DNA of 64,000 bases from Dimorphilus gyrociliatus (lineage: Eukaryota; Animalia; Annelida): NCBI GenBank assembly GCA_904063045.1, contig CAJFCJ010000005.1:3684504-3748503 (forward strand), written 5' to 3'. The notes below the pieces were generated by a model that saw only the letters and a program-made list of their open reading frames with translations, was not told the origin of the DNA and ran no database searches. Shown here piece by piece: positions 1 to 64,000 of this stretch; the stretch's first letter is position 1, and every line of letters begins with the position of its first letter. Made by a program: the position numbers and the translations under genes.

Positions 1-700
1 GAGAAGGGGAGAAGAAAAAGCAGGCCGTATTGAATTGCTATAATTCTGCTCGAATAGTGTGAAATTAGCGATTTCAATGGTATAGGCCTTGGTTTTTTAC
101 TGTCAAAATTTACTATAATGGTTGTCAAAGTAGTTTTCTCTCTCTGAGCCTTTATCGCTGTCACTATGTCTGTCTATGAGAGTGTGTATGTGTGTATGTC
201 TCTCTCTCTCTCTCTCTCGTTCTGTCTCTGCCCCCCTCCCCCTCCTTTCTTATTGTATATATACAGTATATACAGTATATATATAGACATATAATAAGAC
301 TGGGAAAAGCATAAAGATTTTATCTCGTGATATGAAAGAAAAATAAGATTTATCCATTCATATCAAGGAAAAAAAGTAACTAAAATTAGTAAGGCTATTC
401 CACCCGATTAGTCCGATTGAAAATGTTTTATAAAAAGCTTATACGCCACAAACACGAGTTAGAGGTTTGAATGCGGTTGCTTTATTTGTCTAGACAGAAG
501 GCCTATATATCAGTTTTCATAAGATATGTTATATTTAACAATCTAATGGTAAGTCGTCGTTCCAACCATTGAGGTAGTAGTAAAGGGGGTAGGGGGTAGG
601 AGGAGGATATAATGACCCTACTTTAGAAAATTGTGTATGTTTAGGCCCAATAGATTGAATAAAATTCAAAAGTTATATAGAATAAAAAGTCTCTTCTTAT

Positions 701-780
701 CCGGCCAATCAACGCTTGATTTGAGCATATTAGAACACGTGCCCGACACTCGGTGCTCATTCGCTGCCAAAACTTCAAAC
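701..780 (+). promoter_or_regulatory. Candidate promoter (CCAAT box 705-709, E-box CACGTG 736-741), possibly for TRIM2/3
   Basis: GC-richer island in AT-rich DNA with GGCCAATC and CACGTG; motif matches only. Confidence 0.3.
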
Positions 781-3190
781 TCAGCTGCTTAAACAATAAC
801 AAATGATACAAAAAGTCAAATCGAAATAAGCTGAACTTTTAAAAGAAGAATTCAAGAGAAGAACAAAGGAGAGAGATACATATACATATATACAATATAT
901 ACTATAGAGAGAGAGAGCATTCATCCTCCTCCTTCTACTTCTCCGGGACAGAACTGCAATAATTACTGAATTATAACTATATTTTATACTACATAAAGCT
1001 GCAAAATATAAGAATATACTGCAAAGGAAACTATTTATATATTATCGAAAAGCAAAATTGTATCGTTTCTACAAATTCTTATTATCAAAGTCTCCTAATA
1101 ATAGAGAAAAAGGAAAAAGAAAGACAAGAGGAAAGAGTGAAAGATAGAGAAAAGAAAGACTTAGAATAATAAATAAAATATTATCAGAAATAATAAAAGA
1201 TTTGAAAGAGGAAAAGATAAAATAACTTGAAAAGAAGAGATAAGAAAGCAAAAAAAGATAAGACTACATATATAAAAAAGAAAACTATAAAGTTGATTGA
1301 ATAACAATAATAATAAATAAAATGAGAATTCTCAACCAGAAACAGTGGCGTAGTGCAGTTATTTACAAACATTGGGAAAATATAGAAGAACCTTATATTG
1401 CTTGGTTGGATAATTACGAACAGGTATTATTGATCATTTCTTCGTTAATTGATTTAAAGGAGAGGTTTTAAAGAGTAGGTTTCAAAGGAAGGAAATAGAG
1501 TCTACAATAGTATAAACTCTATAAATATGGTATACAGAAGGGACGACATATATACTGTATATATAAATAGAAAACAAAGTCTTTTATCTTAGTTAAAGTC
1601 TGTAAATAGTTCAACGAGCGGTCACTTAACAAAAGGAGATTTATATAAATCCTTATTAAATTACAATTCCTATATATACAGTATATATATATGGATATAG
1701 ATATTTATACAGTACATAATTTATCCCTTGCTTTTGCTTTTCTTCGTACATCATATTGTAAATATTACGCAATAGACTCGATTCTCTCTTGGAATTTTCA
1801 ATTAGGATATTGCGGCTAATTCCTTTGAAATGATTGTCTCAAGAGTGTCGTGTAAATTTGTTTAGTGTCTGCATTGAAGTTGCCAATATTCAATTGCCAT
1901 ATTTATTTTTCAATGTATATAGGTTAGTAAGTACTATAATGAGTGGTGTGGAGGAGTAATAGAAGGTTAAACGAAAAGAATAGAATAGAATAGAGCAATC
2001 TTTTCGTCCGAATCAATTATTCTTTCACCAATCAGCAATTTCTATAGAATTTTAAATACTCTATTTAGCCCGATTTCTCTTAAGAAACCTAACAACTAGG
2101 TCTATACATTACGGACGGAACTTGGCAAGTTCAATAAGTACTGCTCTATGAATAGTGCACAACAACTAACTCGAGGATTATTTCTATCGACCTGGTCCCT
2201 TTTCGGATAGCGGTAAATAGCTTAGAGGCAAAAAGAAAGGGTAGAGTCAGCCCGCTAAACCCTTTGCACTATCTGTTTTTCTGGTCCGAAAATAGAATAT
2301 AGGTGTACCTTTTACTTTCAATAGGTGAATTATTTCCGAAATCCGAGTCTATAAACACACCAACGACAATATTCATTCTTATAGATTATATTTCAAGTGT
2401 TTTTTCTACAATTATTTGTCATCGGACGCCACTTAGGCTAGCCGATCAGGAAAGGGAAGAACATTGAAAGGGAATATACGTTTAAAATTACTTAGTTTAA
2501 GAGTAGTACCATATGTTTCTATATATACAAAGATTTTTTTGGTTAACTAATATTCTTCCTCATACTCCTCCTATTCCTCCCTGATGCAGGGAGAAGATTT
2601 ACGTAATCATTCTCCAATTTCTAGATTACGAAATTGATAAAAAATATCTGTTTTTCAATTTTTTCCACTTTTTTTTTATTATTATTTACTTAAGCAGTTT
2701 AAAAGAACGATAAGTACACGTCAATACGTCATATATATATATATATATATAAACCATTGTCCTAAGAATGCCTAGATTTTTTTCCTCTATCAAGATCTTT
2801 TTCATTCTATCTTTCTCTTTCGCACGTTATCTCCGTATCTTACCATCGTTATAACATTCTACTCAAATTTGATTAGGTTTTTAATATATATATATATATA
2901 AATATAAATACAATGCACTCGTATTTAGTCATATAAGCTTAGTAGAGTAAACAGATGTTAAAATAAAAAAAAAGAAAGTTAATTTAAATAGGCCAACTGA
3001 ATTGAAATAAAAATACAAAAAATAAAGAGTATGGTGATGAATAACTGGTATTAATAAGTATTAAATCCATTTAAGCACGTACGTTAACCAATGGACTAGT
3101 GTTTATTCCGTTTGACAAAGTAATAGAGTGTAAATATGGAGCATAAATATAATTTCTTAGTAGGAGTAACTCTTCTTCATTCGTTCATTT

Positions 3191-3220
3191 ATTCATTCAT
3201 TCATTCATTCATTCATTCAT
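3191..3220. repeat. (ATTC)n microsatellite
   Basis: Direct reading of the tandem tetranucleotide. Confidence 0.9.
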
Positions 3221-3546
3221 GCATTCACTCTTTCTTTCTTTCATTTTATAGTAGTTTAGCTGTTGGCGTTAGAAATCTTCTTGTAAAATAATTTTGTTTT
3301 CTATTAACCACCACTATCCTTTACCTTCGTCTCCGCCCACCTTTCTATCCGCTTCCTTTCCTTTCTCCCATGACCTTTGGAATTGAATCAAAAAGTCATA
3401 AAAAAATAAAGTTGTTTAGCGATAACAGTTTTTTATGCCATTTTTTATCATTCTTTCTTTCTTTCTTTAGTTCTTCTTCTTCGTCTCCTTTCTCCTCTTT
3501 ACAAAGTAAAGAGAAAGAAATATATTATATAGACAATATATAAATT

Positions 3547-3577
<31 letters not shown>

Positions 3578-4573
3578 TTATAATAATAATGAATAAGAGA
3601 AATAGACCTTTAACCATTATATTCAAACAGCTTAAACAACAAAGTAATAAAAAGAAAAAAAACGAACGGTTCTTCTTTCCCACTCTATAGGCCTATTTTA
3701 CGACTAGACTATTCTTTTTTTTTTATCTGTCTCATTTCCCTTATTCTCTGACATGGTTAACTTTTTTATTTTATTATTATATACTTTATTGACATTTCTT
3801 TTTAATATTTTTTTATTTAATCTTATCTTTCTCTAACTGAAAAAAAAATAATTGAATTATGTTGTGATTTATGGCCTATTCAAATTTATACATAGTCTGG
3901 TTATTACGTAAGCGATAAGATAATACTATAGAATTAAGTGTACTTGGAGAGTGTAAAGAGAGCAGGTTATAGGGTCATTGAAAACAATATTTAAAGTGAT
4001 TTAATACTTACAAATAAAGGAGGGGAAGGGCGAAAGGAGGGGTTGTTTAAATATATGAAGAGAATAGACAAATGCGTATACTGATTGATAGATTGATAGG
4101 AGAGAAATGTACTCGATTGTTTTAGCAAACAGTATAATAATTGAGAAAGACAAGAAAAAGAGAGAAGAAGAAGAAGAAGAAGAAGGGAGAGAAGAAATTG
4201 ATCTAGATCGAGTACATGCAAATATTAAGAAAAAATCGAACGGCTTTCAACCTTTTAATCCACCTTTTTGTAAATATATTTGAATTGAAACCGGATAGAC
4301 TCGTTGTTTTTTCGTATTAAAAGACTAAGAAAGAGTGAGAGAGAGAGAGAGAGAGAGAAAGATGATTTTTTTCACCATTATTATTTAACAATTCAACTAT
4401 TGACATATTTTTCTGCATCACAAGCCATACACTAAAGTTTATACATCTTTAAGATTTACTAGAAAATGATAGTAAATAGAATGAAATAGATAATATGAAA
4501 GGAAGAAAGAGAAAATACAATAATAATAATAATAACGATAGTAATAATGATAATGTTCTTTTTTTTTCAATAG

Positions 4574-7226
4574 CTTTCATTCTCTTCAAACGAAGTAAAC
4601 AATATTGAAAGTGACGACGATATGATTTCGTCTGCTGAATCTGAACCTCCGAGACTTTTGTCTTGCGGAATTTGCTGGAAAACCTATTCTCAGCCAAAAG
4701 TATATATATATGATTTTTGTTGCCAAATATAGTATAATACCTTCTGTATATATATAAACTATTTATACCTTTCATAACTATAATTACACTATATCTCAAA
4801 TTTAATCTCTACCTAGATTCTACCCTGCTTACACACGTTCTGCTCGAATTGTTTAATGGAATACCTTCCAGCCGAATCTTTAGGTATTACTTGTCCAGTT
4901 TGCCGACATCAATCTATTCTACCGCAAAATGGTATTGAAGGCCTACCGAATAATAATACGCTGATAAATCTTTTATCCGGTTCTATAAATGATGATCAAA
5001 TATTTTGCCCATCTCATCCAAAGAATTGCATTGAATTATACTGCAATGAATGCGAAACAGCAATATGTTACGAGTGTACTTCGGCCGAACACGATCAACA
5101 CGAATTCGATACTATTGCCGATGCGGTAAATGATCAGAAAAAAGAGATGGTGACCTTGGTCAAGGAGGCTAAGCAAAGAGTTCCCGAGATTATGCAAGCA
5201 CTTAAAACTATCAAGAAGGTCAAGGACGAACTTGTTGAAAATCATACAACTGCCAAAAGGAGCGCATTAGCCACTTTCGATCTGATTTTAAATAGGCTCC
5301 GACAAAGGAGAGACTTAGTTTTGGAGGATATTAAAGAGACTTTTCTTAATAAGGAAAAGGCTTTAGATTGTCAAAGGTTGGCGCTAGAGTCGACGCTAAA
5401 ATCTGTTGAGCAATGTTCTCTTCTAACTGAAAATGCTATTCGATCAAATAAGGCACACGCCCTCCTTCTTGTTAAGAAGGAGGTATCGCCCGAAATCGTA
5501 AGCCTTTGCCGTTCACCCCTACGTTGTTGTCCGGAAGAGAATGCGTCGTTGGAATTTGTAGCGCCTCAATTGAACGGTCTAAACGAAACTCTGGAGTCGT
5601 GCGGAGAAGTTCGAACGACAACTGCCGTCGCTAGCGAATCCATTGCGGCCGGTTGCGGTCTAAGGAAATGTTGCGTATCCAAACCAACAGTTGTGACAGT
5701 AACTACAAAAGATAAGCAAGGTCGAAGAGTTCAAAGGGGCGGAGCCGAACTAAAGGCCACCCTAACCGAAAAGCAAACAGGCTTAGAGCGGAAATTGCCT
5801 ATATCGGACCTTGGAGACGGAACTTACGAGATTGAATACGAAACTTCCATCCCAGGCCCTCACGTTCTTGACGTGACTCTATACGGTGATAGGTTGGCTG
5901 GTATGCCGACAATCGTCAGCTCTTATCAGCAAATAAATGAACGAGCGTCTTCCATGTCGAGAATACCTAGAACTGCTACTGCTCCCGTTAAGCAAAGAGG
6001 AGTGAAGCGACCGTCTAGTAGATCTGTTAGTATGATCCATAGAAGATCAGATTCGAATTTATACGATGACGATTTAAAATTCTCTATTGGCAATAAGGGA
6101 AAGAATAGAGGAGAATTCGTGAATCCCCAAGGCGTTTCCTCAACTCCTTCCGGTAGAATCCTGGTAGCTGATAGTAACAACCAATGCATACAAAGTTTCG
6201 GAATAGGGGGAGAATTCAAGTCAAGATTTCAATGTTCTAAGGACAGAATTCAAAGAGGTAGGCCAACTGGGATTGTAGTAGGTTTTGACGGTAATTACCT
6301 GGTTTCGGATTACGAAAATCGTTGGGTGGCCTGTTTCTCACCTACTGGGAATCTAGTGAAGAAGATTGGCGCTAATAAACTACTCGGTCCCAAGGGGGTT
6401 TGCGTGACTAAAGCTGGGAATATAGCCGTCGTTGATAATAGGGCCTGTTCTATTTTGATATTCTCGTCAAAAGGAAAATTGTTGTATCAATGGGGTAACA
6501 GGGGCAACGCTGAACACCAATTAGCCGGGCCTCATTTTATTGCGTGTACAAATGACGACCTCCTAGTCATATCTGACTTTCATAACCACTGCGTAAAAGT
6601 ATTTGAGCAAGATGGGACATTTCGTTTCGCTTTCGGTTCAAATGGCGAAGGTAATGGTCAATTTAACGCCCCAACTGGATTGGCTATAGACGGTAAAGGA
6701 AATATCTTGGTAGCTGATTGGGGAAATTCTCGAATTCAGGTATTAATTTCATCTCTATTATATAGTATTAATAAGTTATACTATGTATACAGTATATATA
6801 GTGTAGTCAGTATATAATTCAATATTAGTATATTATCATTAAGTTTGGCCACTATGTATATATATTTAAAAAAAGAGAAAGACATCAAATGGTAGAATAG
6901 CAGTCGACAAAGAATAGATTTGTCCTCGACCCGTTATCAGATTCGATCTTGTCTATTGTCGAATTATTTAAGAACTATTTCTATTTATAAATAAACATAC
7001 AGTATATATACAGTATATATATACTTTTCTACTATGATTACCTATTCTTATATTGTATCATTTTCTCATACAGATTTTCGACTCCCAAGGCTCTTTCCTC
7101 TCCTATATAAACACTTCTTCGGACCCTCTCTACGGTCCTCAAGGACTATGCATGACCTCCGATGGTCTCGTCGCCGTTGCTGATTCTGGTAATCACTGCG
7201 TAAAAGTCTACAGATATTTACAATAA
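4574..7226 (+). CDS. TRIM2: TRIM2/TRIM3-like E3 ligase (RING, B-box, coiled coil, filamin repeat, NHL repeats); exons ~4574(ATG 4622)-4699, 4817-6739, 7074-7226
   Basis: Spliced RING CGIC..K|[16 protein letters not shown] (GT 4700, AG 4816), B-box CPSH..CNEC..CYEC..H..H, NHL repeats, and last exon [24 protein letters not shown]...[16 protein letters not shown], nearly identical to the vertebrate TRIM2/3 C-terminus. The 5' end is uncertain. Confidence 0.93.
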
Positions 7227-9777
7227 GATGAAAGATGCAAGAATTGAAAGAGATATTAAATATGGAAATTAATAATCACTCCCAAGAACCTCTTTTTTTT
7301 TTTTTTATTCTTCTTTTCTTCGTTCTATCCGTTATCCGTTCCCTTTTTTATTTAGTAGAGAAAGAGAGAGAGAGAGAGAAAGAAACGGAAAGAAAGAAGA
7401 GAAAAGAAACACATATACACTTATGCCAGGTGCACATACACAATTCTTAATTATGTTATATTTCGTTTTCTTCCCTTTCTTTTTTTATTACTTCCTTCCT
7501 TCCTTCCTGCTGTTCTTCCTTCCAATTTTCTTCTCTATCTCTTTCGAATAGAAGAAAATTGTTCCCATTATGAGTGAGATGCAATGTACAGTGTGATTTA
7601 ATTAAACAATTTATGAATATATTTTATCTAATTATTTTACAACATCACATCCGCCTGTCCATCAAAATTCAATTGACTAGAAGAGATTTTGAGATTTTTA
7701 ACCCTATTATTTTAACAGAAAAGGGGATGAATGACTGCAATTTGAAGGTTTTTGACTTTTTATGAAAAGAAGAGGGGGGGAGGGAAAAAGAAAAAAAAAA
7801 GAAAAGCAAGGTATTCCTTCTTTTCATTGAACTTTGATATAGAACAGATAGAAGTGAAGTTGTAAAATATGAATCAATCATGCATAGTATATCGAATGTC
7901 TTGTATCTAGTCAAAAAGAAAAAAGTTTCGTACCCGGTTTTCTTTTTGTGTTTTTTCTTTTTTTTTTGGCTTTACGGAAACAAATGTATTAATTAATTAA
8001 TTAATTATATATATATATATGTATATGGAAATCAATAAATCAATATATCTATATATGTATATAGAAAAAGAATTAACCAAAAATAAAGAAGGAATAATAA
8101 TGAATAAATTAACATAAATAAGGAAAGATAAGGAATCACTTAAAAGTTTTTTTTTCTATTTGTTTATTTGTTTGTTTGTTTGTTTATTTTTAATTGTAAT
8201 TTTATTCTGGTTCTTATTTTTTCTCATAAATTTATTCTTTATGATAGAAAATTTTCATAATTAATTAACTAATTAATTAATAAAGTCTTTTAAAGAAGAG
8301 AAATAAAAGAAAGTCTATAGTTTAGTTAGTCTATATAGTTTTTATATATAAAGATGATATATAAGGTGTTATTATATTAGATATGATGCTCAGTAATATT
8401 TACTCGAGTTATTCAATATTGTATAATCACGAGCTAGCTTTTTTTATTGAATAAGTAATACATACATTGAAAAAAATTTGAGAAGACGACTTACTTGAAT
8501 GTATAATTTATAAATATATTTATATGATTTCATTGAAATCTGTCTACTTTACTTGTGCAAGTTTCTTTTTCAATTTTTTATGTTCTTTCCTTATTCGCCT
8601 ATTTCTTTATTTCTCTCTGTCAATTGTTATTCTAACAATTGAAATTTTCAAATAAGTTACCATTGTTGAATTTTCAACAAAGAAGAAAAAGATGCAAATA
8701 TATAGTTGAAGAAAGAAAGAAAAAAGAGCAAATGCTGTATATACTGTATATAATTTATATATATATATTTATTAGAATATATAGTATATCCATATAGGCT
8801 TTGAGTTTTCTTTTTTTCTCTCTTTCTCCCTTTTTTTTTATTGTTCAATGACCCATTTATTCTTATTTGTCTCACTTTTTTTATTGCTTGTGAATTCATT
8901 GAGAATTATTCTTATCGAGAAATGAAATAAAGAAAGAGAATTAGAAAGAAAGGTAATAAAAATGAGGGCTAAATAACTATTTCATTTTTATTATCTTCTA
9001 TGTAATTTTGTTTACATAAGCCTAAATTTCTTTTGTTTACATAGGCCTAAATTAGGCAAAATAGAGAAAAATTGATAAAAGACAAGATAAGTAAGTTAAA
9101 AGGTATGTTTTATTAGTTTCAATAAAAGAATAAAAACGCTAAGAGGTGATGGGAAAGAGAGGGTAAAGGAGAGGAGTCTCGAATAGAGAAGAGGAGAGGA
9201 GAAAAAGCAAAAAAAGAGTATATTTAATCAACTGTAGATTTTTAAAAGTCTTTAACGTTTATAATAGAATAATATCAAGAGGGAAGAAACAATAGAAAAG
9301 ACCTCCATTTGCATAACCTACTTTGTATAAAGAAGAATGAATTCTTAGGACTAAATGATTCATGATCGTATTTCAGTCTTTCTAATTAAATATAGGCTAA
9401 AAATTGTATCAAATTAATTCAACTTAATCCTTTTTTCTACAAGTGGGCGTGTATTATTATATATAATCAAAAATTTCTATCGGAAATATACTTTTTTTTT
9501 AATTTTTTCGAATAATATAGTAATAAGAATAATAAAGGATTTGGTGTTAAATTACAAAAGAGAGAGAGGGGGGGGAGAGAAAGCAGGGGCGGAACAAAAA
9601 AGTTGACAGGGAGGTAGGTAGGTAGGGAGGTAGGTAGACTGGGAGAGAGAATTTTAATAAAACTTTACTGTATATATATATATATATATACTGTATATAC
9701 AGCATATAAATTTATCTACGAATATAGTTATGAGATTGGAGGTCAATTTTAAAAAGTTATTACTGTTATCTTATACA

Positions 9778-9812
<35 letters not shown>

Positions 9813-10098
9813 TATAAAATTTATACAGTATGTACATATAGTTTCTAAATATAAATTAATAATAGATATGCTTGTTATTTATTACTTTTTTTTTGTTTTA
9901 TCCTTATCTACTTTGTTAATTCTTGCATAATGCTTAGTCCACATGCATGCACTTTTCCCCTATCTCTCTCTCTCTCTCTCTTCCCGTCCCTCCCACGTCC
10001 TCTCTCTTATTAATTTATTCTATATATTAACCATATCAATTTCAGTTGTGTTTGATAAAATATCAAGTGAAAAAGTTTATTTACAACTGTATTAAAAA

Positions 10099-10128
10099 TT
10101 CGATAGACAGCGGCGCCATCTATCGATA
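10099..10128. promoter_or_regulatory. GC-rich palindromic element with a CTCF/YY1-like core and a DRE
   Basis: TCGATAGA-CAGCGGCGCCA-TCTATCGA inverted repeat; minus strand reads TAGATGGCGC; TATCGATA at 10121-10128. Confidence 0.4.
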
Positions 10129-10325
10129 ACATTTTGGACATCCTTATTAAATTACGATTAGTTAAATATTTGAGTTAAGTGATAAATTGAATAACGATAT
10201 CAATAGAAAAATAATAATTAAAGATATTGATAAGGATAATACGTGTAGTTTTAATCTAATAGATATAACAATTGAAAAGAAGCATACGCAATGAACAAGA
10301 GACCATGAGGAAACAGAAGTCGGGC

Positions 10326-10332
10326 GAGAGAA

Positions 10333-10379
<47 letters not shown>
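10326..10379. repeat. (AG)n microsatellite; one of many AG/AT repeats in the window
   Basis: Direct reading. Confidence 0.95.
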
Positions 10380-10387
<8 letters not shown>

Positions 10388-10773
10388 TAGACAGAACGAA
10401 CGATAGGATTGATGTTTTATACACAAGTATATACAAGCGACTTTATTTTACTTCTCGGGCTTATTTATCAGTGAAATGGGAACAATTTACCAAATAAAAT
10501 ATAAATACATGCTATGAAAAGAGAATGAGGGCTACAAGCAGAAAAGAAGAAAGATAGAGCAAAAGCTGGATATACAGAGAGCGAAAGAGAAAGAGAATGG
10601 AGGAGATCGAGAAAAGAAAGCAAGAACAGATTGTGATTAAAAGATGTAAATAATAATATTAAAAGAATACTTAAGATGATATTTTGTTATTCTAAGTCAT
10701 GTTAGCTCGACGTACATCAAAACTATGCGGATCATTAGTTTGTTGTAACGAAAATTTAGGCTTAATAATAGGA

Positions 10774-13700
10774 TTACGGTTGCCAAAAGACGTAAGTAAT
10801 CCAGTAGACGAGATTAAACGTAAAATATGCAAGAGGAAAACCAGCACGAGCCCCTTTGTCAACTTTCTTCGCTTTCTCTTTACCTTTAGGATCTCTAACG
10901 AAGAACGATATCATCTTGCCAGAACTCTTTAGTTCCTCCTCTTTTTGACAAACTTGCTATAACAGATAAAAATAGGTTAAACGCGTTGAAATAACCTTAA
11001 TAATTGAGTATTACATCGTTACGCATTTTGTCCCGAAGACTAGACTTCCGTCTGATTTCATTTCTAGAAAGGACATTGACAATAGCAAATTCTAAGAGTG
11101 CGGCAAATACGAAAACCAAGCAGGTAGCCATCCAAATATCAATGGCTTTTATATAAGAAACCCTGGGAAGTGATTGACGAGATGAAGACGCTTGGGTAGT
11201 CATTGTTAGTATTGTCAAAACGCCCAAAGATATTCTAGCCGGTACAGCGTCCTGACTTATCCAAAAAGATACCCACCTACATTTGAATAATAGTTCATAA
11301 TTGATGAAATATTGTAAATACATATATATGTATATATCTTCTTATACACATATATATATATATATATATATATAAGAAATAACTTACGATAATCCAACAA
11401 TCAATGCCGTAGGTATATAGGTTTGAATCATATAAAAACCAATATTCCTCCTCAAATATAAAGTGATGTTTAAACAAGAGAAATTACCTAGAGAGAAGTC
11501 AAGTTAATTGGTATTTTATGTAATTAAACGGGCGTCTATTATTTATGAATATACATAAAAGTAATAAAAGATTTACCTACCAGTTATATATCTCCTTGTG
11601 CAAGTTGATAATTTATAATCAGTTAATTCGAATTGAGGTAATTCTAATTCTTCATTAATCTCTATAGGATCTGGATTATTCCATTCAAATAATAAAGTAT
11701 CCGTTGTATGCGCGTCTAAATTATGAATAGGATAAATATGACATAGTTATTATTTTATATGCAATTATTTTTATACAATAACAGTAAAAATAAACATTTA
11801 CTGTTTCTTTCTTTTGGTTCATTATCTTTATTTTTTTTCTTATATAGGCCTATCACTTATGTTAACCATCTCTAAAGTTCTTTTCTTGTATTTTTACGTA
11901 TAAAGTTTCTATTAGATGGAAAGAGGCTATTTAACAGTTGAAAATTAAAATAAATGAGTCATAAAATTGTCTGGAAACGTCTCGTTATCATTCTGTTACT
12001 TCAACAAAGAATAAGAATTGACTATAGTTAATCTTAATACTTTAAGAGATTATCTCATTTCCATAGTAGTTTTATATGTGCAAGTGTGTTGTGTAAATAC
12101 GTTTTATTTCCTTATTACAGTCTTCCTTTCAAGTGTACACGCACCCTTTCTTTATGCCTTTTTTCTCTACCTTCCGGTCTGTCTATCTTTCTCTCGCTCT
12201 ATCTGTCTCTCTCTTTTCCACTCTCCCTTATCAGCCAAAAAAAGAAGCGTTTACAAGTGGCGTCTCTCTCCCTCAATAATTTATACGTTTATTTATACCT
12301 GTGAGCGTGTGTTTCTTTCCGGCCAAAGCAACAAAATAAAAGCTACTTACAACTCTCCATCTGTAACGTGCATTGTTGTTCATCTAAAGGGAATTTTTCA
12401 AGTCGCATTGGACAAGATAACCTAAGCGATATCCTACACAAAAGAGAAAGATAAATAGATAATGATAAACGGAAAGAATGAGGAGATTATCCTTCTATAA
12501 TATTGCTATCTTTATTTTGGTCTTTGTGCTTGTTTTTTAAAAAAAAAATATTTACCTGGAACTGTAATAAATACTACCATTTTCATAAATTCTTAGAAAT
12601 CTATTTGGTACAGTAACATCGTGGAACTCCGCCTTTTTTTCATTTCGAAAGAATAAATCTGGTACCCATATACGATCGACCATCTTCGTATCGAGACTTA
12701 TCTAAGTACAGCAGATATTTATTGTTTTTTACATATTAAACCCCGTAGTTTTTGAATAATATCTTATATTTCAATAGGCCTATAGTATTTTTTATATAAA
12801 TATTTTACAGATTGTATATTTTTAAAAATGGTAGGGGAAAAGGGAATTAATGTATTTCTTCCAGTGGATTCCTTATTTACAATAAATTGTTTGGCATTTA
12901 CTTTACTGATTTAGAGCTATAATGAATCAAAGTAGAACTTACTACACTGAGGTTACTAAAATGTCTATGGCTTAGACGCGTATCCTCCCATCGTTGCCTG
13001 AGGAAGACGCTGATGATAAAGTCCATAGTCTGTTCCGAAATGCTATCTACGCTACTGATGTGCATGTCAATAGCCACCTTGGTAACTTTGTCTGTATTTT
13101 CACGATAGGAAAATTTTAAATCCTTTCCGTTAAGCGTAACCGGACGAAAGGGAATCGGGACTGGCAAAGGGGGAGGAGGGAGGAAAAGGTTGGGATAAGA
13201 GGATGAAAGAACCTACTGTTACTTTCACTTAAAATACATTAATAAGCTATTTAAAAAGCTATATCTAATTTAAGCGAAATTTATAGATGTGTAGATAGAG
13301 GGAGATTTCAAAAGAGCACAGAGGAGAGAAACAGAAAGAGAGAGAGAGGGTGGAGAGAAAGAAGAAACTAAGGAAAGACAGAGGAAGAAGATAGCAGAAG
13401 TAGTTAGGAATCGGAGGAAAAAGAGGATCAAGAATTAGTTGTTTTCAATTAGCTAAAAGCACATAGGAGAAGGGTTATATATACTCCTATTGTTTCTAAT
13501 TTATTTATCTCCATATATAGTTCTAAAATGTTGAATTATAGGGAAACAAAACATCTACACCGATAAAAGAAGGAAAGAGGCAAAACAATAGTAAACTATA
13601 AAAGATAACAAGAAAATATAAAAAATTATTAACCAGTGTTGAAGTTTGGCGGAACTCTCGAATCATAATTTTCCATCAATTTTTCCAATAAGTATCTATA

Positions 13701-14431
13701 AAAAAGGGGAAAAAATAATCAAAAACTACAAAATTGAAAGAAAATACATTGATTTAACACTACGTTTACGTATTAATAAATATATACTGTGTTTAATAAA
13801 CATTTATTATATGGAAGAAGAGAAAGAAAACGGGATGAGAGAGAGAGAGAGAGGGAGAGAAAGAGAGACAATAAGACACAGACAGAACAGACACATAGGC
13901 AGACATTGTGGGAGGGAGAGAGATTGATAGACAGACAAACAGAGGTAGTCAGAGAATGAAAAAAAATAAAAGGTAAGAAATGGTTAAGTTTTGAAAAAGG
14001 ACACTTTCCAATCTTTTGTAACAGATTTCACTATAAAATTTTAAAATCATATGATTGCTTTATGAAAATTAACCAAAATAATTTGATTTCTATCAAAACA
14101 GCCTCTTTTAAATTATCTACATTAATAGCAAACTATGTTTACACGTTTGTATTAACTTATATACAGTATATATAAATTATATATATATATATATCTAAAT
14201 GGGTCTGCCTATACGCTTATACATATATATATACAGTATATGCTTTATGTACTACATGTATACATACTGTATGTACTGTATATCATATAATATACAGATT
14301 TGTGACAATATATAGAAACATTCAATAATGATCAATTCTCCTCCTACAAACCTTGCGTCTTGGCAAAAAACTACTCCAAATCTTATACTACTTATCAATA
14401 AGCACGATAGAGCAAAGTCTAAATGTCTCAT
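10774..14431 (-). CDS. Cys-loop ligand-gated chloride channel subunit 1 (glycine receptor alpha-like), about 9 coding exons
   Basis: Signal exon [27 protein letters not shown] (ATG 14431), [27 protein letters not shown], Cys loop [15 protein letters not shown], loop [14 protein letters not shown]2 [18 protein letters not shown]4 [16 protein letters not shown]; all exons join with GT-AG in consistent phase. Confidence 0.93.
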
Positions 14432-15597
14432 CGTCAGTAACGTTTTGTTCCTCTCTCCTCTGCTTAAGAAAGTTTCTTATTTTTTTTCTTTTTTGTAGGC
14501 AGGTTACACAGTATATTACTAAAGATATCAATCTGTTGAGTGCATTTGGTAGCGCACTTTACATATAGTTTTTACTATATTTTCCTTTGCGGTCAGAACT
14601 GCAACTGTGCCGCAGCATTGACTGCTCTGTATATATACTAATCCCTTCGCACACCATACCAGATTTGCAGTTTAGATCGACCTTATTCGTTTATGTTTAT
14701 GGCTCATTTTCTCCTTATATAGGGGAGGTGAAGTGAGGTGAGGCGAGATGAATACGCGACCTTTTAATATTTAGTTTTTGTTTTCTTTCATCTCTAAATC
14801 ATTTTTGGATAATTTATATGTTATATACAAAATTTAGTATATAATGTTTAATTTCTAATGTATTTATTAGGCGTCTTAACTAAACTATTACAACTTTTTT
14901 TCATTACTTTACTCAATTTTATTTATTCTTTTAATGAAAGAAATAAGTAAAGAAACCGTAGAAATAAAGAGTTTTCGTGAAAGAAATTAAAAGGAGAACC
15001 GCTTTTTTTGCGTTTTTTATTCCGTAAAAGTCCGCAGAAAAAGAGATAGAGTGAGAAGTGAGAAGTGAGAGGAAAATGAGAAAAAATAAAGTACATAGAT
15101 AAATGTTTTACCCAAGTATGACTAAATACATTTACATTTGCAAAGATGTCCCTCATTTTTATAAGGAACTTTCATCATTTCCTTATAATTCTTTTTAATA
15201 ATAAATCTAAAATGTTGCGCAGCTTGTGTAATTGAAGATATGTTTACTGTCACTCGTCGACTTGTTTTGATACTTTAGACATATTAACGTAATAATTAAG
15301 AGTTAAATAACTTTTAATTATAATATCATAACTTTGAAAGGAAAGAGAAAACGTATAAATTTGTACTCTATAAATGTTGTGGGTCTCTCTTTCCGATTGT
15401 TTAAGACTTTTTTCTTTAACGAAGGAATATTTACATAACATATAATTGATGAGGAAAGGATAGTTTAGTCATACTTTGGCATTTGATATACAATATACAG
15501 CAATATATACTAATATATATATATATATATATATATAGTAGTATACGATATAAAAACAAGACGGTAGTTCTCTTTCCAATAGCCTAAACCGTCTTCT

Positions 15598-17679
15598 TCA
15601 TTCGTCCATTTTATAAACAATTGGCTGTGTATAAATAACCCAATATAGAAAATTAAATACACCAAAAGATACTGGAAAGATTATTCGACAAGCCTTATCA
15701 AGGCCGTCGGCTGTTAACCTGTTACTAGTTTGATGTAACTTTATCCATCCAGAATGGATAGCCTTAAAAATCCTATAGCGTAAATTAATCGGTCCATTTG
15801 TTGAACAAGTACTAGGCCTATGGTGATACATTTCCCTAGCAACCATAACATGAGCTTCTTCCATATGAAGATCTTCTAGAGTTGATGCACTTGGTTTGGT
15901 AATATGCAGTTCTTGTAATTCCATATCGTCATTGGTCAAACGTCTTCTCCTTTTACCTTTTCTAGCTAGTGCATTGACGAAAGCGTATTCGATGAGTGCC
16001 AAAAAGACTAGAATCATGCAGAAAGTGTACCAAACGTCTAATGCTTTCGGATAGGACACCCTCATAGTCGATTTCGTAGCCGTCGATAATTGAGTAGTCA
16101 TAGTTAAAACTGTCGTAACCCCTAATGTTATTCTAGCTGGAACAGCTTCTTTATTCACCCAGAATGAGATCCAGGATAGGATAACTATTAATATTGATGG
16201 GATATAAGTTTGCAGAACGTAGAATCCGAATTGACGCTTAAGATGGAAAACTGCTTCTAAACAGTCAAAATTACCAGTTTTTGTCACCATATCGCATTTC
16301 TTAGTAGATGTTTTTGTTAATTCGAATTGAGGTAGCGATAATTCCTTTTGGGAAAATTCGACTGGATCTACGTCATGCCATCGTAAAGTGACGTCTTTTA
16401 AATCATAGCCGTCTACAAGATGGAACGTTTGTAGTTAATTAAATATTGAATATATGATGATAAAAGAGTGAGCCCTGAGAAGGGCTTGAAAGGAATAAAG
16501 TGAAAAGCGAATGGGCGGGTGGGAGGTGGCAAAGTATGTCTAAAGCTAGAAAGCAGTAAAAAAAGGGATAGAGAGAGAGAAAGGGAACGAAAGAGGAAGG
16601 GAAAGAGAGGAAAAAGATTAGATTAATATTTAGTATATAAATCCCTTTCTATTAACTATATTATACTATTTATTTCCCCTATTATTTTCCTACTTATTTC
16701 TCATTTTATCTAATATTTAACTATTATATTTCAATTAAGGGTATATTAGGCCTATTAATTTTAAGAATTACATATTATTTGTAAAGGTTATACTAACAGC
16801 TTGCAATCTTGACAAAACATTGCTGATGGTCCATCGGAAAATGAACCAAAACCATCGGACACGCCAATTTGAGTGTAATACTATTAAAATATTAATTACA
16901 ATTAATATTATTTTTAAAGACGGTAGATGGCTCTTACCGTGAACTATACCAAACTGTACCATTAGGATAGAGTTTAGCAACTCTATTAGGTTGAACAATA
17001 TCGTGAAAACTGCCTGTTTTCTCATTGATAAAGTACAAATCCGGTATCCATAATTTACTAATGAATTTGTGATGAAGCATCATCGGCCTCTTCTCCTTCT
17101 CGAAGACCAGCCGTTTATCGAGCCACATTTGATGAAAGTAGATGTCTAATTGAAAATCCTATGGGAATTTATGAATAAGAAGATAAAGAATGAAATTAGC
17201 GGAAGACTTAAATAGCAATAAAAAGGGGAGGGGGAGGAAAAAGAAGAAGAAGAAGAAGAAGAAGAAGAAGAAGAAGAAGCAGTGGCAGATGAAGAGAAAG
17301 AAGAATGAAAAGAAAATGAACAAAAATTATACACAACCATGTGAACTTCATCAATTGACCCAAAGCTTGCAACGTAAAAATCGCACGTTACTTCGACCGG
17401 TTCTCCTAAAAAGAATTAAGGTTTATTATAGGCCTAAAAGCTAAATACGAGATAAGAATACAAGAGAAAATCTTGTAGGGAGAAAATTTCCTCTAATACT
17501 ATTATCGTCTAGAGGGAATTGATGAATTATGTATTTACCGAATACATTCGGACGAATTTTGCTATCAGCCTTTTTCAATATGTTTTCAAGTAATATCGAC
17601 GCTTCCGATTCGTTCGTCTTTCTACAAATAGTTATAAGCAATGACCGTGAAGAATGCAAAAGTAGGATAATCCCCCCAT
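15598..17679 (-). CDS. Cys-loop ligand-gated chloride channel subunit 2 (GlyR/GluCl-like); start not resolved
   Basis: Exons give ADSKIRPNVFG|EPVEVTCDFYVASFGSIDEVHM|DFQLDIYFHQMW..LWIPDLYFINEK..YSSR|ITLKLACPMVLVHFPMDHQQC..ASY|GYDL..CDMVTKTGNFDC..PARITLGVTTVLTMTTQ..FPVSFGVFNFLYWVIY..MDE*. Confidence 0.9.
17241..17279. repeat. (GAA)13 triplet repeat in an intron of channel 2
   Basis: Direct reading. Confidence 0.9.
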
Positions 17680-19329
17680 GTATTTATAATGTTCCTATAG
17701 TATTGATTACGGCGGCCAAGAGCTGCTCATCCTCGTTTGTTTTCCCATCTATACCTTTTAGGCCTACTTTTAATATTCCTGCGGGTTTATACTCAATGAC
17801 TTTTTCCTTTCTTTCCCCCTCTCTCAGTCTCTTTTATAGCGTAATATAAACCTACATTTTAACCCAGTTCAAAAGCATATAATCATAGGCTGGACGTTGA
17901 AGAATACAGAGAGATATATATATATATAATTAAAATTTTATGAATCTAAATTGCATCAATAAATCACGGAAAAAGGAGGTAGAGCAAGAGAAATACAAGA
18001 TAGATAGCTGGAGAGAGAGAGAGAGATAGATGAATAGATACATATAGATGGAAAGAGAGAGGAAGAAGAAGAGAGAAATAGTAATATATATGTGTATCTT
18101 TATGTATACAATATTATATATGAGTGGGTATGTATGTTTGCATGCGTGCGTGCATGAGAAAATAGTAAAAAAAATGAATCCCTTTGTAATATTTACAATA
18201 AATAGTTTGTAAATTTACTTATTCAAATGTAAAGCTTTACTTAATGCAACAATCCGGCAGCAATTCTGCACTCTTGCCGTATCTATATCCATATATATGC
18301 ATTATAAAATGCATACTGATAAAATGACCCTTTTTTACTATGTTTTATTACAGTTATTTTCATAGTATAAAATCTACTCACGGAATCTTCTCATTAAAGG
18401 CATATGATATAACTTGAAAAGTAAAAAGGGCCAAAATTACCACTCTCATGATTTAATGTCTCCTCCTCCTTTCTTTCTTTTCCTACTTTCTAATCCTTCT
18501 CCTTTCCCTTCTCCTTCTCCTTCTCCTTCTTCTTCCTTTTTCTTTTTCCCTTCTTCTGCTCCGTGTTTTCTTAGTCTTTTCCCTTTATCACAAGAGTATG
18601 CTAATGAAGGCCTATAGATATCACTAAGACCAGAATAACCTATAATAAAATGCTAATTAAACAATAAGTAACTATATAATATCGAAAATTTTTGTAAAAT
18701 TACCGTTATTTTTGCAAATATTCTTTTTTTTTGCAGTGAGAATGTTTGCAGTCGCTAACGTTATAAGCGCTAAAGCGATCAATGGAGGGCAGAGTCGTAT
18801 GCCACTTTTGTGACTGGTGCGATTGATGGGATGGCTTATTTGCGCAATCGTCCCTTTCGCCTTCTATTGGATAGATTTTTTGCCCTATAGGTTTCTTATC
18901 CTAATATTTTCTCTGCATTTTATGAAATATCCTTAAACTAGTGATAAATCTCTTCCCATCTTTTCTACACCCTCTCCTAAATTCTCATTCAAAAATTTTG
19001 ATAAGTTAGTGAACTAAGTTTGCAGTTGCTTTATTGTAATTCATTAAAAATACTTTCCCTAATCCATATCAGTGATCTCTTCCCCTCAGCTATATTGTAC
19101 GTAACACACTAGCTATTCCTACTTTGAGAATTTCCCAACTTGGTTGGTACTTATCCCTTGAATTGACGGAGGATGAAAAGGATAAAAATTCCCATCAAGA
19201 TATTGTACTATGTCTTTTGTATTGTATAGTATTTGCTTGTACACATTTGCACGCTTTGTTTAGGAATAATCAATCTAATTATTGTAATTTCTTGATAAGT
19301 AACTCTTGAAATTCATCACCCTACCTATT

Positions 19330-20260
19330 AGCAACATATAAGAATAACAGACGGCGTAATCCACATATATTCTTCTTAATACCCCACTGTTACTCGTAAA
19401 AGTAACAATATAACAATAAAATCTATTCCTATTCCTTATCTACTCTGTAATTAATCTAAGTGTCCATAGCCTTCGAGCAATGTATAATTGTTTATCACTT
19501 AAAGACCAGTACCAACGATAAAAGAAAGCCAAACTAGCTTATTATAAAGAAACCCCTTGTATTCCATTTGTACAATTTTTATACATAGCTCGTATCAACA
19601 TTTTTGATATTTACAATGGAATAAGGACAAAAAAACATCGTTAAACAAAGAAAAATAAATAATAACGCCCACTAATAATGGTCGAATGGAGGAGCAACCT
19701 GATCAATGATAGCATTCATTCGAAAGATAAACAATGACCAAGAGTAACAATCCGTTCTAGACAAGATATTACTCTAGCAGGTATATTGGTAAATATATAT
19801 AGTTTCATCTCTTTCTTTCCTCTCAAAATCCTTCCGGCTTCATCCTTCTCAGCAAACATAATGTCGATAGCAATATCGAGCAAAATCATTATTAGCATCA
19901 ACAATTTGATCAACCCTGGCAGCTTTTTGGGTTATTGTAGCCATCAAGATTAAATTCCTTTACTATACGGCATCCAATACCAGCAATCTCTTCTACAATC
20001 CCTTTTTGAACATACTTCATAAATATTTAGCGGCGATTGAATAACAAACTGTCGTATCTGCAATAATAGAATTTATAAAAAAAGATTCTTTTACATGCAA
20101 TAGTATTCTAAATACATGTACTCAGTCGCTATCTATTCTGCGTAGTCTACTCACCGGTCTGTATTCAGGCCAGCTGGAAAGATACCCATGCTCAAGCTTT
20201 TGTCTCAAAATAATTAGAAATTCACCTTTTACAAGTTCAATTGAACCTTGCCTTTCACTG
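19330..20260 (-). pseudogene. Frameshifted sigma-class GST pseudogene (copy B); core homology ~19716-20200, ends approximate
   Basis: WPEYRP followed by GTGAGT donor (20154) at the GST intron position; AG at 20058. Three frames give GIGCRIVKEFNLDGYNN / KAARVDQIVDANNDF / MFAEKDEA..LGHCLSF, collinear with AIGRYLAREFNLYGSNS / EAAIVDQVVENNSDL / LFGEKDEA..LGDKISY of the intact GST at 25861-26562. Confidence 0.75.
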
Positions 20261-21360
20261 TTTGAAAGATGATACAAATTCAATATAGATAGTATTTAGT
20301 TGGAATTTAAGCATTTATACCTCTTTAAGTCGGAATATCTTTTCAATAGTGTACTTCATCAATTGACGTACTCTATATGGAATTATACACTTCTTCAACT
20401 TATATGTACTCGAAAAAATTGAGTGGTACTCACGAAAAATCATTAATTAAAATTAATCATAATTACTAGACAAGTGTATTTTTATTATCTGTAAACAATT
20501 TTTGATAAGATATAATACAAAACAAATTCCATATTTCTCTTTATTTTGAATAGAAATACAGAAAAAGTTCATCAAGTATACGAAACACGTTGTGTGAGGT
20601 AATAGCGGTGTAGATTTATTCAACTGCTGTCCTAATTTTTACAAGGAATTGAACCGCCACCCCTTTCCCCTTACTACACTCCCTCTTCCCCCTCCCCCAC
20701 CCTCACTTGCTCTCTGTCTCTCTCTCTCTCTCTATCTTTCTCGCTCTCAATCTATTTTTATTCATTTATATATTTATATAATTCCCAAACTATTCAACTT
20801 TATCCGTTTGGTTGATAGTATTTCAAAATATTGACTGTGGATTTAACAGATACAAAAATTCCCATTAAGTTACCGTATAACGGTTTTTAAGCAACGAAAA
20901 GACAATATGATGCCCAGTTAATAAAAGCAATTAAGGTAAAATCTTTATTGCTGTATTATATCAATGTATAAATGCATAAATGCAACAATAACAGGAAAAA
21001 CAAATTTGAAAGTAGATGCACTCAGTTTCTCTTTCTCTCTTCCCCACCCCCTCCCAATCTCTCTCTCTCTCTCTCTCTAGTTTTCTCTATGTAATTTATC
21101 TACATATATATCTTATTCTCTTAATGATTCCTTTTGTTTTTATCCTCTTCCTCTCTTCTAACAGCATCTGTATATACTTCAAGTATCTTAATTTGCTTGG
21201 TGGTATCCATTACTCTATTCATAAGCCTATTATTTAATTCGTCTAACGATATGTCAGTTGGTTTTTCACCGGTTACAGTTCGCTTAGCCCACTAAAAGTC
21301 AATACGGTTTGGTTGAATTATTGTTTTAATTTGTTTATTGAACCGCATTTGTTATTTTTT

Positions 21361-24300
21361 TCAACTTACTTTCAATTTACTACGGAATCCGCCTCTCTGT
21401 AGCCATCTGTCATATATACCTAATGCTTCATATTCTTCTATTAACACGTCTATGTATTCTGGATCTAAGCCCTTCTCTTGGCAGAAAGCCACGATTTCCG
21501 GCGTCAAACCATACTCTTCTTTCCCATACTGCCTTTCAGCCGTCATTCCCTTGAAAATACTTTTCGTAGCTTTTGGTTGCTTATTCTTTCTTTTATTAAT
21601 ATGATTTTCAGCCAAATTTCCTTCAATGTCAGTTTCAGATTCTTCTTTAAATTTACTAGTCAAATCCCTCGCTTCCCTGCCCCTATTCAATAATTCATCA
21701 TAACCCCATCGATATATAATGGCATTCTCAGCCTGCGATTGCGTCATATCTTCACCTTTAATCTTTGATAACTTCTCTCTTTCATCAGTCGAATCTTCCT
21801 CGTAATCCATGTCACTGTCAGTATCAAAGATGATGTATTGTCCGCAACCTTTACAGTTGTTCTTAAATGCTGTTACGCAATCGACGCAATATACCAATGC
21901 GCACTCTTTATTGTCGCATTTGAAAAATTTCTCTTGGTCGTCTAAAGGACCCTCCACACCGCAAATCGAACAAGTCTGTCCTCTCCAGTTGAGAAACTTC
22001 CAAAGAAAATCGCATTTTCCAGGGCAACATGCCATACATCTCTGTTTACAAGTAACTTTTCTCTTAACCTGTGATCCTGCACCTGATCCCATTTTTGCCG
22101 ATGTTATTAATCCAGAGTTTCCCCACACCCTACTTCTAATAATCTTGTTATATAACCAAACTGCCCTTTTCTGAGCTCTCTCTGGATAAAAATAGTCGCA
22201 GATCAGGTGTCTAAATCTTAAAAAGTAAAGAGCGTAAAAAACGAGAATAAAAACGACTAGATGTAAAAATAAGATAGTTTTTGCATTTTCATAATCGGGT
22301 TCAACTGGTTCAGATATACATTTCGTAACTTGATCCCAAAACTCCGAAGGAGTATCAGCAGTTGCTGGATATTGGGTTAATCGCTTATAAATACCAGCAA
22401 TAGCTCCTTCTCCTTCTACTTGAAGAGACAACTCTTCCTTACCCTGATCTATAAATAGTAGTAAAGAACAATATAAATAAACATATATATATATATCAAA
22501 GATGAGAAGGAAGAGGTGAATTGGTTCAAATTTAGCCTACTCTTAATAAAATCTTCAAATTCGTTATCCTTCTCCAAAGAGTAATAAATCATTTGATAAG
22601 CTTCGTAAATAAATACGTCCAAAAGTAGACAAAACGAAGAGAAGATTAATACTATAATTATCTGAACCAGACCAATTAGTCTAGAAAAGAATTCGGACCA
22701 TTTAACCCTCGGTGAAACTATTCGAAGGTTAAAAAATAAAATAGTTTGCTTCTATTATAAAAGGAAAAAAAATGTTACAAATGGACGAATAGTATCTCTT
22801 CCCCTCCGAATATTGCAACGGTAGAAGAGGCTCTACCGAAGAACTAATTTGTCTTTGCCTTTCATCAACGTCCAGCACGAAGAAAGTTATAAACTTTTGA
22901 TCGTAAAAATCCAATCTTGTATACATTTCATAATATTTTATTGAAGATATAAATAAAACAATTATGGTAAGCATGCCAAAGAATTTCGGAAACATATCAA
23001 GAACTAGAAAGAACCATTCAAAGTACTTAGAAAGAGATGCTATAAATAGAACAAAAAATTTTCTGTTTTAGAATTCTTTATCCATTTTATACGTTAAATA
23101 CAATTATAAATATTGAAATAAAATACCTCGCACTAGGTCAGCTATAACAATCATTTGTTTGTCCGATGTAAATGTATAACTATAATGATATTCCATTGTT
23201 ATGTGAAACCAAAACATTCGTACTGTTTTTTCTTTAACTTTACGAAAAGCTGTAGAGATGAGGGAAAAGAAAAATTGGTGTATCATTTAATCTTCAAGGA
23301 TCAATTTTCTTTCTACTTACGATCTTTAATGTACTCTTCTAGAAATTTACTAAATATTGACGAAGCTCCGCAAAATTGCTTAATTGCTATAGTATATGGG
23401 CATAACGTGTAGAGAATTACGGTTAGAGGGCAAAGAGGCTTATAATACCATGCAACTTCTTTACTTTATATATTAAATCAATCGACTATTTTAATTGACA
23501 ATCTTTAATAACTATTCACTTACAAACATCCTTTAATTACAGCACTTATTGACTTCATACAAACAGAATAAACTTGATCTTTTTGACAAAATTCTGTAGC
23601 CTCTTTTGTTTGTTATTTTAATTGAAAAGTTAATTTATAAATAGAAAATATATTGAATTGCCAAACTTTTATAAGTCTTAAAAATTTTATCCCGGAAACG
23701 ACGCATTTGTTGTAGAATTTCGGCAAATGCTTTTTCCAGAGTCTGAGATCGAATCGATATAGATGAGAGTTGTTTACATATTTCTACCAACTGAGAAGCA
23801 AACTCTAACGATATTGTTAAACTTTTGAATATATTCAAAAAATCTTAAAAAATTACTAACGTCCAGTCGGTCGTGATACTTTTTGTTGAGCATTATTCAA
23901 CTCTTCTCCCGTTACTTTTTTTATACATGCTAACGACTGTCCACCCCTTTTTATGTTGTTCGAACAATTTAATATTGGACCACCAATTACCAATGCTATT
24001 ATATATGCCAGAAGCCAAGTTTTTATAGCGTCTAAAAATAAACGACATCATATGAGATATGCATAAATTTTTAACAATATCTATTACTCGATGTTAAATT
24101 TGGTATGCAAAGAACTGCTAGACACCTTCCTTTCCTAGTAAATCCGATAAGTGTACTCAGAACTAAGCCAAGAATAGCAGCGTTCCACGTCAATACTCTC
24201 CTTAGTTCAGGATACTATTTTTTTTATATATATGAACGTCTGAATGATTGAGAAAAAACAAATCCATCTACTGGAACTAATGAGGGTTACCTGTGATATT

Positions 24301-24722
24301 CTACTCTCGAACCAGAGATAAGATAGACCTACACCAACAGTCCAGCCTATGAAACATACCAGTAAAGAATTCTCTAAAGTCCCTTTAGTTCTTAATCTAC
24401 CCCATAGACTCTTAGGCGTTTTCTTTTCTCTATATAAAGCTATTTTATGTTCCTTATAAGTAAACGGACAAGGCAGTATATATTCAATGATTGATATAAT
24501 TAATCCCACACAAATGTTCTTTACGCTGTTAAAAGGAATTGTTTGGTTATTTTATCTTCTTTTAAAAAAGGACCAAAGAATAGAAAAGGAAATTAGGAGT
24601 TTGAAAAAGTCTCACTTTCCCGGGGTAGGTGCTAGATTGGATCTTTGTCTAACGCAATTCTCTCTTAAGTTACCAAATGAATTAGCTAAATCATCGTAAT
24701 CCTTTCTATCTCCTCGACCCAT
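21361..24722 (-). CDS. DCST2: DC-STAMP domain protein, DCST2/SPE-42-like, multi-exon; ATG tentatively 24722
   Basis: Multiple TM exons, RHLICDYFYPERAQKRAVWLYNKI motif, C-terminal C4C4 RING-like CSICG..C..C..YCVDC..CKGC followed by acidic DMDYEEDSTDE, as in DCST2. Confidence 0.82.
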
Positions 24723-24909
24723 TTCGTCTTCAACTAAAACCTTTTCTATTCAATCGTTTGTTTGGGGAGAACGTTATGACGTTACGAAGATTTAGCGATA
24801 CGTTATTTGTATTTTGAACAATTATCTTATGCAACAATGCATTTTGAACCACATTATTATACACTTGCTCACAAAATGTTCAAGTCTCCCAATTGTTATA
24901 AGAGAAATA

Positions 24910-25100
24910 GAATTCAGTTGTTGAATGGAAAGTTCTCCATTTAGTAATACCTGGAAACTTTGCTGTTCGATTGTAAAAATCTTTTAGCTGCACTCGGTTT
25001 AAATTCAGGCCTATCCGGAACCTCATATCCATATCTCTTATCTTCAAGTCAGCTTAAACATGTAACTGATACCTTCTCCTCTACCACGTCCATCAAAGTA
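24910..25100 (-). pseudogene. Internally deleted sigma-class GST pseudogene (copy A)
   Basis: 25066-25100 matches 26507-26541 of the intact GST at 34/35 nt (YFDGRGRGEGI). A frameshift follows, then EDKRY..PEFKP, then after only GTGCAG a C-terminal-like LKDFYNRTAKFPGITKW..EF. No ATG, and most of exon 2 is missing. Confidence 0.85.
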
Positions 25101-25860
25101 GTTTGGACGTTGGTCTAGACTAAAGATAATGTTAAGTTAAATTTTTGTACGTTATTTTTATCAATTAAACGAAAGTCTTGAATTTCGCAATTGATAGGCT
25201 AAATTTGATATCATTCACCTAAATGTCCCAATGAAAAAATTGCAAATTAATATAGACATACTGAAAAAAACACTGTAGGATAGGTTTTTATTCTTTTATA
25301 TGCTAAACATTTAAACTTTTTGGCCTAATTTATAGGCTTAAGAAAGAAAAGACCTTGTAATTCATATATATATGTAAAAAAAAAAAGAATGTTCTATCAT
25401 TTCGAATAATAGAATTTAATTTATAAAAATAGATAATAATTCAATTATTATGTATAAATTGTAAATTATATTATGTGTCTCTTTATTATAGTTCTCTATT
25501 GTTATTATTATCCTTTAGAGATTGTCTGTTTTATTGATAATTATTTTGAATTTTACAAAAGTAATACCGTTAAAATGGCGAATAGTTTACTTTACGAGAT
25601 ACTCTAATCTATTCGTAGAAATGTAAAATTATTGCTGTCTTTTTTATATTCATTGACAAAGTACTTAAAAGTATTAGATGAGGACAAAGTATTAAAGTAT
25701 GTCTTTCCTTGAAAAGTATCGGAAGTTTTAATGATACTTAACGCTTTTACAGAATATAAATCATTTGAAAATTCAAAATAATATTTCATGTATAAAGTTG
25801 TTTCTTGTATTCGTTTAATTTGATCAGACATCTCATATTTTAGATATTCAAAATATTTAT

Positions 25861-26562
25861 TTAGAACGAATTTTGAGGGCGTACTTTAATCCATTCGGCA
25901 ACAGCCGGATAACTTGCAACTCGGTCGTACAATTTTTTCAGATTTGGAACTTCTTCCAACGCTTTCAACATTTCGGGGGTACCTTCTCCTTTTAGTATAA
26001 TAAATTCCAGACCAGTGAAGAATACTACATCGGCGTATGATATTTTGTCGCCAAGGAAATAATCTTTATCTCCCAAAAACTTTCCAAGATGGTTTAATTG
26101 TACGCCAATAGTTTCAAAATAGCTGGCCTTTAGTTCCGCTTTTGTTGCTTCATCTTTCTCCCCAAATAGCCAAGGTATAGATGGAGTGATCAAATCACTA
26201 TTATTTTCAACAACTTGATCAACTATGGCGGCTTCAAGGCTATTTGAACCATATAGATTGAACTCCCTGGCAAGATAACGTCCAATTGCATGAGTTTGAG
26301 CGATTACAACGTCATCAACAGTCAATACAGGTAGTTGACCAAAGGGAGTTTCTACAAAACATTAAAAAGGCAATATTTCCACGTTAGTAAAGATACATTA
26401 ATATAAATATATCATATATTGATTCTTACTTGGCTTATATTCAGGCCAATCACTGAAGGTATACCTCTTGTCCTCAAATTCCTTTCCAGCTATTTTGAAC
26501 AGTAGTCTGATACCTTCTCCTCTACCACGACCATCAAAGTAATGCAAAGTATATTTCGGCAT
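25861..26562 (-). CDS. Sigma-class glutathione S-transferase; exons 26562-26430 and 26351-25861
   Basis: MPKYTLHYFDGRGRGEGIRLLF..DWPEYKP|KTPFGQLPVL..AQTHAIGRYLAREFNLYG..LGDKISYADV..RPQNSF*; canonical GT-AG phase-1 intron. Confidence 0.95.
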
Positions 26563-28363
26563 ATTGAAGTTTCTTGAAATAGAGAAAAGCGATGCTTATA
26601 TACATGTGTAAGATACATAGATGTAAGATGCATGTTTAAAGCTTACCTTATATAAGAGAAATTGGTAAATTGGTACACTGAAAGTCTGCAGTCAAGCTGT
26701 CCAATGAATCCAAGTGCTAACCGATCACTTATATAGGCAAAGAATAGGCCTAAGAATATTTGAGTAGTATTCTAGTAATATTGACTAACTTTATTATGAT
26801 GACGATTGGTACAATAATGAGGTCAGACACATAAGAAATTTGTTTAGTTTAAACGTATGATTTTTATATATTATACTAAACACATAGACATATTGAGAAC
26901 GTCCTATATGTTTACCCATATGCCCTAATTCTTGTTAAATGATATAGTAGGCCGACAAAACTATATGTACATGCTTTTCTTTGTTTTCTAGTCCAGTTTT
27001 ATAAACGTGTTATTTCTCAAAAATAACAAAAGCCCAAAGATTTAATGTAAATGTAGTTTGCTATTTTTCGTTAAAAAAGATGTCTTTTAGCAGTAAGTGT
27101 GTGATAATAAATGATATTGATTAAATGAAAAAATATATCAATAATTGAATTGATTTCATATCTAGTTTGTTTAAGAAACATTTTAAATGGTAAATAAGAG
27201 ATAATTGAGCGATAAAATACGATTGTTAATTAATAATTAACAAATCAGTCTCTTTTAATCTATATTAAACTAATAATATATATTAAGAAGGTGTTATAAT
27301 ATATAAACTTCTTAATATTTTTTATTAACAATTTGCTCCCTGGATACTTATTATTATGGTATCAAGGTCTTTACTTAGTTAAAAAGTTTTGCGAATTCAA
27401 CCCATCATCAATCCTAACAGGTTGGAATAAATGTTACTGTTGGCATGTCTGGTCAAGAAATTTAAAAATACAGTGTTCAATACTTATATTACGAAATATA
27501 TTAATATGGAAAATAAGCATTTTCTTATCATTTCGTAGATTTATCAATTTTATTGCAGTTATTAGGATTTTGTTAGATTTACAAATTTGTGATAGAATGC
27601 TCTTTTTCAGCCGATCACTAAAAATTTTCTAATGAATTGTATTACCATTAAACATTATAATATTTGATGCAAATGGTTCGATAGACAGTGGTAACATTTA
27701 ATAGATTTATATATCACTTTAATAGAAGCCTAGTACCTGAGTAGTCAATTATAAAAATAGATCTCTTTTTAAGTCACTGTTACGGTTGATTTAACCGTTG
27801 TATGGCTATCGACCATCTTTCCATTCTAAAATTATTAAAGCACAATATATATGCATTCAAATTATCGTTCAATTCTTTTATTAGACAATGTCTATTGTTT
27901 TGAAAATCAGAAAAATGAATTTTATAAACGTTAACAGGGGGCGTATTGGATGGTCAGAGATTTTTATCGTTTGAACTGGTTCCGTCTACTATAAGACGAA
28001 TGGTAGCTTTAGTTGTTATTGTTACTTAGTTGGTTGTTCTCTTTTTGAGGAATTTATTTCTTCATTCGAAGAATATTTTGATAACTTGTTTTTAAATAAT
28101 AAAACCAGTGAAAAACTCTTGCGAAAGTTTTCACTAAATTAACCACACTATAATCTTTCATTTCAATTGGATAAAATAATATTATTTTCAGAGTTTAATC
28201 TGTTCACAAATGAAAAGTCTTGAATGATTCAGTTATCTAATATATATAATCAAAAGCTTTAGATAAAGATACCGGTCATGAGTGTAACTTTGTTCAGTTA
28301 CCGGTTATAATAAGTGATATCGTCTGCTAACAAATCGGCATGAGCAGTCAAGAAATCTAAATT

Positions 28364-29811
28364 ATGCTATCCAGAGCTGATATTACAAAGTGTATGAACG
28401 TACTTAATATAAAAAATAATTTTTAGTTTTGCATAGATTTATCAATTATATTTGATTTTTGTAGGTTTTATTAGATACGCTTGTTTAAGCAATTACAACC
28501 ACGTGTTTCCAAGAAACTTTTATTCTAACGATCAGAATAAGTTTTCTAATGATGATCCGGACAATGAAAGTTCATCGGAGAATTTATTAAGTAATGTAGA
28601 ATAATCTTACGAGTAATTGTCTACATATGACTTTTCGGCAGGTATACACAGGCTAAAAAATCCAACTTCAAAAGTTATTTGCCCCAAACAACTTAGGGTT
28701 GCTATAATAGGAGCTCCAAATGCTGGAAAATCGACTTTAACAAATAAAATACTGGGTTGGAAGGTTGCTCCAGTATCATGCAAAGTACATACAACAAGAT
28801 TTAGAACAATGGGAGTTTTTACAGAAGGAGATTCTCAAATTGTAATATTGGATACACCAGGTTTAATAGAGAGTGGTAAATTGAAAAGACATAATTTAGA
28901 AGATAGCCTTCTAATTGATCCACACATAGCTCTGTTGGAAGCCGATTTGAGTATGTTGCAAATTTATTTACTATTTAATAATAGAAATAAACCATTATTT
29001 AGTTGCTGTTACGGTTGATGTATCACCTATATGGTATCGATCATCTCTCCATTCCGAAATTGTTAAAGCATTGCATATGCACTCAAATAAGCGTTCAATT
29101 CTTCTACTGAACAAAGTTGATTTATTAAAAAATAAGAATGAATTATTTAAAATCACAAAATCATTAACAGGAGGCATAGTTGATGGCCGAAGAGATTTCG
29201 CTATCAGAAATTCTCGAAAGTATCCAAAAGAGTCAGTGATAAAAGAAATAAATTATAACTTTCCTCCATTGCTGATGAACGATGCAGGAAAAGCTGATTT
29301 GGAATCAAAGGATGGTTGGAAAGCTTATAATAAAAGATTACAAGCCGTTGGGAATTTAACAACTAGTTATTGGACCAAATTTGAAAGGGTCTTTATGTTA
29401 AATTCACTTGAAGGAGATGGTATATATGATTTGAAGACATATCTCTTGGAGACAGCAAAAGCAGTAGATAAATGGGATTACGACGAAACACTAGTGACGA
29501 ACCAATCTCCTTATCGTCTAGTCAAGCAATGCGTATGGGAAGCTTTGTTAGACTCGGATTTACCCGCTGAAATTCCCTATAACATTAAGATTAAAATTAA
29601 AGTATTAACCGAAAGTGAAGAAGATAGCCTCCTCCGAGTAGGGATTGATCTTCTATGTTTCAATAATAGACAATTAAGTGGAGTTATAGGAAATGACGGT
29701 CAAAAGGTAGCTCTAATAGCTCGTAAAGCCAAACAAAATATGATGGATACGTTTAAATGTGATATGAGTTTAAAACTTGCTGCTAAACGGATAACTAAAA
29801 AAAAAACATAA
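28364..29811 (+). CDS. ERAL1: Mitochondrial GTPase Era (ERAL1), 4 exons
   Basis: G1 GAPNAGKSTL, VHTTR, G3 DTPG, G4 NKVD, and a C-terminal KH-like region (EIPY..VIGNDGQKVALIA); N-terminal exons at 28364-28391 and ~28465-28590 splice in frame. Confidence 0.92.
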
Positions 29812-29863
29812 GAGAATAAATTTGGTGGGTTTTATTAAATAGTGTTGTATGATGAAGAATTCT

Positions 29864-32800
29864 TTATCTAGCTAAAGTACGGCCTTCTCCTTTCCATTCT
29901 TCCTTAAGGCTTACATGGCAACCTAGATCTCTTAAGGCAGCTTTCACCGAATCAGCACATTTTTCGTGTTTGTTCGAAACCATATGAAGTTGCTGTTCAA
30001 TACCTCGTTCAAGAAGTGCTGAGGAATGTTCTTTAACTCTGCTTACTAGATTCCTAACTAGCAGACACAATGACGACTGCAAAATAATAATAATAAGATG
30101 AATAAAATTATTGTCTTGTTTAATTTATAATAATTAATAAAACGTACCAAAACAATGGTATTTTCTATATGAACTGCAATTACTCTAGTTATTAATTCAG
30201 CTCCTCCATTCTCCATAACAATATTACTATGATTCGGCTGTCTTAAAACGACACTCGCCAAGGTTGAACATGCAATTTCAGCGATTGGTGCGTTCTTCAT
30301 ATATCTGTTTAGAACAGTCATAATAATTTCGATTCCCTGTTGTTTAGCTATTTCGATTTTAGCGTCATCATTCCCAGAAACAGCTTTTATAAGTGATATT
30401 TTAGATTTGAGAAGAGATGCATTATTTTCCGGATCAGTTAATGATTTAAGTAAAAATTCAACACCACCACAGTCTAATATTTCTTTACAGAATTCATTTC
30501 GGATTGTTAGCTTACTCAGAGCCAAGTAAATTTCTTTAAGGTTCTTGTATTCTGCATATAGTTAATAGATATAACACACTATAAATAAAGAAATCGATGA
30601 AAACTATCATTAACTTCAATTTCATACCTTTCGCCAAATTTAGCAATTCGTTTAGCATACCATGTTTTACGAAGTCTTGAGCTCGTTCGGAAGCTTTTCC
30701 AAAGGGCACTCGTACATCATCATCGGTTAGCATAACCGAAATAAATGAACCGTATTCTTTAACAACTTTTTCACTCCTGTTAAATGTTCTTAAAACTTTC
30801 ATTAAGGATTCAGTAAGATGATTCTTAGTTATACAGTTTCTATTTCTTTCATGCTTTAAACAACAAGCAGAGAGGGACTGTTGAAAAAATACTCAATAAA
30901 TAAACAAACGAATGATGAAAGTATATAATTTAATCTAGTCAATGAACTTTAAACATTATTTACCTTTAAAGTATTCTCCACAACTTTTTCATTATCATTT
31001 AATAGGAAATTTTGAATTAATAGCAAATCCTCTGTATTAATTATATCTGGTTGTCCTGATATTAAATTTGTTAGACAGTTCAGAGAAGCACAAGTTACTT
31101 CATGATCCTCTTTCAATGAGTTTAAACTATTCGTCAAAGCTTTCAAAACACCTTCTTCTCTTACTATTATCCTTTCAGATAACCCGCTTAAAGTTATTTC
31201 ATTCAGTTTATGTAGATTTTCCAAAAATGAAGTTTTATCGAACTGATGTACATTGTTTTGAAGATTCAAAATGGCGGCCTTTGCCGATTCTCGCACTTTT
31301 GCTATCTCCCCACTCTCATTGAATCTTTCAGCTGATGTTACAATTTCATCCAAATCGTGACCCTATGTTGGGAAAAATGTATTATAATTTTTTAAATCAA
31401 CAATAGAAGGTATGATAATAAGTAGGTCATGTAGGCTTAATTTATTGTCTATGCAGTTATTCTTCTAGCTCGAAAATAATAATGTTGTTATCATTTTCTA
31501 TCATATGACACTTTAAAGACAGAATGGTGTTGGATAGTGAAGCTGCTGATCTTATACCAACTGTAAAAGTGTATAAAAGAAGGTGGTATATTCTGGCTTT
31601 GTTTTCCTTAGCTACTGCCACTCAGGGAGGTATTTGGAGTACATGGGGACCAATATCGAAGTCTGCAGAAGTTGCTTTCAATTGGACTCAATCTGACATT
31701 GCATTGCTGACGAGCTGGGGACCTATAGCCTATTTAATATCTGCCCCCTTTCTGGTATGGTTTATGCAATTTGGTTTAAGGTATAGCCAGTTGGCTCTTA
31801 CGGGTGTTATGACATTAGGAACAATGTTGAGATGTATAAATTCCAATCCCCCAACTTTTACGTATCTAGCATATTCGGGTCAAATTATTAATGGATTAGT
31901 AGGACCGATTGCTATGTCTTTGTCTCCTTTACTGTCTGTCATTTGGTTCCCACTTGAAGAGAGGACTTTAGCAACTGCAATAAGTGCTGTTTTAAATTCT
32001 GCTGGCACAGCTGCTTCATTTCTGACTGGTCCACTAAGTATTGCCGATCCTTCCAAGTCAAATTCTACCTCACCTTTGGAAATACGAAAAGAGATTATGT
32101 ACAATATGTACGCTGCTTGTGGTTGGACAGCTTTGTTATTTTTGTTAAGTATTTGCTACTTTCCGTCTAAACCAATGATTCCTCCGACGGCAAGTGCAAG
32201 CTCAGGCATTAGGAGATCCTTTCTAAAAGGACTAATAATGCTAATAAAGAAAGATTCCCTAAGATTTTGGTTATTGGCATTTCCTTATGGACTTTCAATA
32301 GGATTTTTCGCTGCATGGACTAGCGTTCTAGACGATATCATTCCAAAACATCACTTGAGTGAAGATGCAGCTGGATGGCTTGCATTTATTGGAACAATAA
32401 GTGGTCAGGTAGCTGGTTTATTGATGGCGAAATTAGCTGATCGTTTTCCGAATAGAATGAAGGAGTTTCTGCTATCGTCGTATGTGATAGCAAGTGTTTG
32501 CTGTCTACTATTTTGTTTCAATCTAGTGCTTTGGAAATTCAACGTTATAGTCTTGTACAGTTCATTTATTCTTGCTGCTATATGCATAAGTTCAACTGTG
32601 CCTTTGTGGATAGAAATGATGAGCGAAACTGCCTTTCCAGTTGATGAAAGTTCAGCTACTGGTGTTGCAACCACCATTAATAATGCTACAGCAGCTATAC
32701 TTTTGGGCATCCTATCAAAGCAAAGTTTAGGTGTTAATTGGACATCGTGGGCTGTTTTGTCTTCAGCTGTAATATCTATACCGTTTATTATTGTATTCAA

Positions 32801-33039
32801 ACCTAAGGACTCCAGGAGATTCTTAGATACTGCATAGAAATTTGCTATTTCTTAAGATTAATAAAAATTTCCTAATTATTACTCAGTACTTCTTGATGCA
32901 ACCGGCTGAGCTAAAAGCAGCCTACCTCTTGTTTTATTGATGTGATTGCCTCTTCCACAGCTTCTTCTATTGACATTTCAAAGTCGACTATATTCTCTTT
33001 CACGAGATTATCAAATTTAAATTGAATAATCTCTTTCAT
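29864..33039 (-). CDS. ARMC6: Armadillo repeat-containing protein 6; exon 1 = 33039-32926, intron 1 = 32925-31363
   Basis: Exon 1 MKEIIQFKFDNLVKENIVDFEMSIEEAVEEAITSIKQE|GHDLDEIV matches the ARMC6 N-terminus (QETFDAAVRENIEEFAMGPEEAV..QGVDLSNIV); C-terminus KAALRDLGCHVSLKEEWKG; also LMTDDDVRVPFGKA-type motif. Confidence 0.9.
31524..32837 (+). CDS. SLC49A4: Intronless MFS transporter, SLC49A4/DIRC2-like (FLVCR family), nested in ARMC6 intron 1
   Basis: 437-aa single ORF with about 12 hydrophobic segments; VYKRRWYILALFSL..QGGIWSTWGPI..DIALLTSWGPI and WFPLEERTLATAI motifs. Confidence 0.88.
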   Translation: MVLDSEAADLIPTVKVYKRRWYILALFSLATATQGGIWSTWGPISKSAEVAFNWTQSDIALLTSWGPIAYLISAPFLVWFMQFGLRYSQLALTGVMTLGTMLRCINSNPPTFTYLAYSGQIINGLVGPIAMSLSPLLSVIWFPLEERTLATAISAVLNSAGTAASFLTGPLSIADPSKSNSTSPLEIRKEIMYNMYAACGWTALLFLLSICYFPSKPMIPPTASASSGIRRSFLKGLIMLIKKDSLRFWLLAFPYGLSIGFFAAWTSVLDDIIPKHHLSEDAAGWLAFIGTISGQVAGLLMAKLADRFPNRMKEFLLSSYVIASVCCLLFCFNLVLWKFNVIVLYSSFILAAICISSTVPLWIEMMSETAFPVDESSATGVATTINNATAAILLGILSKQSLGVNWTSWAVLSSAVISIPFIIVFKPKDSRRFLDTA

Positions 33040-33323
33040 TTTGAAAGCACGCGTAAAATATATCCGTTGATTGCTAAGGAAACTCTGAACTATCCTCTGT
33101 GTCACGTGACGCGGGAATTCCTTTTTTATGACGTAATTCAATATTTCCGTTAGTTTCATTTTGAGCAATTTATGATTTTTACTTGCGAAAGAGAGAAATC
33201 AGTATAAAAAAATACAAAAGTCGTTAAAATAAAAATTAATGCTGAATGTTCTTTTTTGTTTTACAAAATGCTTTTTACAGGATTTCACTAAAAAGAAGAA
33301 AAAAGTTCTTTTTGACTATAAAA

Positions 33324-33885
33324 TCACATTCCCCACTCTCCCATTCCATTATCCTCCTGAAATCAGTATTTTTATATGTATATTCAAGTTCTAATAGAAA
33401 GGAAGATTACATAAGAAAGATATTTTCAATCTACCTCTGCAGAAGCCATAGATGGTTCTTCCATGGCATCGTCCATTTGAATATCATCGTTATTTGTTTC
33501 GCTCTCTTCTTCGTCTTCTTCTTCCTCTTCCTCTTCTTCATCGACATCTTCTTCCAAAGGCTATTTTTAAGAATAATGAATTAGTTATCTATTCCTTAAT
33601 AAATGTTGATTTCTTTTAAACTGTACAACCTTTCCGATGGGATCTTTGTATGTGGTACAAGCGGTTTGGACAACCTAAACAAGTCATATAAAAGATTTTG
33701 TTTGTTTGTACTTAAAGAAAAAAAGATGTTATTCCAATTTTCAAGTTTACCCATCGGTTTACTTTTCCTTCTTCGTTTATTAGCTCGGCATCGTCGTCGT
33801 AAGGTCCATTAAGGTCTACCCATAAAGGATTAGCTAACTCTGGCAGAAGGGATGGGAAAAGATCATCCATTAATTGAAGATCCAT
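33324..33885 (-). CDS. ANAPC15: Anaphase-promoting complex subunit 15, 4 small exons
   Basis: MDDLFPSLLPELANPLWVDLNGPYDDDAELINEE..W|VVQTACTTYKDPIGK|PLEEDVDEEEE..|EDNGMGEWGM*; matches the APC15 pattern LFPSL.P..LW.L..P..E.EL / PIGKP / acidic tail. Absent from the ORF track because the exons are short. Confidence 0.85.
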
Positions 33886-34115
33886 TGTAGAGAAGGTTTA
33901 TCAACAACAGCAAAAACGGTTTGGAATTTGAAATTTTTGCAGTAATTTGTAACTTAATAGTGTATTTTTATATTATTAAAATATCTGTAAATCTGCTAGG
34001 TGGAGTTTAAGAGTAATATGAATTTAATACGAAAACTGTTCTATTTCTTTAGGTTTATAGTCCAGTTTTTGTTTTTTGAAGAATTACGGATTTAATTAGA
34101 GACTAACTGTTCAAA

Positions 34116-37100
34116 ATGATTAGAAACAATAACAGACTGCCGGATAATTTACCACAGCTTCAGAATTTAATAAAAAGAGATCCAGAATCGTATAAAGATG
34201 ATGTAAATATTAATATAATAAATAATAATTTATATTATCGCTCAACACAACGTGCTTTCAGTTCTTGCAACAATATCGTCAATATCAGTCTAACTTGAAG
34301 ATATTTCAATTAAATCCTTCAGAATTCTCAGATTCATTTGGATCATTAGTGATGTTTTTGGCACAAGTCAGTCTTTTCAATAATTAAGACAATCAATAAA
34401 ATATAAAGATTTCTTTTAACGAAACCAAGTAAAATAATTACATCAAACTTTTGCAGGTTTCTCATTGTTATACAGAAGAATTAAAAGACTTTCCACAAGA
34501 ATTAATAAATTTATTACATTCACAAAGAGCAAATATGAATTCTTTAGTTAGAGTTGTAAGTTTCAAATGCATATTCAATCCAATTTAACAAAATTATTAA
34601 ATAAACTCATTTACATATATATACTTTATTTCTATCCTCAACAGACGGTCTGTCAAGCGTTAATGTTATTAAAGAATAAAAACCTTATAGAAGCAATACC
34701 TGTTCTAGAGTTATTTTTCATCTTATTAAAATGCCAGGATAAAAATTTAAGAAAAATTCTCTATAATTATATTGTTCAAGATGTTAAAAACACAAATCAG
34801 AAGGCTAAAAACCAAAAATTAAATACTGTAAGCAATATACATATTTATAAATCTATATTTTTACTAATAATTAAATAATATTGTCTTAATAGAAATTACA
34901 AAATTTCATGTATTCTATGTTAAAAGACAATAATGCAACAGCAGCTAAATTATCACTTGTAAGTTGAATATAATATAAAAGATATACGAGATCGTATTTA
35001 ATTTTTCTTCTTTTATCACTTCATAGGATGTTATGGTAGATTTATATAGAAGAAACGTCTGGAAAGATGCAAAAACAGTAAATGTTATATCTACTGCATG
35101 TTTTTCTAAAGTTACAAAGGTATACACATATAATTATCTTCCTAACAGCTTGTTTATTATCATGATTTAATTTAGTAAAGAAACATGAAATTATTTTTAT
35201 ATCGATTCATAGGTTCTAGTTGCCGCTATTAAGTTCTTTACTGGTTTAAATGAAGACGATGAAGATAAAGACAAAGATAGCGACAGCGATGATAATGACA
35301 ACGAAAGAGTAAAGAAAAAATCATCAACGCAAGTTCTTCTGTCTCACAGAGTCGGTAAAAAAACTCGTAAACGTCAAAAGAAAATGGAAAAGGCACTAAG
35401 TGTAATAAAGGTAATCTACCAATAGGCTAATTTTATATAATTGACTGGTTGATTATACCAACTACAACATCACCTACTAACAAATGATAACAATAGCAAT
35501 AATTATACTGTTATATCTCCTTTTATTTGTTCGAAAATAGAAAAATAAGAAGAAGACTAAAGCTGATTATTTCAATTTTTCTGCAATTCATCTTTTAAAT
35601 GACCCTCAAGGTAGAAAAAATAATCATTTTTTGTACAAGTACATGCAAAATATAGAATATGCGTTTGCTTTTGATAGATTTTGCAGAAAAACTATTCAAA
35701 CAACTGGAAAATTGCACTGAGAGGTTCGAAGTAAAACTGATGATGATTGATTTAATATCAAGATTGGTGGGAATCCATCAATTAATGCTCCTCAACTTTT
35801 ATCCTTATATACAAAGATATTTACAACCTCATCAACGAGGTTTGTGTTTTTTTTTAAATATTTAATTGTAACAAAGAAAGTCAAGTAAAATATCAATTTT
35901 CAAAATTGTATTACATTATCAGATGTGACCAATTTATTAACGTATGCTGCCCAATCAAGTCACGATCTAGTACCTCCTGACACGATAGATCCTTTAATCA
36001 GAACTATAGCTAACAATTTCATTACGGAAAGAAACTCTGGTGAAGCTATGGCTGTGGGGTAAACATATTAAAGATTAATCAGAAACAACAAATTAATTAC
36101 CTTACATGTTATTAATATATTCTTTTTATAGATTAAATAGCGTACGAGAAATATGTAGCAGATGTCCTCTAGCAATATCTGAAGATCTTGTCAGAGATTT
36201 AGTACTATACAAGAAACATAAAAATAAGAGTCAGTCTTTGACTTAAAACAAGCCCTTATTTCTTTCAATCCTTAAATACTTCATTCTTGTTATTTTTTTT
36301 AATTACTAGGTGTGATGATGTCGGCTAGAAGTTTGATCGGACTATTTAGAGAGAAAAATCCAGAACTACTTCACAAAAGGGACAGAGTTAGTATATTGTA
36401 ACTAAAGAACCAAGAATAACACATTTTTCTAATTTTGCACTCAGGGACGCCCTACTGAAGCGATGCAGGAAATTGAAAAACTAGAGTACGGAAAATCATA
36501 CGCTAGAGATTATATACCTGGAGCAGAAATATTGACTGCCGAAGAAGCCGCGAGAAAAAAGAAATCCAAAGGGAAAAATAAAAAAAAGGAACAAGCTGAA
36601 ACCAATTCTGATGATAGTGATAATGAAGACGAGTCAGATCAAGAAGGTAATAATTTATCAACCGTAGCCATGATAACAATGATTACTTTTTATTACTCAT
36701 CGCAACTCACAGAATCTTGGATAATATCCGATAGTGAAAATGAGAATGATGATGATGATAATAATACAGACAATGATAGCGACGATGACAAAGATGAAGA
36801 TCTCAACGAAGGTTGAATTTTTTTGACGGCCCCATTCTTTATACGACTTAATTATTTATTGATACTTTTGATTAGCCTCTTGGGAGTCTTGTTCAGAACA
36901 AGATGAAAGTGAGGAAGATAGTGATGGATCATGGATAAACGTCCATCATTCTTCAGACGAAGGAGAATTAGAAATACCAGATGAAGTTAAAAATATGGAT
37001 AGTAAGGAGAAAATAGAAAAGGCTAAAGAAGTCTTCGAATCGCGTATACTTAGTCAGGAAGATTTCAAAAAAGTTAAAAAGCGTCAGATTCAAAAGGAGA

Positions 37101-37581
37101 CGGAAAATTTTAAAAAGGGTGGAAGAAAGCGAGGACAATCGGTTATTATCGATAGTGATGAAGAGAAGCAAGAGTACGTTCGAATTATGCTAACACATTC
37201 CTTCTATTTATGATTTTATTATGTCCTTTTGTAGCTCAGAATTGGTATCACATTCGAAAATTGTAAAATTACATAAGAAAATGAAGAGTGATAAAGCAGA
37301 TCGTCTAGCTAGCATAATGGTAAAAGTTTCATTTAAAACGAATTCATTTGCATCTTATATATTTTATTATTCACTAGACGGGTAGAGAAGGGAGAGATAA
37401 ATTTGGTCGAAGAGAAAAGCGACAGAATCCATTCGCTAGTACTACTAATAAAGAAAAGAAAAAGAAAAAAAATGCCATAATGCTTCGACAAAAATTTCAA
37501 AGAAAGAAAAAGAGAAGTTTCCAAGAAAAACAGCAAGCACTAAAGAAATCACTATTACGAAAACAGAAATCTAAAAAGTAA
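34116..37581 (+). CDS. SDAD1: Protein SDA1 homolog (60S biogenesis), many exons
   Basis: [23 protein letters not shown]-terminus, [30 protein letters not shown], acidic region, C-terminus [38 protein letters not shown]. Confidence 0.95.
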
Positions 37582-38002
37582 ATAGACCGTTTAAACAATC
37601 ACCCTGTCCTCTTTGACCATTTTCAAGGTGAAAGTATTTGCTCTCCTTCTCTCTTAAATACAGTGTACCATACCACTATACTGTTGCTTTTTTTTTATCT
37701 CTGTAAAAGTTTACCATGTGTTTACTCTCATCATAACCTTCTAAATATAGGCCAGCGGCTATAATTATTTTATGAAGCGCTGCTGAATTTGTAAACCCGT
37801 GAAAACATGTCGTTTTTTTTCTTAGAGATCTGAACCCAATATCATACAGTGCCTTAGCTCCAATGACAACCGCGTTGTCAAGGTAGCAAGAACTTAATCT
37901 TCTAAAATCTAGGCTTTTTGTATTACAATACTTATTATGCACTGTATTGATAAAATCTTCATAAAAGCAAGTCTGTTCTACGTACACAAAATACATATAC
38001 AC

Positions 38003-38045
<43 letters not shown>

Positions 38046-38097
38046 CACATATCTTCATACGTATAGACATATTTGTTGCTTCAGACAAATTCCACAT
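37571..38097 (-). CDS. Hypothetical orphan protein (~135 aa); exons 38097-38061, 37977-37715, 37675-37571
   Basis: Open, non-low-complexity frame QTCFYEDF..ALYDIGFRSL..HKIIIAAGLYLEGYDESKHM, flanked by AG 37979 and an upstream GT at 38060; the same frame continues WYGTLYLRE..GLFTF* after a 39-nt GT..AG segment. No homolog recognised. Confidence 0.5.
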
Positions 38098-40135
38098 TGA
38101 TTACCAGGGTGAAAATTCATTGCGTGTTAAATATCACAGAAAGCACGAACAGTTTACCATTAATTGTATAATTATATAAAATTTGACTCATATAATACTA
38201 CTATAGTGTTAAAGCAAAAAGTCGGATCCTGTGAACAGTAGGAATTCGCGCAGTTCAGCACCCTTTTTTTTTTAAAAATTATTAAAATCATTTAGTAAAT
38301 TGCAGATCCGTCTTTTTCACTTTTGATAAAAACGAAGAGTTCGGAGAGATCATAGTCGAAAAAAGCACACACGAGAAAAACAAAATTTCCAAACTCTTCT
38401 TAATTCTTTTTCATTACAATACGAAAATTCAACCCTGAAATTGTCCTAGGCAGCATAAACCAATTTCTATTGCATCAAGGTGGGAAACAAATCACATTGT
38501 TACTTAAGTATATAACCAACGGCATTCTCTTAGGTCAAAGTCGAAAGTTATTACCTTAGCGAAATAGTAAAATGCTGTTGATTTTTAAAAAAGCATTTGG
38601 AATTGTACGGAATTAATCAGTGAGCACGGCTCATGAGCACCATGTGGACGTCGAACAAGAGCACGAATCGCGTTATATAACTATAGACAGACCAGAGATG
38701 GTTCTGAAGAAGGCGAAAAATGTTCGTGGTGGTTGGAGAACTGCAGTACATATAGCACACACATAAAACATCTACAATTTTTTAAAAAGACAATCACTAA
38801 CACAGCACTGTTTTGCTTTATAGCCAGACTAGATAAAATATGCATTAGGTGTGAAATATTATTACAGTATACATATATAAATAAATATATGTATATTAAA
38901 TCGGATAAACATTAACACATAGATCTATAAGTATATAAAAATACATATATATATATATATATATATATGGGTAGGAACATAACGTTATGTATATGTACGT
39001 AAAAAAAGAGTACGTACGATATACATAAATATATATTTATAGATCTATGTATACGGTAAGTATTTAGTAGGTAAGTGTCGTGTGCAGTATTTTTGCACCA
39101 ACTTTCATCACAACATCAAACCACAAACGTGTATCCGTATCACAAGATCGACAAGATTTGAGATTTCTACATTGCAGCAGCTCTAAAATTTACGCTAATC
39201 AAATATGTCATAATACGATCGATGCATATGTAATACGAACGGACAAAGGCAACTACAGCATATCTCAGTAAAATAATGCATACGGATTCTCGCGCACGCT
39301 GCTAATACATCTTCTACAAGTATGACACGCAACAAAAAAATCATACAATCTTCATAAATGGCAAAAATAAACAAAAAAATGCACACCAAATAGCGACATT
39401 CATTCTTACTAATACAGGAAATTTTACTAGAGAGTAAAACACTGTCCGCTACTTTGAAATGCATAGAAACAAGGATGCGATCAGCGTATTAAAATTTTGA
39501 ATGAGCAAATAGATAGTCGAATACTATATGTCAGAGCGGGAATCGCACAGTTTATAGTATGCACGATCTCGTATTTTTTTTACAACTTAGTTATACAGAC
39601 TAGACATGAGATGTTGCCGAGTTGATATGAACACTAAAAAGTAAGGTAGCACTAAAGAAGTATTTTGATCATACTGTGACCGAGAACATCTTACGGACTA
39701 GAAACAGTTACGCCTTAACCCTATAAACCCAATTACACTTGCATTCTGTTAGGCAAATATAGTGAACACTGAATGAGCCTATTAGAATCTCATGAAAAAT
39801 ATAACGTAAGCACCGCTACTATAACACACATTCGCACAATTTTTAGCACTACGGTGAGAAATTTTGCAGGAAGCAATCACGCAAGTCTTTAACATTGGCA
39901 CAATTTAAACGACACAAATCAGCAGAACGCTAATATTCCTGACACACTATTATACTCTGTAAAATATCTACTACATATCGAGGAATGTTGATTCAGGTGT
40001 GAATACTGACATTATTACTAGCAACACTTTCATTCTTGTCCACATACATGCAGAGACAGCGAAAAAAGGAGAAAAATAGTGCAGTCTATCACAAACTTAT
40101 CACAATGAACGAAACCTGTTTAATCGAAGCGCAAA

Positions 40136-41310
40136 TTAATCGTGTTCGGGTTCTGGCGTACGAGGTTCGCTTTCGCCCTCAGAATTGAGCGGTGTGCGGA
40201 ACATAACATCCTGGGGAATCGAGTCATCTTCAGCAATAGTTTCCAGATCATGCATTAACCTCGCACTTGGTCTTAATTTTGACAGAGTACGCTTTGAAAC
40301 AGCCCAATTCAAGTTGTTCTTAGGTCGCTTGATCCTACTGGTTTTATAATTTTCCAGTACTTGTTTTGCTGCGCTTTCACATTGTTCAAGACTTTCCGCG
40401 TCCGTCTAAATAATTGGAATTTGTCAGTATAAGAAATGCAATCAATCGATTTTCCTGTATTATGTTGCATACCTGAAAGAACTGGTACAAATCGGATATA
40501 ATACCGTCAAATAGTAGCAGCAGATCACGTTCTCTCAGTTCTATTTCTAGTAAAGTCAGGGCAACGCGATAAGGCTGTATTGAAGGCACCTAACTTAATA
40601 ACAATAGAACAATGGAGATAGTAGAATCAACTTACGTGAAAAGAGTTGAATTTCGCATTGCACATAAGCACCTCTACTTTGGCACAAAGACAAGGGTATA
40701 AATCCTCAGGCAATAAATGAGCATTGGTCGAAGAAACGAGGATTTCATTGAAATAGAACAAGAAGAGATACGGCGTGGGAGCAACGAAGAAAGGACCTCT
40801 TAAGCAATAAATAATATTTCTCTCCATTGCAAGAATATCGTTGGGTGTTGCGGAACACTGAGATATGCGAATTAGGTGCGATAAGTTTGGTACGGCTTGT
40901 TCCTCTTCCGTTACTTTTGCTGCCATGTAAAAACAAGTAGTTGCCAATGCCGACAAATGTCGGCTTTCAATATCTTGCATAGTAGCGAGTAGCCTGTCGA
41001 GTATATGAAGGGCGAGGGCGAAGGTAGAGGACGTGTAACCGTAGAAAATATTGAGCAATCGTATATTCGAAGCTGCGTTGTCACGTTCCATTTGACTAAC
41101 CCTTTTATCACAACTAGAATGATCACTTTTCAGAGGTAAATGTTCAAGTATAGGATAGCTGGGAGAGACTTGCAGTAATGCTTTGTTCAATCTCGACATC
41201 ATACATTCTCGAAACCTGATTGTTTGATCACTGAGTGTTGGACTTGCAGCTAATGACGTCCTATTCATTTTGCCGTTCGATGTCTGTGACCTCTTAGCGC
41301 CTCTGAACAA
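40136..41310 (-). CDS. CCNG: Cyclin G; exons ~41310-40636, ~40575-40474, ~40402-40136; possible extra 5' exon 41699-41652
   Basis: Cyclin box FALALHILDRLLA..CFYMAAKVTEE..LIRISQCSATPNDILAMER and C-terminal LNWAVSKRTLSKL..LETIAED match cyclin G (IRISQCKCTASDIKRME; LVWIVSRRT..LPTIPE). Confidence 0.9.
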
Positions 41311-41960
41311 CTAAAACATCCCACTGAAAATATAAATAAAAAAATATTAAATTAGGCCTTTACAATGTTGCAATAGCTCAAGAATTAAATGTTATGAACA
41401 AGTTAATCAGAGATTGCAGTTCAACCCATCATATCTCGAACTTTATTAATACCTATTTTAAAAAATTTTAGCCTTCGAGTCCTGTAAAAATGTCAGTTGA
41501 TTTGCCATGGAACGGAAAGCAGGTCGATCAACTTGTAAATGACCGTTAACGGTTCAGTTTATTTTCGATTTTCGTATTAATTTAAGTCAGAATTTGGTAA
41601 AACCATCGACGAATATTTCACGAGATTAGTAATTAGTAAAATTAACCGTACCGAATATCTGCTGCAACACGTCGAGAGGAAAATCGTAGAGAAGAACATG
41701 CACAATCTTCCTTCGCGACCGCTGCACTACATTCGTCTACGCTCGCCAACATACGGGTAACTCGGTAATAAATTAGTCCCGAGATTGTACACAAAACTAT
41801 GCAAAATACGAAAATTTAGAATAAACTTTAATAAAAGCATATTTTTTTTTTAGTTATCAAAATTATTTTAAATGCTTTCTTTTAGTAAAATATGTATTAA
41901 TATTGGAGATAGAGCCCTGGTAATAGAATAAAAGTAGTCCCAGTCGCGTCGCATAAGGCG

Positions 41961-41970
41961 AGGGCGGAGT
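41961..41970 (+). promoter_or_regulatory. GC box in the cyclin G/cyclin I bidirectional promoter region
   Basis: AGGGCGGAGT, an Sp/KLF-type consensus between the two divergent cyclin genes. Confidence 0.4.
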
Positions 41971-42819
41971 AGTCGATAAAAACACAGCCATATTCAATCA
42001 GCTGCTCCTATTTCGATTTTTCTTCGAAAATTATAGAGAAAAGACTGATATTTTCTAGTCAAAATCTCTTTCAATATATGAAGATGTTACGAATGTAAAT
42101 ACGAATCGAAAAACGCTCTCGTTGGGGGAGTTTTCCTTCTCAAATTCGTCATTTTTCGCATTGTAACTAAAGGTAAGAAAAATCAAATTCTTTGTTTATT
42201 GTATATCTCTTTGTAACCGTCACGCGTGTTGTTTATGGGTTACACTAAGGACATAAGGGTTATTTGGCGCAATATTCCTAACAATTCTCTTTAGAAATTA
42301 GCCATTATTGATTTTTACGATGGGGGAGCGCCAACAAAAATCAATTAGAAAAACAAATAGGCCGTAAGCCATGAGCATTTCATCACTTATGATAGAGAAT
42401 TTATTTATTACGAGAACTTCAAACAACCCTTCACTTATGTTATACCTATTCAAATTTTAACCATGAAACGGCCTAACTCGGTACGTTATTCAGTCTTTAA
42501 ATTTTTGAATAAACAACCAACAACGCCCTCAAAAACATATAGAATAAGAAAACTCGGCCGTTAAAATCAGATTTCCTAAGAAAAGTGGTTTTTTACGAAA
42601 TATTTAATCTTATCGAAGATAAACCAAATTTTTACCAACAATCGATGACTATTCTGACGTCAGAATTTTCAGTATTACAAAAACAGATTACACTTAGTTG
42701 TACGGTAGGCCTTAACAACAGCTGACGTAAATCGTTAAATATCGTTTCGGCCTTCTAGAGCTAGAATGTGTGTTTGAAAATGTGTGAATAAGCTAAGGAT
42801 TTTGTTTTCTAGAAGAGAG

Positions 42820-43732
42820 ATGGAGCGCCAGCAGCGCAGGGACAATCACATTATGGAAAAACTCATTCCATTACTTCATTCCCTAGCTGAAAAAGAAGAA
42901 CGTGTTTGGCAGCCTGTATTCTATCCGACAATGGATGTAAGCACGATACTATTTTGGAATCTTCTAGAATTTCTGATTTTTTTTTTTTATTTAGAATAAA
43001 GGCTATGTGACTGGTATTAAGAGAGATGAGGGTGTACAACTTATGATCTGCATGAACCAAGCGTTCAATTTATTGCCAGAATCGCTTTCATTGGGAATTT
43101 CTCTGCTCGATAAATTCTTATCTGCTTGCAAGGTAAACTATAGTAAATTAATGATTGAATATTTTATAAACAAATTTTTTTAACAGGTACAGGAAAAGTA
43201 CATAAATGTGGTATCGATAAGTTGTTGGTTCGTCGCAGTCAAAGCTGTTGAGGAATCACACCCTACTGCCTACGAAGTAGTCCAGCAGGCTCGCGGAATC
43301 ATCACTAAAGCCGAACTATTACGAATGGAGCGCATTGTCTTGCGTAAACTCGACTATGACACTCGTTCTGTTTGTAGCGTTGAAGTGCTGCATGTGTTAC
43401 ACTCTCTTCTTCGTACCGCACCCTCATCAGAAACTTGCCATTCTAATAATTTGAAGGCGATGACCGTGCAGCTCCTGAAGTGCCTTTCTTGGCATGCTTT
43501 GGGGGCCACCGTTAAACCTTCTCTTCTGGCTTTATCTGTTATCACCGTTCATTTGGAAATGGTATCCAGTTATTGGGAAAGCATGGCTAAACGCTTTTGT
43601 TTAATTTTAAACGCCGATATGGAATATTTAATTGGTCTCAATGAGCAAGTTGGCCAATTTATAGCTTCCTGCTACGAACAAATCAAACCTGAAAGGGGTC
43701 CAACTCCAATGGATCATTATGCTATTGAATAA
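42820..43732 (+). CDS. CCNI: Cyclin I-like, 3 exons
   Basis: LLHSLAEKEERVW..KRDEGVQ..FNLLPESLSLGISLLDKFL..K|VQEKYINVVSISCWFVAVKAVEE..ELLRMERIVLRKLDYD..LTVQLLKC-like motif, matching cyclin I family. Confidence 0.82.
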
Positions 43733-44415
43733 AAAGGTTTCTCCACACTGGTATACCGTTATTTTATCGCATAGCTCTGACTGTTGATTTTCAAAAAAAA
43801 ATTCTTTTATCATTTTTGTTCTGAGTATCAGCCGTATTTAGTTATTCGTGCACATATTATATACTCTGTGATCGGTACCCGTCTTGCGTATGACTGAAAC
43901 GCTAAGGATATCCTCAAGTATTCTCTGAGATTTCTCTGGTGAAAAAAAAAACTGTTACGTTTATACTGGTCATATATCTGCACATTCATTTTCTCTACTA
44001 TTAAAGAAGTGAAAGCGGATTGTTCGCGGACAAAATTTCAATGGGTGCTTACAAAAACAAAAAAAAAAACTGTATCTGTGTTTTTCAGTTAATGACGAAG
44101 TAGTTACTGCAAAGACTAACCCACCAGTGTTAACGTCTATTTTATTCAACATGTATTAAAAGCTGTGTTCAATGTAATAGAAATAAATAGTTTAAGTATC
44201 ATTTAACAGTTTTAAGATGCGGTGTTAAAAAAAAGTGAATTATTTATTGTATTATTTTATTGAAATAAAACTTTATGAAATCGAAAAAACAAAGAAATTT
44301 AATAAAACGTATTAATTCATAATTACAATTAAATGTATATATATATATATATAAACTATATATAACTCTCTATGTTTGTAAACGTCTATATATTGTATGT
44401 ATATACAAAAGTGCA

Positions 44416-47400
44416 TTAATTGATTCCTGCAGCTCGATTACGACGGCGAACCGAACCAGTAACATTCTCTTGACTAACTTCCTTTGAGGACAACCTATTT
44501 AAAACACCTTGTAAGCTTTTCTTCATTTCAGCCGGTTGCATCAACTGTATTGAACATTTTAATAAAAGAGAATTATTATTATCAGAATGATTCATTTTGC
44601 GACTATTACTAACCTGAGGATAGAAATAGAAAAGTACTCCTATTATCAGTATAGCTAAAGGAAGTAGGGAAGTTGATGTTAGCTCGTGATCTCCTCCTCT
44701 CTTCATTTCAGAATGGAATGCGAGAACAAAGTGCTTGTAGGATGAATTTGCGATAAATGACAATTGCTGGGGATTAGAGTTATATTGAGATTTGGGTAGA
44801 GATGAAACGACCTTCAGAACATATTCTGTAGAATCGTCTCTTGGCACGGATGTATAAAAGAATGGCGTTATAGGAGTAATTGAAGTAATTAGTTCCCCAT
44901 CACGTAATAAGTGAACGCTTAATGTTGACCAATACTTTTGTTTGGCATCAACTCTTCCGGAAATATCCATTTGATTTAGTCTTCTAAATGCAATCAGATC
45001 AATTGAATATAGATCAGCGTCTTTCACTTGGACAGGTAAAGATGTAGGAGATGTACGTTCAATGTGATGATTAGACGACTTCTTGATTTGAATACTATAA
45101 AGACAATTAGGATGGAGACCTCTAATTCGATATTTTCCTTCTTCATCAGTTTGAGCTTCTTCCTGTGTACATATTTCAGTAGTAGGTACAGCTTCAATTG
45201 TTACTCTTGGTTCGGGTGTCAAATTTAATGAGGTGATTTTTCCAAATACACTAAAAGCAACTCGGTTTCCCTTAATATCTGCATTTACGCTCTCTCCTTC
45301 CTTGACTTGGATCATTCTAGAGGCGGGATCAAATTCATATTCTTTCTTCATTGTTCTGAGATAGTATTGGCCTGGTCCAAGTCCAACAAAGTTCATTACG
45401 CCGTTAGTACCTGTTGCTTTATTGTTTCTATATCCGTTATCGCCACTTAACGAAACCAGAACGCCATCCAAAGGTTCTTGATTTTCTCCTTTAACTGTAA
45501 TAACTACTTCAGCTAACTTGAATGCTTTAAAATTATCTCCATCCTTTGAAAGAACGTAACCCTCTTTTTCCGCAAAAATTTCATACTCCTTTTCTGCTTG
45601 AAGAGGTCCAAAAGAGAAAAATCCTTTAGTATCTGTTACTTGCCAACTTGTAACGGATCCGTCCGTTGATGTTACGGTTATATTGACACCTTCTATGCTT
45701 GGTTTAACGAATCCCTTCTTAAAAACTCCCATTTGTCCATCAAACTTGGTGATTACTCCATAACATTCAGAGTTTCCTTGTACTGTATGTTTAGCTTCTC
45801 TTGGATTGAATAAGAGTGTTGCGGACGATGGTGTTATTGTTAATTCTTCACCTTTTCTAACCCAACTCTCAAACGAATAGATGTATGTTTTAGCTTCTAA
45901 TTTAGGTACAATTGGTCCGATCTTAACTCCCTCCCCACCGCCTTCAATAACAATTTCCATATCAGAAACCTTACTTTGTGAGCGAATTTCTCCTTGGAAG
46001 AGATGAGCTACAGCATTAAAAGCTATGCCATGACCGGAAGAGGTATCCCAACTATACTGGGCTTGTTCAAATTGATGACAACTCTTAGGTCTAAGGACGT
46101 ATTGTCCCTTTTTGGGAACACATTCAAAATTTGAACCTGTTCTTAGTTGTACCTCCTTTACCAAGGCATCGTTTTGAGTAATATGTACTTTAGTGTCATG
46201 CGATGTAGTAATTGTCAATCGATAGCCAGTTTGTTCAAACAGCACATTATCAATGTTCTCATTAATTATTTTTACTTTGACAGAATCCTGCTTCCAACAG
46301 AATTTGTCTTGAACAATCTCAATTTTGTAATCACCGGGTATAACTTCCAAAAGTTCGAAAGAGTTTCCTTTAACTGTCCCCAAACGCCTTTCTTCGCCAA
46401 TCAATACGACTTGAACATTTTCACACTTGTCTAAGCATTTCACATTTCCTTTAACTGTTGCTAAGAACATTGTGAATCTTATATTTGACATTGGCTTGTC
46501 AACAACTTTAATTGGATATTTAGCTGGCGTCAACTGAGGTAAATCTGCTCCCTGTCGAATCTGTATGAAATATTCACCTGGAGCTAATGGTATACAAAAT
46601 GCTCCAGTTACTCTTGCTGAAGTGACAGGTTTATTTCCCTTATCTACAACATAGACTTCACGCTGAGATGAGCTTTCCACATCTCCACAAACATCCAATT
46701 TGGAGGCTACTATCGATGGTAATTCAGGCTTAGTGGGAGATACATTGACTGTGGTTTTGTCAAAATGCATTCCGTTAGCCATAACAGTTATAACGTGGAC
46801 ACCTCGTCTTATTCCATCAATTGAAAAGGTACCGTCATTTCTCGTCAAAGTCTCCTCCTTACCATCTAAAATTACTCTAGCGGCAGCTACACCCTTGTTA
46901 CCAGCAAGTACTTTTCCTTTAATTAGAAAGCCTGCTACCGAAAATGGCGAATCAATTTTAACGGTTTTATGCTTCACTTCAAAAGCGTATTTGGCTGGTT
47001 GAACTTCGTAGGTTGTTAAATCACCTTTATAAAAAGGAACCAAGTTGTATTTCCCACAGGGTAGAGCAGGGAACTTAAAAGAACCATTGGATTCGGATAT
47101 TACATAGCAAATGGGTTTCTTCTCGAATCTTTCTAAATTGGCGTGATCGCAATGCTTTACTAACTTATTACCATCTTCAGAATAAAGTAAAAAAAAAACA
47201 TCTCTAACAGGTTCACCGTCACTTATTACTCTTCCTGTAACATCATATCCATGAACTATTAACTTTTGACCAGCATCACCAGTTTGAGTAGTTACTGTCA
47301 CTTTGGTTTTGGAATTTTCGAAGGTCCATCGATCGTGAACAGCTTCGATATCATAACTCCCAGGAAGAACATTTGCAAAAGTAAATTTCCCATTAACAGC

Positions 47401-47977
47401 TGATTTTGTAGACTGTAAGATTTTATTATCTCTTTTGAGTTGGATTGTTACTCCCTCTGGTCCTTCATTTTGACCTTGACTTATAACTTGTCCAATTACA
47501 CCAAAGCCAACAAAGTTGAAATTAATGTCTTTCTGGATACTACAAGGATCAGACTTACCATCGATATTAAGATCGACAGTGCTTGGTTCTAAAAAACAAA
47601 CAATTTATAAAGGATGACGGTTTAGTGATATACAATGATCAAACCAAAAGTCCATCCGGGAGGGGATTCAACCTTTAGGAGATATTCGCCCTTATCATAA
47701 ACTGGAATTGTATAGTATCCATTTGGGGCTAAATCTGAGGAGTACTTTAAGCCACCGCTTTTTGTGTAAAGCTTCACCTATAGAGAAATTTACTTATTGT
47801 CGCTCAATGACGGCAAGGTATCCCGATAAATGTACTTACATTTATTAAGTTAAATTTTATTTTCACTTCAGATTTTACAAAACCACCGCAACCTAAAATA
47901 TCTTGAGCAAATGTCACGTCTATAGTTTTGACTAGGTAGAAAAGAAGAAAATATATAATTTTTTGCTTGGATATCAT
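44416..47977 (-). CDS. NOMO: Nodal modulator / BOS complex subunit NOMO; 4 exons including one ~3 kb exon
   Basis: Signal peptide then DILGCGGFVKSEV..|VKLYTKSGGLKY..NGYYTIPVYDKGEYLLKVESPPGWTF|EPSTV; repeated Ig/prealbumin-like domains; C-terminal TM. Confidence 0.93.
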
Positions 47978-48407
47978 GATGCGGATGAAACGATTTTCGA
48001 AAGGACTTTGGACAACCTAAAGTATTTGATTGGAATTTTTTTTCGTTTTGCAAATTTAAAAAGTAGAAGCCGATGTAACACAAAATCAATAGGAACACTT
48101 TTAATAAGCGTGTATTAGTTAACGTTTGGATAAATATTTTTAATATATTGAATTTCTTCACAAAGTTTTCAATCTTTTACAATCTCGATTTTTGAATATT
48201 TTCTCCATTCAAAATTATGTAGGTTAATTAGGAAATATTTATAAATAACATAATAGTGCTCTTTTTACATTTATTTCTATTAAATTAATATAAAGTACAA
48301 TATATTGAATCTTTGTTTTAATTTGGAATTACTTTTAAAACATAGCCGATAATTGGCTGGTACATCAACGGATAGTACACTCTTTTGGAACAGTGTTTAT
48401 CTGAAAC

Positions 48408-49488
48408 ATGGAGTCCGTAAAGAAAATTGCAAAAAAGCAAAATAATCAGTTCAAAACAATAGAAGTAAATAGGGAGATACCGCTCGAAATTGATGAAGGA
48501 AATTTATTAGCTATGGATATTGTTCCTGTGAGTTCTGAGAAGTCAAAGTATGTTGAATAATATAATATCCCATATTATCGTTCGATTGCACGTGTACGTT
48601 AATCTTTCAGATCGACTCTAGAACAAACTTTGATAAAATTATGCAGGGATAATACTCAATTGTTGCTCAATAAAATATGGGAGGTATAAATCATTTGTTA
48701 CGAAATATTTAAATGTTACTTAAAACCTGTTATTTTAATAGTTGCCAATTGAACGAGTAGATTCTTCAGTTGTCGCCAATTTACCAGACGGAAAAACTAT
48801 AATTCCACGTGAAAAGCCCATTCCCAAGCCTAAAGAAGAAACCAAATGGGAGAAGTACGCTAAAATTAAGGGAATTCAAAATCGGAAGAGGTCTCGAATG
48901 GTTTGGGATGAAAAAGCTAAAGATTGGAAACCTAGATGGGGATACAAACGAGCTGACGATGAAAAAGAAGACTGGGTACTAGAAGTGCCAGAAAATGCTG
49001 ATCCAATGGAAGATCAATTTGAAAAACGATCTAAAGCTAAGAAAGAGAGAGTAGCTAAAAATGAATTGCAAAGATTACGAAACTTAGCAAGAGCTACTAA
49101 AGGTAAAATTCCAGGCGTTGGTTTAACGCCTACAGACAAACCAGATAAGGATTATTTATCTAAGGCGTTGACCGTTGCAAAAAAGTCAACAGCGTCCTTG
49201 GGGAAATTTGATAAAAAACTACCAAATGAAAAAGAAGGTCGTAGAACAAAGAGAAAATTTGAATCTAATCTAGAGAATTTGGAATCTGAAAAGAAGAGAG
49301 CATTGGACGTTATATCGAAAATGGGAAAAAATAAACCTATTATGAATACAAATAAAGCTACAAATATAAGTATACGAGACGAGCAATTGGCTAAATCAAC
49401 TGAAAAGAAATCTAAAAAGACTCCAAAAAAGAATAAATCAGCAGATGGAAAAAATAAAAATAAAAAGAAATTTGGCAAAAAAAAATAA
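48408..49488 (+). CDS. RRS1: Ribosome biogenesis regulatory protein RRS1, 3 exons
   Basis: LEIDEGNLLA..RDNTQLLLNKIWE|LP..PREKPIPKPKEETKWEKYAKIKGI..WDE..W.PRWGYK; Lys-rich tail. Confidence 0.95.
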
Positions 49489-49877
49489 ACAAACACTAAA
49501 ACAAGTATAAATAACAATAAAATAAGTGCATATATGCAGTATATATATAGATATGTATATATATAGTGTATACAACTATTGTTTATAATTAAGTTTACAG
49601 TTAAATACACCACTTGTTAGTGCCCTAAAAGGATGAAAATTAATTAGTTAATTAATTAATTTCGAATTTAAAATAATCAATAATAACGGTGATATAAAGA
49701 TTGTTTAAAAACACTAAAATAAACATAACAACAAGAAGAATGAAAAAAATAGAAACAAAAAAGGAAAGAAATCGATTTTAAGAAGGAAATAATTAAGGTA
49801 ATCCTTTTCCATACTTTATTTAGGAGATGGACGCTTTCTAATAGAGCTTTTATGGACAGAAAAAGAGGTAATAAAAA

Positions 49878-51023
49878 ATGACTAGGCGCCACAAAGCTTT
49901 CTTATTGATTCAGATCTGCTGTTTTATTGCTGTTATTGTTACCGCTTCGTTAGCTATTGATGCTTTAAGAACAACTCGATCAGATTTGGTAATCAAGATT
50001 TTCTCTTTTACAAAAGTGGAAATCAATTATGATAAATTAACTTTGTTGAACTTTGCACTAATATTTAACATTATTGGCAGTTTTGCCATGAACCTTTTAT
50101 CCCTTTTTGGTATTCACTTTGCGAATAGGAACAAGGTTAGAGCTTTGGAAGCTTATATTATTTGTCAAAACGTTGTATTCATTCTACATAGCACATCTAT
50201 CATACTCGCTTCACTATATCATGCCAATATTTCTGAAGGATTGGGTGTTGCCATGCATTCCAGAATGGGTACTTATTACCGTAATAAATCGATGATATTG
50301 AAGAATAGGTTAAGCTGGGCTCGTGATGAGGTTTCACAGGCCTGGGATATAGCTCATTTACGGGTAATCCTCAAAGCTTTTATGAGGTTTATCTTACTCT
50401 TGAATTTATTTTTTCTATCAGTATCAGTGCTGCGGTTTGAGAATATCATCTAGTAACCCTAGAACTAATCCTATGGCGTTCTATATCTGCAGAAGCGCAT
50501 GGGGAAAAAGCACAACTGATAAAAACGAATCAGTATGTTAAGGGAATTAGAATATGATTTATGACTATATAAAAATATTTAGTTTTATTTACATTTTTAT
50601 TAGTTTTACTCTTCTTATTTATTTTCCCTCTGTCCCTCTTTCTCTTTTCTTTTTTATAGTTTATTCCAAAATTTCCACCGAGCTGTTGTAAAGCTAAAAA
50701 TGGAGGAGCCTATCCAAAGATAAAAGATTCTTTTAAGTTAGAAATCGAAGCTGTAAATGATTGGAAAAGTTGTCTGCTTGTAGATTATGAAGATAATAAT
50801 AATATTAATAAAGACTCTTGCTATAAACCAATAGCCAATTTATTAGAAACCTATACAAAGATGGCGTTAGGTTGTTCAGTTATAAATTCTAGTTTACAGG
50901 TTAAAATTACATCTTTTAATAATTATTTAAGAATAGCTTCCTTATACACAGATAATAATAATATTTAATGCAATACTGGTAAAGAACGTTATGAATTCCC
51001 ATAATAATCAGCAAGAAATATAA
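49878..51023 (+). CDS. Divergent tetraspanin; last exon uncertain
   Basis: Three N-terminal TM segments, then AWDIAHLR|YQCCG and PPSCC motifs, a further Cys pair and a final hydrophobic segment. Confidence 0.75.
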
Positions 51024-51631
51024 CAATATATACATGATATGGAGATTTCTTTAAGGACAAACTATTTAGTAAACAGTAGAACCCTATTTATTACGTTTCT
51101 CTGTTTTTTTTTAGCTTTAATTGATGAATATACAGGCAATAAATAGCTAAAAAAAGAATGATAAATATTATAATTATCGTATTTAATGATTATGTTAACT
51201 TTATAAAAAGTAGGCGTAAAGATTTATTACTTTTATTATTTCTATTAATCAATTAGAAGGAAATAATTTAAAATAAAAAGAGTAAAATGCTTGTTTTATA
51301 TTTATATATTATGAAATTATGCTTTTTTTTGCCTTCTGTTTACTTCATTGTTATTATTGAGAGTGAAAGAAACTAAAAATTGACATCGAAAATAATAACT
51401 TAAACGAATTTGATATTCCCTTATTGTTTGTTATCTCTGACTATCACGTGTATATTCCGCAATTGATTCGTTTTACCGCTGTAACTGAATTAATTTTCAA
51501 TTTTTTGGCTATTTTTGGATAAAATATTCATTTCTGTTTGTATTTCATTAATCCTGCTAAAAAAATTATATTCCTGATTGCGATATATTTATAGAAATTG
51601 TAAAATTATCATTTTATCGCTCAAAGCAACC

Positions 51632-54600
51632 ATGAGAAACTTGTCAATTTCAAATTATGACGAAGTAAATTTTGATGATCTGAAACATTCCAAACACATA
51701 TGCGTAAACACAGACACGACTGATGTCTTTGTGGCCACCGATAAAAGTCTTGTTGAAGTGGATATTAGGGCAAAAAAGGCGAGTTATTACAAACTGACCA
51801 TCCAAATTATTTCACAACTATGATTTAATATTTCACAGATTATTAATCAGATTACGTTGAGAGAAATTGACTTTCTAAACGGTGATGAAAATGTTGTTGG
51901 GATAGAGTATTTACCTGATCAACAAAGTCTTTGTGCTGCTACGAATAAAGGACATCTATTTCTATGGAGAGTAGTGGAGAGAGACGTAATTTTAAACGCA
52001 TATTTACATCTTTGAATAGATATTAAAGATTAATTATCACCCTTAGTTCGAGCAAGTTGGTGCTGTAGAAAGTGGCTTCGAGACGATGGAATGGAGTCCA
52101 GATCAAGAATTAATAGCATTAGTTACTGGGGATTTGACTTTAATTTTGATGACTCGCGATTTCGAGGTACTTAGCGAGCAAATTATTAATAGTGAATCTG
52201 AAGGTGAAGGGCAGTTGATAACTGTTGGTTGGGGTAAAAAAGCCACACAATTTCATGGCTCTGAGGGTAAGAATATTATAAGAAATCTTTTCGTAAATTA
52301 TTTCAATATTTGGGAAAAAAATTTATCTATATTTTTCATAAAGGAAAACAAGCTGCAACCGCAAAATTAGAACTTGAGGGTGGACTGAGATCCACAGATA
52401 ACTCTACTAGTCAAATAAGTTGGAAAGCTAATGGTGAAATGTTCGCTCTATCATGTTTTAATAAAGAATTAAACAGACGCCAAATTCGAATTTGGAGTAG
52501 AGAGGGTCAACTATTTTCATGTAATGAACACGTAGGACCAATTGAGCAGGCTCTTAGCTATAAGTAAGCTATAAGTAAATTTTATAAATGTTTTCTTTTT
52601 GTCTCCAACTTAAAAATTATAAAATTATGATATTATAATAATATATATGTATACATATATACATAGGTACATAATGTATACATGTTTACATATATACATT
52701 TATACATGTATATATGTCTACATATATTCATGTATGTATGTATACATTATTCATGTATGAATATACACATTTACATATATGTACATATGTATGTATTTAT
52801 GTATATGTGCATATGCATATAATTATATATAGAATAGACACATATATACATATATACATATATACATCTATACATATATACATCTATACATATATACATC
52901 TATACATCTATACATCTATACATATATACATCTATACATATATACATACGTATAATCATGTATACATCTATACATATATACATCTATACATGTATACATA
53001 TACACATATATACATATCTATTCTTTTCAGACCATCGGGAAATTTAGTCGCAACCTCTTTACACTATCGTGGAAAACATGAAGTTATATTTATAGAAAAA
53101 AATGGCTTACAGCACGGATCGTTTACGATATTTGGTGATAAAGATGATTATATAAAGCAAATGAGCTGGAATGTTGATTCGACTGTTTTAGCGTTGGTTG
53201 TATCTAATTCGAATGGCAATGAACGAGTTTATTTGTACACTAGTAGTAATTATCACTGGTGCCTTAAACAAGTCATTAATAAACCAGTTACTAAATTGAT
53301 ATGGGATCCTGAAGATGCTATGATTCTTCATATTGTAACATCTAATGGCGATTATGTGCGATATATTTGGCGTTGGATAATCTCCTCAAGCGTTAACGGC
53401 ACTTGTGCAGTTATTGATGGTGATTTGTTAAAAGTTACTAACTTTCAGGATGCCATCATCCCTCCACCTATGTGTTCCTTTATTATTAAGATGGAGAATC
53501 CTGTTTCAATGGTTTGCTTTGGAGATGATGACGAATTACTTGCTGTTGACTGCTGGGGAAAAGTTATTATTCATTCGATTAAAGGTAGCAATAGTATATA
53601 CGGGTCACCAATCCTGTTTGCATTATTTAAATTTTATTCATCCTTTTATAGAAAATGAAATTTTTAAACAAACGTCAAAGTTGTCACTAGACCAAGGAAA
53701 GTCTGAAAAATTAACAAAGTATTGTTCAAAACTCGTCCAGTATGTATATTCATATAAATGAGAAATTTTTTTATAGACTTACGAATTTGAACAGGTTGTT
53801 GAACAATCTAGGTACTGTTTGTCATATCACGTTTCATAGACATACAATCGTATGTGTATCGTGTAAATATGGAGAGCGGCTCCTAAATAAAATAGAAATA
53901 AGAGACGATTTTGCTGAAACTATCAGGTAAAAAAATATTAAGCTCTTTGTTTCAATGTATGATATACAAAAGATAAATTTGACTGTAGCTCAAAAAGTCT
54001 GGACCATGATGTTGTATGTTTAGCGTCTCTGAACAGCTTTGTAGCTTTACAAAAAAATGACGGAACTGTTTGGAAAATAGATAATGGTAATTATCTAAAT
54101 TAATAAATAAATTAATTTACTAACAACTGATATAAATCTGAATATGTCAATAGACTGTACATAATTTAATAGCTAAATGTCAATGCTATTGTTTCTGTTA
54201 TTGTAATTTTTAACATTTTTATTAGTATTATTATTATTATTACTATAATAATTTAAATTTATTTATTTAGATAACTTATTAGAACCTATGAAAGATGAAA
54301 ACGGTTTGAACATACAATTTTCTGATGTCTGTCAACAGATGTCACTATGCAAATTCAAGAACGCTGAGGTACTCTTTTTTTTAATTTTATTATTCAATTA
54401 CTTTCGTTGTTATTATAATAATTTCTTTTTATTTCTTTAATTTCCTCCTCTCTTGAATAATTCAAACGAGAAAAAATTTGTTTAAAACAGATACTATTGA
54501 TTGGATTAAGTAAAAGACATAAATTATTTGTGAACAATCAACAACTGAGCGATTGTTGCACTTCTTTCACCGTCAATCAAAATTTTGTCGTTTTTACAAC

Positions 54601-56985
54601 CCATCAGCATGTTATGAAATTTATTGATGGCGAAACGACTAAAGGTAAACTTTATCTGACAACATCAATAGAAATAAATAAAAAAAAAGAGTAATAGGTG
54701 AACTCGGCCAAGTTAAAGATATAGAAACAAACAAGATACATAGTATATACATTAAAGATAAACTCATAAATTTCTTTGCAGTAATGGATATGGAGAGGCG
54801 CTTAGAAAGGGGGAGTTCAGCCATTATATCACCTTCTGATACATCTGTAGTTTTACAGATGCCTAGAGGAAATTTAGAATGCATTCACCCTCGTCCCCTT
54901 TTTCTAACTTCCGTTCGTGGGCTATTAAACAGGACTGAATACTTTAAAGCCATAACGTTAATGAGAAAGCATCGAATCAATATGAATTTAATTTACGATC
55001 ACGATCCTGTAATGTTCATGAACAATCTCGATCAATTTGTTCATCAAGTGAATTCATCAACGTTAATTAATTTATTCTTAGCCGATTTAAATGAGCAAAA
55101 TGTTACAAAAACAATGTATCATTTTATGTATATAAGCGATAGAAAGAATACCGAATCGGGTTGTAAAGTTGACTTAATTTGCGACGCTTTAAGAGGGAAA
55201 ATGACAAAAATAGACTTTGACAAGTAAAAGCAAATATAAAAATTTTCTATTTATAATTCCTTTCTATTGGATTTTTTATCCGTCTTATCAGATTTCTCTT
55301 ATCAATATTAACAACGTTTATTAAGAAGAGTAAAAGGGAAGTTGAAAAGGCTTTATTACTTATTAAGAGGCTACAAGACGAGGGCGATAAAAGTAGAGCG
55401 GAGCAAGCTTTGAAGCATCTGCTGTTCTTAGTTGATGTGAACGAATTATATGATGTTGCCTTGGGATTATATGATTTTCAGCTTGTGCTTAAAGTCGCCG
55501 AAAAGTCGCAAAAAGTACGTAATTTCTTTTTTTTTATATCACGTTTGTTATTATTATTTTACTTTCTTCTTTACATATACTGTGTATAATCTTCTCTTAT
55601 GCTTCATTCTTACCTATAAAGAATTTAGGCCTATAGTTGAATAGAGTGAGAATGGTAAAAGTAATAATAGAGGGAAATGAGAAACATATATATATATAGA
55701 GTATATATATATATATATACACTGTATAAAATTTATATATTATATTAGTACATAAGTATACATATATTATATGCCCAATTTCTTTACTCAGGATCCGAAA
55801 GAGTACATACCATTTTTAAAGGAACTGCAACAACTGGATGAAGTCTATCGTCGCTTTGTAATAAATAAACACTTGAAGCGTCATAAAGAGGCACTTCCGT
55901 ACATTTGTCAGTGTATAGATAAGTTTGAAGAGTGTCTGGAATTCATCAGTGAGCATTCTCTCTATGCCGAAGCTTTGCGGTATTTCAAAGCCGGGAGCAA
56001 AGAATTCGAAAATGTATGCTTGCGGTACGGAAAGTACTTGTTCGAAAAGAAGAAATATGATCAAGCTGGTCTGATATATGTAAAGGGTGGCCATTATGAA
56101 GATTCTATTATAGCTTATGAAAAATGTTCCCTGTGGCGAGAGGCCATTTCATCGGCGACCAAATCTGGCTACAACCCCCAAGAGATGGCGTTACTCTCAA
56201 GACGTTTATCGGAAACGCTAAAAAAACAGAGGAAATTTATTGAAGCTGCCATCCTTATAGAACAGTACGCAGGCGATTGCGAAGGTGCCATCGAAGTGTT
56301 GATAGAAGGAAGATGTTGGCAGGAAGCGACCAGAATTATGCACAAGCACAATCGATTAGACTTCATACAAACGCACCTCAACGACGCCGTATTGGAAGCG
56401 TTTAGATCGATAAATTCTACTCTCGATGATTTACGGTCGAATTTCGAACGCAATTTGAACAGACTGTGTGTTGTTCGGGAAGAAAAAAAAAAGAGGGCGG
56501 CTGAATTATTATATGATGAGGAGGACGTCGGTAACGCCGACGTCTACTCAGATACTAGTAGTGTTATGACGGGGTCCGTTACTAGCGGAGGGACACGTTC
56601 CAGTGGAAAATCGACCCGTAGCAGAAAAAAGAAAGAAAGGAAATTATGGAGTTTAAGAGAAGGCTCGGTTTATGAGCACGCAGCGTTGGTCGACGCTTTA
56701 AGATCGATTTATTCCGAAGCGATCGAATATAAAACGGACGTGACCGATTTGCTGCGAATACTTTTCTCTACGGATATGCTAGATGAGGCTAGAAACGTAA
56801 GCGCTAAATACGGTGGCCTATTAGATATACTAGCTTTGTCCATAAGCGTTATCTGGAATGTGGAATTTTGCTTGGAAGCATCTAATTTTGAAGATGAACG
56901 ACACATTCGGGAATTTTGTGCATTAAAAGTTGCACCTGACATTGCGGCTTATAAAGATATGTCGTGGCAGATAGAAATAATGTAG
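51632..56985 (+). CDS. ELP1: Elongator complex protein 1 (IKBKAP), multi-exon
   Basis: MRNL start; [32 protein letters not shown]; RPSGNLVA; [10 protein letters not shown]; [21 protein letters not shown]; [13 protein letters not shown]; [17 protein letters not shown]. Confidence 0.97.
52640..53020. repeat. Degenerate TATACATC/TATACATA-type tandem repeat in an ELP1 intron
   Basis: About 380 bp of near-alternating purine/pyrimidine repeat, ending just before the acceptor at 53030. Confidence 0.85.
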
Positions 56986-58960
56986 GCGTGCATAGTGTGC
57001 ATTTTTGCAAAAAGACTGAATTCTTTACAATTGTAGCGAGAGGTATTGTGCGCATTGAATTGGGTGAACTTTTTTTGAACATTACTATATTGTCTGTTTT
57101 GAATACAATTGAGCCGGCCGAGCTTGCGGACGTGTATTTATATTAAAATTAATCAATTCAAGCATGACTAAGGCTGTTTACATCAACATTCCGAGTGCAT
57201 TATGAGTATAGCGCCTACAGGTCAAACCTAGTTCACTTGGCAAGTTGACAACTTGTTGAAAATAAAACGTTTGTAATTGTATTCGTCACAAAATGGAAGA
57301 TCACTAAACGAATGGAAGAGAATCTGTATAGCAGAACCATTCAACACGATCAGCAGCTACGTTAGTTATCCAAAAGGATTCAACTAATGATTAATGCTAC
57401 ATGTAGATAATACATTTTACATTAAACACAACAATTAGATGCTAGTACTTTTTTTCATTGTACGCATTTGATTTCGAACAGAATTGTCTTTACTTGATTG
57501 ATAAATTCATCTACAATTTAAAAAATTAAGATTATACGATTCTTAGTGCAAACCCAAAAAATTTTTTTCTTTTTCTATTCTCTCTCTCCCATATATATAC
57601 ATATATATATGTATTATAAAACATTTCATACTGCATCTATAAATGTATACGTATATAGATGTACAGTATAATTAATCTCTAAAAAGCTGGGCTTGCACTT
57701 TGAAAAAACATAGGTAAACGCATTCAAAATGAAAAATAAAATGTAAAATCACAGAAGAAAGAAAGATGATGAATAAGTAAAAGAGACAAGACAGACAAAG
57801 TATCCATCTATCTATCTTCTCTTCTAAATGGAAAACATAGATAGCTAGATGGACAGCAAGAGTTTCAAAAGAAAAAAAAACAAAAATAAACATTGATAAC
57901 ATTATATGTTAAAAAAAAGATAAACAAATTAAAAGGAATATTTTCGAAAATTAACAGAGAGACTCGGTGTGACCCTGTACAAAAAAATCAGTAAGGGTGC
58001 AGTACGGGTGTGACCGAACGAAAAATTCATCACAGAAATAGGCAGATATATAAACTCTCTTGTCGTTCTTTCCTTTTGTTTAATCAAAATTTGAAATAAA
58101 AAAGAGAAAAAACTTTTTTTTTTCGATTCGATAAAAAAAAGAAAAGAAGAAAAAGAAGAAAAAAGAGAGAAAGACAAAAAAAAGAAAAACCAATACAGTA
58201 GAAGTTTAAAATAAAAATTAATTAACTCGTTGTGACCACGCGCGTGCGTTTTTTTTCCTTTTTTTTTGTCTAATCAGCAGATTAATGAAAAAAAAATTAG
58301 TACAATCAGCAGATAATCAGTTAGTGTACAGATCAATGGAGTGATATGCGCGATTAGAGACAACAAAAAAACGATTGCAGGGGAAGAAAAAAGAAAAAGA
58401 AAAAAAAAAGAGAGAGAGAGAGAGAGATGGAGAAAAGAAAACAGGGTAAAAAAATTAAGAAAGAGGAAGAAGGAAGATTTTTAGACGGAGCAGAAAAAGA
58501 AGAAGGAGAAGAAGAAGCAGAAGAAGGTTTCGTATGAACAAAGTAAAAAAAATACAAACAAACAAACAAAAAAAACAAAGGATTAGGTTTAGGGTTAAAA
58601 AAAGGATAAAGCAAAAAATAAAAATACATATAAAGGATATAAGAATTATAAAGGAGAAGAAGAAAAAAAGAAAAGAAAAAAGGTAAAAAGTACCTTTGTA
58701 ACTTTTTTTCTTCTTCTTCCCCTCCCCCTCCCTCCCGCTTCTCCTCCTCCTCTTCTTTAAACAAACGACATGTATAAAAATTCTACAATATAATGCAATA
58801 TATAGATATTTTGTTATTGTTTTTTTTTTCTTTTTTTGTTGTTTATATTTGCATATAAATGCATGGATTAAGGATTTAAATATCCTACATACCATACATT
58901 ATTCTATATGCAAAATATACAACTTCGATATATATATATATATAGATATATACTGTATAC

Positions 58961-58992
<32 letters not shown>

Positions 58993-59210
58993 TAACAATA
59001 ATATTTATATATGCATAAAAGAGGGAAAAAAAAAAGAGACCTTTTTATATCTAATATAATGTGCATACAAAAAAAGCAGAACAAACTGAATCCTGAGACA
59101 CTTATAGCGTAACGTGAACATTAAAATAGCAATATTGTTCAAATCAATTTTTGTTCGAAATATTCTGGGAAAACGCTCGTACGAAGAATATAAATGGAAG
59201 CTCTCATACG

Positions 59211-60876
59211 TCACGCACTACGCCTACCATTAGTTTTAGACGTTTGCATAATTAAAAATAGTGACCTACATTACGAATAATAATAATTTTTGTTATGTAC
59301 AACTTACTGGTCAGAATTTCTACAAGCATGCGCCACTTCGGGAGGTAATGCTTCTGGGGGTAAATTCGAATTTTCATCCTCCATTGGTTGTTCATCATCC
59401 TCCTCCTCCTCCTCCTCATCGTCGTCCGATTCGTGTTCATTGTCGTTTGAATCGCGTTTCGGTAGGCAGAGATCTAACTGCGATTGTGGCATAAGCGCTT
59501 TTAGGGCGTTTGTATACGCCTCTAGATCGATGTTGGACGGGAAGTTCTTCACTTGGGAAACGCTATCCGCCTTGTCCGGTTTGGAGACGGCCAGCGTCTG
59601 TTTGACGGGAGTAAGAGCCTGGGTCGGGAAGGGTAGAGGTTGTTTATTAGCAGTAGCGGCAGCGGCGGCCATAAGTGCCTGTTGTTTCACTTGAAATTCC
59701 GAGATGGAGCTCATCTGTTGAGAAAGTAGAGGCGAACGATGAACGTGCGAGGCGAGGTGTGAATTGAGGTTCTGTTTTGTGAGGAAGCCCTTATGACAAA
59801 TATCGCAGTAGAATGGCCTTGAATTAGTATGAGTCCAAAGATGCCGGTTCATCGCCGATTTTTGGGTGAAACCTTTTCCGCATTGAGTACATTTATAGGG
59901 TCGATAGCCAGTATGGATTCGAATATGAATTTGTAATTCGCTCTTCGCTTTAAACAATTTACCGCATTCGTAACATGGGAAGTTTGGGGGGCTGGATGGG
60001 GTTGTCGGAGGTATAGCTGTCGGAGGGGACATTATAATATGTGACGTAGGTTGCAGTAAGTTTGCAGAAGGTGCTTTGATGTGTGTTAAAGTGTGCTTCG
60101 ATAAATCGAAGGCTGACGGAAAAGTCGCTCCGCATTCCGTGCACGATTGCGGTTTGGACGACATACGGGCCATCTGCAAAAAAAATGGTAACAATAGTAA
60201 TACGGGTAGAGCTAATAGATAATGGATCGATAAGAGCAATATATATATAAATATATACATATATATGTATAAATCAGAGCATATATAAATAAATACTTAC
60301 TTTTAAAAGATTTTCGAATGGTATTGCGTTATGAGAAGTGGAAGAAGAGGAAGATGAAGAGGAAGTGGGAGTGGTAGCGGAGGAAACTGAAGTTGAGTTA
60401 GGCGCAGATGCCTCGCCATTCTTGCAATTTGTATCATCGTTGTTTTCTTTTTCATGGTCAATAATAAGCTTGTTATCCTCTAAACCTTCTTCTTCTTCTT
60501 CTTCTCCATCGTCAACATCATCGTCATCTTGGGCGATATCTTCATTCCTGCTTTCTGGCTTGCTAGGCTGAGAGCGACGTGAGCCAAAGATGGACGTTTT
60601 AGACATAGGGAAGACGGGCGGGGCGATTTCATCGTTTGGAGAGGCGACCTCCTCCTTCACGGATTTGGTCGGGGAAGAGATGTAATCATTCGTAATTGTC
60701 TGATTGATTTTAACGAGGAAGACTTCGTCGGAAGATAACGTGATACCAAGCAGGCCATCGACGGTAATTCGAGGTTGCGTCGAGAAGCTCGATTTGCACA
60801 GCATGCAAATTGTGTCAGTAATTAATTTCTGAAAACGTTCTTTCTCGCTATCGTGCTGCAGCATGGCGTTGGCCAT
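59211..60876 (-). CDS. C2H2 zinc-finger transcription factor (4 fingers) with unnamed N-terminal domain; exons 60876-~60299, ~60176-~59310, probable mini-exon 59223-59211
   Basis: Fingers CTECG..H..H, CYECGKLF..HIRIHTGYRPY, CTQCGKGF..HLWTHTNSRPF, CDICHKGF..HLASH; acidic and Ser tracts; QLDLCLPKR (PxDLS-like); GT/AG at exon ends. Confidence 0.9.
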
Positions 60877-61832
60877 CTAAAAGTAGAATAGAATACAGGT
60901 GCACAATGAAGTCTATACAAAGCGCGCGGCAAGTCTAGGCCTACGGTATGGAATGCAAAATGTAAAGAGCGCATAAGAAGTGGTGAATATATTAAAAGTG
61001 TTGCATAGATCGTATAACGTTTATTTAAAGCATTCATGCACGGGCACGTTTACAAAAATTAGTCTCGACATGTACCTGCTTTTATGAATAGCGAATCGCT
61101 ATTAAGCAAATACTAACAGCACATAAGCCTATACATGTAAAGATAGAATAAATTATATACGCGCCCGTTTCTCTTTTGTTAGACGGCAGCTATGTTACTT
61201 AATTCGATTTAATACTAACTACAAATCGAACGATCGAACATTTAGAAGTAATTAAAACTTACATTCAACATTCGAAACGCTTGAAATTCAACGAAAGAGC
61301 GAGAAATTAATCATTTGTAGCCGCTGCGCGGCTCTACATATGCATAATGCGCAGCACACAGTTTATGCTAGAATGATTCAGTTGTCAGAGCTACATTGAT
61401 GTATCACGATTTATCGCTCACTAAACGCCTAGAAAATATACTGTAGGGCATTTACAATAATCATGATCGCTACTCAATCGTTTTAATGACTATGCTTTTA
61501 ATTACCTAAAATAAAAAAATTCATCATATGTGCAAAACATGAAATACATAAATGTAACAGTACATGTGTGGTGTACATTGCATTTTATCGATTGGTAACC
61601 CCCAACGCCATCTTGTTTATCATCTTGTTGGTTTTGTATCTGAATCTTTCGGCAATTTTTCATTAGCCAACCTAATAAAACAATAATCCATTCCCATTTG
61701 TGCACTGGATCTATAAAACTGGCTTAAAAGGAATTACCTTATATTTTCATAAATTTTAGAGGAAAAATCTGCTTTCGAAAATTCACAGATTATAGATTCT
61801 ATTTAACGCTCCGAACGATAATAGGTGAAGAT

Positions 61833-62321
61833 ATGACTTCCCTTCCAAACGTCTTTAGGAGACAACGAGATAATGAGGAAAAATTAAATGCATTATTTAA
61901 GCAGCATTGTATCAGCTTCTTTAATTTTATGTTTGGAAATTCTACAAGATACAGCGTAAATGCGATGGTAATCGCTCGTGTACAGAAAAACGAAGAAGAT
62001 CGTCCTAGTGGTTGTATGCTCAGATTTGAACATGATAATATCCCAGCAGAAGAATCTTTGTATCATTCAGATATAAGCTCTGAAGATGGAGATGATTTAG
62101 CAAACATGTCATCAGCTAAACGAAAATGTGAAAAATCCGAAGAAGACGTAGAAGAGCCAGTCACCAAAAAGGCTAAATCTGATGAAGATTTAGAAGACGA
62201 AGAACTAGAAGACGAGATTGAAGAGGAAGAAGAAGAAGAGGAAGATGATGAAGAAGAAGAAACTGAGACTAATGACAAAGAAAAACCTAGCACTTCGAGC
62301 GAGGATGCTAACGTGAACTAA
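61833..62321 (+). CDS. Hypothetical acidic nuclear protein, 162 aa, single exon
   Basis: ATG-initiated ORF with a structured-looking N-terminal ~70 aa, bipartite-NLS-like KRKCEK..PVTKKAK and a long E/D tract. Confidence 0.75.
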   Translation: MTSLPNVFRRQRDNEEKLNALFKQHCISFFNFMFGNSTRYSVNAMVIARVQKNEEDRPSGCMLRFEHDNIPAEESLYHSDISSEDGDDLANMSSAKRKCEKSEEDVEEPVTKKAKSDEDLEDEELEDEIEEEEEEEEDDEEEETETNDKEKPSTSSEDANVN

Positions 62322-62449
62322 ATTTATATGTTAATACTCTGGAATAGTTTACGTATAAATAAAATTTTATATAATTATTTAGTCAAAAATAGGAGAGAGA
62401 AAAGAGAATGAGATAGGATAGAACAAATAAGAAAATGAAAAAAAGATCG

Positions 62450-62818
62450 TCATTCAATTTCTTTGCTTAAAGTAACCTTCACATAGCTTCTATCTATTTT
62501 ATCCTCTTCATCAATTTGTAAATGTCGAACGTTCCCTCCTCTTACAATTGATGTTACTGATCGACCAAGCAGCAGAACTGGATGAGATCGATTGTCTCTA
62601 GTAGCTGACTCTTCTCCTATAGAATTTAATTCTGTCCTTTGATCTTTCTTTCTTAAATGAACTCTTGTGTAGGGTTCTGTCGGCAATCTTCTAAACGGAG
62701 TGGAAATTGTCTCATCTATGCTAAGTATATCGGTAGAAGTTTCGCTAAACTCTGAATCTTTTCTTGGAAGAGACTTGAATCTTAGAGAATTAAAAAATGG
62801 AAAGCAAGACCAGCACAT
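62450..62818 (-). CDS. Hypothetical ~122-aa orphan protein
   Basis: Open frame of normal complexity preceded by a TAG acceptor (gtgtag|ctATG); N-terminus MCWSCFPFF. No homolog recognised. Confidence 0.5.
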   Translation of the reverse strand: MCWSCFPFFNSLRFKSLPRKDSEFSETSTDILSIDETISTPFRRLPTEPYTRVHLRKKDQRTELNSIGEESATRDNRSHPVLLLGRSVTSIVRGGNVRHLQIDEEDKIDRSYVKVTLSKEIE

Positions 62819-63138
62819 AGCTACACCCAAATATAATTCTATAAACTAGTTTGCAGAATATTACTTTAGGCCGTAATTGAGCATAACTAATTACACTCTC
62901 TCCCCTGTACCTTTTTCTTTTTTTACTAGTTCATTACAGTACTGAAAACTAAAAAACATAAAATAAGTAACGCACTCAACTCAAAGTTAGAGTCGTTTCT
63001 ATTTTATGCAATTATCGCTAATTAGATCATAATTTTTTCCCCCCTTTATTTTCTATTTTTTTTTTTAATGATAATTTTCGTAAATGAAAAACAACAAGTA
63101 ACAATAATTTTTACAGTTGAATCTTATCCAATCTTCCT

Positions 63139-63773
63139 TTAGTAGTAATCGTCGTTCATTTCGCTCGCTGTTGCGAATAGACCTCTCTCTTTTAATGCTT
63201 TTTGCTTCCTCTCTCTTTCTTCGGCTTTTAACGCTTCTTCTTTCCTTTGTAATTCGAGGATTTGTTCTACCGATACTTCTTTTAACAGTTTCTTTTGTAA
63301 ATCATCATCCTGTTAAAGTGCATTTTGATAAAAGAGTTATTATTATTCTTATTATTAGGTTCGCTTATCTATTATATTATGTTTGATGATATCGCTTACC
63401 ACTTCTCCTAACAAAACAACGTTTTCTCCTCGAACGACGAATATTCCTCTTTCGATGTCACCGTACTTCTTACCGACGTGAATTCGCTCGATTGTATCCT
63501 GAAGAACCAGATTCGCTATCGGGGTAGAATATTTGCCATCAATATAAAAAAGACGACAGCACGCAAATAATCGATATTAACCGAACTGATCGATGCTCCT
63601 TAAGAATCCAATCAACGTCCGACCGTCACGTAACACTACGAGTAACTTCTCTGAAAAATGAATGAACATTTAATAGCTTTGAAAAACCTATCAATAGTAA
63701 GTCATGATTATTTACTGTCAATTTCCTCTACAAGACTAGCTGTCCCTGGTAAGTAGCTTGAAAGAGAAGCCAT
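63139..63773 (-). CDS. LSM1: U6 snRNA-associated Sm-like protein LSm1, 4 exons
   Basis: [13 protein letters not shown]|[23 protein letters not shown]|[39 protein letters not shown]|..KALKERGL..*. Absent from the ORF track. Confidence 0.96.
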
Positions 63774-64000
63774 TTTAAATAGACTAAACTTGCCGATAAA
63801 GGAAAAGTGATTAATTGGTTTAATAAGAGATGATATTTATAAATAAAAAATCCCTTTTTGAGCTGGAGAAGCGATAAACTGGCAAGTCATTAATAAACAG
63901 TTTCGTAGTTTATTTATTTGATTTTATTGATTTGTTTTATAAACTTACTGTTTTATTGTTGCTGTTAATTTAAGTAATATATATTTATATATATACTATA

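Follow-up and report, generated by a model that had tools for sequence, protein, structure and literature searches.

In the window, the 64,000-nt stretch of Dimorphilus gyrociliatus DNA analysed here, a zinc-finger gene and a gene for a small acidic protein lie head to head. We read them, with a probability of roughly 0.7, as two separate functional genes that diverge from one short promoter region and have no detectable common origin, with constraint acting on the block in which the zinc-finger gene starts. The sequence-only reading had proposed that the two proteins share an N-terminal domain through an inverted duplication. For that common origin we found no sequence, profile, or profile-profile signal.

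A divergent gene pair around a short promoter region

The minus-strand gene, DgyrCDS3989, encodes a protein of 481 aa with four C2H2 fingers. These fingers, already read from the letters as the continuation of the protein, were confirmed by Pfam, in which PF00096 (zf-C2H2) matched four stretches (70.4 bits, cut-off 25.2, E 8.7e-20). The product would be a sequence-specific C2H2 zinc-finger factor. Its spliced form was taken from the database protein P0003, whose length equals that of the two coding exons together (192 + 289 = 481 aa). The plus-strand gene encodes a lineage-restricted 162-aa protein that combines a constrained 80-residue helix and hairpin module with an NLS-like motif and an acidic tail of variable length. 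The features of the pair, in window coordinates, are as follows.

59304..60173, minus strand: last coding exon of 289 codons and a stop, encoding the four C2H2 fingers and, at the C-terminus, an acidic tail (open reading frame; acceptor TTGCAG/ATGGCC; 100% match to P0003, 481 aa)
60174..60300, minus strand: coding intron of 127 nt, GT..AG on the minus strand (joint 60173/60301 seen in contigs from runs X1, X2, and X13)
60301..60876, minus strand: first coding exon, aa 1-192, with the N-terminal domain, an S/P linker, an acidic tract, and a Ser-rich end (open reading frame; donor AAA/GTAAGT)
60685..60849, minus strand: unnamed "LLGITLD" N-terminal domain, aa 10-64 (family HMM 83.8 bits; AlphaFold2 pLDDT 80)
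60877..61262, minus strand: 5'UTR intron of 386 nt (joint 60876/61263 in X1)
61263..61312, minus strand: 5'UTR exon, minimum extent (X1 contig 5)
60680..61453, no strand: near-frozen block, with 4 of its 774 nt changed (comparison with the relative L003)
61313..61644, no strand: shared divergent promoter region without transcript contigs (contig ends 61312 and 61645)
61645..61832, plus strand: unspliced 5'UTR of the plus gene (X13 contig 8 starts at 61645, directly preceded by Illumina adapter letters)
61833..62321, plus strand: 162-aa open reading frame for a small acidic nuclear-type protein (RNA contigs of X1, X2, and X13)
61833..62072, plus strand: strongly constrained N-terminal 80 residues (codon comparison with L001 and L003)
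62118..62177, plus strand: bipartite NLS-like motif KRK(96-98)-x13-KKAK(112-115), read from the translation
62181..62264, plus strand: E/D tract, its length varying among relatives (22 gapped codons against L003)

The start codons at 60876 (minus) and 61833 (plus) diverge across 957 bp, as the sequence-only reading had described and as our reading of the open reading frames bears out. The 5'UTR intron of the zinc-finger gene was spliced in run X1 and retained in X13 (contig 7, unspliced to 61292), and splicing of the 5'UTR places a second ATG, in frame, 9 nt before the annotated DgyrCDS3989 start. Because a splice acceptor directly precedes the ATG at 60876, transcription of DgyrCDS3989 must start at or beyond 61312 and not beside the ATG. 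The contigs end at 61312 on the minus side and at 61645 on the plus side, so the intergenic gap is at most 332 nt; these positions are contig ends and not mapped cap sites. No X13 contig depth was found over 61324-61567.

With the transcripts of the two genes separated by at most ~330 bp, the proposal that one divergent promoter region serves both is supported; judged by contig ends, the divergent starts lie less than 1 kb apart, as in bidirectional pairs. Both genes are transcribed, and expression of the plus reading frame, a check suggested earlier, was seen in RNA contigs of all three runs. The further suggestion of looking for conserved pairing in related species led to one close relative (L003), in which the head-to-head arrangement is retained. 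Since the D. gyrociliatus genome holds ~209 genes per Mb (PMC7854359), head-to-head pairs are expected in it by chance. Compared with L003, the intergenic promoter region is 100% conserved up to 61449 and 85% over 61450-61644, while the 5'UTR of the plus gene is only 69% identical.

A near-invariant block at the start of the zinc-finger gene

The near-frozen block is identical to L003 at 770/774 bases (99.5%), against differences of 25-68% at neighbouring synonymous sites. It spans zinc-finger codons 1-65, the 5'UTR intron (382/386 bases identical), the 5'UTR exon, and ~140 nt upstream. Within codons 1-65, synonymous change was seen at 0/42 sites (pS), compared with 0.24-0.25 elsewhere in the gene. 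The block is single copy in the DNA searched. We read this near-invariant stretch, which runs from the promoter through the 5'UTR and the oversized first intron to codon 65, as a probable sign of dense cis-regulatory or RNA-level constraint on the start of the zinc-finger gene. Searches of the block returned no Rfam family and no tRNA, its RNA folding was unexceptional on either strand (z -1.6 and -0.7), no CTCF consensus was present in the window, and a metagenome scan for the block found nothing.

We consider it unlikely that the block is instead a recently shared haplotype, passed between lineages by introgression or gene conversion, or an artefact of assembling a mixed sample. The sharpness of both edges (60680 and 61453) would fit such an origin, as would the missing RNA-structure signal and Rfam match and the coverage of the intron and promoter by one genomic comparison only. 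However, two independent runs of the relative (L003 and L004) give the same contig, and in a second lineage, X2, only 2 positions of 60700-60876 differ, against ~10% in the plus gene. Because these X2 changes are few and differ from those of L003, long-term constraint fits better than one transfer. The left edge of the block also falls at the end of the domain-coding part, and in this genome, with its median intron of 66 bp, open, regulatory chromatin is found in exceptionally large (first) introns as well as in promoters (PMC7854359). Read as constrained sequence, the 774-nt block offers a small, concrete test case for regulatory packing in a miniature animal genome.

The N-terminal domain and the origin of the 162-aa protein

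Judged by its profile match, the first ~65 residues of DgyrCDS3989 are a member of a large animal-wide domain family that has no name. Residues 10-64 used as a query found 868 family representatives at E<1e-3, and an HMM built from 160 sequences scored DgyrCDS3989 at 83.8 bits. The family motif is LC.NG...GLLGITLD..EVFLV.INE, in which C27 and T46 are invariant and L18, L19, L26, N29, L31, L42, G44, I45, D48, F53, and I57 are near-invariant. The domain had no Pfam match and no PDB match by sequence search or Foldseek; that a large animal-wide N-terminal family of zinc-finger and finger-less proteins should be without a name, a Pfam model, or a structure gives it an interest of its own. C2H2 motifs occur in only 12/159 family members, finger-less members being common. 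The domain is also carried by Paralvinella C2H2 proteins and by a second local gene, DgyrCDS4065/4066, whose products differ in their C-termini, and it stands twice in tandem in six top matches (P0056-P0060 and P0063). A partner-like reading frame sought beside the family member P0061 was not present at that locus. Fish zinc-finger matches (P0033-P0038) were rejected as orthologues on finding, by inspection and not by formal comparison, that their N-terminal region is without the LLGITLD motif.

In the predicted structure of the domain, a single long helix packs against a long beta-hairpin. We infer that it may serve for self-association, as BTB, ZAD, and SCAN do on other zinc-finger proteins, because a small open fold of this kind needs a partner, because six of the top matches carry it in tandem, and because DgyrCDS4065/4066 sets it before alternative C-termini. 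LLGITLD may represent an additional class of partner domain for zinc-finger proteins, beside BTB, ZAD, SCAN, and KRAB.

The 162-aa protein gave no sign of belonging to this family. The ungapped 37-aa alignment on which the shared domain had been proposed does exist (from residues 11 and 14, with 5 identities, 12 positives, and a BLOSUM62 score of 13), but it is no better than chance: with all registers allowed, 367/2000 shuffles (18%) of the 162-aa N-terminus reach that score, and the best real register is another one, with a score of 17. BLASTP between the two N-termini produced no alignment. Against the family HMM, the comparison that the sequence-only reading had recommended, the 162-aa protein scored -2.1 bits (E 0.17 at Z=1; hmmsearch --max) versus 83.8 bits for the zinc-finger protein; some 20 six-frame fragments from the window and fetched loci outscored it, and it was absent among six-frame reading frames at E<=10. 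Profile-profile comparison, also recommended, was equally negative (hhalign probability 0.2-0.3%), Smith-Waterman scores against 160 family domains were the same as those of shuffled queries, and ESM Atlas sequence-feature searches with both N-termini gave no usable match. The proposed register keeps 1 of the 13 invariant or near-invariant positions, L18 (as L21). Neither invariant residue is kept (C27 faces F30 and T46 faces R49), G44 and F53 are set against I47 and D56, and the 162-aa protein has neither the GLLGITLD nor the EVFLV motif. The only inverted DNA repeats found as a possible trace of duplication were GAA/acidic low-complexity tracts.

Structure prediction gave a different kind of result. 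In the AlphaFold2 models the two N-termini share one topology, a helix and a long hairpin, with the 3-4 residue offset of the proposed alignment: helix 2-30 and hairpin 36-47/51-62 for the zinc-finger protein (pLDDT 80), and helix 4-34 and hairpin 40-52/55-67 for the 162-aa protein. The order and lengths of the elements are common to both (helix of 29-31, loop of 5, strand of 12-13, turn of 2-3, strand of 12-13, in a +3 register). The 162-aa model was built from a 2-sequence alignment, with a best pLDDT of 75.5 and the other four models at 53-64. Lists of VIA-align neighbours for the two models had 9/50 PDB chains in common, over the same chain ranges (overlap expected by chance ~0.05), which leaves a small place for a very old or fast-diverged duplication. 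PDB searches with both N-termini (sequence, Foldseek, and wide VIA-align) returned nothing above noise, every Z being below 5. A lack of profile similarity together with different predicted folds had been named as counting against the shared domain; profile similarity was indeed absent, but the predicted folds agreed. Since AlphaFold draws the same simple shape for both, remote homology, though unproven, keeps a small probability. The likeness of the modelled N-termini is most likely one of simple supersecondary shape, that is, analogy.

An inverted duplication of the promoter and first exon would have left a finger-less paralogue that kept its fold, diverged in sequence past recognition, and became an Id-like partner or antagonist of the zinc-finger protein or its family; we judge this quite unlikely. 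The matching topology and element lengths in the proposed register, together with the shared structural neighbours, are what such an event would leave. Both products are also ordered as domain, linker, and acidic tract, the divergent orientation is that expected from an inverted copy of a 5' module, and the family, as noted, abounds in finger-less members. Yet helix plus hairpin is a common arrangement, all PDB matches are in the range of noise, and one of the two models compared is the two-sequence model with mostly low pLDDT. Every sequence and profile test was at chance, C27 and T46 are lost (to F and R) along with both motifs, and the DNA holds no trace of duplication.

The present rate of change of the plus protein also speaks against this event. 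By codon comparison, its N-terminal module is under near-absolute purifying selection, with 31-36 synonymous and 0 non-synonymous changes in the first 80 codons against relatives (36/0 against L001) and with pS 0.68 and pN 0 against L003. For a protein this slow now, the loss of every trace would require an unobserved phase of rapid change. It is slightly less probable again that the 162-aa protein is an unrecognisable LLGITLD paralogue that heterodimerises with and titrates DgyrCDS3989 or the lola-like DgyrCDS4065/4066 isoforms. Such a pair would make a neat regulatory module, an Id-like switch for an unnamed zinc-finger partner domain, run from a single promoter that is evolutionarily frozen on its zinc-finger side; the only evidence stated for it is at chance.

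The separate-gene reading leaves the 162-aa protein as lineage-restricted. Its relatives, P0002 (138 aa) and a 141-aa protein in L003, are known only in Dimorphilus and close relatives, and a metagenome scan for others found none. The bipartite NLS-like motif and E/D tract, both pointed out from the letters, are conserved in these relatives, where the motif reads KRK-x11-KKAK or KRAK. No Pfam family reached threshold; DUF7480 (PF24295) was rejected at 19.9 bits over aa 12-54, under its 27-bit cut-off, and its sole mention in the literature searched was in a Salmonella T6SS study. There was no PDB sequence match, fold searches with VIA-align and Foldseek gave only unrelated chains at Z<=4.5, and the best row of an Atlas fold search with the model was an unnamed cluster (TM 0.50, not verifiable). 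The protein could be a nuclear, oligomerising binder of basic proteins. That it is a fast-evolving version of a known acidic nuclear chaperone (nucleoplasmin-, NAP/SET-, or similar), unrelated to the zinc-finger gene, is the least probable reading of all: the NLS-like motif, the long E/D tail, a high contig depth in the transcriptome assembly (a weak measure, as depths cannot rank genes), and a low-scoring VIA-align match to NAP1 of C. elegans (Z 3.1) point that way, but no nucleoplasmin or NAP/SET Pfam family appeared at E<=1 or E<=10, no PDB sequence or fold matched, and the predicted helix and hairpin are unlike the nucleoplasmin beta-sandwich or the NAP earmuff.

Comparison with known systems

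In architecture, DgyrCDS3989 resembles the BTB/POZ, ZAD, SCAN, and KRAB zinc-finger proteins, with a compact N-terminal module joined through a disordered or acidic linker to C2H2 fingers at the C-terminus. Like those modules, LLGITLD occurs on many paralogues and also on finger-less proteins, and in DgyrCDS4065/4066 it precedes alternative C-termini, an arrangement known for BTB in lola and fruitless. It has no sequence match to any of them in Pfam, however, and its predicted ~55-residue helix and long hairpin differ from the alpha/beta BTB, the zinc-bound ZAD, and the all-helical SCAN. The MADS-box core (SRF/MEF2), which dimerises through its sheet, is alike in shape only, its long helix leading into an antiparallel hairpin. 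The zinc-finger model had MEF2 chains among its best structural neighbours, at noise-range Z (7x1n_B, Z 3.6, and 1egw_A, Z 3.4; VIA-align), but none appeared among those of the 162-aa model, and LLGITLD has no SRF-TF Pfam match. As the LLGITLD helix lacks basic character, the module is unlikely to bind DNA.

The dominant-negative partners of the Id/bHLH type, the analogy drawn in the sequence-only reading, offer a likeness in concept, a pairing domain without the DNA-binding part, encoded beside the DNA-binding member. Their defining feature is the shared pairing domain, which no sequence test supports here. The pair resembles the bidirectional promoters of head-to-head genes in its divergent transcript ends at most ~330 bp apart, in the presence of both transcripts in the same RNA data sets, and in an arrangement kept in a relative; here, conservation is very lopsided, complete towards the zinc-finger gene (100%) but 69-85% towards the plus gene. 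Finally, ultraconserved non-coding elements and the constrained 5' regions of developmental regulators extend across phyla, whereas the block, long at 774 nt, is known from two or three close lineages. It resembles them in being a long and nearly changeless stretch that likewise crosses the promoter, UTR, intron, and synonymous sites of a transcription-factor gene.

Divergent gene pair and its transcripts

In Dimorphilus gyrociliatus, the zinc-finger gene DgyrCDS3989 and the gene for a 162-aa acidic protein form a real divergent pair whose shared promoter region is short. The annotated zinc-finger product (database protein P0003, 481 aa) served as the spliced protein, and its length equals that of the two coding exons modelled from the sequence (192 + 289 codons).

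Features of the gene pair (window positions)
60301-60876, minus strand: first coding exon of the zinc-finger gene, 192 codons, donor AAA|GTAAGT (exon model)
127 nt, minus strand: coding intron (exon model; joint 60173|60301 in contigs)
59304-60173, minus strand: last exon, 289 codons (exon model)
61833-62321, plus strand: ORF of the acidic protein, 162 aa, inside an unspliced contig of assembly X13

Transcript evidence came from assembled contigs of public sequencing runs placed on 59250-62900. The joint 60173|60301 was seen in three runs, including one RNA metatranscriptome, and a second joint, 60876|61263 (386 nt, GT..AG, minus strand), in one RNA run, X1. Because of this second joint, the ATG at 60876 is the first base past the acceptor and a 5'UTR exon extends from 61263 to at least 61312. 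Once the 5'UTR intron (60877-61262, minus strand) is spliced, an in-frame ATG lies 9 nt upstream of the annotated start (MLN-MANAM...). The 386-nt intron was kept unspliced in X13, a transcriptome-like assembly, and since the retained intron carries several upstream ATGs, its retention could exert translational control.

The plus-strand ORF, that of the acidic neighbour, is a gene. The X13 contig that holds it, which bears out the expression of this ORF, starts at 61645 immediately past Illumina adapter letters, and this position is a likely cDNA 5' end. No X13 contig covers 61324-61567; from this gap and the contig ends, the transcribed regions of both genes are at most ~330 bp apart, a divergent (bidirectional) promoter arrangement. 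The head-to-head pair with a shared promoter region proposed by the sequence-only reading is thus real, and a close relative keeps the same pair on its genomic contig L003. A YY1-like motif, CAAGATGGCG (minus strand), lies at 61603-61615, ~30-40 nt upstream of the likely start of the plus gene, and is kept in L003 within a stretch otherwise 76-90% identical. At the other end, a convergent gene has its last exon at 62450-62830 (minus strand), ending ~130 nt from the plus gene stop (between: 62322-62450); a single X13 contig spans both genes, so the two 3' ends either overlap or lie almost side by side.

The acidic protein it encodes is under constraint and restricted to its lineage. When 5.8 billion proteins were searched by word matching, the only matches were the protein itself and a single relative (P0002, 138 aa). 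Codons 1-80 have 36 synonymous and 0 non-synonymous differences from L001, a relative's contig, and pS 0.68 with pN 0 against L003, which represents a second relative and encodes a 141-aa orthologue; the tail differs from L003 at pN 0.13 with 22 gapped codons. The motif KRK-x11/13-KKAK (KRAK in the L003 relative) and an E/D tract are common to all three proteins. No Pfam family reached threshold for the 162-aa protein. DUF7480 (19.9 bits against a 27-bit cut-off), which among the papers searched is mentioned only in a Salmonella T6SS study, was rejected.

Relationship between the two N-termini

The N-terminal domain of the zinc-finger protein is unnamed yet widespread. Residues 1-75, used as the query of an exhaustive HMMER search (E < 1e-3), matched 868 cluster representatives, mostly at their own N-terminus, with the consensus ..dqervkkLLtdtitlLCkngLsyekelsveGLlGITLDkdevfLVninet.., in which C27 and T46 are invariant and 11 further positions at least 90% conserved. 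No Pfam model matched the query or 75 members, bar four weak STN1_2 matches that were judged spurious, and a PDB sequence search gave no match to the domain. At least six proteins among the matches listed carry two tandem copies (P0056-P0060, P0063), which hints at self-pairing of the module. C2H2 motifs occur in ~12 of 159 members, the remainder being domain plus disordered tail. Names are available for two C2H2 proteins of Paralvinella palmiformis and for DgyrCDS4065/4066 (P0212, P0073); the latter two lie on the same 4.5-Mb contig outside the window and have 196 N-terminal residues in common, including the LLGITLD-type domain, with unlike C-termini, one bearing C2H2 fingers. On a eukaryotic contig, an RVT_1 reverse-transcriptase gene (L002:11474-12750) lies 4.7 kb downstream of another member, P0061.

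The sequence-only reading had aligned both N-termini without gaps and proposed an inverted duplication of this domain. The alignment exists as stated (starts at residues 11 and 14, 37 columns, 5 identities, 12 positives, BLOSUM62 score 13) but is at chance level: 367 of 2000 shuffles reach at least that score with every register allowed, and the actual best register is a different one. Only 1 of the 13 conserved family positions is kept in the proposed register, and BLASTP reported nothing between the two N-termini. The profile comparison went against the proposal, as an HMM of 160 domain copies gave the 162-aa protein -2.1 bits vs 83.8 for the zinc-finger protein, and hhalign put the probability of a link at 0.2-0.3%. 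When the whole window and the loci retrieved for comparison were scanned in six frames, ~20 ORF fragments outscored the plus ORF, which was unlisted at E <= 10, and Smith-Waterman scores of the 162-aa protein against all 160 domains were indistinguishable from those of shuffled queries. Inverted DNA repeats between the two genes were GAA tracts only.

Predicted structures gave a more mixed picture. AlphaFold2 models the zinc-finger module (75-sequence alignment; pLDDT 80 overall, ~90 in the core) as a helix, 2-30, and a hairpin, 36-47/51-62, and residues 1-85 of the 162-aa protein (2-sequence alignment; best model pLDDT 75.5, remaining four 53-64) as a helix, 4-34, and a hairpin, 40-52/55-67. 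Element order and lengths are equal, offset by 3-4 residues, which is the register of the proposed alignment. Both models were searched with VIA-align against 48,161 chains; nine of the best 50 listed for each were common to both (8z5v, 8z4d, 6xg8, 6vfy, 2gvh, 1ml8, 1y2i, 4njl, 9xqs; ~0.05 expected by chance), with agreeing ranges in 7 of 7 checked, and the two predicted models therefore have the same shape. All Z scores were below 5, and Foldseek found no match for either model. Many proteins pack a helix on a hairpin in this way. The likeness is weak evidence for remote homology, which we consider improbable. The N-termini have a similar simple predicted shape with no detectable sequence relation. 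The model of inverted duplication yielding an antagonist remains unproven, and the evidence so far makes it unlikely.

A nearly unchanged block at the zinc-finger promoter

Alignment of 58300-64000 to L003, a single genomic comparison, revealed 4 changes in 774 nt (99.5% identical) at 60680-61453, a block covering the zinc-finger promoter, 5'UTR exon, 386-nt 5'UTR intron and first 65 codons. None of the 42 synonymous sites in those codons has changed, where ~10 changes are expected at the gene's pS of 0.25 (P ~5e-6), and the 5'UTR intron is 99% identical vs 80% for the 127-nt coding intron. Identity is 100% over 61263-61449, 85% over 61450-61644 and 69% in the plus gene 5'UTR. Nearby synonymous sites differ by 25-68% (59304-60876 vs 61833-62830: zinc-finger gene 0.25, convergent gene 0.43, plus gene N-terminus 0.68). 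Run X2 comes from another lineage and shows 2 changes over 60700-60876, as against ~10% across the plus gene.

The block occurs once in the DNA examined, contains no Rfam or tRNA match and no CTCF consensus, and its folding energy is not unusual. The median intron of the D. gyrociliatus genome is 66 bp (PMC7854359). The block fits a dense regulatory module, since open chromatin in this species has been found in promoters and unusually large (first) introns (PMC7854359).
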